Part shown: one piece after another, positions 1-7,111 of the stretch
Layout of the letters: every line of letters starts with the position of its first letter
Numbering within the stretch: the stretch's first letter is position 1
Origin: a virus
DNA length: 7,111 bases
Reading direction: 5' to 3' (one strand)
IMG/VR virus record: IMGVR_UViG_3300012630_000124
Coordinates: 1-7,111 of that record
Notes under the pieces: generated by a model
What the model was told of the DNA's origin: nothing
Database searches by the model: none
What the model saw: only the letters and a program-made list of their open reading frames with translations
Program-made: the position numbers and the translations under genes

Positions 1-55
1 CGCTGACCAAGGGAAGACAAAGCGCGTAAAAAATTAGGCTTAGCCATCCGCACAG
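1..55. repeat. Terminal redundancy: 1-55 is identical to 7057-7111, the overlap of a circular contig. The unique genome is 7,056 bp.
   Basis: Base-by-base comparison of the two ends gives 55/55 identity. The repeat lies inside an ORF that reads through the junction in frame. Confidence 0.95.
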
Positions 56-269
56 GTTGATAACGTGGAGAACCGCCAGATAAAGGGGTCGCAATTGCAG
101 GGACCGAAGCCCAGCCACGTTGCATCATTTGCTGTGAGTATGGAAGTGGGGCGTGCATACCTTTCGAATTAAATTTAACAGGTATTACAGCAACAACTTT
201 TGCGGGTTGACCAGCGAAAACAGAACAAGAAAAAATTACAAATAAAAATAAAAATAAAAATAAGCGCAT
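1..269 (-). CDS. gIII: N-terminal segment of the pIII-like adsorption/minor coat protein (signal peptide plus about 70 aa). It continues across the circular junction into 5682..7056, giving about 547 aa in total.
   Basis: Hand translation from ATG at 269-267 gives MRLFLFLFLFVIFSCSVFAGQPAKVVAVIPVKFNSKGMHAPLPYSQQMMQRGWASVPAIATPLSGGSPRYQPV. There are no stops, and it is in frame (216 nt = 72 codons) with the GTG at 53-51, which equals 7109-7107. SD AAGGAG lies 8 nt upstream. The N-terminus looks like a signal peptide with a VFA/G cleavage motif. Confidence 0.8.
   Translation of the reverse strand, partial: MRLFLFLFLFVIFSCSVFAGQPAKVVAVIPVKFNSKGMHAPLPYSQQMMQRGWASVPAIATPLSGGSPRYQPVRMAKPNFLRALSSLGQ
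240..263 (-). repeat. Four perfect tandem copies of the hexamer AAATAA (minus strand TTATTT), encoding (Leu-Phe)x4 in the pIII signal peptide
   Basis: Read directly: aaataa x4 at 240-245, 246-251, 252-257 and 258-263. The repeat is in frame with the CDS that starts at 269. Confidence 0.9.
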
Positions 270-270
270 T

Positions 271-340
271 GAAAAAACTCCTTGTAGCGTCCTGTGGTCA
301 GCCTGCGCGCTCTCGGCATGACCACAGGCCGCCACAAGGA
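271..340 (-). terminator. Strong rho-independent terminator between the major coat gene and gIII
   Basis: On the minus-strand RNA the arms 340-319 and 300-279 form a 22-position stem (20 Watson-Crick pairs, 1 G-U, 1 mismatch) around an 18-nt loop. G then UUUUUU (277-272) follows. The position matches the central terminator after gVIII in Ff phages. Confidence 0.85.
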
Positions 341-346
341 TTTTAA

Positions 347-574
347 TTAACCGCCGTTAGCGCCTTTAGAGATAAAACGACCCAATAAAGACATACCAAC
401 AGATGCACCAAGAACAACAGCCATAACGCCGAAACCAGCAGTTACAGCGGTACCAGCATCAGCGATAACGCCATCTTTAACAGATGTTACAACAGCAGCA
501 TCTAAAGCAGCATGAGCAGTTGAAGCAACGAAAGATAAGCCAACTAAGGCAGCAGATAGAATTTTTGCTTTCAT
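347..574 (-). CDS. gVIII: Major coat protein precursor (pVIII-like), 75 aa. Signal peptide MKAKILSAALVGLSFVASTAHA; mature protein about 53 aa.
   Basis: ATG at 574-572 with GGAG 8 nt upstream. There is an AHA/A signal-peptidase motif. The mature protein has an acidic N-terminus, a hydrophobic core GFGVMAVVLGASVGMSLL and a basic C-terminus GRFISK, resembling M13 AMVVVIVGATIGIKLFKKFTSKAS. Its position is before the terminator and gIII. Confidence 0.9.
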   Translation of the reverse strand: MKAKILSAALVGLSFVASTAHAALDAAVVTSVKDGVIADAGTAVTAGFGVMAVVLGASVGMSLLGRFISKGANGG

Positions 575-596
575 GTGAAAGACTCCATTTTCAAAG

Positions 597-719
597 TTAA
601 GGTCGGGATGACCGTTCGATAATCTGTTTGAACATGCGCAGGGTAATACCCGCACCAAATCCAACCAGCCAAAGAGACAATAAAAGACCGATAATTTTTG
701 CAGCGTCATTTATGTCCAT
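597..719 (-). CDS. gIX: pIX-like minor coat protein, 40 aa: MDINDAAKIIGLLLSLWLVGFGAGITLRMFKQIIERSSRP
   Basis: Hand translated; not in the ORF track. ATG at 719-717 with GAGG upstream, and it starts 3 nt after the gVII stop. It has a single hydrophobic helix. The ...GITLRMF...ERSS tail resembles M13 pIX ...SGITYFTRLMETSS (from memory). Confidence 0.7.
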   Translation of the reverse strand: MDINDAAKIIGLLLSLWLVGFGAGITLRMFKQIIERSSRP

Positions 720-722
720 TTT

Positions 723-818
723 TTACCTCTGGTAACCAGAGTTAAAACCGTCTACAAGTGCGAAACAGGCAGCACAAGCGAAAATAAGTAAATAAAGGTC
801 AGAAATTGTGGCTTCCAT
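723..818 (-). CDS. gVII: pVII-like minor coat protein, 31 aa: MEATISDLYLLIFACAACFALVDGFNSGYQR
   Basis: Hand translated; not in the ORF track. ATG at 818-816 with SD AGGTGA upstream. It resembles M13 pVII MEQV...VVLCFALGIIAGGQR (ME start, CFAL core, G-x-QR end; from memory). Its position is between the ssDNA-binding gene and gIX. Confidence 0.7.
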   Translation of the reverse strand: MEATISDLYLLIFACAACFALVDGFNSGYQR

Positions 819-829
819 TTATCACCTAT

Positions 830-879
830 AAAAAAGCACAACGGGTAAAAGGCTTTTGGAGAAGTACTAAAACCCGTTG
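830..879 (-). terminator. Possible attenuator or weak intrinsic terminator between the ssDNA-binding gene and gVII
   Basis: The minus-strand RNA forms an 8-bp stem CAACGGGU/ACCCGUUG (879-872 with 846-839) around a 25-nt loop, followed by UGC and UUUUUU (835-830). The large loop weakens the call. Confidence 0.3.
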
Positions 880-889
880 CTAAAAAATG

Positions 890-1228
890 TTAAGCCTTAA
901 AAAGCTTAGTAATGTCATTACCGAGGTAATAAGTAACACCAGATGACTTAGCGCCTTGCCAAACTCGACCCCAAACGGGCAAAGTCAAAAGCTGACCTTC
1001 AAACTTTGCTAAATGGGCTGCTATACCTTGTTTAATCAGAGAATCAGAAATTACACATTCAAGTACTTCTGTTTTGGTTTCACCGTATTGGCCTACAGTG
1101 GCGACCTCTAAACCAGCAAACAAAGTTTGGCGGGTTTGGCCGTTTTGGTCTGGTTTGCCAAGAGCTATACGAGTGCCTAAATAAGTACCGGTAAGCGTCA
1201 AACCTTGGAATAAATTTAAATCTGACAT
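890..1228 (-). CDS. Putative ssDNA-binding protein (pV analogue), 112 aa
   Basis: It occupies the gV slot directly downstream of gII and upstream of gVII. SD AAGGAA lies 7 nt before the ATG. The size fits inovirus ssDNA-binding proteins. I recognised no sequence similarity to M13 pV, so the call is positional. Confidence 0.6.
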   Translation of the reverse strand: MSDLNLFQGLTLTGTYLGTRIALGKPDQNGQTRQTLFAGLEVATVGQYGETKTEVLECVISDSLIKQGIAAHLAKFEGQLLTLPVWGRVWQGAKSSGVTYYLGNDITKLFKA

Positions 1229-1238
1229 GTTGGTTTCC

Positions 1239-1622
1239 TTATGAAACTAAGCGCAGTTTTAAAAGCGCTGGGTTGAGGTTGTATTGCTGAGAAAGCGGTA
1301 AAGGTTCGACAAAATCAGCAGGGACTTGCTTCGAGAAATCGACGTTAATCATCTTGATAAACGGAACGACGTTTGACTGGTCGCCAGTCAAATTCATTAG
1401 TTGAGCCAGTGATAAACCAGCGTCGGTAAAATCATGCGTATAGCGGGACCAAGTGTTGCGAGGGTAGTTCGCTTTGGTACGTTCGTAGCCGTCGGTCATG
1501 ATGTTTCTATAAACACCATAGAGGCGGTTTGCTTTTGGATAACTAATTTTGCCGGAATCCGAAACACGGAAAAATTTAGCTTTAAGAGAATTTAAAACAG
1601 ATTCTTTGTCATACGTGTTCAT
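1239..1622 (-). CDS. gX: Candidate nested gene X: in-frame internal start giving the C-terminal 127 aa of pII
   Basis: Met296 (ATG at 1622-1620) sits in FEGATM-NTYD, which matches the Met that starts pX in M13 (FEGDSM-NIYD). An SD-like GAAGGTG lies 5-6 nt upstream. Confidence 0.5.
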   Translation of the reverse strand: MNTYDKESVLNSLKAKFFRVSDSGKISYPKANRLYGVYRNIMTDGYERTKANYPRNTWSRYTHDFTDAGLSLAQLMNLTGDQSNVVPFIKMINVDFSKQVPADFVEPLPLSQQYNLNPALLKLRLVS

Positions 1623-2507
1623 TGTTGCACCTTCAAAAGACTTGAAAACGTCTTTAAATGCTAAACCCCATAGGGTCGGAATTATTTGCGGATTGTCTAT
1701 CTGTAATTGTGGATCTGTGATTAAGCCAAGCGTTGCAGGCAAGCCGCGTTGAGAGAACCAATCTCGATAAATACGAGCCTCAAAACGAACGGCACCAGTG
1801 GCAAATAGCCTAACTTCTGGTCTAGTAATTTCTGCCAATTGGCGTCGGAAATGCTCATACTTGGTTTGAGCATATTTGCGGGTAAGCTTGTTAATTTGCG
1901 AATCGAGTTCAACGAGTTTTAAGTAAACTTTCTTAACGCAAACTTCAGATCCTTTATTGAAATACAAAGTGGTTTTGTATTCTTCATCGTACCAAGGGCG
2001 GGTTTGACCTATCTTGATGTTACGCATCAAATCTAAGCATTGTTGCGCTTGCTGTTGGTTCGGAACATGGGCGGTATAGGTCACATCTAAGTAATCAACT
2101 ACACCATGCTCCCAGTCTAAAAATTCTGTGAGATTGTGATCCCCAAAACAGAACGCCTCGACTACGGCCATGATGCAGAGGTTGAGATTGTCTGAACCGT
2201 AAACGTTGTGACCCTGTAAAAGCTTTGCAGGATTACCAACAATTTTAATGTAAGGAATACGCTTGAAATCTGTGCCGTTGATTATCTTAAAAGCTAAAGA
2301 AGCAAACGAAGAAGGCAGAGATTCGAACTTGTGGAATAACTGCGTAAAAGTAAACTTTTGGTTTTCAGTGTCCCAAGATACACAGCCGGATAAATCAAGT
2401 CCAAAGCGCTCCATTAATGTCCGGTCATCAATAAAGCAAGCACCAGAAGCACTTTCAACATAGTGCTTGCGTAAAAATGGGATGCTGATGGAAACCATAT
2501 CAATCAT
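1239..2507 (-). CDS. gII: Rolling-circle replication initiator (nickase), homologue of Ff gene II protein, 422 aa
   Basis: Motifs match M13 gpII as recalled: MIDM N-terminus; FESLPSSFASLAFKI (M13 FESLPTHYSGIAFKI); NPAKLLQGHNVYG (SPAKVLQGHNVFG); VRFEARI; FEGATMNTYD (FEGDSMNIYD); DSGKISYPKANRLYGVYR (PSGKTSFAKASRYFGFYR); PRNTWSRY; QLMNL...NVVPFIKMINVDFS. ATGA overlap with the upstream 77-aa ORF. Confidence 0.93.
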   Translation of the reverse strand: MIDMVSISIPFLRKHYVESASGACFIDDRTLMERFGLDLSGCVSWDTENQKFTFTQLFHKFESLPSSFASLAFKIINGTDFKRIPYIKIVGNPAKLLQGHNVYGSDNLNLCIMAVVEAFCFGDHNLTEFLDWEHGVVDYLDVTYTAHVPNQQQAQQCLDLMRNIKIGQTRPWYDEEYKTTLYFNKGSEVCVKKVYLKLVELDSQINKLTRKYAQTKYEHFRRQLAEITRPEVRLFATGAVRFEARIYRDWFSQRGLPATLGLITDPQLQIDNPQIIPTLWGLAFKDVFKSFEGATMNTYDKESVLNSLKAKFFRVSDSGKISYPKANRLYGVYRNIMTDGYERTKANYPRNTWSRYTHDFTDAGLSLAQLMNLTGDQSNVVPFIKMINVDFSKQVPADFVEPLPLSQQYNLNPALLKLRLVS

Positions 2508-2737
2508 AGTTTGCTACCATTGTCACCAGTGACGGCAGTTCTTAAAGATACTGCGCGACCAGTTCGAGAGCTTCGAAGATTACCTAAAACTAAATCGCGA
2601 TTTTCGCAACAAAGGGAAGCAGCAAGTTGAAAATCGGCTAAAACAGAAGTAGGGATCCAAAGCGTTATTTTTTCCAAACCTTGAGAACGTTTTGAAATTT
2701 CGTAACGTTGGTTGCGTGATAACTGAGAATTGCTCAT
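2504..2737 (-). CDS. Hypothetical small protein, 77 aa; possibly a small DNA-binding regulator
   Basis: GAGG lies 7 nt upstream of the ATG. ATGA overlaps at both ends (with the 139-aa ORF and with gII) indicate translational coupling. The segment RNQRYEISKRSQGLEKITLWIPTSVLADF fits the R-x-x-R...GL-x-x-h-x-h-W-h-P pattern I recall from small RepB/CopB-like and DUF3018 (MazE-like) regulators. That assignment is unverified. Confidence 0.6.
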   Translation of the reverse strand: MSNSQLSRNQRYEISKRSQGLEKITLWIPTSVLADFQLAASLCCENRDLVLGNLRSSRTGRAVSLRTAVTGDNGSKL

Positions 2738-3153
2738 GAACGAACCTCAGTAAATTCAACCAAGTTGCACAGCCAATCGCCAACAGCTGGAGAGAAAACC
2801 GAAGGATTAGCGCAGCCTTTGCTAACATCTAAATCATCCTTGCCACATACTGGGCAAGGAAGCTGACAACGCTCAGCGGAGCGGCTAACTTCGTTTGCCC
2901 GAGCGCTGTCAACTAAATCAACAACGATAAAAGAAAGGCCGTTTGATTGAAGTTGGTTTTCTATCGTTGATTTAAACTTGGATTGAGCAACTTGAATTTT
3001 TGCCGGAACAATTTTCTTGGCGTTAGCACCCAGAATTTCAAAGTTCGCGTATAGTGTCCATTGCTCGAAAATTGCGCGTACAGGTTCACGAGTTAACGTG
3101 AGTAAAATGCCAGCATTGGCAGCCTGTAAGGCTTTGATTGTGTTCATATCCAT
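2734..3153 (-). CDS. Hypothetical protein, 139 aa, with a Cys-rich C-terminal part (CQLPCPVCG...C...C); first gene downstream of the operator region
   Basis: Strong SD AGGAG lies 9 nt upstream of the ATG at 3153. ATGA overlap with the next ORF. No family recognised. Confidence 0.65.
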   Translation of the reverse strand: MDMNTIKALQAANAGILLTLTREPVRAIFEQWTLYANFEILGANAKKIVPAKIQVAQSKFKSTIENQLQSNGLSFIVVDLVDSARANEVSRSAERCQLPCPVCGKDDLDVSKGCANPSVFSPAVGDWLCNLVEFTEVRS

Positions 3154-3192
3154 GAGAAGCCGCTCCTGATATACTTTTTATAAAAACAAAGT

Positions 3193-3210
3193 GTATCCAA
3201 AATTGGATAC
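3193..3210. promoter_or_regulatory. Operator-like perfect 18-bp palindrome GTATCCAAAATTGGATAC
   Basis: Read directly. It lies in the 104-bp divergent intergenic region and shares the GTATCCA/TGGATAC half-sites with the second palindrome. Confidence 0.7.
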
Positions 3211-3220
3211 GGAATGAAAT

Positions 3221-3238
3221 GTATCCATAGTTGGATAC
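3221..3238. promoter_or_regulatory. Operator-like 18-bp palindrome GTATCCATAGTTGGATAC (7-bp arms)
   Basis: Read directly. Its centre is 28 bp from the first palindrome, and it lies 20 bp upstream of the repressor-like gene ATG. Confidence 0.7.
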
Positions 3239-3257
3239 AAAGTCAAGGGCGTTACGT

Positions 3258-3620
3258 ATGAATTTCAGCAACAAGCTAATTGACCAATACAAAGAATTTA
3301 TAAAAGCGAAATCAGATGCAGCAGCAGCAGCTGAGCTGCCACACATGACCAGAATGAATGTGAGCGCAATCAGAAAAGGTGAAAGAAGACTTACAGAAGA
3401 ACAAGCAGTATTTATTGCTGAAGCTTGCGCGCTCGACGTCGCACTAGTGCTTGTCGAACTAGCAGCTGAATCAGCCAAAAGCGAAAAAGCACAATCAGCA
3501 TGGAACGCATTAGCAAAAAAGCTTAAAGCCGCTTCAAGCTTATTGCTTTTGGCGGCTTTTCTTAGTATTTCAGGCACTTCAGGCTTAAATCAAAGCCAAC
3601 GCATCAAATATAGCCCATAA
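3258..3620 (+). CDS. HTH (Cro/CI/XRE-like) transcriptional repressor candidate, 120 aa, with a hydrophobic C-terminal segment
   Basis: It is the only plus-strand gene and is divergent from the replication/structural operon, like rstR in CTXphi or Pf4r. ATG at 3258 with AAGGG 8 nt upstream. The HTH-like stretch is SDAAAAAELPHMTRMNVSAIRKGERRLTEEQAVFIAEACALD. Confidence 0.75.
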   Translation: MNFSNKLIDQYKEFIKAKSDAAAAAELPHMTRMNVSAIRKGERRLTEEQAVFIAEACALDVALVLVELAAESAKSEKAQSAWNALAKKLKAASSLLLLAAFLSISGTSGLNQSQRIKYSP

Positions 3621-3639
3621 TGTGATTATTACGTTAAAT
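3610..3639. other. dif-like candidate XerC/XerD recombination site (possible attP)
   Basis: ATAGCCCATAA-TGTGATTA-TTACGTTAAAT. The right arm matches the conserved XerD arm TTATGTTAAAT at 10/11. The left arm ends in the conserved (G)C-CATAA of XerC arms. The spacer is 8 nt (dif has 6, cer has 8). No integrase gene is present. Confidence 0.4.
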
Positions 3640-3708
3640 AACAATAACTTAGTGAAAGCTTATTGGCTAAATATAGAGCAACAGCAAAAAAACAGCAACC
3701 CTTGAAAG

Positions 3709-3750
3709 TGTTCCAAAATGGAACAAGGTCCGGCTATTACTGTGCCGGAC
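3709..3750 (-). other. Plus-strand (viral-strand) origin of rolling-circle replication, f1-like core
   Basis: The minus strand reads AGTCCGGCacagtaataGCCGGACcttGTTCCATTTTGGAACA. The f1 ori core is AGTCCACgttctttaataGTGGACtcttGTTCCAAACTGGAACA. Both have a hairpin with a TAATA loop followed by the CTTGTTCCA...TGGAACA palindrome. An AT-rich stretch follows, like f1 domain B. Confidence 0.75.
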
Positions 3751-3793
3751 TACGGCAAGTAACTCAAAAACACGTGCGAAATAGATAAGTTAT

Positions 3794-3815
3794 AAAAAAA
3801 GCCCTTTCGGGCTTT
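3794..3815. terminator. Bidirectional intrinsic terminator hairpin AAAAAAAGCCCTTTCGGGCTTT
   Basis: The GCCC/GGGC stem (extendable to AAAGCCC/GGGCTTT) is flanked by A7 on one side and TTT on the other. On the minus strand it reads hairpin plus TTTTTTT, which would end the gI-ORF69 transcript. On the plus strand it is the first hairpin with trailing Ts after the repressor-like gene. Confidence 0.6.
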
Positions 3816-3828
3816 AGTTTGGCAGAGG

Positions 3829-3844
3829 GAAGCCCAAGGGCTTC
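3829..3844 (-). other. GC-rich stem-loop GAAGCCC-AA-GGGCTTC (candidate packaging signal or minus-strand origin element)
   Basis: Palindrome read directly, in the non-coding region downstream of the last morphogenesis-operon gene. Confidence 0.35.
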
Positions 3845-3869
3845 AAAAGAGTTACGCTCCGCTCCCATC

Positions 3870-3887
3870 AAGGGGCTAACGCCCCTT
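3870..3887 (-). other. GC-rich stem-loop AAGGGGC-TAAC-GCCCCTT (candidate packaging signal or minus-strand origin element)
   Basis: 7-bp stem with a 4-nt loop, read directly, 16 nt downstream of the ORF69 stop. Confidence 0.35.
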
Positions 3888-3902
3888 AATAATCCCCAGA
3901 AG

Positions 3903-4112
3903 TTAGCTAGAGAAATAGCGAATAATCGAAGTAATGATAAATAGTGAAATTAATACAAAATTGAAAAGGCTCAAGCGAAAAGGTTTGGGGTTTGTTTGAT
4001 GGGGTTTGTCATCGGTAGAGAGTTCACGCGGATCTTTATCTAATGTTTGATAGGTTTTAGGTTTAGTTTTTTGATGATGGTCTTTATACCAATCTCTATC
4101 AATCATACTCAT
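3903..4112 (-). CDS. Hypothetical tail-anchored small membrane protein, 69 aa, in the slot occupied by gIV in Ff
   Basis: SD AAGGGA lies 7 nt upstream of the ATG at 4112. The N-terminal 45 aa are charged and Pro/Lys/Asp/Thr-rich, and the C-terminus has the TM-like segment LSLFNFVLISLFIITSII. A hand count gives roughly one-third GC, visibly lower than neighbouring genes. Confidence 0.5.
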   Translation of the reverse strand: MSMIDRDWYKDHHQKTKPKTYQTLDKDPRELSTDDKPHQTNPKPFRLSLFNFVLISLFIITSIIRYFSS

Positions 4113-4123
4113 AAAATAGTCCC

Positions 4124-5359
4124 TTATGTTTTATCTTGTGGGAGAGGCGCAACGGCCGCGATCGATTGCGAAGATTCAGAATGTACGTAATGAGGGCGAC
4201 ATTTTACAAGCTTACTTTCATTTTTAAAAGTTATCGTTGCAGCACATGGGGCAAGATAAGTAACTTTGTAACCCAAATCAGTAGGATAAAAAGACCCATC
4301 ATCAGATTCAAAACAAAAATCCGCATGTGATTTACCAGTTGAGACAGTGCAAGTTATAACAACACTTTCTAAGGTTGACTCAAAATCAGATAGATTTGTT
4401 TGCTGATTTGATTGTTGCTCATCAACTTCATTTACTGGTGCTGGGGCCTGTGATGTCGGATTGGCAGTTGTTAGTTGCTGAGGTTCTTCAGCTTGGGAGA
4501 AATAGTACCAAGCAAAAAAGCAAAGGACAGCAGCGGGAAGTTGCCATCCAAATTTTAAAAGAGGATTTACTTTTTTTGGTACTGGTTGTTTTGCTGGCTC
4601 TATTTTCTGAGGTTCTTTTTTATCGAAGTAGTTAGCGGGCAAAACGGTAAACGATGCCCGCATGTCTATTTGCTTACCGTACTTATTAATAAATGTGTCT
4701 AAGATGAATTGCTGGCTAGTCTTATAGGCCGGATGCAATTCATAACATTTAAAAAACTCAGTCTTAGATAAATGATGACGATCCTTCTTTTTCCCGTTGT
4801 AAACATTAAGAACGTGAAAGCCATAAGGAGCAGTAATCTTAATAATTGGATTAATAAATAGATTCAAAATCTTTCCGAGAATCGGAGAGCTAAAAAGATT
4901 TTTACCGCTTCGACAATGCCAAATTTCCTGCAGAAGTGTTTCGCGCAATTGTTTGTCGACTGCATCAACATCTTGAGATAAAAGCCAAACCCGCCACCCA
5001 AGCTTACGAGATTGCACGAACCAAGATACAACGGCCAAGCGATCTTTATCATTCCATGAGCGAGAGTTAAACGAAGTTAAAAGTTCATCAATGACAATAA
5101 GACCAAAACGGCTTTCGTCGTAAGTGTCTGGGTTGTCTGGGTCTAATTCCGGATAAGCTTTTCCAAGCAATTCCAAATCAATAGAACGAGGAATATCAGG
5201 CAAACGAGTAATATAAGATTTCGCGTTAGGTGCTAAAACATCCGGCTTAATGTCCAAATTAGTAGCAACACGCAAACCCAATTGCAGATAAGTTTTAATT
5301 TCTCTAACCGCGATTTTTGACTTGCCGGAGCCGCGAACACCTTCAACGAAAATTGCCAT
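4124..5359 (-). CDS. gI: Assembly ATPase pI / Zot-family protein, 411 aa
   Basis: Walker A GVRGSGKS. VATNLDI; YDESRFGLIVIDE; NSRSWNDKDRLAVVSWFVQSRKLGWRVWLLSQDVDAVDKQ versus M13 pI NTRSWNDKERQPIIDWFLHARKLGWDIIFLVQDLSIVDKQ (from memory). TM segment WQLPAAVLCFFAWYYF. The C-terminus GYKVTYLAPC...KLVKC resembles M13 GYSLTYIDLC...EIVKC. TAATG overlap with gVI. Confidence 0.93.
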   Translation of the reverse strand: MAIFVEGVRGSGKSKIAVREIKTYLQLGLRVATNLDIKPDVLAPNAKSYITRLPDIPRSIDLELLGKAYPELDPDNPDTYDESRFGLIVIDELLTSFNSRSWNDKDRLAVVSWFVQSRKLGWRVWLLSQDVDAVDKQLRETLLQEIWHCRSGKNLFSSPILGKILNLFINPIIKITAPYGFHVLNVYNGKKKDRHHLSKTEFFKCYELHPAYKTSQQFILDTFINKYGKQIDMRASFTVLPANYFDKKEPQKIEPAKQPVPKKVNPLLKFGWQLPAAVLCFFAWYYFSQAEEPQQLTTANPTSQAPAPVNEVDEQQSNQQTNLSDFESTLESVVITCTVSTGKSHADFCFESDDGSFYPTDLGYKVTYLAPCAATITFKNESKLVKCRPHYVHSESSQSIAAVAPLPQDKT

Positions 5360-5682
5360 TATTTAGTGGTTACCTTAATTTTCAGCGCACGCTGATGGAA
5401 AGTAAAAAGCGCTGAAAGCGCATAGGCCGATGAAATAGCAGATATACAGACAGAAGCATTTGGCGGAACTAAAGAAAGACCCGCAGCTAAAAAACCGTTA
5501 CTAGGTGCGCTGGTTGCCAAAGATGAAAAAAGCTCTGTAAAACCAGTGGCTAAAGCAGTAACAGCAGCTACATAAACACCAATATAAATAACTGCTAAGC
5601 CTAGCCGCTGAGCGGCAAAGGCTACAAAGATACGAAAAAATGAAGTTAGACCAGTGACAATAAACGTAAGAAAAGCAGCCAT
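5359..5682 (-). CDS. gVI: pVI-like minor coat/termination protein, 107 aa, multi-pass hydrophobic
   Basis: It lies between gIII and gI with TAATG overlaps at both ends. It is strongly hydrophobic. LSLVPPNASVCISAISSAYALSALFTF resembles M13 pVI LILPSNALPCFYVILSVKAAIFIF (from memory). Confidence 0.8.
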   Translation of the reverse strand: MAAFLTFIVTGLTSFFRIFVAFAAQRLGLAVIYIGVYVAAVTALATGFTELFSSLATSAPSNGFLAAGLSLVPPNASVCISAISSAYALSALFTFHQRALKIKVTTK

Positions 5683-7111
5683 TATGGGGTTACCTCAAGT
5701 GTGCGATGGAAGATACGGAAACAAAGTAACAGCGTGTAAATTGATAAAAGCCAACTCACAACAGGTTGACCCCAATCATTATAAGGGGGGCAATGTTGGT
5801 CAACAGTGATGGTTTTTGGCTCACCTCGAATAGATACAGAGAGATTAAAACCGCGACAGCCACCACTAGTTGGTAAGGTTACAAAATCCAAAAGCTTTGG
5901 TTGACCGTTAAAATTAGGTAACGGTGATTCGATGAAATCAGTAAGTTTTTGGTGCTCTTGGGTGAGCTTATCAACTTCAGTTTGTACACTCTGACCTTGC
6001 ACGGCCTGATTTCCCCAGCTGTTATTTGAAGCCTCATATTGAGATTTGGTTAGACCGGGGAATTTAGACCAATCAATAGGAGTTTCTTCTTTTGGTGGTG
6101 CGTCAGGTGTAATAGTTTGATTAGTGTATAAATCAACAAAGGTACTGCCTTCGTGCCAGTTGTTAATCTGGACTAATAAATTAGGCATCATTTCTGCTGG
6201 TACATAATTAGGGGCGTTTGGGTTGGTATGCTGCACAGTACCAGTAGCAATAGCTTCAGCAGCATCAGCAAAAGAGGGGCTAACAGGGTCAAAAGTCGGA
6301 TTATCAAATAAATCCGGATAAGGTGCGCCAGTCTCCCAATCAACAAAATCATCTAGACCAATATCAGCATCAATCAAAGGATTAGGGTTTTTTGCATATT
6401 GTTCATTTAGCCAAGTCTCATCAATCGCAGAAACTCGTATGTTATTAGTTGGCCGGAAGCACGAATGAGCATTATTAATGAATAAAGGGCCATTGGTGTA
6501 ATCTGGATTTGCATCCGGTGGACAAATAAAACCTTCTTGATTTTGACCAAGCCCAACAGAACCAGCGACAAACTGAGTGCCAACAGAAGGCGCGGAAGTA
6601 TTACAAACAGGCTGACCAGATGAATTAGCAAAACAAGTAGTTTGGACAGCAGTAGAGACAATTTTATAACCGATAGTGGCACTAGATAAATTAATAGTAT
6701 TAATGGACTCAAACGAGCGATTAATAGTGAGCGTGATATTGGGTGCCATTTCAATATTTTCAGAAGCTTTAGGCAATTGAATTTGTGAAGATACGGATTC
6801 AGAGGCTTTAGAAACACAATCAGCGAACGTAGTACCAGTGAAAGCGCCTAAGTGAGTATCAGAAGGATAATAAGCATTACAAGTAACGAAAGTTTGCGGT
6901 TTAGCGGGGACATGATCAGTAAAATCTATTTCACCTGGTTGCGATGCATCTTCAGTATCAAAGCACAGAGAAGTAAACAATTGAGAAGTACAATTTGCCT
7001 CATAAGCACCATAAGCAATCAAAGCAGCTTTACCAGCTGGAGTCATATTAGCGGCACGCTGACCAAGGGAAGACAAAGCGCGTAAAAAATTAGGCTTAGC
7101 CATCCGCACAG
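5682..7111 (-). CDS. gIII: Main body of the pIII-like adsorption/minor coat protein. The ORF-track start at 7109 is an artefact of linearisation.
   Basis: This is the largest ORF and sits immediately after the major coat gene and terminator, as gIII does in Ff. It has several Cys pairs. The C-terminal hydrophobic anchor VVSWLLSIYTLLLCFRIF is preceded by C...C, like the pIII C-domain. Its stop overlaps the gVI start (TAATG at 5684-5680). Confidence 0.85.
   Translation of the reverse strand, partial: VRMAKPNFLRALSSLGQRAANMTPAGKAALIAYGAYEANCTSQLFTSLCFDTEDASQPGEIDFTDHVPAKPQTFVTCNAYYPSDTHLGAFTGTTFADCVSKASESVSSQIQLPKASENIEMAPNITLTINRSFESINTINLSSATIGYKIVSTAVQTTCFANSSGQPVCNTSAPSVGTQFVAGSVGLGQNQEGFICPPDANPDYTNGPLFINNAHSCFRPTNNIRVSAIDETWLNEQYAKNPNPLIDADIGLDDFVDWETGAPYPDLFDNPTFDPVSPSFADAAEAIATGTVQHTNPNAPNYVPAEMMPNLLVQINNWHEGSTFVDLYTNQTITPDAPPKEETPIDWSKFPGLTKSQYEASNNSWGNQAVQGQSVQTEVDKLTQEHQKLTDFIESPLPNFNGQPKLLDFVTLPTSGGCRGFNLSVSIRGEPKTITVDQHCPPYNDWGQPVVSWLLSIYTLLLCFRIFHRTLEVTP
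7057..7111. repeat. Second copy of the 55-nt terminal redundancy (duplicate of 1-55)
   Basis: Identical to 1-55. 55 is a common de Bruijn assembler k-mer length. Confidence 0.95.

Follow-up and report, generated by a model that had tools for sequence, protein, structure and literature searches.

The window, the whole 7,111-nt stretch of viral DNA analysed here, most probably represents the complete genome of a temperate, Inoviridae-type filamentous phage of Rheinheimera-like aquatic Alteromonadaceae that would integrate at dif by means of host XerC/XerD, a reading to which we assign a probability of roughly 85%. We regard the phage as a new, uncultured member of a well-known phage kind and not as a new kind of system.

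Closure of the genome

Positions 1–55 of the window are exactly identical to positions 7057–7111, leaving a unit of 7,056 nt; the likelihood of such a 55-nt terminal identity arising by chance is negligible. A second assembly of the same run (Logan contig ERR3489838_1252, L004; 7,086 nt with a 30-nt terminal overlap) yielded the same circle with 0 mismatches, rotated by 930 nt and broken at a different point. The 55- and 30-nt overlaps fall at different break points, and we interpret them as the k / k-1 overlaps that an assembler leaves on closing a path and not as biological direct repeats. Furthermore, a pIII-like ORF of 547 aa with a single terminal stop runs unbroken over the junction (window 269..1, then 7056..5682, minus strand). 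The related prophage L002 is colinear over the same junction; 33 nt were left unaligned on both sides between two BLAST segments, and a net indel is therefore absent. These data agree with the initial annotation, which had described a complete, closed circular inovirus genome of 7,056 bp with its end overlap inside a continuous ORF. The 55-nt repeats do not flank an integrated element as att sites, because the prophage ends of relatives map to window 3610–3639 and not to the window ends.

Gene content and layout

All genes except the repressor gene are encoded on the minus strand, and the assigned genes cover about 6.4 of the 7.06 kb (Table 1). Their order is orf139-orf77-II(X)-V-VII-IX-VIII-III-VI-I(XI)-orf69-intergenic region, as in Ff. 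No ORF of the genome matched any secretin family, in line with the earlier description of an Ff gene order lacking gene IV, and none matched an integrase or another recombinase family.

Table 1. Features of the window, with coordinates, strand and the evidence for each assignment
Feature	Coordinates	Strand	Evidence
pIII-like adsorption/minor coat protein, 5' part	1..269, continues at 7056	-	ORF reading over the junction
Terminal duplicate	1..55	.	copy of 7057-7111, inside pIII-like gene
pVIII major coat protein precursor, 75 aa	347..574	-	phrog_1646 'major coat protein', E 1.4e-4
pIX-position small hydrophobic protein, 40 aa	597..719	-	position, size, hydrophobicity
pVII-position small hydrophobic protein, 31 aa	723..818	-	position, size, hydrophobicity
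pV-position ssDNA-binding protein, 112 aa	890..1228	-	Pfam Putative_G5P, E 7.4e-9
pII rolling-circle replication initiator, 422 aa	1239..2507	-	Pfam Phage_CRI, E 1.3e-43; G2P_X_C, E 3.1e-14
pX, 127 aa, in-frame in pII	start Met296, window 1622	-	internal-start alignment
orf77, second early gene	2504..2737	-	phrog_11804, E 1.5e-20
orf139, first early gene	2734..3153	-	conserved C-terminal four-Cys motif (CxxCGK...GCxNPS...VGDWxCN)
Divergent control region	3193..3246	-	palindrome count and promoter scan
Repressor-like HTH regulator, 120 aa	3258..3620	+	phrog_638 'transcriptional regulator', E 3.5e-24
dif-like attP, 30 bp	3610..3639	+	shuffle test, prophage ends, layout in relatives
Ff-type plus-strand origin	3709..3750	-	aligned with M13 elements and the annotated IKe viral-strand origin (6554-6599)
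GC-rich hairpins, intergenic region	3798..3890 (3867-3890, 3829-3844, 3798-3815 plus T-run)	-	inverted repeats
orf69, small membrane protein	3903..4112	-	phrog_13107, E 2e-5; one hydrophobic segment
pI/Zot morphogenesis ATPase, 411 aa	4124..5359	-	Pfam Zot, E 4.8e-16; phrog_1675 'protein I of M13', E 1.5e-53
pXI-like internal start in pI	Met233, window 4663	-	internal Met
pVI-like minor coat protein, 107 aa	5359..5682	-	Pfam DUF5455, E 1e-6; phrog_1944, E 7.7e-11
pIII-like gene, 3' part	5682..7056	-	C-terminal membrane anchor VVSWLLSIYTLLLCFRIF

Replication proteins and origin

The pII protein is 35–37% identical to pII of M13 and IKe. Within it, the pX start (MNTYDKE, with GAAGGTG upstream) aligned with the corresponding starts of M13 (MNIYDDS) and IKe (MNVYDDS), and pX itself is 42–46% identical to its Ff/IKe counterparts. 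The pV-position protein had no BLAST similarity to pV of M13 or IKe. Its AlphaFold model (pLDDT 85) returned SSB-type OB folds for all of the best 50 PDB fold matches (best E 4.5e-4, six at E ≤ 0.001, TM 0.31–0.45), and the protein is accordingly modelled as an OB fold that is not an orthologue of Ff gVp.

The plus-strand origin has the architecture of M13 and IKe, with a hairpin, AATAG and an inverted repeat: the hairpin GTCCGGC-ACAGTAATA-GCCGGAC, in which pII is predicted to nick (T^AATAG, between 3739 and 3738), is followed by the repeat TTGTTCCAttttGGAACA. The origin motif also occurs in L001, L002, L003, L005, L016, L017 and L018. The intergenic ssDNA is predicted to be strongly structured (fold z = -3.6), with a terminator-like site at 3815–3798. 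By analogy with Ff, the intergenic hairpins may act as operon terminator and as candidate packaging signal or minus-strand origin.

Virion and assembly proteins

The pI protein aligned with M13 pI at 27% identity (397 aligned columns, query 4–387) and with IKe pI at 34% over 233. The pVIII precursor, for which a gene caller also gave 75 aa, has a signal peptide ending in AHA; its N-terminus is acidic, its core hydrophobic and its C-terminus basic. It matched M13 pVIII weakly (E 4.5e-5 in a small database). Similarly, pVI matched M13 pVI only weakly (E 0.005); its start overlaps the pIII stop (TAATG). The pIII-like protein starts at 269 with the signal peptide MRLFLFLFLFVIFSCSVFAG, preceded by an AAGGAG Shine–Dalgarno sequence, and has a hydrophobic N-terminal leader and a C-terminal anchor. 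It had no Pfam or PHROG match and no similarity to Ff pIII in the Ff/IKe protein comparison. Compared with its L002 counterpart, the C-terminal 250 aa are 80–100% identical, whereas residues 100–300 reach just 42–66%.

Neither of the two small hydrophobic proteins had a Pfam match. Against a 20-sequence database, comparison of the pVII-position protein with M13 (E about 1) and of the pIX-position protein with M13 (E 0.06) or IKe was not significant; the latter had a weak PHROG match (E 0.017). Both ORFs are kept in relatives, the former in L002 (94%) and L010 (41%), the latter in L002 and L001 (42%). On the basis of these comparisons, we consider pV, pIII, pVII and pIX to be merely positional analogues of the Ff proteins. 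The M13/f1 similarity reported in the initial annotation thus held for pII/pX, pI and the plus-strand origin, was weak for pVI and was not recovered for pVII and pIX.

Repressor, operators and accessory genes

A repressor/operator module and extra early genes had likewise been reported, and both were recovered as an HTH regulator with palindromes and as orf139/orf77. The regulator, the sole plus-strand gene, was also called at 120 aa by the gene caller and further matched phrog_4441 ('HTH DNA binding protein', E 6.6e-16) and Pfam DUF3693 (E 2e-5). Its stop codon, TAA (3618–3620), forms the final 3 nt of the XerC arm described below. Two copies of the 18-bp palindrome GTATCCAnnnnTGGATAC, which are putative operators, were found at 3193–3210 and 3221–3238, compared with 0.01 matches expected by chance, and the promoter scan placed an early promoter-like site (TTGACT-17-TACATT, 3246–3218) across the second one. 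Among relatives, the same palindromes occur only in L001, where the repressor is 88% identical, and are absent where repressors diverge.

For orf139 we found 13 homologues, none of them annotated, and a fold search with its AlphaFold model (pLDDT 65) gave no match at E ≤ 0.001. In Vibrio phage KSF-1φ, an ORF that carries no annotation is 49% identical to orf77, and Shewanella phage Dolos has the gene as well; it is a mobile small gene common to other marine filamentous phages. Within the related loci orf77 has no clear counterpart, the only match being a weak one (25% identity) in L014/L015. The gene orf69, which occupies the cargo position, lies between pI and the intergenic region and is 96% identical in L002 and 38–40% in L001/L010.

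The dif-like attP and the prophage junctions

The attP consists of an XerC-type arm (ATAGCCCATAA), an 8-bp spacer (TGTGATTA) and an XerD-type arm (TTACGTTAAAT); read from the XerD to the XerC arm, it is ATTTAACGTAA-TAATCACA-TTATGGGCTAT. The site agrees with the XerD arm at 10/11 positions and with the XerC arm of relatives at 11/11, and a comparable site with ≤1 mismatch was seen in 0/300 shuffles. The arrangement of arm, 8-nt spacer and arm is shared by L001, L002, L016, L017 and L018, with a variant in L011/L019, and the layout and its position about 100 nt after the origin are conserved in relatives. An intact attP is present in the independent contigs L017 and L011/L019.

The prophage ends of L001, L002 and L018 map to the window attP. 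In L018, attL reads ATTTAACATAA-TATACA-TTATGGGCTAT and continues into phage sequence identical to the window, and attR reads ATTTAACGTAA-TAATCACA-TTATGGGCTAT and continues into host sequence. L001 allowed the crossover to be narrowed down: its host (..GGGTTAT) and phage (..GGGCTAC) XerC arms differ, the phage arm is found in attL, the host arm in attR, and every spacer is entirely host or entirely phage, which confines the crossover to the stretch from the spacer to XerC-arm position 8. The three spacer bases adjoining the XerC arm (TGT) are common to dif (TGTATA) and to TGTGATTA. The junctions of relatives are thus the expected hybrid sites and, like those of VGJφ, place the crossover on the side of XerC; by their sequences they show close relatives to be integrated at a chromosomal dif-type site. 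Xer dependence, the XerC-first order and reversibility are suggested by the junctions and by precedent. No integrated copy of exactly this phage was found, the nearest prophages having 82–94% DNA identity in shared modules. L003, L005, L006 and L021, part of the same pII lineage, have another att geometry and lie outside the proposed model. Neither the attP nor the integrated relatives, which give host and lifestyle, featured in the initial annotation.

Relatives, mosaicism and host

Prophages related to the window phage occur in Alteromonadaceae/Rheinheimera-type genomes. The relatives include prophages in an Alteromonadaceae MAG (JAYSCP010000004) and a Gammaproteobacteria MAG (JAFLDV010000024) and a metagenome contig (Ga0187843_10000728). 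These uncultured relatives share with the window a pII of 90–98% identity, an identical origin, the attP layout and the chromosomal locus, but their modules are shuffled. The replication/regulation module is closest to that of prophage L001 (pII 98%), whose virion module is 38–60% identical to that of the window. The virion/assembly module is closest to that of L002 (pVIII and pVI 100%, pIX 98%), which has a divergent repressor and lacks orf77. This confirms the mosaic architecture noted previously.

On the right side, the host flanks of L018, L001 and L002 show synteny at 74–75% nucleotide identity, and judged by sequence the three occupy the same chromosomal locus. On the left, L001 is flanked by DNA that matches Rheinheimera tilapiae at 77%. 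MAG labels and flank synteny together point to Rheinheimera-like Alteromonadaceae as hosts.

Proposed life cycle

In the model that we favour, a pII nick in the plus strand, at T^AATAG of the origin hairpin, would start rolling-circle replication, which pX and the OB-fold pV would turn toward ssDNA accumulation. Virions would be built by pI/pXI at the inner membrane and might, purely speculatively, leave through a host secretin, as in CTXφ. For lysogeny, the double-stranded replicative form would pair its attP with host dif on XerC/XerD, and XerC would swap one strand pair at the arm/spacer border. Because the host spacer has 6 bp and the phage spacer 8 bp, the XerD step would be blocked, and the Holliday junction would then be resolved by replication, as in the VGJφ mode. 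Integration would regenerate a working dif beside the repressor gene, which would escape disruption, since the phage XerC arm ends with the stop codon of that gene. Binding of the repressor to the two operators would shut the early operon (orf139-orf77-II...) and set immunity specificity. In the prophage, the far right end would hold the origin, followed about 70 nt later by attP; virion production would therefore need Xer-mediated excision or a tandem array.

Tandem arrays also underlie an alternative that we consider possible but unlikely, namely that the contig is a collapsed assembly of at least two prophage copies at dif, with the 'attP' being an inter-copy junction. XerCD-dependent filamentous prophages often occur in this form (PMC4246890, PMC12715192), related phages sit integrated in genomes, and a tandem-copy junction would read exactly as attP does (XerD arm, phage spacer, phage XerC arm), so that sequence alone cannot separate free circles (replicative form or virions) from an array as source of the reads. 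However, both assemblies close the circle cleanly, and neither runs into host sequence at attP. The 7,056-nt unit would be a complete phage genome in either case; the choice thus affects its physical state and not its identification.

Integration by the CTXφ mode (ssDNA attP(+) hairpin, two inverted dif-like sites) or the TLCφ mode (XerD-first, degenerate XerD arm), both established filamentous IMEX routes (PMC4246890), appears improbable. The strongly structured intergenic ssDNA and a weaker second dif-like site at 3915–3942 would fit such routes, but the latter, which lies some 275 bp upstream of attP, is directly oriented and has no conserved counterpart in L001/L018. Near attP there is no inverted dif-like site, the sole inverted-strand candidate (rc 5719; 6 mismatches, 12-nt spacer) being at chance level, and the XerD arm, in contrast to that of TLCφ, is nearly perfect; the crossover, too, lies on the XerC side. 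We give very little credence to a strictly episomal, Ff-like chronic phage whose repressor only tunes expression and whose dif-like sequence is incidental. Ff-type pII/pX, origin and gene order and the lack of an integrase are compatible with it; the arm matches, the shuffle control and the conserved layout and position of the site after the origin are not, and the prophages of relatives, which end exactly at the site with hybrid sites, already contradict it. Equally doubtful is a defective or satellite element dependent on a helper phage: the secretin gene is absent and three ORFs (orf139, orf77, orf69) have no known function, but all replication, coat and assembly functions of autonomous inoviruses are present and intact with their coupling overlaps conserved, and many autonomous inoviruses, CTXφ and VGJφ among them, likewise have no secretin (PMC4246890).

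Comparison with known phages and Xer sites

The phage had been called a close relative of Ff. At 27–37% amino acid identity and with no nucleotide match among 50,697 phage records, this description is not supported, and the alignments indicate homology to Ff/IKe that is real but distant. With Ff (M13/f1/fd, genus Inovirus) and IKe (Lineavirus), the window shares the order II(X)-V-VII-IX-VIII-III-VI-I(XI), homologous pII, pX (same internal start) and pI (C-terminal periplasmic part included), and an origin in which a nick hairpin with an AATAG loop adjoins a TTGTTCCA...TGGAACA repeat. Unlike them, it has no gene IV secretin and no nucleotide similarity, its pIII is unrelated in sequence, its pV belongs to another family (SSB-like OB fold), and it adds two early genes, orf69, a dif-like attP and a divergent repressor with its operators. 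Whereas Ff and IKe live as strict episomes in Enterobacteriaceae, the window phage, with probable Alteromonadaceae hosts, appears to be temperate because of this repressor–operator pair and the attP. The combination of a repressor, a dif-like attP and no secretin, previously considered unusual, is the standard layout of XerCD-dependent filamentous phages, as in CTXφ/VGJφ-type IMEXs (PMC4246890, PMC12715192).

VGJφ (Fibrovirus) and VGJ-type IMEXs resemble the window phage in having no integrase or secretin, about 7 kb, and one double-stranded, dif-like attP that carries both Xer arms and whose spacer is longer than that of dif and homologous to it only beside the XerC arm. Integration at host dif restores a functional dif at one of the two junctions, and exchange is by XerC only (PMC4246890, PMC5357621). 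The VGJφ attP differs in being 29 bp with a 7-bp spacer, compared with 30 bp and 8 bp here. Among 56 phage records matching pII at E ≤ 1e-5 there was no Vibrio phage, and the only protein similarity to Vibrio phages in the VGJφ comparison was that of the Zot-family pI to VFJ/Vaf1 (28–29%). The 30-bp core of ColE1 cer has the same 11 + 8 + 11 bp design, and its 8-bp centre goes with processing by XerC alone and resolution of the Holliday junction by other means (PMC5357621). In contrast to attP, cer serves plasmid multimer resolution, requires ArgR/PepA accessory sequences, has no integration-site role and is unrelated in sequence except for the Xer arm consensus.

Vibrio inoviruses have dif-like att sites with 6–12-nt spacers and a repressor as terminal prophage gene (PMC12715192). 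An attP tied to a regulator is also found in Xanthomonas phage XacF1, where it lies inside the putative regulator ORF12 (PMC5666396), and in CTX-II-type Vibrio inoviruses, where rstR and zot are the terminal prophage genes (PMC12715192). Unlike in these phages, integration would not split the regulator gene of the window, of which only the last three sense codons and the stop form the XerC arm, which stays with the phage.

A complete circular filamentous phage genome

The first and last 55 nt of the window are identical, giving a unit length of 7,056 nt. In the Logan assembly of ERR3489838, we found a 7,086-nt contig with a 30-nt terminal overlap that, after a 930-nt rotation, reproduced the window circle with 0 mismatches. 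Two de Bruijn assemblers differing in k would be expected to leave overlaps of this kind, 55 and 30 nt long and at different break points, on a closed path, and we infer that they are not biological repeats. Moreover, the pIII-like ORF runs through the junction, and the related prophage L002 is colinear through it with a net indel of 0, in line with the closed circle proposed in the initial annotation. A rival view, in which the 55-nt repeat is an att site or flanks an integrated element, is excluded by the ends of related prophages, which map ∼3.5 kb away, to window 3610–3639. The sequenced molecules may have been free circles or a tandem prophage, since the sequence alone fits both.

The closed 7,056-nt path obtained from two assemblies falls within the ∼5–12 kb range of the small circular genomes of filamentous phages, and the gene content agrees with this. 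Hallmarks are a morphogenesis ATPase of the pI/Zot family (Pfam Zot, phrog_1675) and a short pVIII that combines a signal peptide with one hydrophobic helix, encoded beside small hydrophobic minor coat genes, namely two such ORFs upstream and a pVI with a family match. All genes except the regulator, a repressor-like HTH protein, lie on the minus strand, whose T-richness fits an inovirus coding strand, and ATGA or TAATG overlaps occur at four gene junctions.

Features of the phage genome in window coordinates
Feature	Position	Strand	Remarks
pIII-like	269..1/7056..5682	minus	547-aa ORF
pVIII	574-347	minus	75 aa; major-coat PHROG phrog_1646, E 1.4e-4
pIX	719-597	minus	40-aa hydrophobic ORF, positional analogue
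pVII	818-723	minus	31-aa hydrophobic ORF, positional analogue
pV	1228-890	minus	Putative_G5P
pII	2507-1239	minus	Phage_CRI + G2P_X_C; pX start at Met296
orf77	2737-2504	minus	small early gene
orf139	3153-2734	minus	first early gene
Palindromes	3193-3210, 3221-3238		18 bp each, between regulator and orf139
Regulator	3258-3620	plus	120-aa HTH; phrog_638 'transcriptional regulator', phrog_4441 'HTH DNA binding protein', DUF3693
attP	3610-3639	plus	dif-like site
Plus-strand origin	3750-3709	minus	
orf69	4112-3903	minus	followed by intergenic region
pI	5359-4124	minus	Pfam Zot, E 4.8e-16; phrog_1675 'protein I of M13', E 1.5e-53; pXI-like Met233
pVI	5682-5359	minus	DUF5455/minor coat PHROG

No secretin (pIV) family was matched, and no unassigned ORF is large enough to encode one, the assigned genes filling ∼6.4 of the 7.06 kb. 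Likewise, integrase and recombinase families had no match among the proteins scanned against Pfam and PHROGs, nor among the six compared with NCBIfam. For pVII, pIX and pIII, permissive scans of Pfam and PHROG gave no supported family, the small ORFs yielded nothing useful in NCBIfam, and an Rfam scan of the window returned no match. The regulator had no significant match in a PDB sequence search, and tblastn of the regulator and pV against phages gave no match. Against plasmids, tblastn of pII returned distant matches only (≤38% identity), and therefore no deposited replicative form was found.

Relation to Ff and IKe

Features of the Ff group (M13/f1/fd) were found in the replication module, which has an initiator of the II/X family (Phage_CRI and G2P_X_C) with pX starting inside it, together with the origin layout that goes with such an initiator. 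Over its whole length, pII is 35–37% identical to its counterparts in M13 and the Ff-related phage IKe, rising to 42–46% in the pX segment, whose start (MNTYDKE) aligns with MNIYDDS and MNVYDDS of M13 and IKe and is preceded by a GAAGGTG Shine–Dalgarno sequence. The plus-strand origin (GTCCGGC-ACAGTAATA-GCCGGAC-CTTGTTCCATTTTGGAACA) aligns with that of M13 (GTCCAC-GTTCTTTAATA-GTGGAC-TCTTGTTCCAAACTGGAACA) as well as with the annotated viral-strand origin of IKe, and by analogy pII is predicted to nick at T^AATAG between window 3739 and 3738. For pI, identity is 27% to M13 over 397 aligned columns (query 4–387) and 34% to IKe over 233 columns.

Beyond these genes the likeness fades. Both pVI and pVIII are weakly similar to their Ff/IKe counterparts, while pVII and pIX show no significant similarity and are positional analogues whose ORFs are kept in relatives; for pIII, known families offered no detectable homologue. 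The pV protein is unrelated in sequence to Ff gVp; its AlphaFold model (pLDDT 85) had SSB-type OB folds as all of its top 50 PDB matches (best E 4.5e-4, TM 0.31–0.45). No match emerged when the whole genome was compared with 50,697 phage records by megablast and blastn. Judged by these comparisons, the window phage has the replication and assembly core in common with Ff, yet is not a close relative. The initial annotation had called it one, which is hard to reconcile with best proteins at 27–37% identity, the lack of any megablast or blastn match and the absence of significant similarity in pV, pIII, pVII and pIX. Its claim of recognizable similarity to M13/f1 held for pII, pI and the origin and weakly for pVI, but not for pVII and pIX. 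The ORF order was confirmed to be that of Ff without gIV: in Ff the pIV secretin is phage-encoded, whereas here no secretin family was matched.

A dif-like attP next to the regulator gene

About 70 nt downstream of the origin, we detected a site resembling dif, the host Xer site, that the initial annotation had overlooked. On the minus strand it reads ATTTAACGTAA-TAATCACA-TTATGGGCTAT (on the plus strand, ATAGCCCATAA-TGTGATTA-TTACGTTAAAT), with a XerD-type arm matching the E. coli/host arm at 10 of 11 positions, followed by an 8-bp spacer and a XerC-type arm. It was the only strong dif-like site when both strands were scanned, and none of 300 shuffles yielded one as good. Intact attP with phage sequence on both sides was also present in the independent contigs L017 and L011/L019.

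Scanning one genome per species for related pII revealed three prophages, in an Alteromonadaceae MAG (L001, on a 316-kb contig), a Gammaproteobacteria MAG (L002) and Rheinheimera tilapiae (L003), and a metagenome scan added L018 on a 22-kb contig. Relatives (L018, L001 and L013/L014) sit at the host dif, reconstructed as ATAACCCATAA-TGTATA-TTATGTTAAAT, with hybrid sites, one of which regenerates dif; such hybrid sites were seen in relatives only and not for the identical phage. In L018, attL is ATTTAACATAA-TATACA-TTATGGGCTAT and continues into phage sequence that is identical to the window, and attR is ATTTAACGTAA-TAATCACA-TTATGGGCTAT and continues into host sequence; attL therefore carries the host XerD arm with a 6-bp spacer and attR the phage XerD arm with the 8-bp spacer. 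The XerC arms of L001 differ between host (GGGTTAT) and phage (GGGCTAC), with the phage version in attL and the host version in attR, and the spacers are unmixed at the junctions. From these arm polymorphisms and the unmixed spacers, the crossover can be located to the interval bounded by the spacer and position 8 of the XerC arm, the place of XerC cleavage. Synteny extends across the right-hand flanks of L018, L001 and L002 (74–75% nt identity), and on the left the sequence flanking L001 matches that of R. tilapiae (77%), so the integrations share a single chromosomal locus among related hosts.

Inside orf69, at its 3′ end, there is a second, weaker dif-like site (window 3915–3942, minus strand; ATTTATCATTA-CTTCGA-TTATTCGCTAT) that has a 6-bp spacer and 2+2 mismatches and is oriented directly to attP. 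It starts ∼300 bp upstream of the attP start, so that ∼275 bp separate the sites. L002 has an identical copy, whereas L001, L018 and the related locus L010 lack it, and an equally good site arises in only ∼1.3% of shuffles. It could be due to chance, or a scar of Xer-mediated cargo acquisition.

Mode of integration

The anatomy of attP matches that of the VGJφ class, and the steps after site pairing are proposed by analogy. As in that class, we found no integrase, a single dif-like attP with both arms and a crossover on the XerC side. In phages of the VGJφ type, attP is single and double-stranded, XerC alone performs the exchange, and the Holliday junction is resolved through replication (PMC4246890, PMC5357621). 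In the window phage, XerC alone would exchange strands at the single double-stranded attP because the spacers (TGTATA in the host, TGTGATTA in the phage) are non-homologous on the XerD side, having only the TGT adjoining XerC in common, and replication would then resolve the Holliday junction. ColE1 cer has the same 11+8+11 layout as attP, and its 8-bp central region accompanies XerC-only exchange (PMC5357621); spacers of 6–12 nt have been reported for Vibrio inovirus att sites (PMC12715192). Integration of the CTXφ type needs two inverted dif-like sites folding as an attP(+) ssDNA hairpin, and no credible inverted second site was present. The TLCφ type, with a degenerate XerD arm and a XerC arm and central region matching dif, fits poorly with a 10/11 XerD arm and a central region differing in both length and sequence. 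On these grounds of site anatomy we rejected the CTXφ and TLCφ modes.

A branch of the same pII/origin lineage around R. tilapiae departs from this arrangement. In L003 (9136–9163 and 17776–17803), L005 (9135–9162), L006 and L021, the canonical dif-like site beside the repressor is reversed, running from XerC arm through TGTATA and XerD arm into the phage; no attP-like site follows the origin in this branch, and L003 has a non-canonical partner site (GATTTCTATAA-CTTCCA-TTATGTTAAAT). Such a geometry misfits the XerC-first model and could stem from a different Xer mode or from several elements arrayed as a composite. One could imagine a lineage that joins an Ff-type replication core to the lysogeny module of an IMEX (XerCD-dependent integrating element), with cer-like 8-bp attP spacing and a XerC arm encoding the repressor end, and in which these four loci, having the same origin with opposite site orientation and a non-canonical partner, record a natural switch of Xer modes (XerC-first versus XerD-side or composite IMEX). 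We consider this unlikely; if true, the lineage would be a tractable bridge from the Ff model system to temperate IMEX phages.

Control module and mosaicism

The regulator is the sole plus-strand gene, and the XerC arm ends with the three bases of the regulator stop codon (3618–3620); the gene is therefore whole whether the phage is free or integrated, and it directly adjoins the regenerated dif. Between it and orf139 lie two perfect palindromes (GTATCCAnnnnTGGATAC; 0.01 expected by chance), the second of which overlaps a promoter-like TTGACT-17-TACATT of the early operon. Elsewhere, the palindromes were found only in L001, whose regulator is 88% identical, and they were absent from relatives with 31–64% identical regulators, as expected of immunity-specific repressor/operator pairs.

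Comparison with the prophages further revealed that replication/regulation and virion/assembly genes have different closest relatives. L001 is close in the former (pII 98%, orf139 91%, regulator 88%) and distant in the latter (pVIII 50%, pIII 38%, pVI 54%, pI 60%). L002 is close in the virion block (pV 94%, pVII 94%, pIX 98%, pVIII 100%, pVI 100%, pI 88%, orf69 96%), with pII at 90%, orf139 at 86% and a diverged regulator (64% over 69% of its length). Compared with L002 (3275–4918), pIII drops to 42–66% at residues 100–300, while its C-terminal 250 residues are 80–100% identical, which suggests diversification of the receptor-binding domain inside an otherwise near-identical virion module. Both the repressor/operator module, with its divergent HTH regulator and two palindromes at an early promoter-like site, and the mosaic architecture were thus as initially described.

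Placement among filamentous phages

A temperate control module, a dif-like attP beside the repressor and the lack of both integrase and secretin make up the standard design of XerCD-exploiting filamentous phages (PMC4246890, PMC12715192, PMC5666396). The pairing of a temperate module with no secretin, regarded as unusual in the initial annotation, is the norm for such phages. Nor is the mechanism new: dif integration, a repressor beside attP and reliance on a host secretin are established for phages of the CTXφ/VGJφ type. Specific to the window phage are the host group, the 8-bp spacer and the joining of this lysogeny module to a II/X initiator and origin of the Ff type, and it probably represents a new genus of a known kind.

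The literature we searched held no described filamentous phage of Rheinheimera-like Alteromonadaceae, for which this adds a complete, well-delimited temperate genome with attP, attL, attR, origin and candidate immunity operators mapped to the base. It also indicates that XerCD-dependent temperate phages, too, make use of the Ff-type pII/origin module, which is best known from coliphages with a strictly episomal life, and documents module exchange between replication/immunity and virion blocks.

Additional features

The orf139 protein has an invariant C-terminal motif with four Cys (CxxCGK...D...GCxNPS...VGDWxCN) across 13 homologues, all unannotated, 3 of which have a replaced N-terminal domain. 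It belongs to no known family, the N-terminal 87 residues of its AlphaFold model are moderately confident only, and no fold match at E ≤ 0.001 was obtained in PDB or a viral fold library. Homologues of orf77 include an unannotated ORF of Vibrio phage KSF-1φ (49% identity) and ORFs in filamentous prophage elements of Vibrio cyclitrophicus, Shewanella phage Dolos and ∼32-kb Vibrio phages; being common to all of these, it moves between unrelated phage types. Among the related loci it has no clear counterpart, with a weak match (25% identity) in L014/L015 only.

In the pVIII–pIII gap (window 270–346, minus strand), a 10-bp stem (CCTGTGGTCA...TGACCACAGG) closing an 18-nt GC-rich loop immediately precedes the ribosome-binding site of pIII, the same position as the Ff terminator after gene VIII; it escaped the terminator scan owing to its overlong loop and the lack of a T-run behind it. 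Within pIII, a hexanucleotide repeat, (AAAAAT)x5.3 (window 232–263, plus strand), encodes the (Leu-Phe)4 run of the signal peptide, where slippage could cause in-frame length variation. Finally, relatives carry cargo between pI and the origin, the position of orf69 in the window: BrnT/BrnA and Phd/YoeB toxin–antitoxin pairs with DUF2806 and NERD proteins in one locus (L016, 6528–10203), and an AAA_15 ATPase with two unknown ORFs in another (L005, 15321–19018). This interval looks like a hot spot for defence or addiction cargo.

Follow-up and report, generated by a model that had tools for sequence, protein, structure and literature searches.

Organization of the early operon

The window analysed here, a 7,111-nt stretch of viral DNA (IMG/VR record IMGVR_UViG_3300012630_000124), contains a complete inovirus genome as a 7,056-nt circle. 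The genome appears to integrate at dif. It carries a dif-like site at positions 3612–3639, the phage encodes no integrase, and the prophages of its relatives are bordered by a canonical dif and a phage-type site. Behind a promoter-like site that faces a DUF3693-type repressor gene, the order of cistrons is gene 1 (139 residues), gene 2 (77 residues) and gII, the replication initiator gene, with an ATGA overlap at each junction (Table 1). The initial annotation had placed the two small reading frames at 2504–3153 as the first genes under putative operators and chained to gII by such overlaps. Both overlaps could be read on the minus strand, and directly upstream of gene 1 lie the promoter-like site and two operator-like palindromes that overlap it.

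Table 1. Features of the early region, in positions of the whole window
Feature	Position	Strand	Description
gII replication initiator	1239..2507	-	Phage_CRI + G2P_X_C; third cistron of the chain
ATGA overlap, gene 2 stop/gII start	2504..2507	-	TCAT on the plus strand
Gene 2, 77 aa	2504..2737	-	ORF; phrog_11804, probably a divergent DUF3018/MazE-like (PF11455) subfamily; solo
ATGA overlap, gene 1 stop/gene 2 start	2734..2737	-	TCAT on the plus strand
Gene 1, 139 aa	2734..3153	-	ORF; first cistron of the early operon; two-domain, with Cys4 module
Shine-Dalgarno-like TGAGG, gene 2	2745..2749	-	7 nt 5' of the ATG, within the end of gene 1
Cys4 module of gene 1 (aa 100-130)	2764..2856	-	C-x2-C-G-K-x8-G-C-x14-C; putative metal binder
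N-terminal alpha/beta domain of gene 1 (aa 1-88)	2890..3153	-	AlphaFold2 model; R26 invariant
Shine-Dalgarno AGGAG, gene 1	3163..3167	-	9 nt 5' of the ATG
Operator-like palindrome O1	3193..3210	.	GTATCCAA-nn-TTGGATAC
Sigma-70-like early promoter	3218..3246	-	TTGACT (-35, 3246-3241), 17 nt, TACATT (-10, 3223-3218)
Operator-like palindrome O2	3220..3239	.	TGTATCCA-nnnn-TGGATACA; overlaps the early promoter
Divergent HTH repressor, DUF3693/phrog_638	3258..3620	+	likely start ATG 3258, giving 120 aa

Only its position speaks for the early promoter, which was called from one consensus match, no more than chance would give in this region. Scanning positions 2400–3700 revealed no other promoter-like site, including none internal to the operon. 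The repressor gene probably starts at ATG 3258 because the corresponding products in relatives are 120 residues long and begin with MNFS. For the window as a whole, megablast against GenBank phages and an Rfam scan gave no match, and DnaA boxes occurred at the chance level only.

The ATGA overlap of the gene 1/gene 2 type is also present in three of the related loci compared (L005, L028 and L008, in our numbering of loci), and that between gene 2 and gII in L028–L030. No Shine-Dalgarno sequence comparable to those of genes 1 and 2 was found 5–12 nt upstream of the gII start. The overlaps at both junctions, their conservation in relatives and the lack of a ribosome-binding site at gII are as expected of a translationally coupled operon. 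Lacking such a site, gII probably relies for its translation on the ribosomes that complete gene 2.

Could the two small frames be chance ORFs or a mis-annotation within a long gII leader? The 139-residue ORF has no match in any curated family, as such a frame would not. However, the dN/dS ratio is 0.14–0.27 for gene 1 and 0.065 for gene 2 in comparison with relatives, and in the Cys4 module of gene 1 the synonymous changes are saturated (dS) while dN is low. Homologues occur in dozens of clusters, both starts have good Shine-Dalgarno sequences, and both proteins have a confident fold prediction over at least part of their length. Both genes are under purifying selection, and the selection analysis refutes the chance-ORF reading, which we consider vanishingly improbable.

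The 139-residue protein belongs to an unannotated family

Sequence comparison makes the 139-residue protein a member of a recurrent, unannotated family rather than a one-off, with 13 close homologues and about 16 full-length clusters at 50% identity. It had been described as placeable in no family, which still holds: it matched no Pfam family at E up to 1, and no curated family fits it among PHROGs, NCBIfam, PADLOC, PDB sequences or Foldseek targets. The best NCBIfam match had E 0.088 and scored 13 bits, where the cut-off is 60. An Ff counterpart had likewise been denied to both genes, in agreement with tblastn, by which the 139-residue protein found no match in 50,697 phage records, while the matches of the 77-residue protein were confined to Vibrio, Shewanella and one further phage.

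The AlphaFold2 model predicts an N-terminal domain (pLDDT about 80 over residues 1–85) that begins with a helix and three long strands and continues with a second helix, a further strand and a last helix; the elements modelled include H3–11, E15–24, E30–41, E47–58 and H61–70. A Ser/Arg-rich linker joins this domain to the 31-residue Cys4 module. With the 139-residue model, Foldseek retrieved nothing at E 0.001 or better from the PDB and BFVD. Chains of dsRBDs, which have an alpha-beta-beta-beta-alpha fold, were among the matches of the N-domain, at E 0.6–1.7 with target-normalised TM-scores of 0.23–0.44. Neither the 139-residue nor the 77-residue protein matched a characterised family or a solved structure in sequence and Foldseek searches, and both models are devoid of significant structural matches.

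A compact module with four conserved cysteines

The initial annotation had pointed out a Cys cluster suggestive of metal binding. The cluster is there, but its last spacing is x14 instead of x15, and C96 is not conserved among the homologues, so that the conserved set comprises four cysteines and not five. The invariant residues in 59 sequences and the domain alignments are C100, C103, K105, C114, W127 and C129. The module recurs in about 50 protein clusters. AlphaFold2 modelled this part at pLDDT <50, and it is the conserved Cys pattern that suggests metal binding; the module may bind one zinc.

We compared the module with known Cys-rich folds. Among the 59 module-bearing proteins, no Pfam Zn-ribbon family was matched by more than one, with E 0.0026 or weaker, and a consensus Cys4 peptide found no match in phages by tblastn. 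A known zinc-ribbon or zinc-finger family of Pfam or NCBIfam was rejected as an identity for the module, as no match was significant. Profile searches of the PDB with the module and with the full 139-residue family returned only non-significant matches to PHD fingers, the best of the Cys4 profile being BAZ2B (4qf3, E 0.031) and Arabidopsis ORC1b (5hh7, E 0.17). PHD fingers and the module have C-x2-C-x-K ... C-x2-P ... G-D-W-x-C in common. PHD fingers, however, bind two zincs in a cross-brace through eight ligands (C4HC3), whereas the module has only four conserved cysteines, which do not map onto any single PHD zinc site. Lacking the eight ligands and a significant match, the module was not assigned to the PHD fingers, which we keep as a lead only.

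Small Cys4 proteins such as Ogr/Delta, Mu Com, TraR/DksA-like proteins and Lar are encoded in early or regulatory regions of phages, and they resemble the Cys4 protein in size, in the number of cysteines and in location. Those proteins are CxxC...CxxC ribbons, whereas the module has one CxxC knuckle with the spacing 2/10/14, and none of the 59 module members matched their Pfam families.

The 77-residue protein is probably a distant relative of DUF3018/MazE-like proteins

For the 77-residue protein, a RepB/CopB-like or a DUF3018 (MazE-like) regulator had been suggested. The former found no support, RepB_C being matched by a single sequence out of the 44 aligned (E 0.2); the latter did, if transitively. 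The protein matches phrog_11804, a family of unknown function (E 1.5e-20; residues 6–64 against positions 1–59 of 61), as does a 73-residue ORF directly upstream of gII in L007. PF11455 was matched by 42 of the 44 aligned family members (E up to 1; best E 1.7e-07), and its threshold of 22 bits was passed by P0071 (24.3) and P0081 (26.3), while others scored 13–20 bits. The window protein itself and P0014 gave no match to PF11455 even at E up to 10, so that membership of the former is transitive only, through its homologues. The PF11455 profile and the 77-residue homologues have the segment R-N-x2-Y-E...G-L-x-K-x-T-L-W-x-P in common. One homologue matched UrfF at E 0.057, far below the cut-off.

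The AlphaFold2 model of the 77-residue protein (mean pLDDT 86) consists of a helix, an extended segment, a second helix and a structured C-terminal hairpin. Foldseek found nothing with E <1 in the PDB, and a sequence-profile search of the PDB with the family returned no match. A ribbon-helix-helix protein of the Arc/Mnt/CopG type, with its strand-helix-helix fold, was discarded in the absence of profile similarity and of a Foldseek match. The hhalign probability of the family against Arc and Mnt was below 1%, and DNA binding by the 77-residue protein is consequently putative.

Phages carry antitoxin mimics, and the 77-residue protein might be an orphan antitoxin, a counter-defence decoy neutralising host toxins of the MazF/PemK type that would otherwise abort the infection. 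Some homologues are labelled 'antitoxin MazE-like' or 'DUF3018' in their sources and some pass the PF11455 cut-off. The gene is solo and occurs in inoviruses of unrelated lineages and in certain tailed Vibrio phages, a distribution expected of an accessory or counter-defence gene. In the canonical plasmid pair, a DUF3018 gene is coupled with the gene of a MazF-like toxin (PMC6354349). Against the decoy, the matches to PF11455 cover only the N-terminal half of the profile (positions of about 3–36 out of 65), and the window protein has no match to PF11455 or in PADLOC. The C-terminal half, by which type II antitoxins usually bind the toxin, differs from that of PF11455 and is predicted to be a folded hairpin instead of a disordered tail. 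We therefore regard the decoy as rather unlikely.

No gene for MazF/PemK or another toxin was found in the complete 7-kb genome, and none lies beside the 77-residue homologues in KSF1, Dolos, Vibrio PE phages, Vibrio and Pseudoalteromonas prophages or L028–L030; a MazF/PemK neighbour, as in the canonical pair, was seen in no locus. A Maz-like antitoxin ORF of the Dolos phage is mentioned in passing in the literature. Our literature search for DUF3018, PF11455 or MazE-like proteins in filamentous phages, and for zinc proteins upstream of gII, returned nothing functional.

Genes 1 and 2 are not an obligate pair

It had also been proposed that the two genes constitute a copy-control pair or a toxin-antitoxin-like module. 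A toxic or effector 139-residue protein with the 77-residue protein as its antidote or partner might be suggested by the adjacent, ATGA-overlapped genes, by the antitoxin-like family name of the second, and by the recurrence of the same gene pair in L028–L030. The neighbourhoods in other phages argue otherwise. Gene 1 of the relatives is followed by unrelated proteins of 87–98 residues or directly by gII. Near-identical copies of gene 1 (92% in the N-domain) precede proteins of 87–97 residues unrelated to gene 2 in L005 and L012, and an extra gene in L007; in L013 and L047 gene 1 abuts gII. Conversely, in most inoviruses the 77-residue family is encoded just after gI/Zot without the 139-residue family, and KSF1, Dolos and Vibrio and Pseudoalteromonas prophages have the former with no homologue of gene 1. 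The second position of the operon is a swappable cassette, and genes 1 and 2 are thus not an obligate or toxin-antitoxin pair. A MazEF-like type II module was rejected, there being no adjacent toxin and no co-conservation of the two genes. The pair hypothesis is disfavoured, and we give it very little credence. The two proteins presumably act independently of each other.

Gene 1 holds a fixed place between repressor and Rep

A survey of the neighbourhoods bore out a conserved position for gene 1, in about ten inovirus lineages, but not for gene 2. The gene 1 family lies upstream of the Rep gene with 0–3 small ORFs in between, and wherever the contig extends far enough it is flanked by a divergent regulator gene encoding a DUF3693-like or other HTH protein; the exception is L024, where the 96-residue neighbour has no family match. 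The downstream Rep is of the Phage_CRI family in the window and in L005, L008, L010, L013, L024, L027, L032 and L034, of the Rep_trans family in L033 and of the Phage_GPA family in L041. Because three Rep families are involved, gene 1 is not the cofactor of one particular Rep, and this candidate role was ruled out.

The module retains 45–86% identity to that of the window across inovirus loci, while the N-domain was too diverged to be detected by tblastn in seven of the 12 loci compared. This conservation of the module alongside a diverging N-domain suggests that the module has a conserved target. Early regions of tailed phages carry the Cys4 module as well, alone or fused. It follows lambda O/P-like genes in L021, L035 and L052, L031 has it close to a PolB gene, and L042–L044 carry it within a nin-like region. 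The module of tailed phages is not beside the repressor gene, a point against reading gene 1 purely as a Cro or antirepressor.

In Pf4, the first gene divergent from the repressor gene Pf4r is xisF4, whose product is an excisionase and activator. Gene 1 likewise comes first opposite the repressor gene of a temperate inovirus, which is also where cro lies. It showed no sequence or fold similarity to XisF4, and here there is a dif-like site and no own integrase. By analogy of position only, an XisF4-like activator or antirepressor is possible.

The Cys4 protein might also be a recombination-directionality or Xer-modulating factor for entry into or exit from dif, comparable to XisF4 in Pf4 and XafT in TLCphi. 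This would suit a phage with a dif-like site, dif-flanked relatives and no integrase, and a gene placed where Pf4 has xisF4. A tyrosine recombinase gene does adjoin the Cys4 gene outside the inoviruses, in L021 and L035 and in L039, but these amount to two independent lineages, too few for us to accept a general link between module and recombinase, and in the tailed phages L031 and L042–L044 no recombinase is nearby. In Pfam, the 139-residue protein also matched neither an excisionase or XafT family nor an HTH, MerR-like or DUF3653 domain, and we rejected an excisionase, XisF4-like or XafT-like identity. The dif-integrating inoviruses described so far do not, to our knowledge, rely on such a protein, and the Xer-modulating role seems to us unlikely.

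Equally, an early protein could serve host takeover or counter-defence, inhibiting a nuclease, a defence system or another host process, with no role in the switch or the replication of the phage. The early position of gene 1 and a small conserved module combined with many partner domains are compatible with this, as is its presence in inoviruses and tailed phages alike, whose replication systems are unrelated. However, the 139-residue protein has no match to PADLOC or any known anti-defence family, and a 7-kb genome keeps gene 1 at one fixed place through about ten diverged lineages while its neighbour is freely swapped. A fixed position next to a swapped neighbour is more what one would expect of a core function than of an accessory one, and we consider host takeover or counter-defence improbable.

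A possible role in the lysis-lysogeny switch

The best joint explanation, which we advance tentatively and with somewhat less than even confidence, is a coupled early operon in which gene 1 encodes a switch or licensing factor and gene 2 a DNA-binding regulator, the two acting independently. When repression is lifted, the products of gene 1, gene 2 and gII would be made together. The conserved target on which the Cys4 module would dock might be a host protein or else a nucleic-acid structure, and the fast-evolving N-domain would supply phage-specific contacts. Our best guess for the gene 1 protein is a factor that acts early, in the lysis-lysogeny switch or in replication licensing. Gene 2 would be a mobile accessory gene encoding a small dimeric DNA-binding regulator, not an antitoxin. 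Of the DUF3018/MazE-like fold, the regulator seems to have kept only the N-terminal half, with its basic helix, extended strand and second helix, to which it adds a structured hairpin of its own.

CTXphi also offers a comparison. It is a temperate phage that integrates at dif, its repressor gene rstR is divergent from the replication operon, and the antirepressor of RS1 is RstC. The window phage is alike in being an apparently dif-integrating inovirus with the repressor gene divergent from the replication operon. In CTXphi, however, the Rep gene rstA comes directly after the operators, whereas here gII has one or two further cistrons in front of it.

A more specific reading, which we offer as doubtful, is that C-x2-C-G-K-x8-G-C-x14-C is an undescribed phage zinc finger that docks on one conserved host component or on ssDNA or a hairpin. 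Its carrier might be the missing lytic-side switch or licensing factor of dif-integrating temperate inoviruses, obligatorily made together with Rep. Proteins of replication, recombination or transcription are examples of such host components.

Conclusions

Small inovirus genes labelled 'MazE-like' should not be taken for parts of toxin-antitoxin systems. What was one hypothetical gene becomes, with this analysis, a defined and searchable family, placed between the repressor and Rep genes of three Rep families, and the analysis delineates a compact, highly constrained Cys4 module common to inoviruses and tailed phages. The virulence of bacteria and their behaviour in biofilms are shaped by the temperate filamentous phages that they carry, and the proteins for lysogeny exit and rolling-circle licensing are largely unknown outside CTXphi and Pf4; the gene 1 family may be a candidate for such a role.

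Genome organization and integration

The window, a metagenomic contig of exactly 7,111 nt, represents a circular genome that is complete at 7,056 nt, because its two ends share an identical stretch of 55 nt, an assembly overlap, and gIII reads through the resulting junction. The reading across this junction (547 aa) replaces the listed gIII ORF of 475 aa, which has a GTG start. The minus strand carries every structural and replication gene, with a G5P-like gene, small coat genes, gVI and gI/Zot besides gII and gIII, and the sole plus-strand gene encodes an HTH repressor (DUF3693, phrog_638). For this repressor, the ATG at 3258 (MNFSNKLIDQYKEF...) is a likelier start than the listed TTG, because its size of 120 aa and its N-terminus would then equal those of its relatives. 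The initiator pII has about 36% identity to its Ff and IKe counterparts; Ff and IKe have neither a repressor nor genes upstream of gII.

Since the genome carries no integrase gene and has a dif-like site, its integration is probably carried out by the XerCD recombinases of the host. At the junction on the repressor side, four related prophages (L005, L028, L010, and L008) show a canonical dif (..GCCCATAATGTATATTATGTTAAAT), and at the other junction the phage-type site. At L029, the canonical dif alone was seen, the contig stopping before the far junction, and at L012 the phage-type site alone. On the L010 contig, a single dif region is occupied by a head-to-head tandem of two distinct inovirus prophages, and the Cys4 gene is present in just one of them. 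Several GC-rich hairpins, candidates for a terminator, an origin, or a packaging signal, occur in the window where non-coding sequence separates the dif-like site from the 69-aa ORF. The 69-aa ORF itself fills the slot after Zot that holds a DUF3018-like gene in other inoviruses.

Coordinates of features in the window and in related loci (handles L001 to L052)
Feature	Position	Strand	Remarks
Terminal overlap	1-55 = 7057-7111
gIII	start 269, through junction, to 5682	minus	547 aa with signal peptide (MRLFLFLFLFVIFSCSVFA...), overlap removed
gII	2507..1239	minus	domains Phage_CRI and G2P_X_C
Gene 2 (77 aa)	2737..2504	minus	ribosome site TGAGG, 7 nt 5' of ATG
Gene 1 (139 aa)	3153..2734	minus	ribosome site AGGAG, 9 nt 5' of ATG
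ATGA overlaps	2734-2737; 2504-2507	minus	gene 1/gene 2; gene 2/gII
Palindromes O1, O2	3193-3210; 3220-3239		operator-like
Repressor ORF as listed	3231-3620	plus	TTG start at 3231, within O2
dif-like site	3612-3639		AGCCCATAATGTGATTATTACGTTAAAT; XerD arm matching 10/11 positions; at 3' end of repressor gene
GC-rich hairpins	3780-3900		e.g. AAAGCCCTTTCGGGCTTT, GAAGCCCAAGGGCTTC, GGGGCTAACGCCCC
69-aa ORF	3903-4112	minus	directly after gI; phrog_13107 (function unknown), E 2.1e-05
Slot between Cys4 gene and gII	L005:8417-8686		89-aa ORF
Slot between Cys4 gene and gII	L012:772-1035		87-aa ORF
Slot between Cys4 gene and gII	L007:444-734		96-aa ORF
Slot between Cys4 gene and gII	L008:8420-8701
Slot between Cys4 gene and gII	L010:8420-8713
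Slot between Cys4 gene and gII	L024:1178-1471
Slot between Cys4 gene and gII	L027:3551-3847
DnaA-box palindrome	L034:2182-2204; L001 (KSF1):4397-4419; L010:6683-6705		TTATCCACA-N-GTGGATAA
Prophages in tandem	L010:1424-7026; L010:7533-13884
ORF of KSF1	NC_006294.1, 5390-5599		unannotated; phrog_11804/DUF3018-like product
DUF3018-like domain gene	L004:3800-4231		143-aa protein, Vibrio phage 1.257.O

The early operon and its swappable second position

The initial annotation placed two small ORFs, genes 1 and 2, upstream of gII and chained to it by ATGA overlaps; both ORFs and both overlaps are present. Genes 1 and 2 each have a ribosome site, and the sequence upstream of the gII start holds no comparable site. 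Both genes are under purifying selection: dN/dS is 0.14–0.27 when gene 1 is compared with its counterparts in five relatives, and the value for gene 2 is 0.065. The 104 nt that separate gene 1 from the repressor gene contain the two related palindromes and a promoter-like site directed at gene 1 that overlaps O2, the only sigma-70-like site found in a scan of 2400-3700; as a single consensus match of chance-level frequency, it counts through its position only. We propose that translation of gII depends on the upstream cistrons, and because of this dependence all three products would appear together once repression is lifted.

A toxin-antitoxin-like pairing of genes 1 and 2 had also been suggested, and the relatives of gene 1 speak against it, as they carry other second genes or none. 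In L005, L007, and L012, the N-domain of gene 1 (aa 1-88) is 92%, 92%, and 86% identical to that of the window, and it is followed by an unrelated 89-aa ORF, by a 96-aa ORF together with a phrog_11804 gene, and by an unrelated 87-aa ORF, respectively. Other ORFs of 93–98 aa, matching no family, occupy the second position in L010, L008, L024, and L027, and gene 1 directly overlaps gII in L013 and L047. Since unrelated ORFs or none follow gene 1 in these relatives, position 2 is a swappable cassette, and an obligate pair, toxin-antitoxin or other, is unsupported. The slot behaves as a hypervariable cassette site within the early operon: its ORFs of 87–98 aa are of at least four unrelated kinds, with no match in Pfam or PHROG. 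Comparison with L028, where the 77-aa protein is 91% identical and the gene 1 product only 71%, indicates recombination between the two genes.

The Cys4 family

The 139-aa protein had no family match in Pfam, PHROG, NCBIfam, or PADLOC, and tblastn against GenBank phages returned none. Thirteen homologues were found in an index of 5.8 billion proteins. Among 1.84 billion cluster representatives, an exhaustive HMMER search with the profile of these homologues detected 53 matches, about 16 of them full-length (130–158 aa) and about 37 sharing the C-terminal module alone. By these comparisons, the gene belongs to an unannotated family. The module follows the pattern C-x2-C-G-K-[TS]-[DN]-[FL]-D-x3-G-C-x2-P-x-V-x-S-P-A-V-G-D-W-x-C; in 59 sequences, the four Cys and one Lys are invariant, the Trp nearly so, and the spacing is fixed. 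The Cys cluster initially proposed as metal-binding needs amending, as its last spacing is 14 residues rather than 15 and its first Cys (C96) is not conserved. The module occurs alone (proteins of 56–65 aa) or at N-terminal, internal, or C-terminal positions, and no Pfam or PHROG family is common to the 59 proteins. Because synonymous sites within the module are saturated while dN is low, the constraint acts on the protein and not on an embedded DNA site.

None of Pfam, PHROGs, NCBIfam, and PADLOC contains the module, and it is unmatched among PDB chain sequences. The best PDB matches, PHD fingers, were not significant (E 0.031 and 0.17); both show C-x2-C-x-K...C-x2-P...G-D-W-x-C, yet the four Cys of the module do not correspond to a single zinc site of a PHD finger. 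The AlphaFold2 model of the 139-aa protein (mean pLDDT 65) is usable over residues 1-85, where three long strands separate the first helix from the second and one further strand separates the second from the third, and unusable over the module (pLDDT <50). Foldseek found no significant match for this model, dsRBD-like chains appearing at E >0.5 only.

The Cys4 gene of about ten inovirus lineages shares a strand with the replication initiator gene and is upstream of it, with 0–3 small ORFs between them, and a divergent regulator gene stands on its opposite flank wherever the contig extends far enough. Because the initiator is of the Phage_CRI, Rep_trans (L033), or Phage_GPA (L041) type, the Cys4 protein is not a cofactor specific to a single Rep family. 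At 10 of the 11 compared loci reaching that far, the regulator resembles the DUF3693-type repressor of the window. That of L041 is of a different, HTH_3 type, and L024 is the exception, with a different regulator, though its Cys4 protein and pII resemble those of the window. The module is 45–86% identical to that of the window over the compared inovirus loci, and N-domain similarity was undetectable by tblastn at 7 of 12 loci; some Cys4 proteins have other domains in its place, including DnaJ-like CxxCxGxG repeats. Upstream of gII in several related inoviruses, two DnaA-box 9-mers in inverted orientation form a palindrome that a scan of the window did not find; inside coding sequence, it is translated as LSTETVDN, a peptide that thereby recurs in Cys4 proteins with no other relationship.

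Outside inoviruses, the module gene follows lambda O/P-like replication genes (L021, L035, and L052), occurs together with a protein-primed PolB gene on one contig (L031), adjoins a small tyrosine recombinase gene (L039), or has neighbouring ORFs that we judge from their sequences to be NinB-like and DUF1364-like, within a nin-like region (L042-L044). A role of the Cys4 protein as a modulator of Xer or excision would accord with dif integration and with the two lineages in which a recombinase gene adjoins the Cys4 gene; we consider it rather improbable.

The 77-aa family

The 77-aa protein matches phrog_11804 (function unknown) nearly end to end (E 1.5e-20), and its gene adds a new member to this known but uncharacterised family. 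A profile search gave 45 clusters, mostly of 61–66 aa, from Vibrio, Shewanella, and Pseudoalteromonas, several named "antitoxin MazE-like" or "DUF3018 domain-containing" at source. When 44 aligned members, including the window protein, were scanned singly, 42 matched PF11455, in every case within positions of about 3-36 of the 65 in the profile. The gathering score was reached by some of them only, and neither the window protein nor its closest relative had a match. The DUF3018 assignment suggested earlier thus holds at the level of a divergent subfamily sharing the N-terminal half. The invariant residues are N9, Y12, E13, G20, K23, T25, W27, P29, and G60. The confident AlphaFold2 model (mean pLDDT 86) has two helices, the first basic and the second long, with the extended GLEKITLWIP segment between them and a hairpin after them; no structural neighbour was found in the PDB, and the family showed no profile similarity to Arc or Mnt.

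Genes of this family lie directly after gI/Zot in KSF1, Dolos, and Vibrio PE phages and likewise in Vibrio and Pseudoalteromonas prophages; in one group, the Zot stop abuts the start of the gene, and a secretin gene follows. The KSF1 product and the 77-aa protein of the window share 49% identity. Tailed Vibrio phages of 31–33 kb have the domain as the C-terminal portion of a larger protein, L004 being the sole record examined for size. About 40 tailed Vibrio phages similar to L004 carry the DUF3018-like domain, and the L004 gene stands among early genes, immediately 5' of a gene for a DnaJ-type Cys-rich protein. Placement immediately before gII was seen only in the window, L028-L030, and L007. 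Canonical DUF3018 genes are paired with MazF/PemK-type toxins (PMC6354349), and no such neighbour gene occurs at any 77-aa-family locus examined. That the protein serves as an antitoxin decoy seems unlikely. We favor instead a small dimeric DNA-binding regulator that would retain the N-terminal half of the DUF3018 fold and would not be an antitoxin.

Possible role of the early genes

The Cys4 module might bind one zinc and recognise a conserved target, the variable N-domain conferring phage specificity, and the early action of the protein might be that of a switch or of a factor licensing replication. Together with the coupling of gII and a DNA-binding role of the 77-aa protein, this forms a tentative reading to which we give somewhat less than an even chance. 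That the Cys4 protein is a factor for host takeover or counter-defence is a further, rather improbable alternative. Small Cys-rich early phage proteins, to which it belongs, are a familiar kind. The Cys4 family is now well defined, fixed in position, and testable.

Follow-up and report, generated by a model that had tools for sequence, protein, structure and literature searches.

The stretch of viral DNA analysed here (7,111 nt, hereafter the window) is a complete, temperate filamentous phage of ~7.1 kb. Judging from its sequence, positions 3154-3620 very probably represent a lysogeny and immunity control module, sited beside a candidate site of entry into the host chromosome. The best explanation of the locus, in which considerable confidence is placed, is that a small repressor and two operators would control a divergent early operon. 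This arrangement is already known in Xer-dependent inoviruses. By its profile and alignment matches, the repressor is a member of the DUF3693 / PHROG 638 family, together with VGJphi ORF154, Vf33/f237 Vpf122 (ORF9), the VALG_phi6 regulatory protein, VCY-phi ORF11, and Cf1c Cp8/XacF1 ORF12.

Organization of the locus

The sequence-only reading of this DNA had described a 120-aa plus-strand gene divergent from the replication and structural operon, and the ORF list confirms its coordinates (Table 1). The 104-bp divergent region corresponds to 3154-3257, its left border being set by the minus-strand start of ORF139 at 3153, and it does contain two 18-bp palindromes with a shared half-site, centred 28 bp apart. 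The proposed insertion between the origin and gII also holds, as an Ff/IKe-type origin and the pII gene flank the module. Besides the repressor gene and the operators, the insertion also contains two additional early ORFs, ORF139 and ORF77, together with a dif-like attP. Divergent transcription of the leftward operon was rightly recognized, but these two ORFs, which precede gII as its first genes, had been overlooked. Similarly, the term "Ff-type backbone" suits the replication module and the origin but not the remainder, as no secretin (gIV) ORF is present in the genome (ORF list, Pfam), gI is Zot-type, and gV matches PF17426 (Putative_G5P) and is not Ff-type (Pfam).

Replication, coat, and assembly genes together with small ORFs account for the entire genome in the ORF list, and Pfam detected no integrase or excisionase families among the nine main ORFs. 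Megablast of the whole genome against 50,697 phage records gave no match. Over 97% of its length, the gII product is 37% identical to the pII proteins of IKe and PEar phages. In the origin, the nick hairpin GTCCGGC-ACAGTAATA-GCCGGAC (3750-3728) comes first and the inverted repeat bound by pII, TGTTCCATTTTGGAACA (3725-3709), second; the whole aligns with the annotated stem-loops of the IKe viral-strand origin and with the f1 origin. In Ff phages, the origin lies ~225 nt upstream of gII, counted from the nick position, and there is no repressor, whereas in the window ~1.2 kb containing attP, the repressor, the operators, and the two ORFs separates them.

ORF139, with 13 homologs, carries four invariant cysteines (C100, C103, C114, C129) and belongs to no Pfam, PHROG or NCBIfam family. 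Its structural model is of moderate quality (pLDDT 63) with the Cys-rich tail unmodelled, and its Foldseek matches were scattered, none of them meaningful. An NCBIfam search with the repressor, ORF139, ORF77, and ORF69 gave no useful match.

Table 1. Features of the control module and its surroundings in the window
Feature	Positions	Strand	Description
gII	1239-2507	-	Ff-type replication initiator with pX domain; PF05144 1.3e-43, PF05155 3.1e-14
ORF77	2504-2737	-	second early gene; phrog_11804 (no assigned function)
ORF139	2734-3153	-	first gene of leftward operon; clade-restricted
Candidate repressor-gene promoter	3167-3175	+	extended -10, TGATATACT; putative function
Exchangeable immunity cassette (~215 bp)	3180 to ~3395		both operators and repressor codons 1 to ~46 (HTH)
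Candidate operator O1	3193-3210		GTATCCAAAATTGGATAC = GTATCCA-AAAT-TGGATAC; perfect 8-2-8 palindrome
Predicted leftward early promoter PL	3218-3246	-	-35 TTGACT 3246-3241, 17-nt spacer, -10 TACATT 3223-3218
Candidate operator O2	3221-3238		GTATCCATAGTTGGATAC = GTATCCA-TAGT-TGGATAC; 7-4-7, or 8-4-8 with T3220/A3239
Repressor gene (120 aa)	3258-3620	+	N-terminal XRE-type HTH, conserved core, C-terminal DUF3693 region
dif-like attP	3610-3639	+	ATAGCCCATAA / TGTGATTA / TTACGTTAAAT: XerC-arm-like, 8-nt central region, XerD arm matching 10/11
Ff/IKe-type viral-strand origin	3708-3750	-	nick hairpin and pII-binding inverted repeat

The predicted repressor and its family

The 120-aa protein had been read as a helix-turn-helix (HTH) repressor, and an XRE-type HTH fold is indeed supported by its AlphaFold model and Foldseek. 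The model (pLDDT 77) has six helices, with the HTH helices at residues 20-26 and 32-39. The 50 Foldseek matches listed are mostly XRE-type HTH proteins (ClgR, C.BclI, P22 c2, 434 Cro, lambda cI), and the best are all of this kind, with probabilities up to 0.96 but weak E-values (0.1-1). None of the Pfam HTH models is significant on the window repressor, so the HTH assignment rests on fold and family. A PDB sequence search returned non-significant hits only (E >= 0.46).

Family membership is given by Pfam, where PF12472 (DUF3693) matches residues 65-108 with 24.8 bits against a cutoff of 21 (E 1.7e-5), and by phrog_638 "transcriptional regulator", which matches residues 1-106 at 2.7e-24. The conserved core of the repressor reads LTEEQA...VLVELAAE...KLKAA. 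Most of its 41 homologs carry a precomputed PF12472 match. Among known phages, identity is 32% to the VALG_phi6 regulatory protein (7e-15) and 28% to VGJphi ORF154 (2e-13); Cf1c Cp8, which carries DUF3693 at 5.2e-14, matches the window family profile in hhalign with 89% probability (2.1e-6). In tblastn against phage records, the window repressor gave one weak Vibrio match, and a family consensus query was needed to reach VALG_phi6, VCY, and f237-like phages. No Cro-like partner or peptidase domain was found.

Integration site and prophage relatives

The temperate lifestyle predicted earlier is supported by the relatives, which are prophages in the chromosomes of Rheinheimera, Alkalimonas, and Alteromonadaceae with the repressor gene at the prophage edge. 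In the window, the repressor stop TAA (3618-3620) lies inside the XerC arm of the dif-like attP, so integration probably proceeds via the host XerCD recombinases and would leave the repressor protein unchanged. At 15 relative loci the repressor stop reads ...C[CT][CT]ATAA TGTATA TTATGTTAAAT, which is attR, and the episomal contig L022 has the same type of attP. Both attL and attR could be read in L002 and L020, attL retaining the phage central region and XerD arm. The prophage junctions are dif hybrids, with canonical dif regenerated at one end. The canonical host XerC arm GCGCATAA was not found at the left prophage junctions, which read ATA(A/G)CCCATAA instead; this sequence could be an unusual host XerC arm or the remnant of an earlier element. 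The att motif of the window family agrees with the Vibrio att motif (PMC12715192). In its att sites, the phage fits the Xer-dependent integrative elements (IMEX) whose attP is double-stranded and of the VGJphi type.

As the repressor gene runs into attP at its 3' end, Xer recombination would alter the 3' UTR of the gene and, for some relatives, also the C-terminus of the protein. For instance, the repressor of some relatives reads through into dif ("...HNVYYVK"). Within the DUF3693 region, a conserved helix at residues ~89-110 is as hydrophobic as a transmembrane segment and follows the basic sequence KKLKA. The DUF3693 tail may therefore anchor the repressor in the inner membrane and couple immunity to the integration state and the membrane assembly site, a reading that is considered rather unlikely. 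If it were true, the dosage, location or stability of the repressor could signal the episomal or integrated state of the genome.

The overlap with attP also bears on a possible main role of the 120-aa protein in recombination, as an accessory factor which promotes or stabilises Xer integration, any transcriptional effect being secondary. The 3' end of the gene overlaps attP not only in the window but also in VGJphi, VALG_phi6, and Cf1c/XacF1 (PMC4076744), and a 5' deletion of XacF1 ORF12, stated to be 99% identical to Cf1c Cp8 (PMC4076744), delays integration and destabilises the prophage (PMC5666396). The XacF1 authors take ORF12 as an integration-stabilising factor, so transcriptional repression is not proven by XacF1. 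Nevertheless, an unstable prophage would equally result from losing a replication repressor, and the palindromes lie ~400 bp from attP, over a promoter rather than the recombination site. Moreover, DUF3653, the family to which we take the Xer activator XafT to belong, has no gene in the window. XafT, the regulator partner of rstR (PMC12715192), is a different protein. A primarily accessory role is thus judged highly unlikely, and repression through the two operators is the preferred reading.

Candidate operators and promoters

The evidence for the operators, of which O2 is closer to the repressor gene, begins with their rarity. GTATCCA occurs four times in the 7.1-kb genome (0.45 expected), always within O1 and O2, and four copies were reached in 1 of 200 shuffles. 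The full 7-N4-7 pattern, with up to 3 mismatches allowed, is likewise confined to O1 and O2 (0.16 expected). In ~18 independent relatives, the same positions again carry a pair of palindromes, and O1 and O2 are therefore not a matter of chance. The two operators are not a constant distance apart in relatives (24-35 bp, in some 45-47 bp), and a cooperative geometry, if there is one, is therefore not conserved. In some of the relatives, a further conserved element, TGTGATCCTTT, lies between the two palindromes. TATCCAT at 3147-3153 was rejected as a third half-site because ATATCCAT(G), which encodes the conserved Met-Asp-Ile/Met start of ORF139, is kept in relatives with other operator classes. 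No LexA/SOS box (CTGT-N8-ACAG, at most 1 mismatch) is present in 3154-3257.

Both operators overlap promoter-like elements. O2 occupies the spacer that separates the -35 hexamer of PL from its -10. O1 spans roughly +2 to +19 of the transcript expected from PL and is preceded, ~17 nt upstream, by the plus-strand TATACT. The putative PL has 9 of 12 consensus matches in a consensus scan; promoter calls here are consensus matches only, and promoter-like sites in the region are no more numerous than in shuffles. The position equivalent to PL is the best minus-strand promoter-like site in most relatives, and the nesting of promoter and operator seen at PL/O2 recurs in 12 of 18. On the plus strand, 16 of 18 relatives have TATACT at a distance of 80-105 nt before the repressor ATG, in 10 of them with TGN ahead of it. 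The candidate repressor promoter faces PL, and hence both transcripts would overlap by ~30 nt. Alternatively, TGATATACT may owe its conservation to a role in the leader of the leftward mRNA.

Co-variation and cassette exchange

Within each relative the O1 half-site equals the O2 half-site, and the half-site sequence changes together with the recognition-helix region of the repressor, giving at least 10 specificity classes (Table 2). Compared with L020, L022, and L009, the window shows 93-100% identity at 3058-3177, ~50% at 3178-3387, and high identity again after ~3400. It is by this swapped cassette, with its sharp borders, that near-identical phages differ, and TGATATACT sits exactly at its left edge. 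Within the cassette comparison, only the N-terminal 46 codons of the repressor track operator specificity. By this pattern, a swappable cassette of operators and HTH would create heteroimmune phage types.

Table 2. Recognition-helix regions of the repressor and the operator half-sites found with them
Recognition-helix region	Half-site	Genomes
MTRMN(V/L)SAIRKGER	GTATCCA	window, L002, L021
LNKQNL(S/H)AIRKG	GTAATCA	L004, L030
MNKGNLSKIRKG	GTTGTCA	L006, L025
MTKGNLS(S/Q)VKSG	GTTTTCA	L008, L009, L020
ITSGNLSQVKSG	TCTTTCA	L022
(S/C)T(R/K)SIVSE(I/V/L)KSG	GTTCGC(A/G)	L012, L013, L033
Further classes		L011, L027, L028, L029

Co-variation also weighs on the suggestion that another factor, either a Cro-like ORF139 or ORF77 product or a host regulator, mainly binds the palindromes while the 120-aa protein acts elsewhere. 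Both ORFs are without assigned function, a beta-alpha motif of ORF77 at about residues 22-42 ("EKITLWIPTSVLADFQLAA") resembles ribbon-helix-helix when read by eye, and the extra element found between the operators of some relatives would be in keeping with a further binding protein. However, the 93-100% identity at 3058-3177 covers operator-proximal ORF139 DNA in phages whose operators differ, and ORF139 was rejected as a Cro-type partner as it does not co-vary with the operators. L002 has the operators of the window yet a different second early gene: its DNA gives no blastn match to ORF77, and an 89-aa ORF stands at that position. In addition, ORF77 is retained in L020, the operators of which differ. 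Thus neither protein tracks operator specificity, and the chance that such a factor is the main ligand of the palindromes is regarded as very slight.

That the palindromes are instead nucleic-acid structures is barely credible. In this reading they would attenuate or terminate the early leader RNA, or form a hairpin in the packaged ssDNA strand that serves, for example, complementary-strand priming. Either strand of 3186-3245 does fold as one long hairpin (-23 kcal/mol, z = -6.5, and -19.6 kcal/mol, z = -5.4), and both palindromes are picked up on the minus strand by a terminator scan. However, such a fold automatically results from two identical palindromes, the stems are only 7-8 bp with no proper T-run, an Rfam search gave no match, the equality of O1 and O2 half-sites kept by relatives is unneeded for a hairpin, and the sequences change class by class with the recognition helix and are exchanged together with the HTH region.

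Proposed mechanism

In the preferred reading, the 120-aa protein is most likely dimeric and would bind both palindromes via its XRE-type HTH. With O1 over the start of the leftward transcript and O2 between the PL -35 and -10 elements, joint occupancy would block RNA polymerase and silence the ORF139-ORF77-gII-gV-coat-assembly operon. With this operon shut off, the phage would neither replicate from its adjacent Ff-type origin nor produce virions, and the module would confer immunity. The repressor gene is probably transcribed from the extended -10 TGATATACT upstream of both operators; if so, O1 and O2 would limit the synthesis of the repressor itself. Host XerCD presumably recombines attP, leaving the repressor as the terminal gene of the prophage.

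Comparison with known systems

The regulators of the other DUF3693 phages fall in the same size class as the window repressor. Like the window, these phages carry the regulator gene on the strand opposite to the replication and structural genes, and the protein combines an N-terminal HTH with a C-terminal hydrophobic segment. In VGJphi, VALG_phi6, and XacF1, the overlap of the regulator 3' end with a dif-like attP likewise brings it to the prophage edge (PMC4076744; PMC12715192). Several differences are also evident. In the window, the module accompanies pII and an origin of Ff/IKe type, whereas VGJphi has a Rep_trans protein. The hosts are Rheinheimera and Alkalimonas for the window clade, as against Vibrio and Xanthomonas, and the attP central region of the window measures 8 nt. 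In VGJphi, the 154-aa ORF spans attP, as does that of XacF1, in contrast to the stop codon within the XerC arm of the window; XacF1 ORF12 is reported to be split upon integration (PMC4076744). Furthermore, VGJphi, VCY, and Cf1c carry a DUF3653 gene next to that for the DUF3693 protein, whereas the window has no such neighbour, no DUF3653 (XafT-like) ORF being found in 3640-4124 by ORF list, Pfam, and PHROG. As the window fits the "rstR ... zot" terminal-pair type (PMC12715192), the DUF3653 gene is accessory rather than defining.

The earlier likening to rstR/ig-2 or Pf4r stands for the arrangement, which resembles that of RstR, but not for the family, the repressor being homologous to neither RstR nor Pf4r. 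Similar to the window, CTXphi has in RstR a small HTH repressor divergent from the replication operon, and its variable cassette of repressor and operators between conserved flanks is the basis of heteroimmunity. The window differs in having short symmetric palindromes as operators, RstR sites being larger and non-palindromic, and no SOS box, LexA being a co-repressor in CTXphi. The attP of CTXphi forms on folded ssDNA. Tblastn with the window repressor and the family consensus retrieved no Affertcholeramvirus (CTX-type) record at E<=1, though such records are in the collection. Pf4r falls into another family, that of P2 C, and its phage Pf4 encodes an integrase and excisionase of its own, unlike the window, which has no integrase. 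Pf4r, titled "repressor C protein", is the repressor controlling superinfection in a temperate inovirus (PMC8402870). For Vpf122 against RstR, E = 0.17 (PMC10790759). Integration of CTXphi is XerCD/dif-dependent and leaves the repressor gene at the prophage end (PMC12715192), an arrangement like that of the window.

The best structural matches to the window repressor are P22 C2, 434 cI/Cro, and the C proteins of restriction-modification systems. Paired symmetric sites of ~18 bp, the size bound by a dimer, that overlap promoter elements are shared with XRE regulators. At the sequence level, however, the repressor is not a member of the P22/434/C-protein group, and the DUF3693 tail stands in place of the C-terminal peptidase or dimerisation domain of the lambda/P22 type.

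Significance

The general understanding of temperate inoviruses is unchanged by these findings. What they add is that the lysogeny module of repressor and dif-attP now extends from Vibrio and Xanthomonas phages to those of Rheinheimera and relatives. Its junction there with an Ff/IKe-type origin and pII indicates that this module passes from one inovirus replication backbone to another. The literature searched yielded no papers on Rheinheimera inoviruses, nothing on DUF3693 or VGJphi ORF154, and no operator definition for any member of the DUF3693 family. The relatives, on the other hand, constitute a natural specificity table, in which at least 10 repressor classes on a near-identical scaffold are each matched by a clean 7-4-7 operator of their own, while the promoter context stays the same. 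The set therefore supplies testable operator predictions for the whole DUF3693 family, reaching VGJphi, f237-like, and Xanthomonas phages, and it could provide orthogonal repressor/operator pairs.

Genome organization and position of the module

The window is a complete filamentous-phage genome of 7111 nt, which is matched by a 7086-nt contig from run ERR3489838 and has no close relative at the DNA level in the GenBank phage collection. All of its genes but one are carried on the minus strand, and its pII shares 37% identity with its counterparts in IKe and in the PEar phages of Erwinia. On the minus strand, 3750-3708 aligns to the annotated viral-strand origin stem-loops of IKe and to f1; here a nick hairpin, its loop reading TAATAG, precedes the pII-binding inverted repeat TGTTCCATTTTGGAACA. 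Therefore, the sequence-only reading, which had proposed a repressor/operator switch between the origin and gII, placed the module correctly. The insertion spans about 1.2 kb and also includes attP and the first two early genes, ORF139 and ORF77.

Features of the phage genome (window positions)
Feature	Position	Strand	Remark
gIII-like	7109-5682	minus
gVI-like	5682-5359	minus
gI/Zot	5359-4124	minus
ORF69	4112-3903	minus	phrog_13107
attP, dif-like	3610-3639		ATAGCCCATAA TGTGATTA TTACGTTAAAT; circular form
Repressor gene	3258-3620	plus	120 aa; sole plus-strand gene
O2 palindrome	3221-3238		GTATCCATAGTTGGATAC
O1 palindrome	3193-3210		GTATCCAAAATTGGATAC
Extended -10-like element	3167-3175	plus	TGATATACT; window version of TGNTATACT
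ORF139	3153-2734	minus
ORF77	2737-2504	minus
gII	2507-1239	minus	PF05144 + PF05155
gV-like	1228-890	minus	PF17426
Small coat genes and gVIII	gVIII ~580-347	minus

Several neighbouring features were also observed. ORF69 is a small conserved ORF with a hydrophobic C-terminus downstream of gI/Zot, and is found in relatives as well (e.g., a 63-aa ORF in the related locus L002). Two GC-rich intergenic hairpins, AAAGCCCGAAAGGGCTTTTTTT (3798-3815) and GGGGCGTTAGCCCC (3871-3884), may serve in termination, packaging or complementary-strand initiation; read on the minus strand, where it follows ORF69, the first resembles a terminator. ORF139, the first gene of the putatively repressed operon, is clade-restricted, gave no match in family and fold searches, and has a conserved C-terminal motif (CxxCGK...GCxNPSVFSPxVGDWxCN) with four invariant cysteines. 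In the related prophage L004, located in the metagenome-assembled chromosome OW818678.1, a DNA methylase gene (PF00145; 8247-9173) separates the small early ORFs from gII, which is shortened there (343 aa).

Predicted operators and their co-variation with the putative repressor

The divergent region (3154-3257) comprises 104 bp, and the arrangement originally described, two palindromes centred 28 bp apart beside a plus-strand gene, holds throughout. The half-site GTATCCA occurs four times in the genome, always within O1 and O2, against an expectation of 0.45, and a search of the whole window for the 7-N4-7 pattern with up to 3 mismatches revealed no other site. Among about 30 related loci drawn from genomes, metagenomes, and viral contigs, nearly all possess two 18-bp palindromes of 7-4-7 layout at equal distances upstream of the repressor ATG. 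Any one phage has the same half-site in O1 and O2, and between phages the half-site varies in step with the recognition-helix region of the repressor.

Operator half-sites in the window and related loci
Half-site	Loci
GTATCCA	window, L002, L021
GTAATCA	L004, L030
GTTGTCA	L006, L025
GTTTTCA	L008, L009, L020
TCTTTCA	L022
GTAATAA	L028
GTTCGC(A/G)	L012, L013, L033
GTTCACC	L029
GTCACCA	L027
ATACACA	L011

Compared with L020, L009, and L022, the window shows 93-100% DNA identity at 3058-3177, about 50% over 3178-3387, and high identity again past ~3400. With the drop confined between high-identity flanks, the tracking of half-site and recognition helix reflects more than shared ancestry. The left border lies, at base level, directly after TATACTTTTT (3179/3180) and the right one near codon 46, just ahead of LTEEQA; thus, the exchanged unit is exactly both operators plus the helix-turn-helix (HTH). 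Moreover, neither ORF139 nor ORF77 changes with the operators. For instance, L022 has operators unlike those of the window, yet the operator-proximal half of its ORF139 is ~90-100% identical in DNA, while L002 shares the window's operators but differs in the second early gene. Together with the cassette exchange, this provides strong indirect evidence, drawn from comparative sequence, that the 120-aa protein reads the palindromes. The repressor/operator feature is real, and its functional reading is well supported by half-site co-variation and exchange of the operator and HTH cassette.

In L006 (9929-10000), L014, L015, L023, L024, and L031, the operators upstream of the repressor are spaced more widely (45-47 bp), with a conserved element, (T)GTGATCCTTT, between them. 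A further host factor could bind this element, whose TGTGA resembles a CRP half-site.

Predicted promoters

A consensus scan of the minus strand identified a promoter-like -35 TTGACT (3246-3241) and -10 TACATT (3223-3218) separated by 17 nt. In total, promoter-like sites are no more numerous here than in shuffled sequence. O2 exactly occupies the spacer of this predicted leftward early promoter (PL), and O1 starts ~1 base past the expected transcript start. Of 18 relatives, 12 show this nesting at their best minus-strand promoter-like site; in wide-spaced variants, the operator itself includes TTGACA. A plus-strand TATACT is retained upstream of the repressor gene in 16/18 loci, 80-105 nt from the ATG and usually within TGNTATACT, an extended -10. 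If TGATATACT is the repressor promoter, as predicted, it would face PL, the two transcripts would overlap by ~30 nt, and both operators would lie in the repressor leader, making negative autoregulation possible.

The putative repressor protein

In the suggested Pfam check, the 120-aa protein matches DUF3693 above the gathering score; along its whole length it also matches PHROG 638, a 'transcriptional regulator' family (2.7e-24). Its model (37 homologs; pLDDT 77) has six helices, of which those at residues 20-26 and 32-39 form the HTH. XRE-family HTH proteins dominate the 50 Foldseek matches listed from the PDB, including ClgR, restriction-modification controller proteins, P22 c2, 434 Cro, lambda cI, SinR, and ImmR, with probabilities up to 0.96 but weak E-values (0.1 to 1). 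The aligned homologs form a variable mosaic over residues 1 to ~42, and their LTEEQA...VLVELAAE...W..LAKKLKA stretch is near-invariant. A profile built for the window's subfamily retrieved 801 cluster representatives at E<=1e-3 and only 3 at E<=1e-30; the wider family is sizeable and the subfamily small.

Additionally, the protein has a conserved hydrophobic helix near its C-terminus (residues ~89-110; 3522-3587), which comes after KKLKA and leads into a short polar tail. Of the 39 proteins scanned, nearly all have a 19-residue Kyte-Doolittle mean of 1.5-2.5 for this helix; the value for VGJphi ORF154 is 1.34. The helix could be a tail (membrane) anchor or an oligomerisation helix.

Integration and lysogeny

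Integrated relatives were found in chromosomes of an Alteromonadaceae MAG, Rheinheimera species, and Alkalimonas, each with the repressor gene at the prophage edge. Of 17 sequences scanned, 15 have the repressor stop within the dif-like site ...C[CT][CT]ATAA TGTATA TTATGTTAAAT, the window and L028 being the two exceptions. The ORF of four homologs continues through dif and ends in '...HNVYYVK'. In the window's attP, the XerC-like arm contains the repressor stop codon, the XerD arm matches at 10/11 positions, and the central region TGTGATTA is unusually long (8 nt), its first TGT being the same as in dif. The episomal contig L022 has the same attP type. At the repressor end of integrated relatives, a perfect TGTATA-TTATGTTAAAT is restored, and the opposite junction of L002 and L020 retains the central region and the XerD arm of the phage. 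No integrase is present among the window's encoded proteins. By sequence, the window and its relatives thus show the pattern of Xer-dependent integrative elements known from Vibrio inoviruses, in which the prophages 'begin with rstR' (PMC12715192).

At the left junctions of L002 (3159-3240) and L020 (550-631), ATA(A/G)CCCATAA stands in place of the canonical host XerC arm GCGCATAA; this points either to an atypical XerC arm in the host dif or to a left flank that remains from an element integrated earlier.

Known relatives and significance

The same protein family includes VGJphi ORF154 (28% identity; DUF3693 at 1.2e-20), which has the functional attP annotated within it, the VALG_phi6 'regulatory protein' (32% identity), whose ORF extends into the Vibrio dif, VCY-phi ORF11, and the f237/Vf33 Vpf122 group. 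Vpf122 is annotated as a transcriptional repressor and positional analogue of RstR (PMC10790759). Cf1c Cp8 also carries DUF3693 (5.2e-14) and matches the window-family profile (89% probability); XacF1 ORF12, stated to be 99% identical to it, contains attP (PMC4076744) and stabilises the prophage when intact (PMC5666396).

The resemblance to rstR/ig-2 or Pf4r seen in the sequence-only reading is partly upheld. The module works like CTXphi rstR/ig-2, yet its protein is one of the DUF3693 regulators found in Xer-dependent inoviruses, with no similarity to RstR in the phage-collection search or in PMC10790759. Pf4 has an integrase, whereas the window has none of that kind; no SOS box occurs in its regulatory region. 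New elements are the group of hosts, the combination with replication functions of the Ff/IKe type, an attP spacer of 8 nt, and an explicit, predicted operator and promoter model backed by co-variation.

Follow-up and report, generated by a model that had tools for sequence, protein, structure and literature searches.

A secretin-less Inoviridae-like genome with a dif-like attachment site and a plausible route of export through a host secretin

The 7,111-nt stretch of viral DNA analysed here (hereafter the window) is in our estimate, which we put at roughly three chances in four for the reading as a whole, the complete genome of a temperate filamentous phage (Inoviridae-like) that infects Rheinheimera-like/Alteromonadales-like marine gammaproteobacteria, carries no secretin gene of its own, would export its virions through a secretin of the host and would enter lysogeny by means of the host recombinases XerC/XerD.

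Genome organization and phage class

The two ends of the window overlap by 55 nt (positions 1-55 identical to 7057-7111), so that it is a circular assembly of 7,056 nt per unit; the minus strand encodes all the core genes, in the order that is classical for inoviruses (Table 1). Its gene content is that of a filamentous phage (Tubulavirales / Inoviridae sensu lato), as it comprises a pI/Zot-type morphogenesis ATPase, the rolling-circle initiator pII, pV and a major coat protein that is short and has a signal peptide, all on a small circle. Gene III occupies the same place as in Ff (between gVIII and gVI), and its product (pIII, 547 aa), which is preceded by an AAGGAG Shine-Dalgarno sequence and begins with the signal peptide MRLFLFLFLFVIFSCSVFA, matched neither a Pfam family (E <= 1) nor the pIV profile described below. 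The list of open reading frames shows this gene truncated and with a false GTG start, because the ends of the window cut through it.

Table 1. Features of the window (positions on the 7,111-nt sequence; minus-strand genes are mostly given from their 5' end)
Feature	Coordinates	Strand	Evidence and remarks
Gene III (receptor-binding minor coat protein), 5' part	1..269	-	start codon at 269
Major coat protein (pVIII)	ends at 347	-	PHROG 1646 'major coat protein'
40-aa ORF, pVII/pIX position	719..597	-	
pV	1228..890	-	Pfam Putative_G5P; ssDNA-binding protein
pII	2507..1239	-	Pfam Phage_CRI and G2P_X_C; 422 aa
77-aa ORF	2504-2737	-	PHROG 11804 (unknown function), E 1.5e-20; between operator region and pII
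139-aa ORF	2734-3153	-	Cys cluster (CQLPCPVCGKDD...C), no family match; between operator region and pII
Repressor-like regulator	3231..3620	+	129 aa; Pfam DUF3693, E 2e-5; PHROG 638 'transcriptional regulator', E 3.5e-24
dif-like attP	3610..3639	-	ATTTAACGTAA (XerD-type arm), TAATCACA, TTATGGGCTAT (XerC-type arm)
Hairpin-rich intergenic region	3660..3902	-	between 69-aa ORF and attP
Stem-loops	~3888..3869, 3844..3829, 3815..3798, 3762..3737, 3725..3707	-	
69-aa small membrane protein	4112..3903	-	position of gene IV in Ff
pI (gene I)	5359..4124	-	Pfam Zot, PHROG 1675; 411 aa
pVI	5682..5359	-	Pfam DUF5455
Gene III, distal part	5682..7111	-	ORF spans the window ends and finishes at 5682

The repressor-like gene is divergent from the replication and morphogenesis genes and forms the low-side boundary of the interval 3621-4123. 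Two near-identical palindromes, GTATCCAA-AA-TTGGATAC (3192-3210) and GTATCCA-TAGT-TGGATAC (3221-3239), are found in the 78-nt gap that separates this gene from the divergent 139-aa ORF, and they are likely to be operator sites; a weaker third copy is present at 3712-3728, within the intergenic region. PSB15, known from Xanthomonas phages (10.1101/2024.03.19.585677), was weighed as a counterpart of the 69-aa or the 139-aa ORF and dismissed, the WAGFXF motif and DUF3653 being absent. The whole window gave no megablast match among deposited phages, its Rfam and tRNA scans returned nothing, and the Pfam scan of 68 frames (see below) detected no lysis genes.

Absence of a secretin gene

The original prediction singled out the interval 3621-4123, which corresponds exactly to the space between the stop codons of pI and the repressor-like gene, and described gene I as followed only by a 69-aa ORF and non-coding DNA. 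This layout was confirmed: past the 69-aa ORF there are ~280 nt without a plausible ORF, up to the repressor-like stop. Equally correct was the statement that no unassigned ORF is long enough for a secretin, since the only frames longer than 167 aa on the circularised sequence are those of pIII, pII and pI (547, 422 and 411 aa, respectively).

The secretin-domain search of the circle that had been proposed as a check was performed with two kinds of models, neither of which detected a secretin. The Pfam Secretin family found no match at E <= 1 in any stop-to-stop frame of 40 aa or more (68 frames from both strands, searched one by one), while the same scan recovered Zot, Phage_CRI, G2P_X_C, G5P, DUF5455 and DUF3693; it was also without a match in the three stop-masked minus-strand frames, a less sensitive scan that missed DUF5455 in pVI. 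The second model was a profile made of the M13, VFJ and Vaf1 pIV sequences. Searched without any filter against frames of 30 aa or more, with a cutoff of E <= 10, it recovered its three controls and the secretin of a distant relative (locus L028) and found nothing in the window. The prediction thus stood as far as the missing secretin is concerned; it overlooked that the 69-aa ORF in the same interval is a conserved gene and that the non-coding DNA is bordered by a dif-like attP.

Two marks of the Ff group, a phage-encoded pIV directly downstream of gene I and a close sequence relationship to M13/f1/fd, are both missing (no megablast match; pI 26-27% identical), and what the window presents is a complete and conserved genome without a secretin gene, as is characteristic of the secretin-less inoviruses represented by CTXphi (EpsD) and MDA (PilQ).

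Relatives and putative hosts

Relatives in bacteria were sought by scanning one genome per bacterial species, which yielded 18 loci with a pI relative. No secretin is encoded within 10 kb of pI in 17 of the 18, and further metagenomic relatives are alike in this respect; the exception is the most distant of all, L028 (Candidatus Desulfobacillus), where a secretin follows pI. The best host indication is the MAG 'Gammaproteobacteria bacterium UWPOB_PARA1' (pI 88% identical), after which come two Rheinheimera MAGs (pI 70-71% identical) and, as more distant pI relatives, loci of Alteromonadaceae, Pseudoalteromonas, Colwellia and Thalassotalea (36-42% in the Pseudoalteromonas/Colwellia prophages).

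The three deposited phages nearest by pI (VFJ, Vaf1 and Ff) have pIV immediately after pI, and the contig could on this ground be taken for a deletion derivative, either a defective phage or a mini-phage, of some longer gene IV-bearing phage, a possibility already raised with the original prediction. We consider it effectively refuted. The identical 7-kb circle was assembled independently from another sample and sequencing run (L009, 100% identical over 7,086 nt), and many pI relatives are found on contigs of ~7 kb. The order pI, small ORF, non-coding DNA and repressor was always encountered in the loci that we read (L004-L015, pI 54-88%), including prophages with both ends intact, and in the integrated copies the prophage border follows immediately upon the small ORF and the intergenic region. 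The whole clade is without pIV, no secretin remnant surfaced even at E <= 10, and the small ORF that sits at the very position of gene IV is itself conserved.

It is also conceivable, if quite improbable, that the phage is a satellite with regard to export and uses pIV supplied by a filamentous helper phage in the same cell in place of a chromosomal host secretin, seeing that satellite filamentous elements are known in Vibrio (e.g., TLCphi, PMC9226527) and that the sequence gives no sign of which secretin is used. Unlike the known satellites, the window has a full set of replication, coat and pI genes, no second inovirus or secretin was found beside any integrated copy, and the clade is widespread in different hosts.

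Morphogenesis protein pI

Matching Pfam Zot (E 4.8e-16), pI aligns with PHROG 1675 ('protein I of M13', E 1.5e-53) from residue 4 to 387, across positions 5-353 of the 353 in the profile, and it also matches the generic Zot-like PHROG 197 (E 1.6e-17) and, with its C-terminal part, the 'CTXphi Zot-like toxin' family PHROG 1041 (E 5.6e-7); its similarity to the M13 family thus exceeds that to the generic Zot-like ones. The BLASTP alignment with M13 pI (26% identity, residues 1-387, E 3e-35) pairs GYKVTYLAPC...KLVKC of the window with GYSLTYIDLC...EIVKC (GYxxTY...C...VKC), so that the resemblance of the two C-termini, as originally asserted, is borne out, and both cysteines of the motif are invariant in the clade of the window, Ff, VFJ and Vaf1.

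Among deposited phages, 33 records align with pI over at least 80% of its length; they are Ff, VFJ and Vaf1, and all of them have pIV adjoining pI (11 Vibrio records match pI, as many as match M13 pIV). Ff (M13/f1/fd, Inovirus), fs2/VFJ (Saetivirus) and Vaf1 share with the window phage the gene order II-V-(VII/IX)-VIII-III-VI-I, a pII of the CRI-type replication proteins and a pI that is homologous end to end, with two invariant cysteines in the periplasmic C-domain. They differ from it in having gene IV directly after gene I, and in a pI that is only 26-29% identical and is devoid of the two additional conserved cysteines and the C-terminal extension of the window protein; moreover, Ff has neither the repressor module nor the dif-like attP that the window phage possesses. 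The annotated start of VFJ orf361 (pI; L002, 4925-5995) is at 4991, while similarity to pI begins at 4925 and the annotated protein is without the Walker A region in the alignment; the deposited start is therefore probably too far downstream, or a frameshift is present.

The architecture of pI consists of an N-terminal P-loop domain, a transmembrane helix (~273-288), a periplasmic beta-domain (~330-387) and a C-terminal extension of ~24 aa. In the AlphaFold2 model (mean pLDDT 84) the C-domain (~330-387) is predicted with a pLDDT of 91-95 and the tail as disordered. Foldseek with the full model returned the N-domain of Neisseria Zot (2r2a) as the best match, in results dominated by the N-terminal P-loop domain, and tblastn with the C-domain alone found nothing among deposited phages. 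The single match of a PDB sequence search with the pI profile, a designed coiled-coil, was discarded as spurious. A pXI-like internal start at Met233 was considered and not adopted, as this methionine is not invariant in the clade and is preceded only by a weak GGTAAG.

Whereas the pI proteins of M13, VFJ and Vaf1 end at the last invariant cysteine, or one residue past it, those of all pIV-less clade members (22/22) run on with C-x-P-x-Y-V-x-S-E and a variable tail (residues ~388-411 in the window, 4124-4200). Two further cysteines (C337 and C349) are nearly invariant in the clade and missing from the pI of M13, VFJ and Vaf1. That the tail and the extra cysteines bear on the choice of secretin is speculation. 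Given the 26-29% identity and the match to PHROG 1041, the fold of the pI C-domain is not diagnostic of a phage-encoded partner.

Small membrane protein and intergenic region

The 69-aa ORF is a real, conserved and clade-restricted gene, as judged by sequence comparison. A Shine-Dalgarno-like AAGGGA stands 7 nt upstream of its ATG, homologues come immediately behind pI in each relative whose pI is 54% identical or more, and 8 of the 11 nucleotide differences between the window and L011 are at third codon positions. The protein carries the N-terminal motif M-x-x-x-DRDWYKDHHQ...TLDKDPRE (DRDWYK(D/E)HHQ in the homologues) and a C-terminal hydrophobic helix, and its predicted structure comprises a helix (3-13), a disordered linker and one transmembrane helix (45-68). 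It has no Pfam family, matches PHROG 13107 (E 2e-5), gave nothing by tblastn against deposited phages and belongs to a tiny family, of which 1.84 billion proteins, searched exhaustively, yielded no more than 6 cluster representatives. Such a protein cannot form an outer-membrane pore.

Its place immediately downstream of pI throughout the relatives of 54% pI identity and above, its conserved sequence and the C-x-P-x-Y-V-x-S-E extension of the pIV-less pI proteins invite the thought that the small protein and the extension act together as a dedicated adaptor that couples pI to the host secretin. We regard such an adaptor as unlikely. The single transmembrane helix lies at the extreme C-terminus with ~1-3 residues beyond it, leaving almost nothing in the periplasm if the N-terminus is cytoplasmic; disorder is predicted for the pI tail, homology offers no clue to what the small protein does, and the DRDWY ORF is missing from the Pseudoalteromonas/Colwellia branch, which is equally pIV-less. 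The role that we propose for it is that of an accessory inner-membrane factor.

The intergenic region past the small ORF is almost identical in L011 and L008. As single-stranded DNA (packaged-sense strand) it folds with a z-score of -3.6, and none of 200 shuffled sequences folds as well. One of its stem-loops (3815..3798) is followed by a T-run and is terminator-like, and the region probably brings the morphogenesis operon to its end; a packaging signal or a replication origin is likely to be located there as well, if Ff is taken as the model.

Integration at dif-type sites

A search of the window with the E. coli dif consensus (up to 3 mismatches) returned nothing, and the attachment site was recognized through prophage junctions. 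The prophages of L005, L008, L013 and L015 are bounded on one side by a host-type site, ATTTAACATAA-TATACA-TTATGGG(C/A)TAT, and on the other by a phage-type site whose spacer measures 8 nt. The latter has a single exact match in the window, where it extends into the 3' end of the repressor-like gene at the low edge of 3621-4123. At the left junction of L008, whose prophage is 84-86% identical, the site reads ATTTAACATAA-TATACA-TTATGGGCTAT and agrees, in its XerD arm and spacer, with the dif consensus of gammaproteobacteria; at the right junction the phage-type site is followed by host DNA. The L011 prophage occupies the same host insertion position as that of L008. On account of the consensus match, the host-type site may be considered a functional chromosomal dif.

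No integrase or recombinase family was found in any frame by the Pfam scan, and this, together with the host-type and phage-type flanking sites, argues for XerCD-mediated integration of the VGJphi type, for which a single dif-like attP and XerC-dependent integration have been described (PMC4246890). The window has just such a site, with XerC- and XerD-type arms, and the prophages lie at a host dif-type site between host-type and phage-type flanks, as in IMEX of the VGJphi type. The spacer is 6 nt in the host-type site (attL) and 8 nt in the phage-type site (attR), and the stretch common to both is CATTATGGG.TAT; with identity confined to the XerC side, a strand exchange by XerC only is implied, as for VGJphi/CTXphi. 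Like the vibriophages of the VGJphi/CTXphi type (IMEX), the window phage has no integrase and no secretin gene, the integrated copy in its relatives is bordered, at the host dif, by one site of the host type and one of the phage type, and it shares with VGJphi the single dif-like attP; it differs from them in its host group (Rheinheimera-like, Alteromonadales-like) and, from VGJphi, in the attP itself (8-nt spacer vs a 29-bp site).

An 843-aa S8 peptidase is encoded in the host DNA beside the prophage in both L008 (7499-13774) and L015 (12064-14595), which suggests that the dif-type site has the same chromosomal neighbourhood in different hosts. In L008 the peptidase is followed by a curli export cluster (CsgE/F/G); as CsgG is not a secretin, we treated its vicinity to the prophage as coincidental. 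The host flank of L011 contains, at ~7200-7300 and ~300 nt past the prophage end, a perfect tandem array of ~12 copies of the 8-nt unit GCTTCGTT. The window has no counterpart of the accessory cytosine DNA methylase gene (PF00145; L005 5170-6096) of the L005 prophage (chromosome OW818678.1; pI 71% identical), which has the regulatory genes on one side and a shorter pII (343 aa) on the other.

Virion export

Filamentous phages without pIV are frequent, and a host secretin is used in such cases (PMC10011098). 'The majority of filamentous vibriophages' have no secretin gene and are presumed to rely on that of the host (PMC7412436), Pf4 has no G4P homologue (PMC7549136), and for CTXphi the use of a host secretin has been shown (Davis et al. 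2000, as cited in PMC10011098). Pseudoalteromonas phage f327, along with other inoviruses of marine Alteromonadales, resembles the window phage in its marine gammaproteobacterial host and small genome; its assembly module 'contains only ORF448' (PMC4817708), that is, a pI homologue alone, as in the window. f327 was not among the pI matches in the phage collection, and the Pseudoalteromonas/Colwellia branch forms the distant part of the pI clade to which the window belongs.

The original prediction went on to propose that a host secretin is hijacked, and this part appears reasonable: the host is Gram-negative, the inner-membrane and virion genes form a complete set, and an outer-membrane channel is lacking. 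A Gram-negative host demands such a channel and the phage supplies the ATPase and no channel, which makes a host secretin the most economical reading, so that release of the virions through it is plausible from the gene content. Less can be said for the surprise voiced at finding no pIV 'despite an Ff-like pI'. It has some justification in that the pI-wide matches (Ff, VFJ and Vaf1) all carry pIV, but the identity amounts to only 26-29% and pIV is often absent according to the literature, which leaves it weakly justified. Because the closest deposited phages encode pIV, the Ff-type C-domain of pI has so far been shown to work only with a phage secretin.

We reason that the virions would be assembled at the inner membrane by pI and would leave the cell via a host secretin (GspD of the T2SS, PilQ of the type IV pilus or one of the MSHA type). 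The hosts of the clade presumably carry GspD or PilQ. The periplasmic domain of pI would dock onto the host secretin, just as CTXphi makes use of EpsD and as pI/pXI in Ff align with pIV, potentially through its N0 domain (PMC10175506). The hairpin-rich region past the small ORF would mark the end of the operon and probably carry packaging/origin signals, and lysogeny would proceed via host XerC/XerD at dif, as in VGJphi. Export that dispenses with any secretin, by lysis, vesicles or another route across the outer membrane, we hold to be barely credible, as lysis genes are missing and the studied Gram-negative inoviruses all extrude through a secretin, be it phage- or host-encoded (PMC10011098, PMC7412436).

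Significance

The absence of a secretin gene is an ordinary and common condition of inoviruses and makes the window phage no exception among them, while the host-secretin route is a standard textbook inference that is already applied in the field; since secretin-less filamentous phages are common, the headline claim in itself matters little. Of more use is the delimitation of an uncultured clade of XerCD-integrating inoviruses, in a host group (Rheinheimera-like, Alteromonadales-like) with few studied examples, whose clear attP/dif pair can serve for calling prophage borders. The conserved, clade-restricted small membrane protein beside pI and the pI tail are the only leads of some novelty, and the tail extension and the two extra cysteines provide a concrete difference between the periplasmic domains of pIV-associated and pIV-less pI.

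It is a long shot that this marine inovirus clade kept the Ff-type periplasmic domain of pI and re-targeted it to a host secretin by way of the extension, the extra disulfide pair and possibly the DRDWY protein. If true, the pIV-bearing and pIV-less forms of pI would constitute a natural matched pair for mapping the specificity between pI and secretins.

Follow-up and report, generated by a model that had tools for sequence, protein, structure and literature searches.

A predicted viral-strand origin with the f1/M13 layout in a previously undescribed clade of temperate inoviruses

Genome context and the initiator protein

The stretch of DNA analysed here, called the window throughout, has 7111 nt and represents a complete, circularly permuted inovirus (filamentous phage) genome of about 7.1 kb. 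It closes into a circle, because the prophage L013 is colinear with it across both of its ends. The minus strand carries every recognisable phage gene except the regulator, including all structural genes, in the order 475-aa ORF, pVI-like gene, gI/Zot, 69-aa ORF, intergenic region, two small ORFs, gII, gV-like gene and coat-like gene (Table 1). A further minus-strand ORF of 163 aa (3086-3577) is probably spurious, since it overlaps the plus-strand regulator gene.

The phage is a member of a previously undescribed temperate inovirus clade of aquatic Gammaproteobacteria, whose prophages were located in an Alteromonadaceae MAG (L012), in a Gammaproteobacteria MAG (L013) and in Rheinheimera tilapiae (L014). 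By megablast, the whole window gave no nucleotide-level match among 50,697 deposited phage records; the intergenic region returned only short matches at chance level in a sensitive blastn search, and nothing at E <= 1 in Rfam.

The clear homology to pII claimed in the earlier note is borne out by the product of gene II, a 422-aa protein that matches both Phage_CRI and G2P_X_C and aligns end to end with the pII of Ff and IKe in an alignment of 11 pII proteins. The window residue Tyr195 (codon 1925-1923) corresponds to the catalytic Tyr197 of M13 and is invariant in the 11 homologues, within a Y-L/M-K motif; the QGHNV motif is invariant too. The nearest deposited pII proteins, those of Ff, IKe, Erwinia PEar and several saliva inoviruses, share no more than 35-37% identity with that of the window (about 35% for Ff and 37% for IKe), against 60% between IKe and M13. 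Within the same alignment Met296 (codon 1622-1620), the counterpart of the pX start Met300 in M13, is also invariant, and it probably serves as the start of a pX-like protein of 127 aa, since its codon is preceded by the ribosome-binding sequence AAGGTG (window 1620-1634, minus).

The integration site lies close to the intergenic region. In the prophages L012 (6835-6861 and 14006-14036) and L006 (74-100 and 7855-7884), homology to the window starts and stops within the dif-like attP sequence. At the left junction (attL) the sequence is ATTTAACATAATATACATTATGGGCTA, which looks like a canonical dif and has a centre of 6 nt; in the phage site the arms are separated by 8 nt. Among the elements that exploit Xer, a VGJphi-like kind with a single, double-stranded site has been described (PMC4246890), and judging from these junctions the window phage looks like an integrative phage of that VGJphi type. 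The prophage order is attL, regulator (on the reverse strand), orf139, [orf77], gII ... gI, orf69, terminator, origin and attR, which places the predicted origin about 100 nt from the right end. The regulator stop codon (3618-3620) falls within the putative XerC arm of attP, and two operator-like palindromes, GTATCCAAcTATGGATAC and GTATCCAATTTTGGATAC (3193-3238), lie between the regulator and the ATG (3153) of the 139-aa ORF.

Table 1. Features of the window that bear on the predicted origin, with positions numbered from its first letter
Feature	Positions	Strand	Evidence or remark
475-aa ORF	5682-7109	minus	occupies the gIII position
pVI-like gene	5359-5682	minus	
gI/Zot	4124-5359	minus	Pfam 4.8e-16
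Upstream hairpin GGGGCGTTAGCCCC with flanks	3867-3890		upstream of the terminator; kept in most relatives; candidate packaging signal or minus-strand origin
Upstream hairpin GAAGCCCTTGGGCTTC	3829-3844		upstream of the terminator; kept in most relatives; candidate packaging signal or minus-strand origin
Intrinsic terminator AAAGCCCGAAAGGGCTTTTTTT	3791-3815	minus	end of the gI-orf69 operon, shortly before the predicted origin; kept in relatives
Predicted nick-site hairpin	3728-3750	minus	inverted repeat; DNA fold; M13 nick; stem covariation (L049 and the family)
28-nt core GTCCGGCACAGTAATAGCCGGACCTTGT	3723-3750	minus	same in every relative having the region
Palindrome TGTTCCA-ttt-TGGAACA	3709-3725	minus	predicted pII-dimer binding site; symmetric variation and covariation
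A/T-rich spacer, 68 nt	3641-3708	minus	between core and attP; where f1 domain B would be
dif-like attP ATTTAACGTAA-TAATCACA-TTATGGGCTAT	3610-3639	minus	palindrome about 70 nt upstream; L012 and L006 prophage junctions fall inside it
HTH transcriptional regulator	3258-3620	plus	phrog_638 3.5e-24; only gene on the plus strand
Gene II, 422-aa pII-family initiator	1239-2507	minus	Pfam Phage_CRI 1.3e-43 and G2P_X_C 3.1e-14; phrog_702 1.8e-80

Anatomy of the core and its counterparts in M13 and IKe

The site is non-coding; the terminator (3815-3791) lies on one side of it and the regulator gene, ending at 3620, on the other. Its minus strand reads exactly as had been described from the letters alone: a 7-bp hairpin with TAATA at the end of its loop, then CTT and a palindrome. 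The 5' arm GTCCGGC (3750-3744) and the 3' arm GCCGGAC (3734-3728) enclose a 9-nt loop, ACAGTAATA (acagtaata, 3743-3735); C3727 and T3726 separate the hairpin from the palindrome, in which TGTTCCA (3725-3719) and TGGAACA (3715-3709) flank the spacer ttt. When a 61-nt segment was folded as single-stranded DNA, two hairpins were obtained, as in M13 and IKe, with z = -4.8.

In M13 (NC_003287) the corresponding stretch, 5766-5809, reads GAGTCCAC gttctttaata GTGGACTC TTGTTCCAAACTGGAACA, its tail being T-TGTTCCA-aac-TGGAACA. In IKe (NC_002014) positions 6556-6599 read GAGTCCAC tatgtttaata GTGGACTC T TGTTGCA ttt TGCAAC, and the record annotates the two equivalent stem-loops (6554-6599) as 'viral-strand origin'. 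The protein gIIp nicks M13 between 5780T and 5781A, with Tyr197 joined to the 5' end, and its footprint spans 5774-5813; the recognition sequence for nicking in f1 starts only 4 nt 5' of the nick, at M13 5777, and the origin is divided into domain A, the core (5769-5819), and domain B (5820 to about 5910) (PMC5405960). The window palindrome corresponds to M13 5793-5809 and therefore falls within this footprint.

From TAATAG onwards the window and M13 align without a gap, both having TAATAG, 6 nt and CTTGTTCCA, so that the distance from the nick to the binding repeat is conserved; the distance from TAATAG to CTTGT is likewise an identical 6 nt. Other features of Ff domain A are also present in the window: a hairpin loop whose last bases, T^AATA, adjoin the 3' arm, a palindrome with 7-bp arms, a 3-nt spacer and the half-site TGTTCCA, a non-coding position, the viral coding-sense strand, and a pII with the catalytic Tyr. 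With the viral-strand origin of IKe the window shares the two-hairpin layout and a T-rich palindrome spacer (TTTT in IKe), although IKe has the half-site TGTTGCA, together with an Ff stem and loop. The differences from Ff are equally definite. The stem is GTCCGGC in the window and GAGTCCAC in Ff, the loop has 9 nt against 11 nt, and the predicted nick is preceded by CAGT where f1 has CTTT. Unlike that of Ff, the predicted origin of the window is not directly upstream of gII, because attP, the divergent regulator gene and two small ORFs intervene, and the phage, unlike Ff, is temperate and without a pIV secretin gene.

The earlier note had called the element nearly superimposable on the f1 origin core. 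Every piece that it listed as shared (AGTCC, TAATAG, GGAC, CTTGTTCCA and TGGAACA) is found in the M13 record, but that wording is an overstatement. The f1 stem, given there as 6 bp, has 8 bp in the M13 record, and the similarity in AGTCC and GGAC is offset by one position in a structure-based register, since the window loop is 2 nt shorter. The exact match of TGTTCCA to the f1 half-site is probably a coincidence within a constrained motif, TGT-NNN-A, because TGTCCCA or TGTTTCA stands at this place in close relatives of the window and because IKe, whose pII is closer to that of f1, has TGTTGCA. Dulem 57 and L014 both carry the half-site TGTTTCA despite their distant pII proteins.

Downstream of its core, f1 has domain B, an A/T-rich replication enhancer of roughly 100 bp with IHF sites. 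In the window, the spacer 3708-3641 is conserved among the closest relatives only, and no similarity to f1 domain B was detected in it. Matches to the IHF consensus occur in the window at chance level (14 against 12.7 expected), and the sole one nearby (3639-3651, 1 mismatch) overlaps just the attP-proximal end of the spacer. The sequence TTTCAAGG at 3707-3700 is a weak candidate for a third (delta) repeat.

Similarity, conservation and covariation among relatives

The comparison of the f1 alignment with shuffled controls, proposed earlier as a check, came out in favour of the resemblance. A Smith-Waterman search of the whole window with the 62-nt M13 core placed the best minus-strand match exactly at 3739-3709, with a score of 30 against 21.4 +/- 2.2 in dinucleotide shuffles; this score beats 198 of the 200 shuffles and is reached by the other 2 (~p = 0.01). 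By alignment alone the similarity to f1 is thus significant but modest. The plus-strand palindrome matches M13 better still (17/18), so that the orientation is fixed only by the hairpin and TAATAG.

Stronger tests came from other phages. The layout was located in eight reference phages, namely M13, IKe, Inovirus D_HF5_61, Dulem 52, Dulem 57, Pseudomonas 97-1, blackswan219-1 and Acinetobacter M02, and the spacing pattern derived from them, TAATRG-N6-YTWGT, has this site as its single occurrence in the window, against an expectation of 0.03. For the pattern together with a 7-bp stem and a palindrome the joint expectation is about 6e-9 per window. A covariance model, R1, built from the eight reference phages only, gave its best window match at 3735-3701 on the minus strand (20 bits, E about 4e-4). 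The score was contributed by CTTGT together with the palindrome and the flank beyond it; the local alignment skipped the nick hairpin of the window, owing to its different stem and to its loop, which is shorter by 2 nt. R1 also picks the orthologous site in L003, L012, L013, L014 and L049.

In other phages R1 pointed to a candidate origin in phage I2-2 (L025 2664-2721), alike in layout and different in sequence, with the loop gtatgTAATA; to another in Dulem virus 65 (L022 1929-1987), which reads GGCACACC-gctatctaat-GGTGTGCC followed by GTCCCAAATTCGGGAC; and to a weak one in Dulem 62. The pII of Erwinia phage PEar6 (L015, MT901800) gave a tblastn match of the same span, identity and bit score as that of IKe. 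A hairpin scan, alignment with the IKe, M13 and Dulem 57 cores and the covariance model found no Ff-type origin in the 6608-nt PEar6 record, and none was found in If1.

Relatives of the window were recovered by searching viral, metagenomic and genomic collections with the pII protein. The 28-nt core GTCCGGCACAGTAATAGCCGGACCTTGT is present in exactly one copy, on the gII strand, in all 8 related genomes or prophages having the region: L005, L006 and L012 (pII 97-98% identical to that of the window), L013 (90%), L003/L008 and L007 (80%) and L014 (76%). In the intergenic alignment this core stands out as an invariant block between flanks that diverge on both sides. In L014, a 42-nt island formed by the core and the palindrome (95% identical) is the sole nucleotide similarity to the window outside gII.

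The palindrome varies where the core does not, and its half-sites change symmetrically: GTTCCA/TGGAAC in the window, GTTTCA/TGAAAC in L014 and, imperfectly, GTCCCA/TGGGGC in L003. Over 12 phages, 93% of the cells are paired, three positions show 3-4 pair types each, and the covariation score was reached by none of 500 shuffles.

Since the core is invariant within the close clade, covariation supports the stem only at the level of L049 and of more distant phages. L049 (IMGVR_UViG_3300025116_000027), with a pII 54% identical, has the origin GAGTGCAC-acagtaata-GTGCACTC-TTGTTTCAAAATGAAAC, in which the loop is the same as in the window and 6 of the 8 stem pairs are altered on both sides relative to L003. 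Its gene order resembles that of the window, running gI, terminator, origin ... attP, regulator, gII. In the uncultivated pII inoviruses L049, Dulem virus 57 and Inovirus D_HF5_61 alike, the stems differ from that of the window and are fully compensated; no origin annotation was found in these three records. When 12 origins were tabulated by structure, Watson-Crick pairing held throughout (12/12) at stem pairs 3-8, and five of these positions showed two pair types. The table was made by hand, because MAFFT, owing to the 2-nt shorter loop, put the 5' arm of the window clade out of structural register; the automatic pair counts refer to the eight reference phages for the hairpin, which is 98% paired in them, and to all 12 phages for the palindrome.

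A degenerate scan of IMG/VR with CACAGTAATAG-N6-CTTGT returned 26 loci, of which 24 were chance matches with no stem; the only real origins among them were L030, on the same contig as L003, and L049. In L053 and L054 (pII about 54-55% identical) the origin was not found in the stretches examined, and it probably lies outside them or the contigs are incomplete. Taken over all phages compared, a layout like that of the window is present in at least 10 other pII phages. On these comparisons the layout is a family trait of pII-type inoviruses, of which the window is a clear instance.

Function, predicted nick and alternative readings

Positions 3750-3709 of the minus strand very probably constitute the core of a plus-strand (viral-strand) origin that resembles domain A of f1/M13. 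The proposal of an Ff-type plus-strand origin made in the earlier note is sustained by a cognate pII encoded on the same strand, a non-coding site, an invariant core, two covarying helices and the R1 match, and the comparative data in relatives are the decisive evidence for this assignment. The minus strand had also been named as the viral strand, and the computational evidence agrees, as it carries gII and all structural genes; the orientation of the predicted origin would accordingly fix it as the packaged strand. The cut had been placed in ACAGT^AATAG between 3739 and 3738, and mapping of M13 5780T/5781A onto the window leads to the same T3739^A3738. A nick at exactly this bond is likely, if a little less assured than the origin itself: the exact cut could be displaced, because CAGT, where f1 has CTTT, falls within the stretch recognised by gIIp, which begins at M13 5777.

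By analogy with f1, pII would bind the palindrome TGTTCCA-ttt-TGGAACA and the adjoining CTTGT on the double-stranded, supercoiled replicative form, and would distort or open the neighbouring GC-rich inverted repeat. It would then cut the viral (minus) strand in the loop, at T3739^A3738, with Tyr195 becoming linked to the 5' end, and the free 3'-OH would prime rolling-circle synthesis by host enzymes, including the host polymerase. Once a round is complete, the hairpin and nick site, restored on the displaced strand, would be cut and resealed to yield a circular single strand. The left arm of the stem covaries with the right arm even though recognition in f1 starts 4 nt 5' of the nick, which suggests that the stem matters beyond initial recognition; judging from f1, this further role is most likely termination.

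Two other functions for the element appear very unlikely, to a similar degree. In one, the palindrome would be an operator for the HTH regulator and the GC hairpin a transcriptional or structural element, with no origin at the site. The regulator gene is only about 90 nt off, and the genome does hold palindromes of similar form, GTATCCA-N4-TGGATAC, at 3238-3193; these, however, have another sequence and belong to the divergent promoter region. The combination of hairpin, TAATA, CTTGT and palindrome recurs, moreover, with unrelated regulatory modules, including those of the lytic phages Ff and IKe, and the absence of a T-run from the hairpin and the real terminator 50 nt upstream speak against a terminator role. 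In the other, the hairpins would be a minus-strand origin or a packaging signal of the viral strand, which would suit a segment that folds so well as single-stranded DNA and recalls the several such hairpins held by Ff intergenic regions. The loop T^AATAG and its fixed spacing to CTTGT nevertheless match plus-strand origin hairpins specifically, and the conserved hairpins further upstream (3890-3867 and 3844-3829) are better candidates for those roles.

Still less credible is that the element forms part of the Xer integration site, for instance as a folded attP like that of CTXphi. The dif-like attP is indeed close by, but the prophage junctions put the crossover within 3639-3610, with the entire origin core retained in the prophage, at the right end, and L049 has about 1.8 kb between its origin and attP. 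A functionless chance resemblance, which the f1 alignment taken alone might have allowed, is the least probable reading and is already refuted by the comparative data, given the joint expectation, a core perfectly conserved between diverged flanks and the covariation of both helices.

A viral-strand origin of the Ff type, the preferred reading, is what would be expected in a pII-encoding inovirus, and the concept of phage replication is unchanged. What is gained is a precise prediction of origin and nick site for an uncharacterised temperate inovirus clade of aquatic Gammaproteobacteria. The Ff layout, with its T^AATA loop hairpin, CTTGT and a variable palindrome, persists down to roughly 30-35% pII identity. 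It could serve the annotation of origins in metagenomic inoviruses and the design of phagemid-type vectors for new hosts.

A more speculative extension, considered rather doubtful as a whole, is that the origin is modular, combining a frozen nick module with a specificity code in the palindrome, and that pII acting on a prophage leads either to run-out replication or to production from tandem copies. The 28 nt are identical despite differences of up to 24% among the pII proteins, a constancy suggesting that the stem and loop are recognised base by base. The fast-evolving, covarying palindrome may in turn be a replicon-specificity code, by which related phages sharing a host would be kept from driving one another's replication. 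The same logic, in which a conserved hairpin at the nick adjoins an inverted repeat that varies and determines initiator specificity, is found in the double-strand origins of rolling-circle plasmids of the pT181 family and in the CTXphi/RstA origin, whose initiators are unrelated (Rep_trans) and whose nick sequences differ from that of the window. Given the position of the origin, about 100 nt from the right end of a dif-integrated prophage, pII made from a single prophage could start a rolling circle that runs out through attR into the adjacent host DNA; alternatively, phage DNA could be produced from tandem copies without excision, as in CTXphi.

Two observations concern the integration site in relatives. 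The longer stretch between origin and attP in L049 (6826-8306 and 1-319), about 1.8 kb against about 70 nt in the window, may hold inserted cargo. In Rheinheimera tilapiae, L014 has a dif-like site at 7137-7163 followed by phage-like sequence, about 840 nt upstream of gII, and the strand of this site is opposite to that expected from L012.
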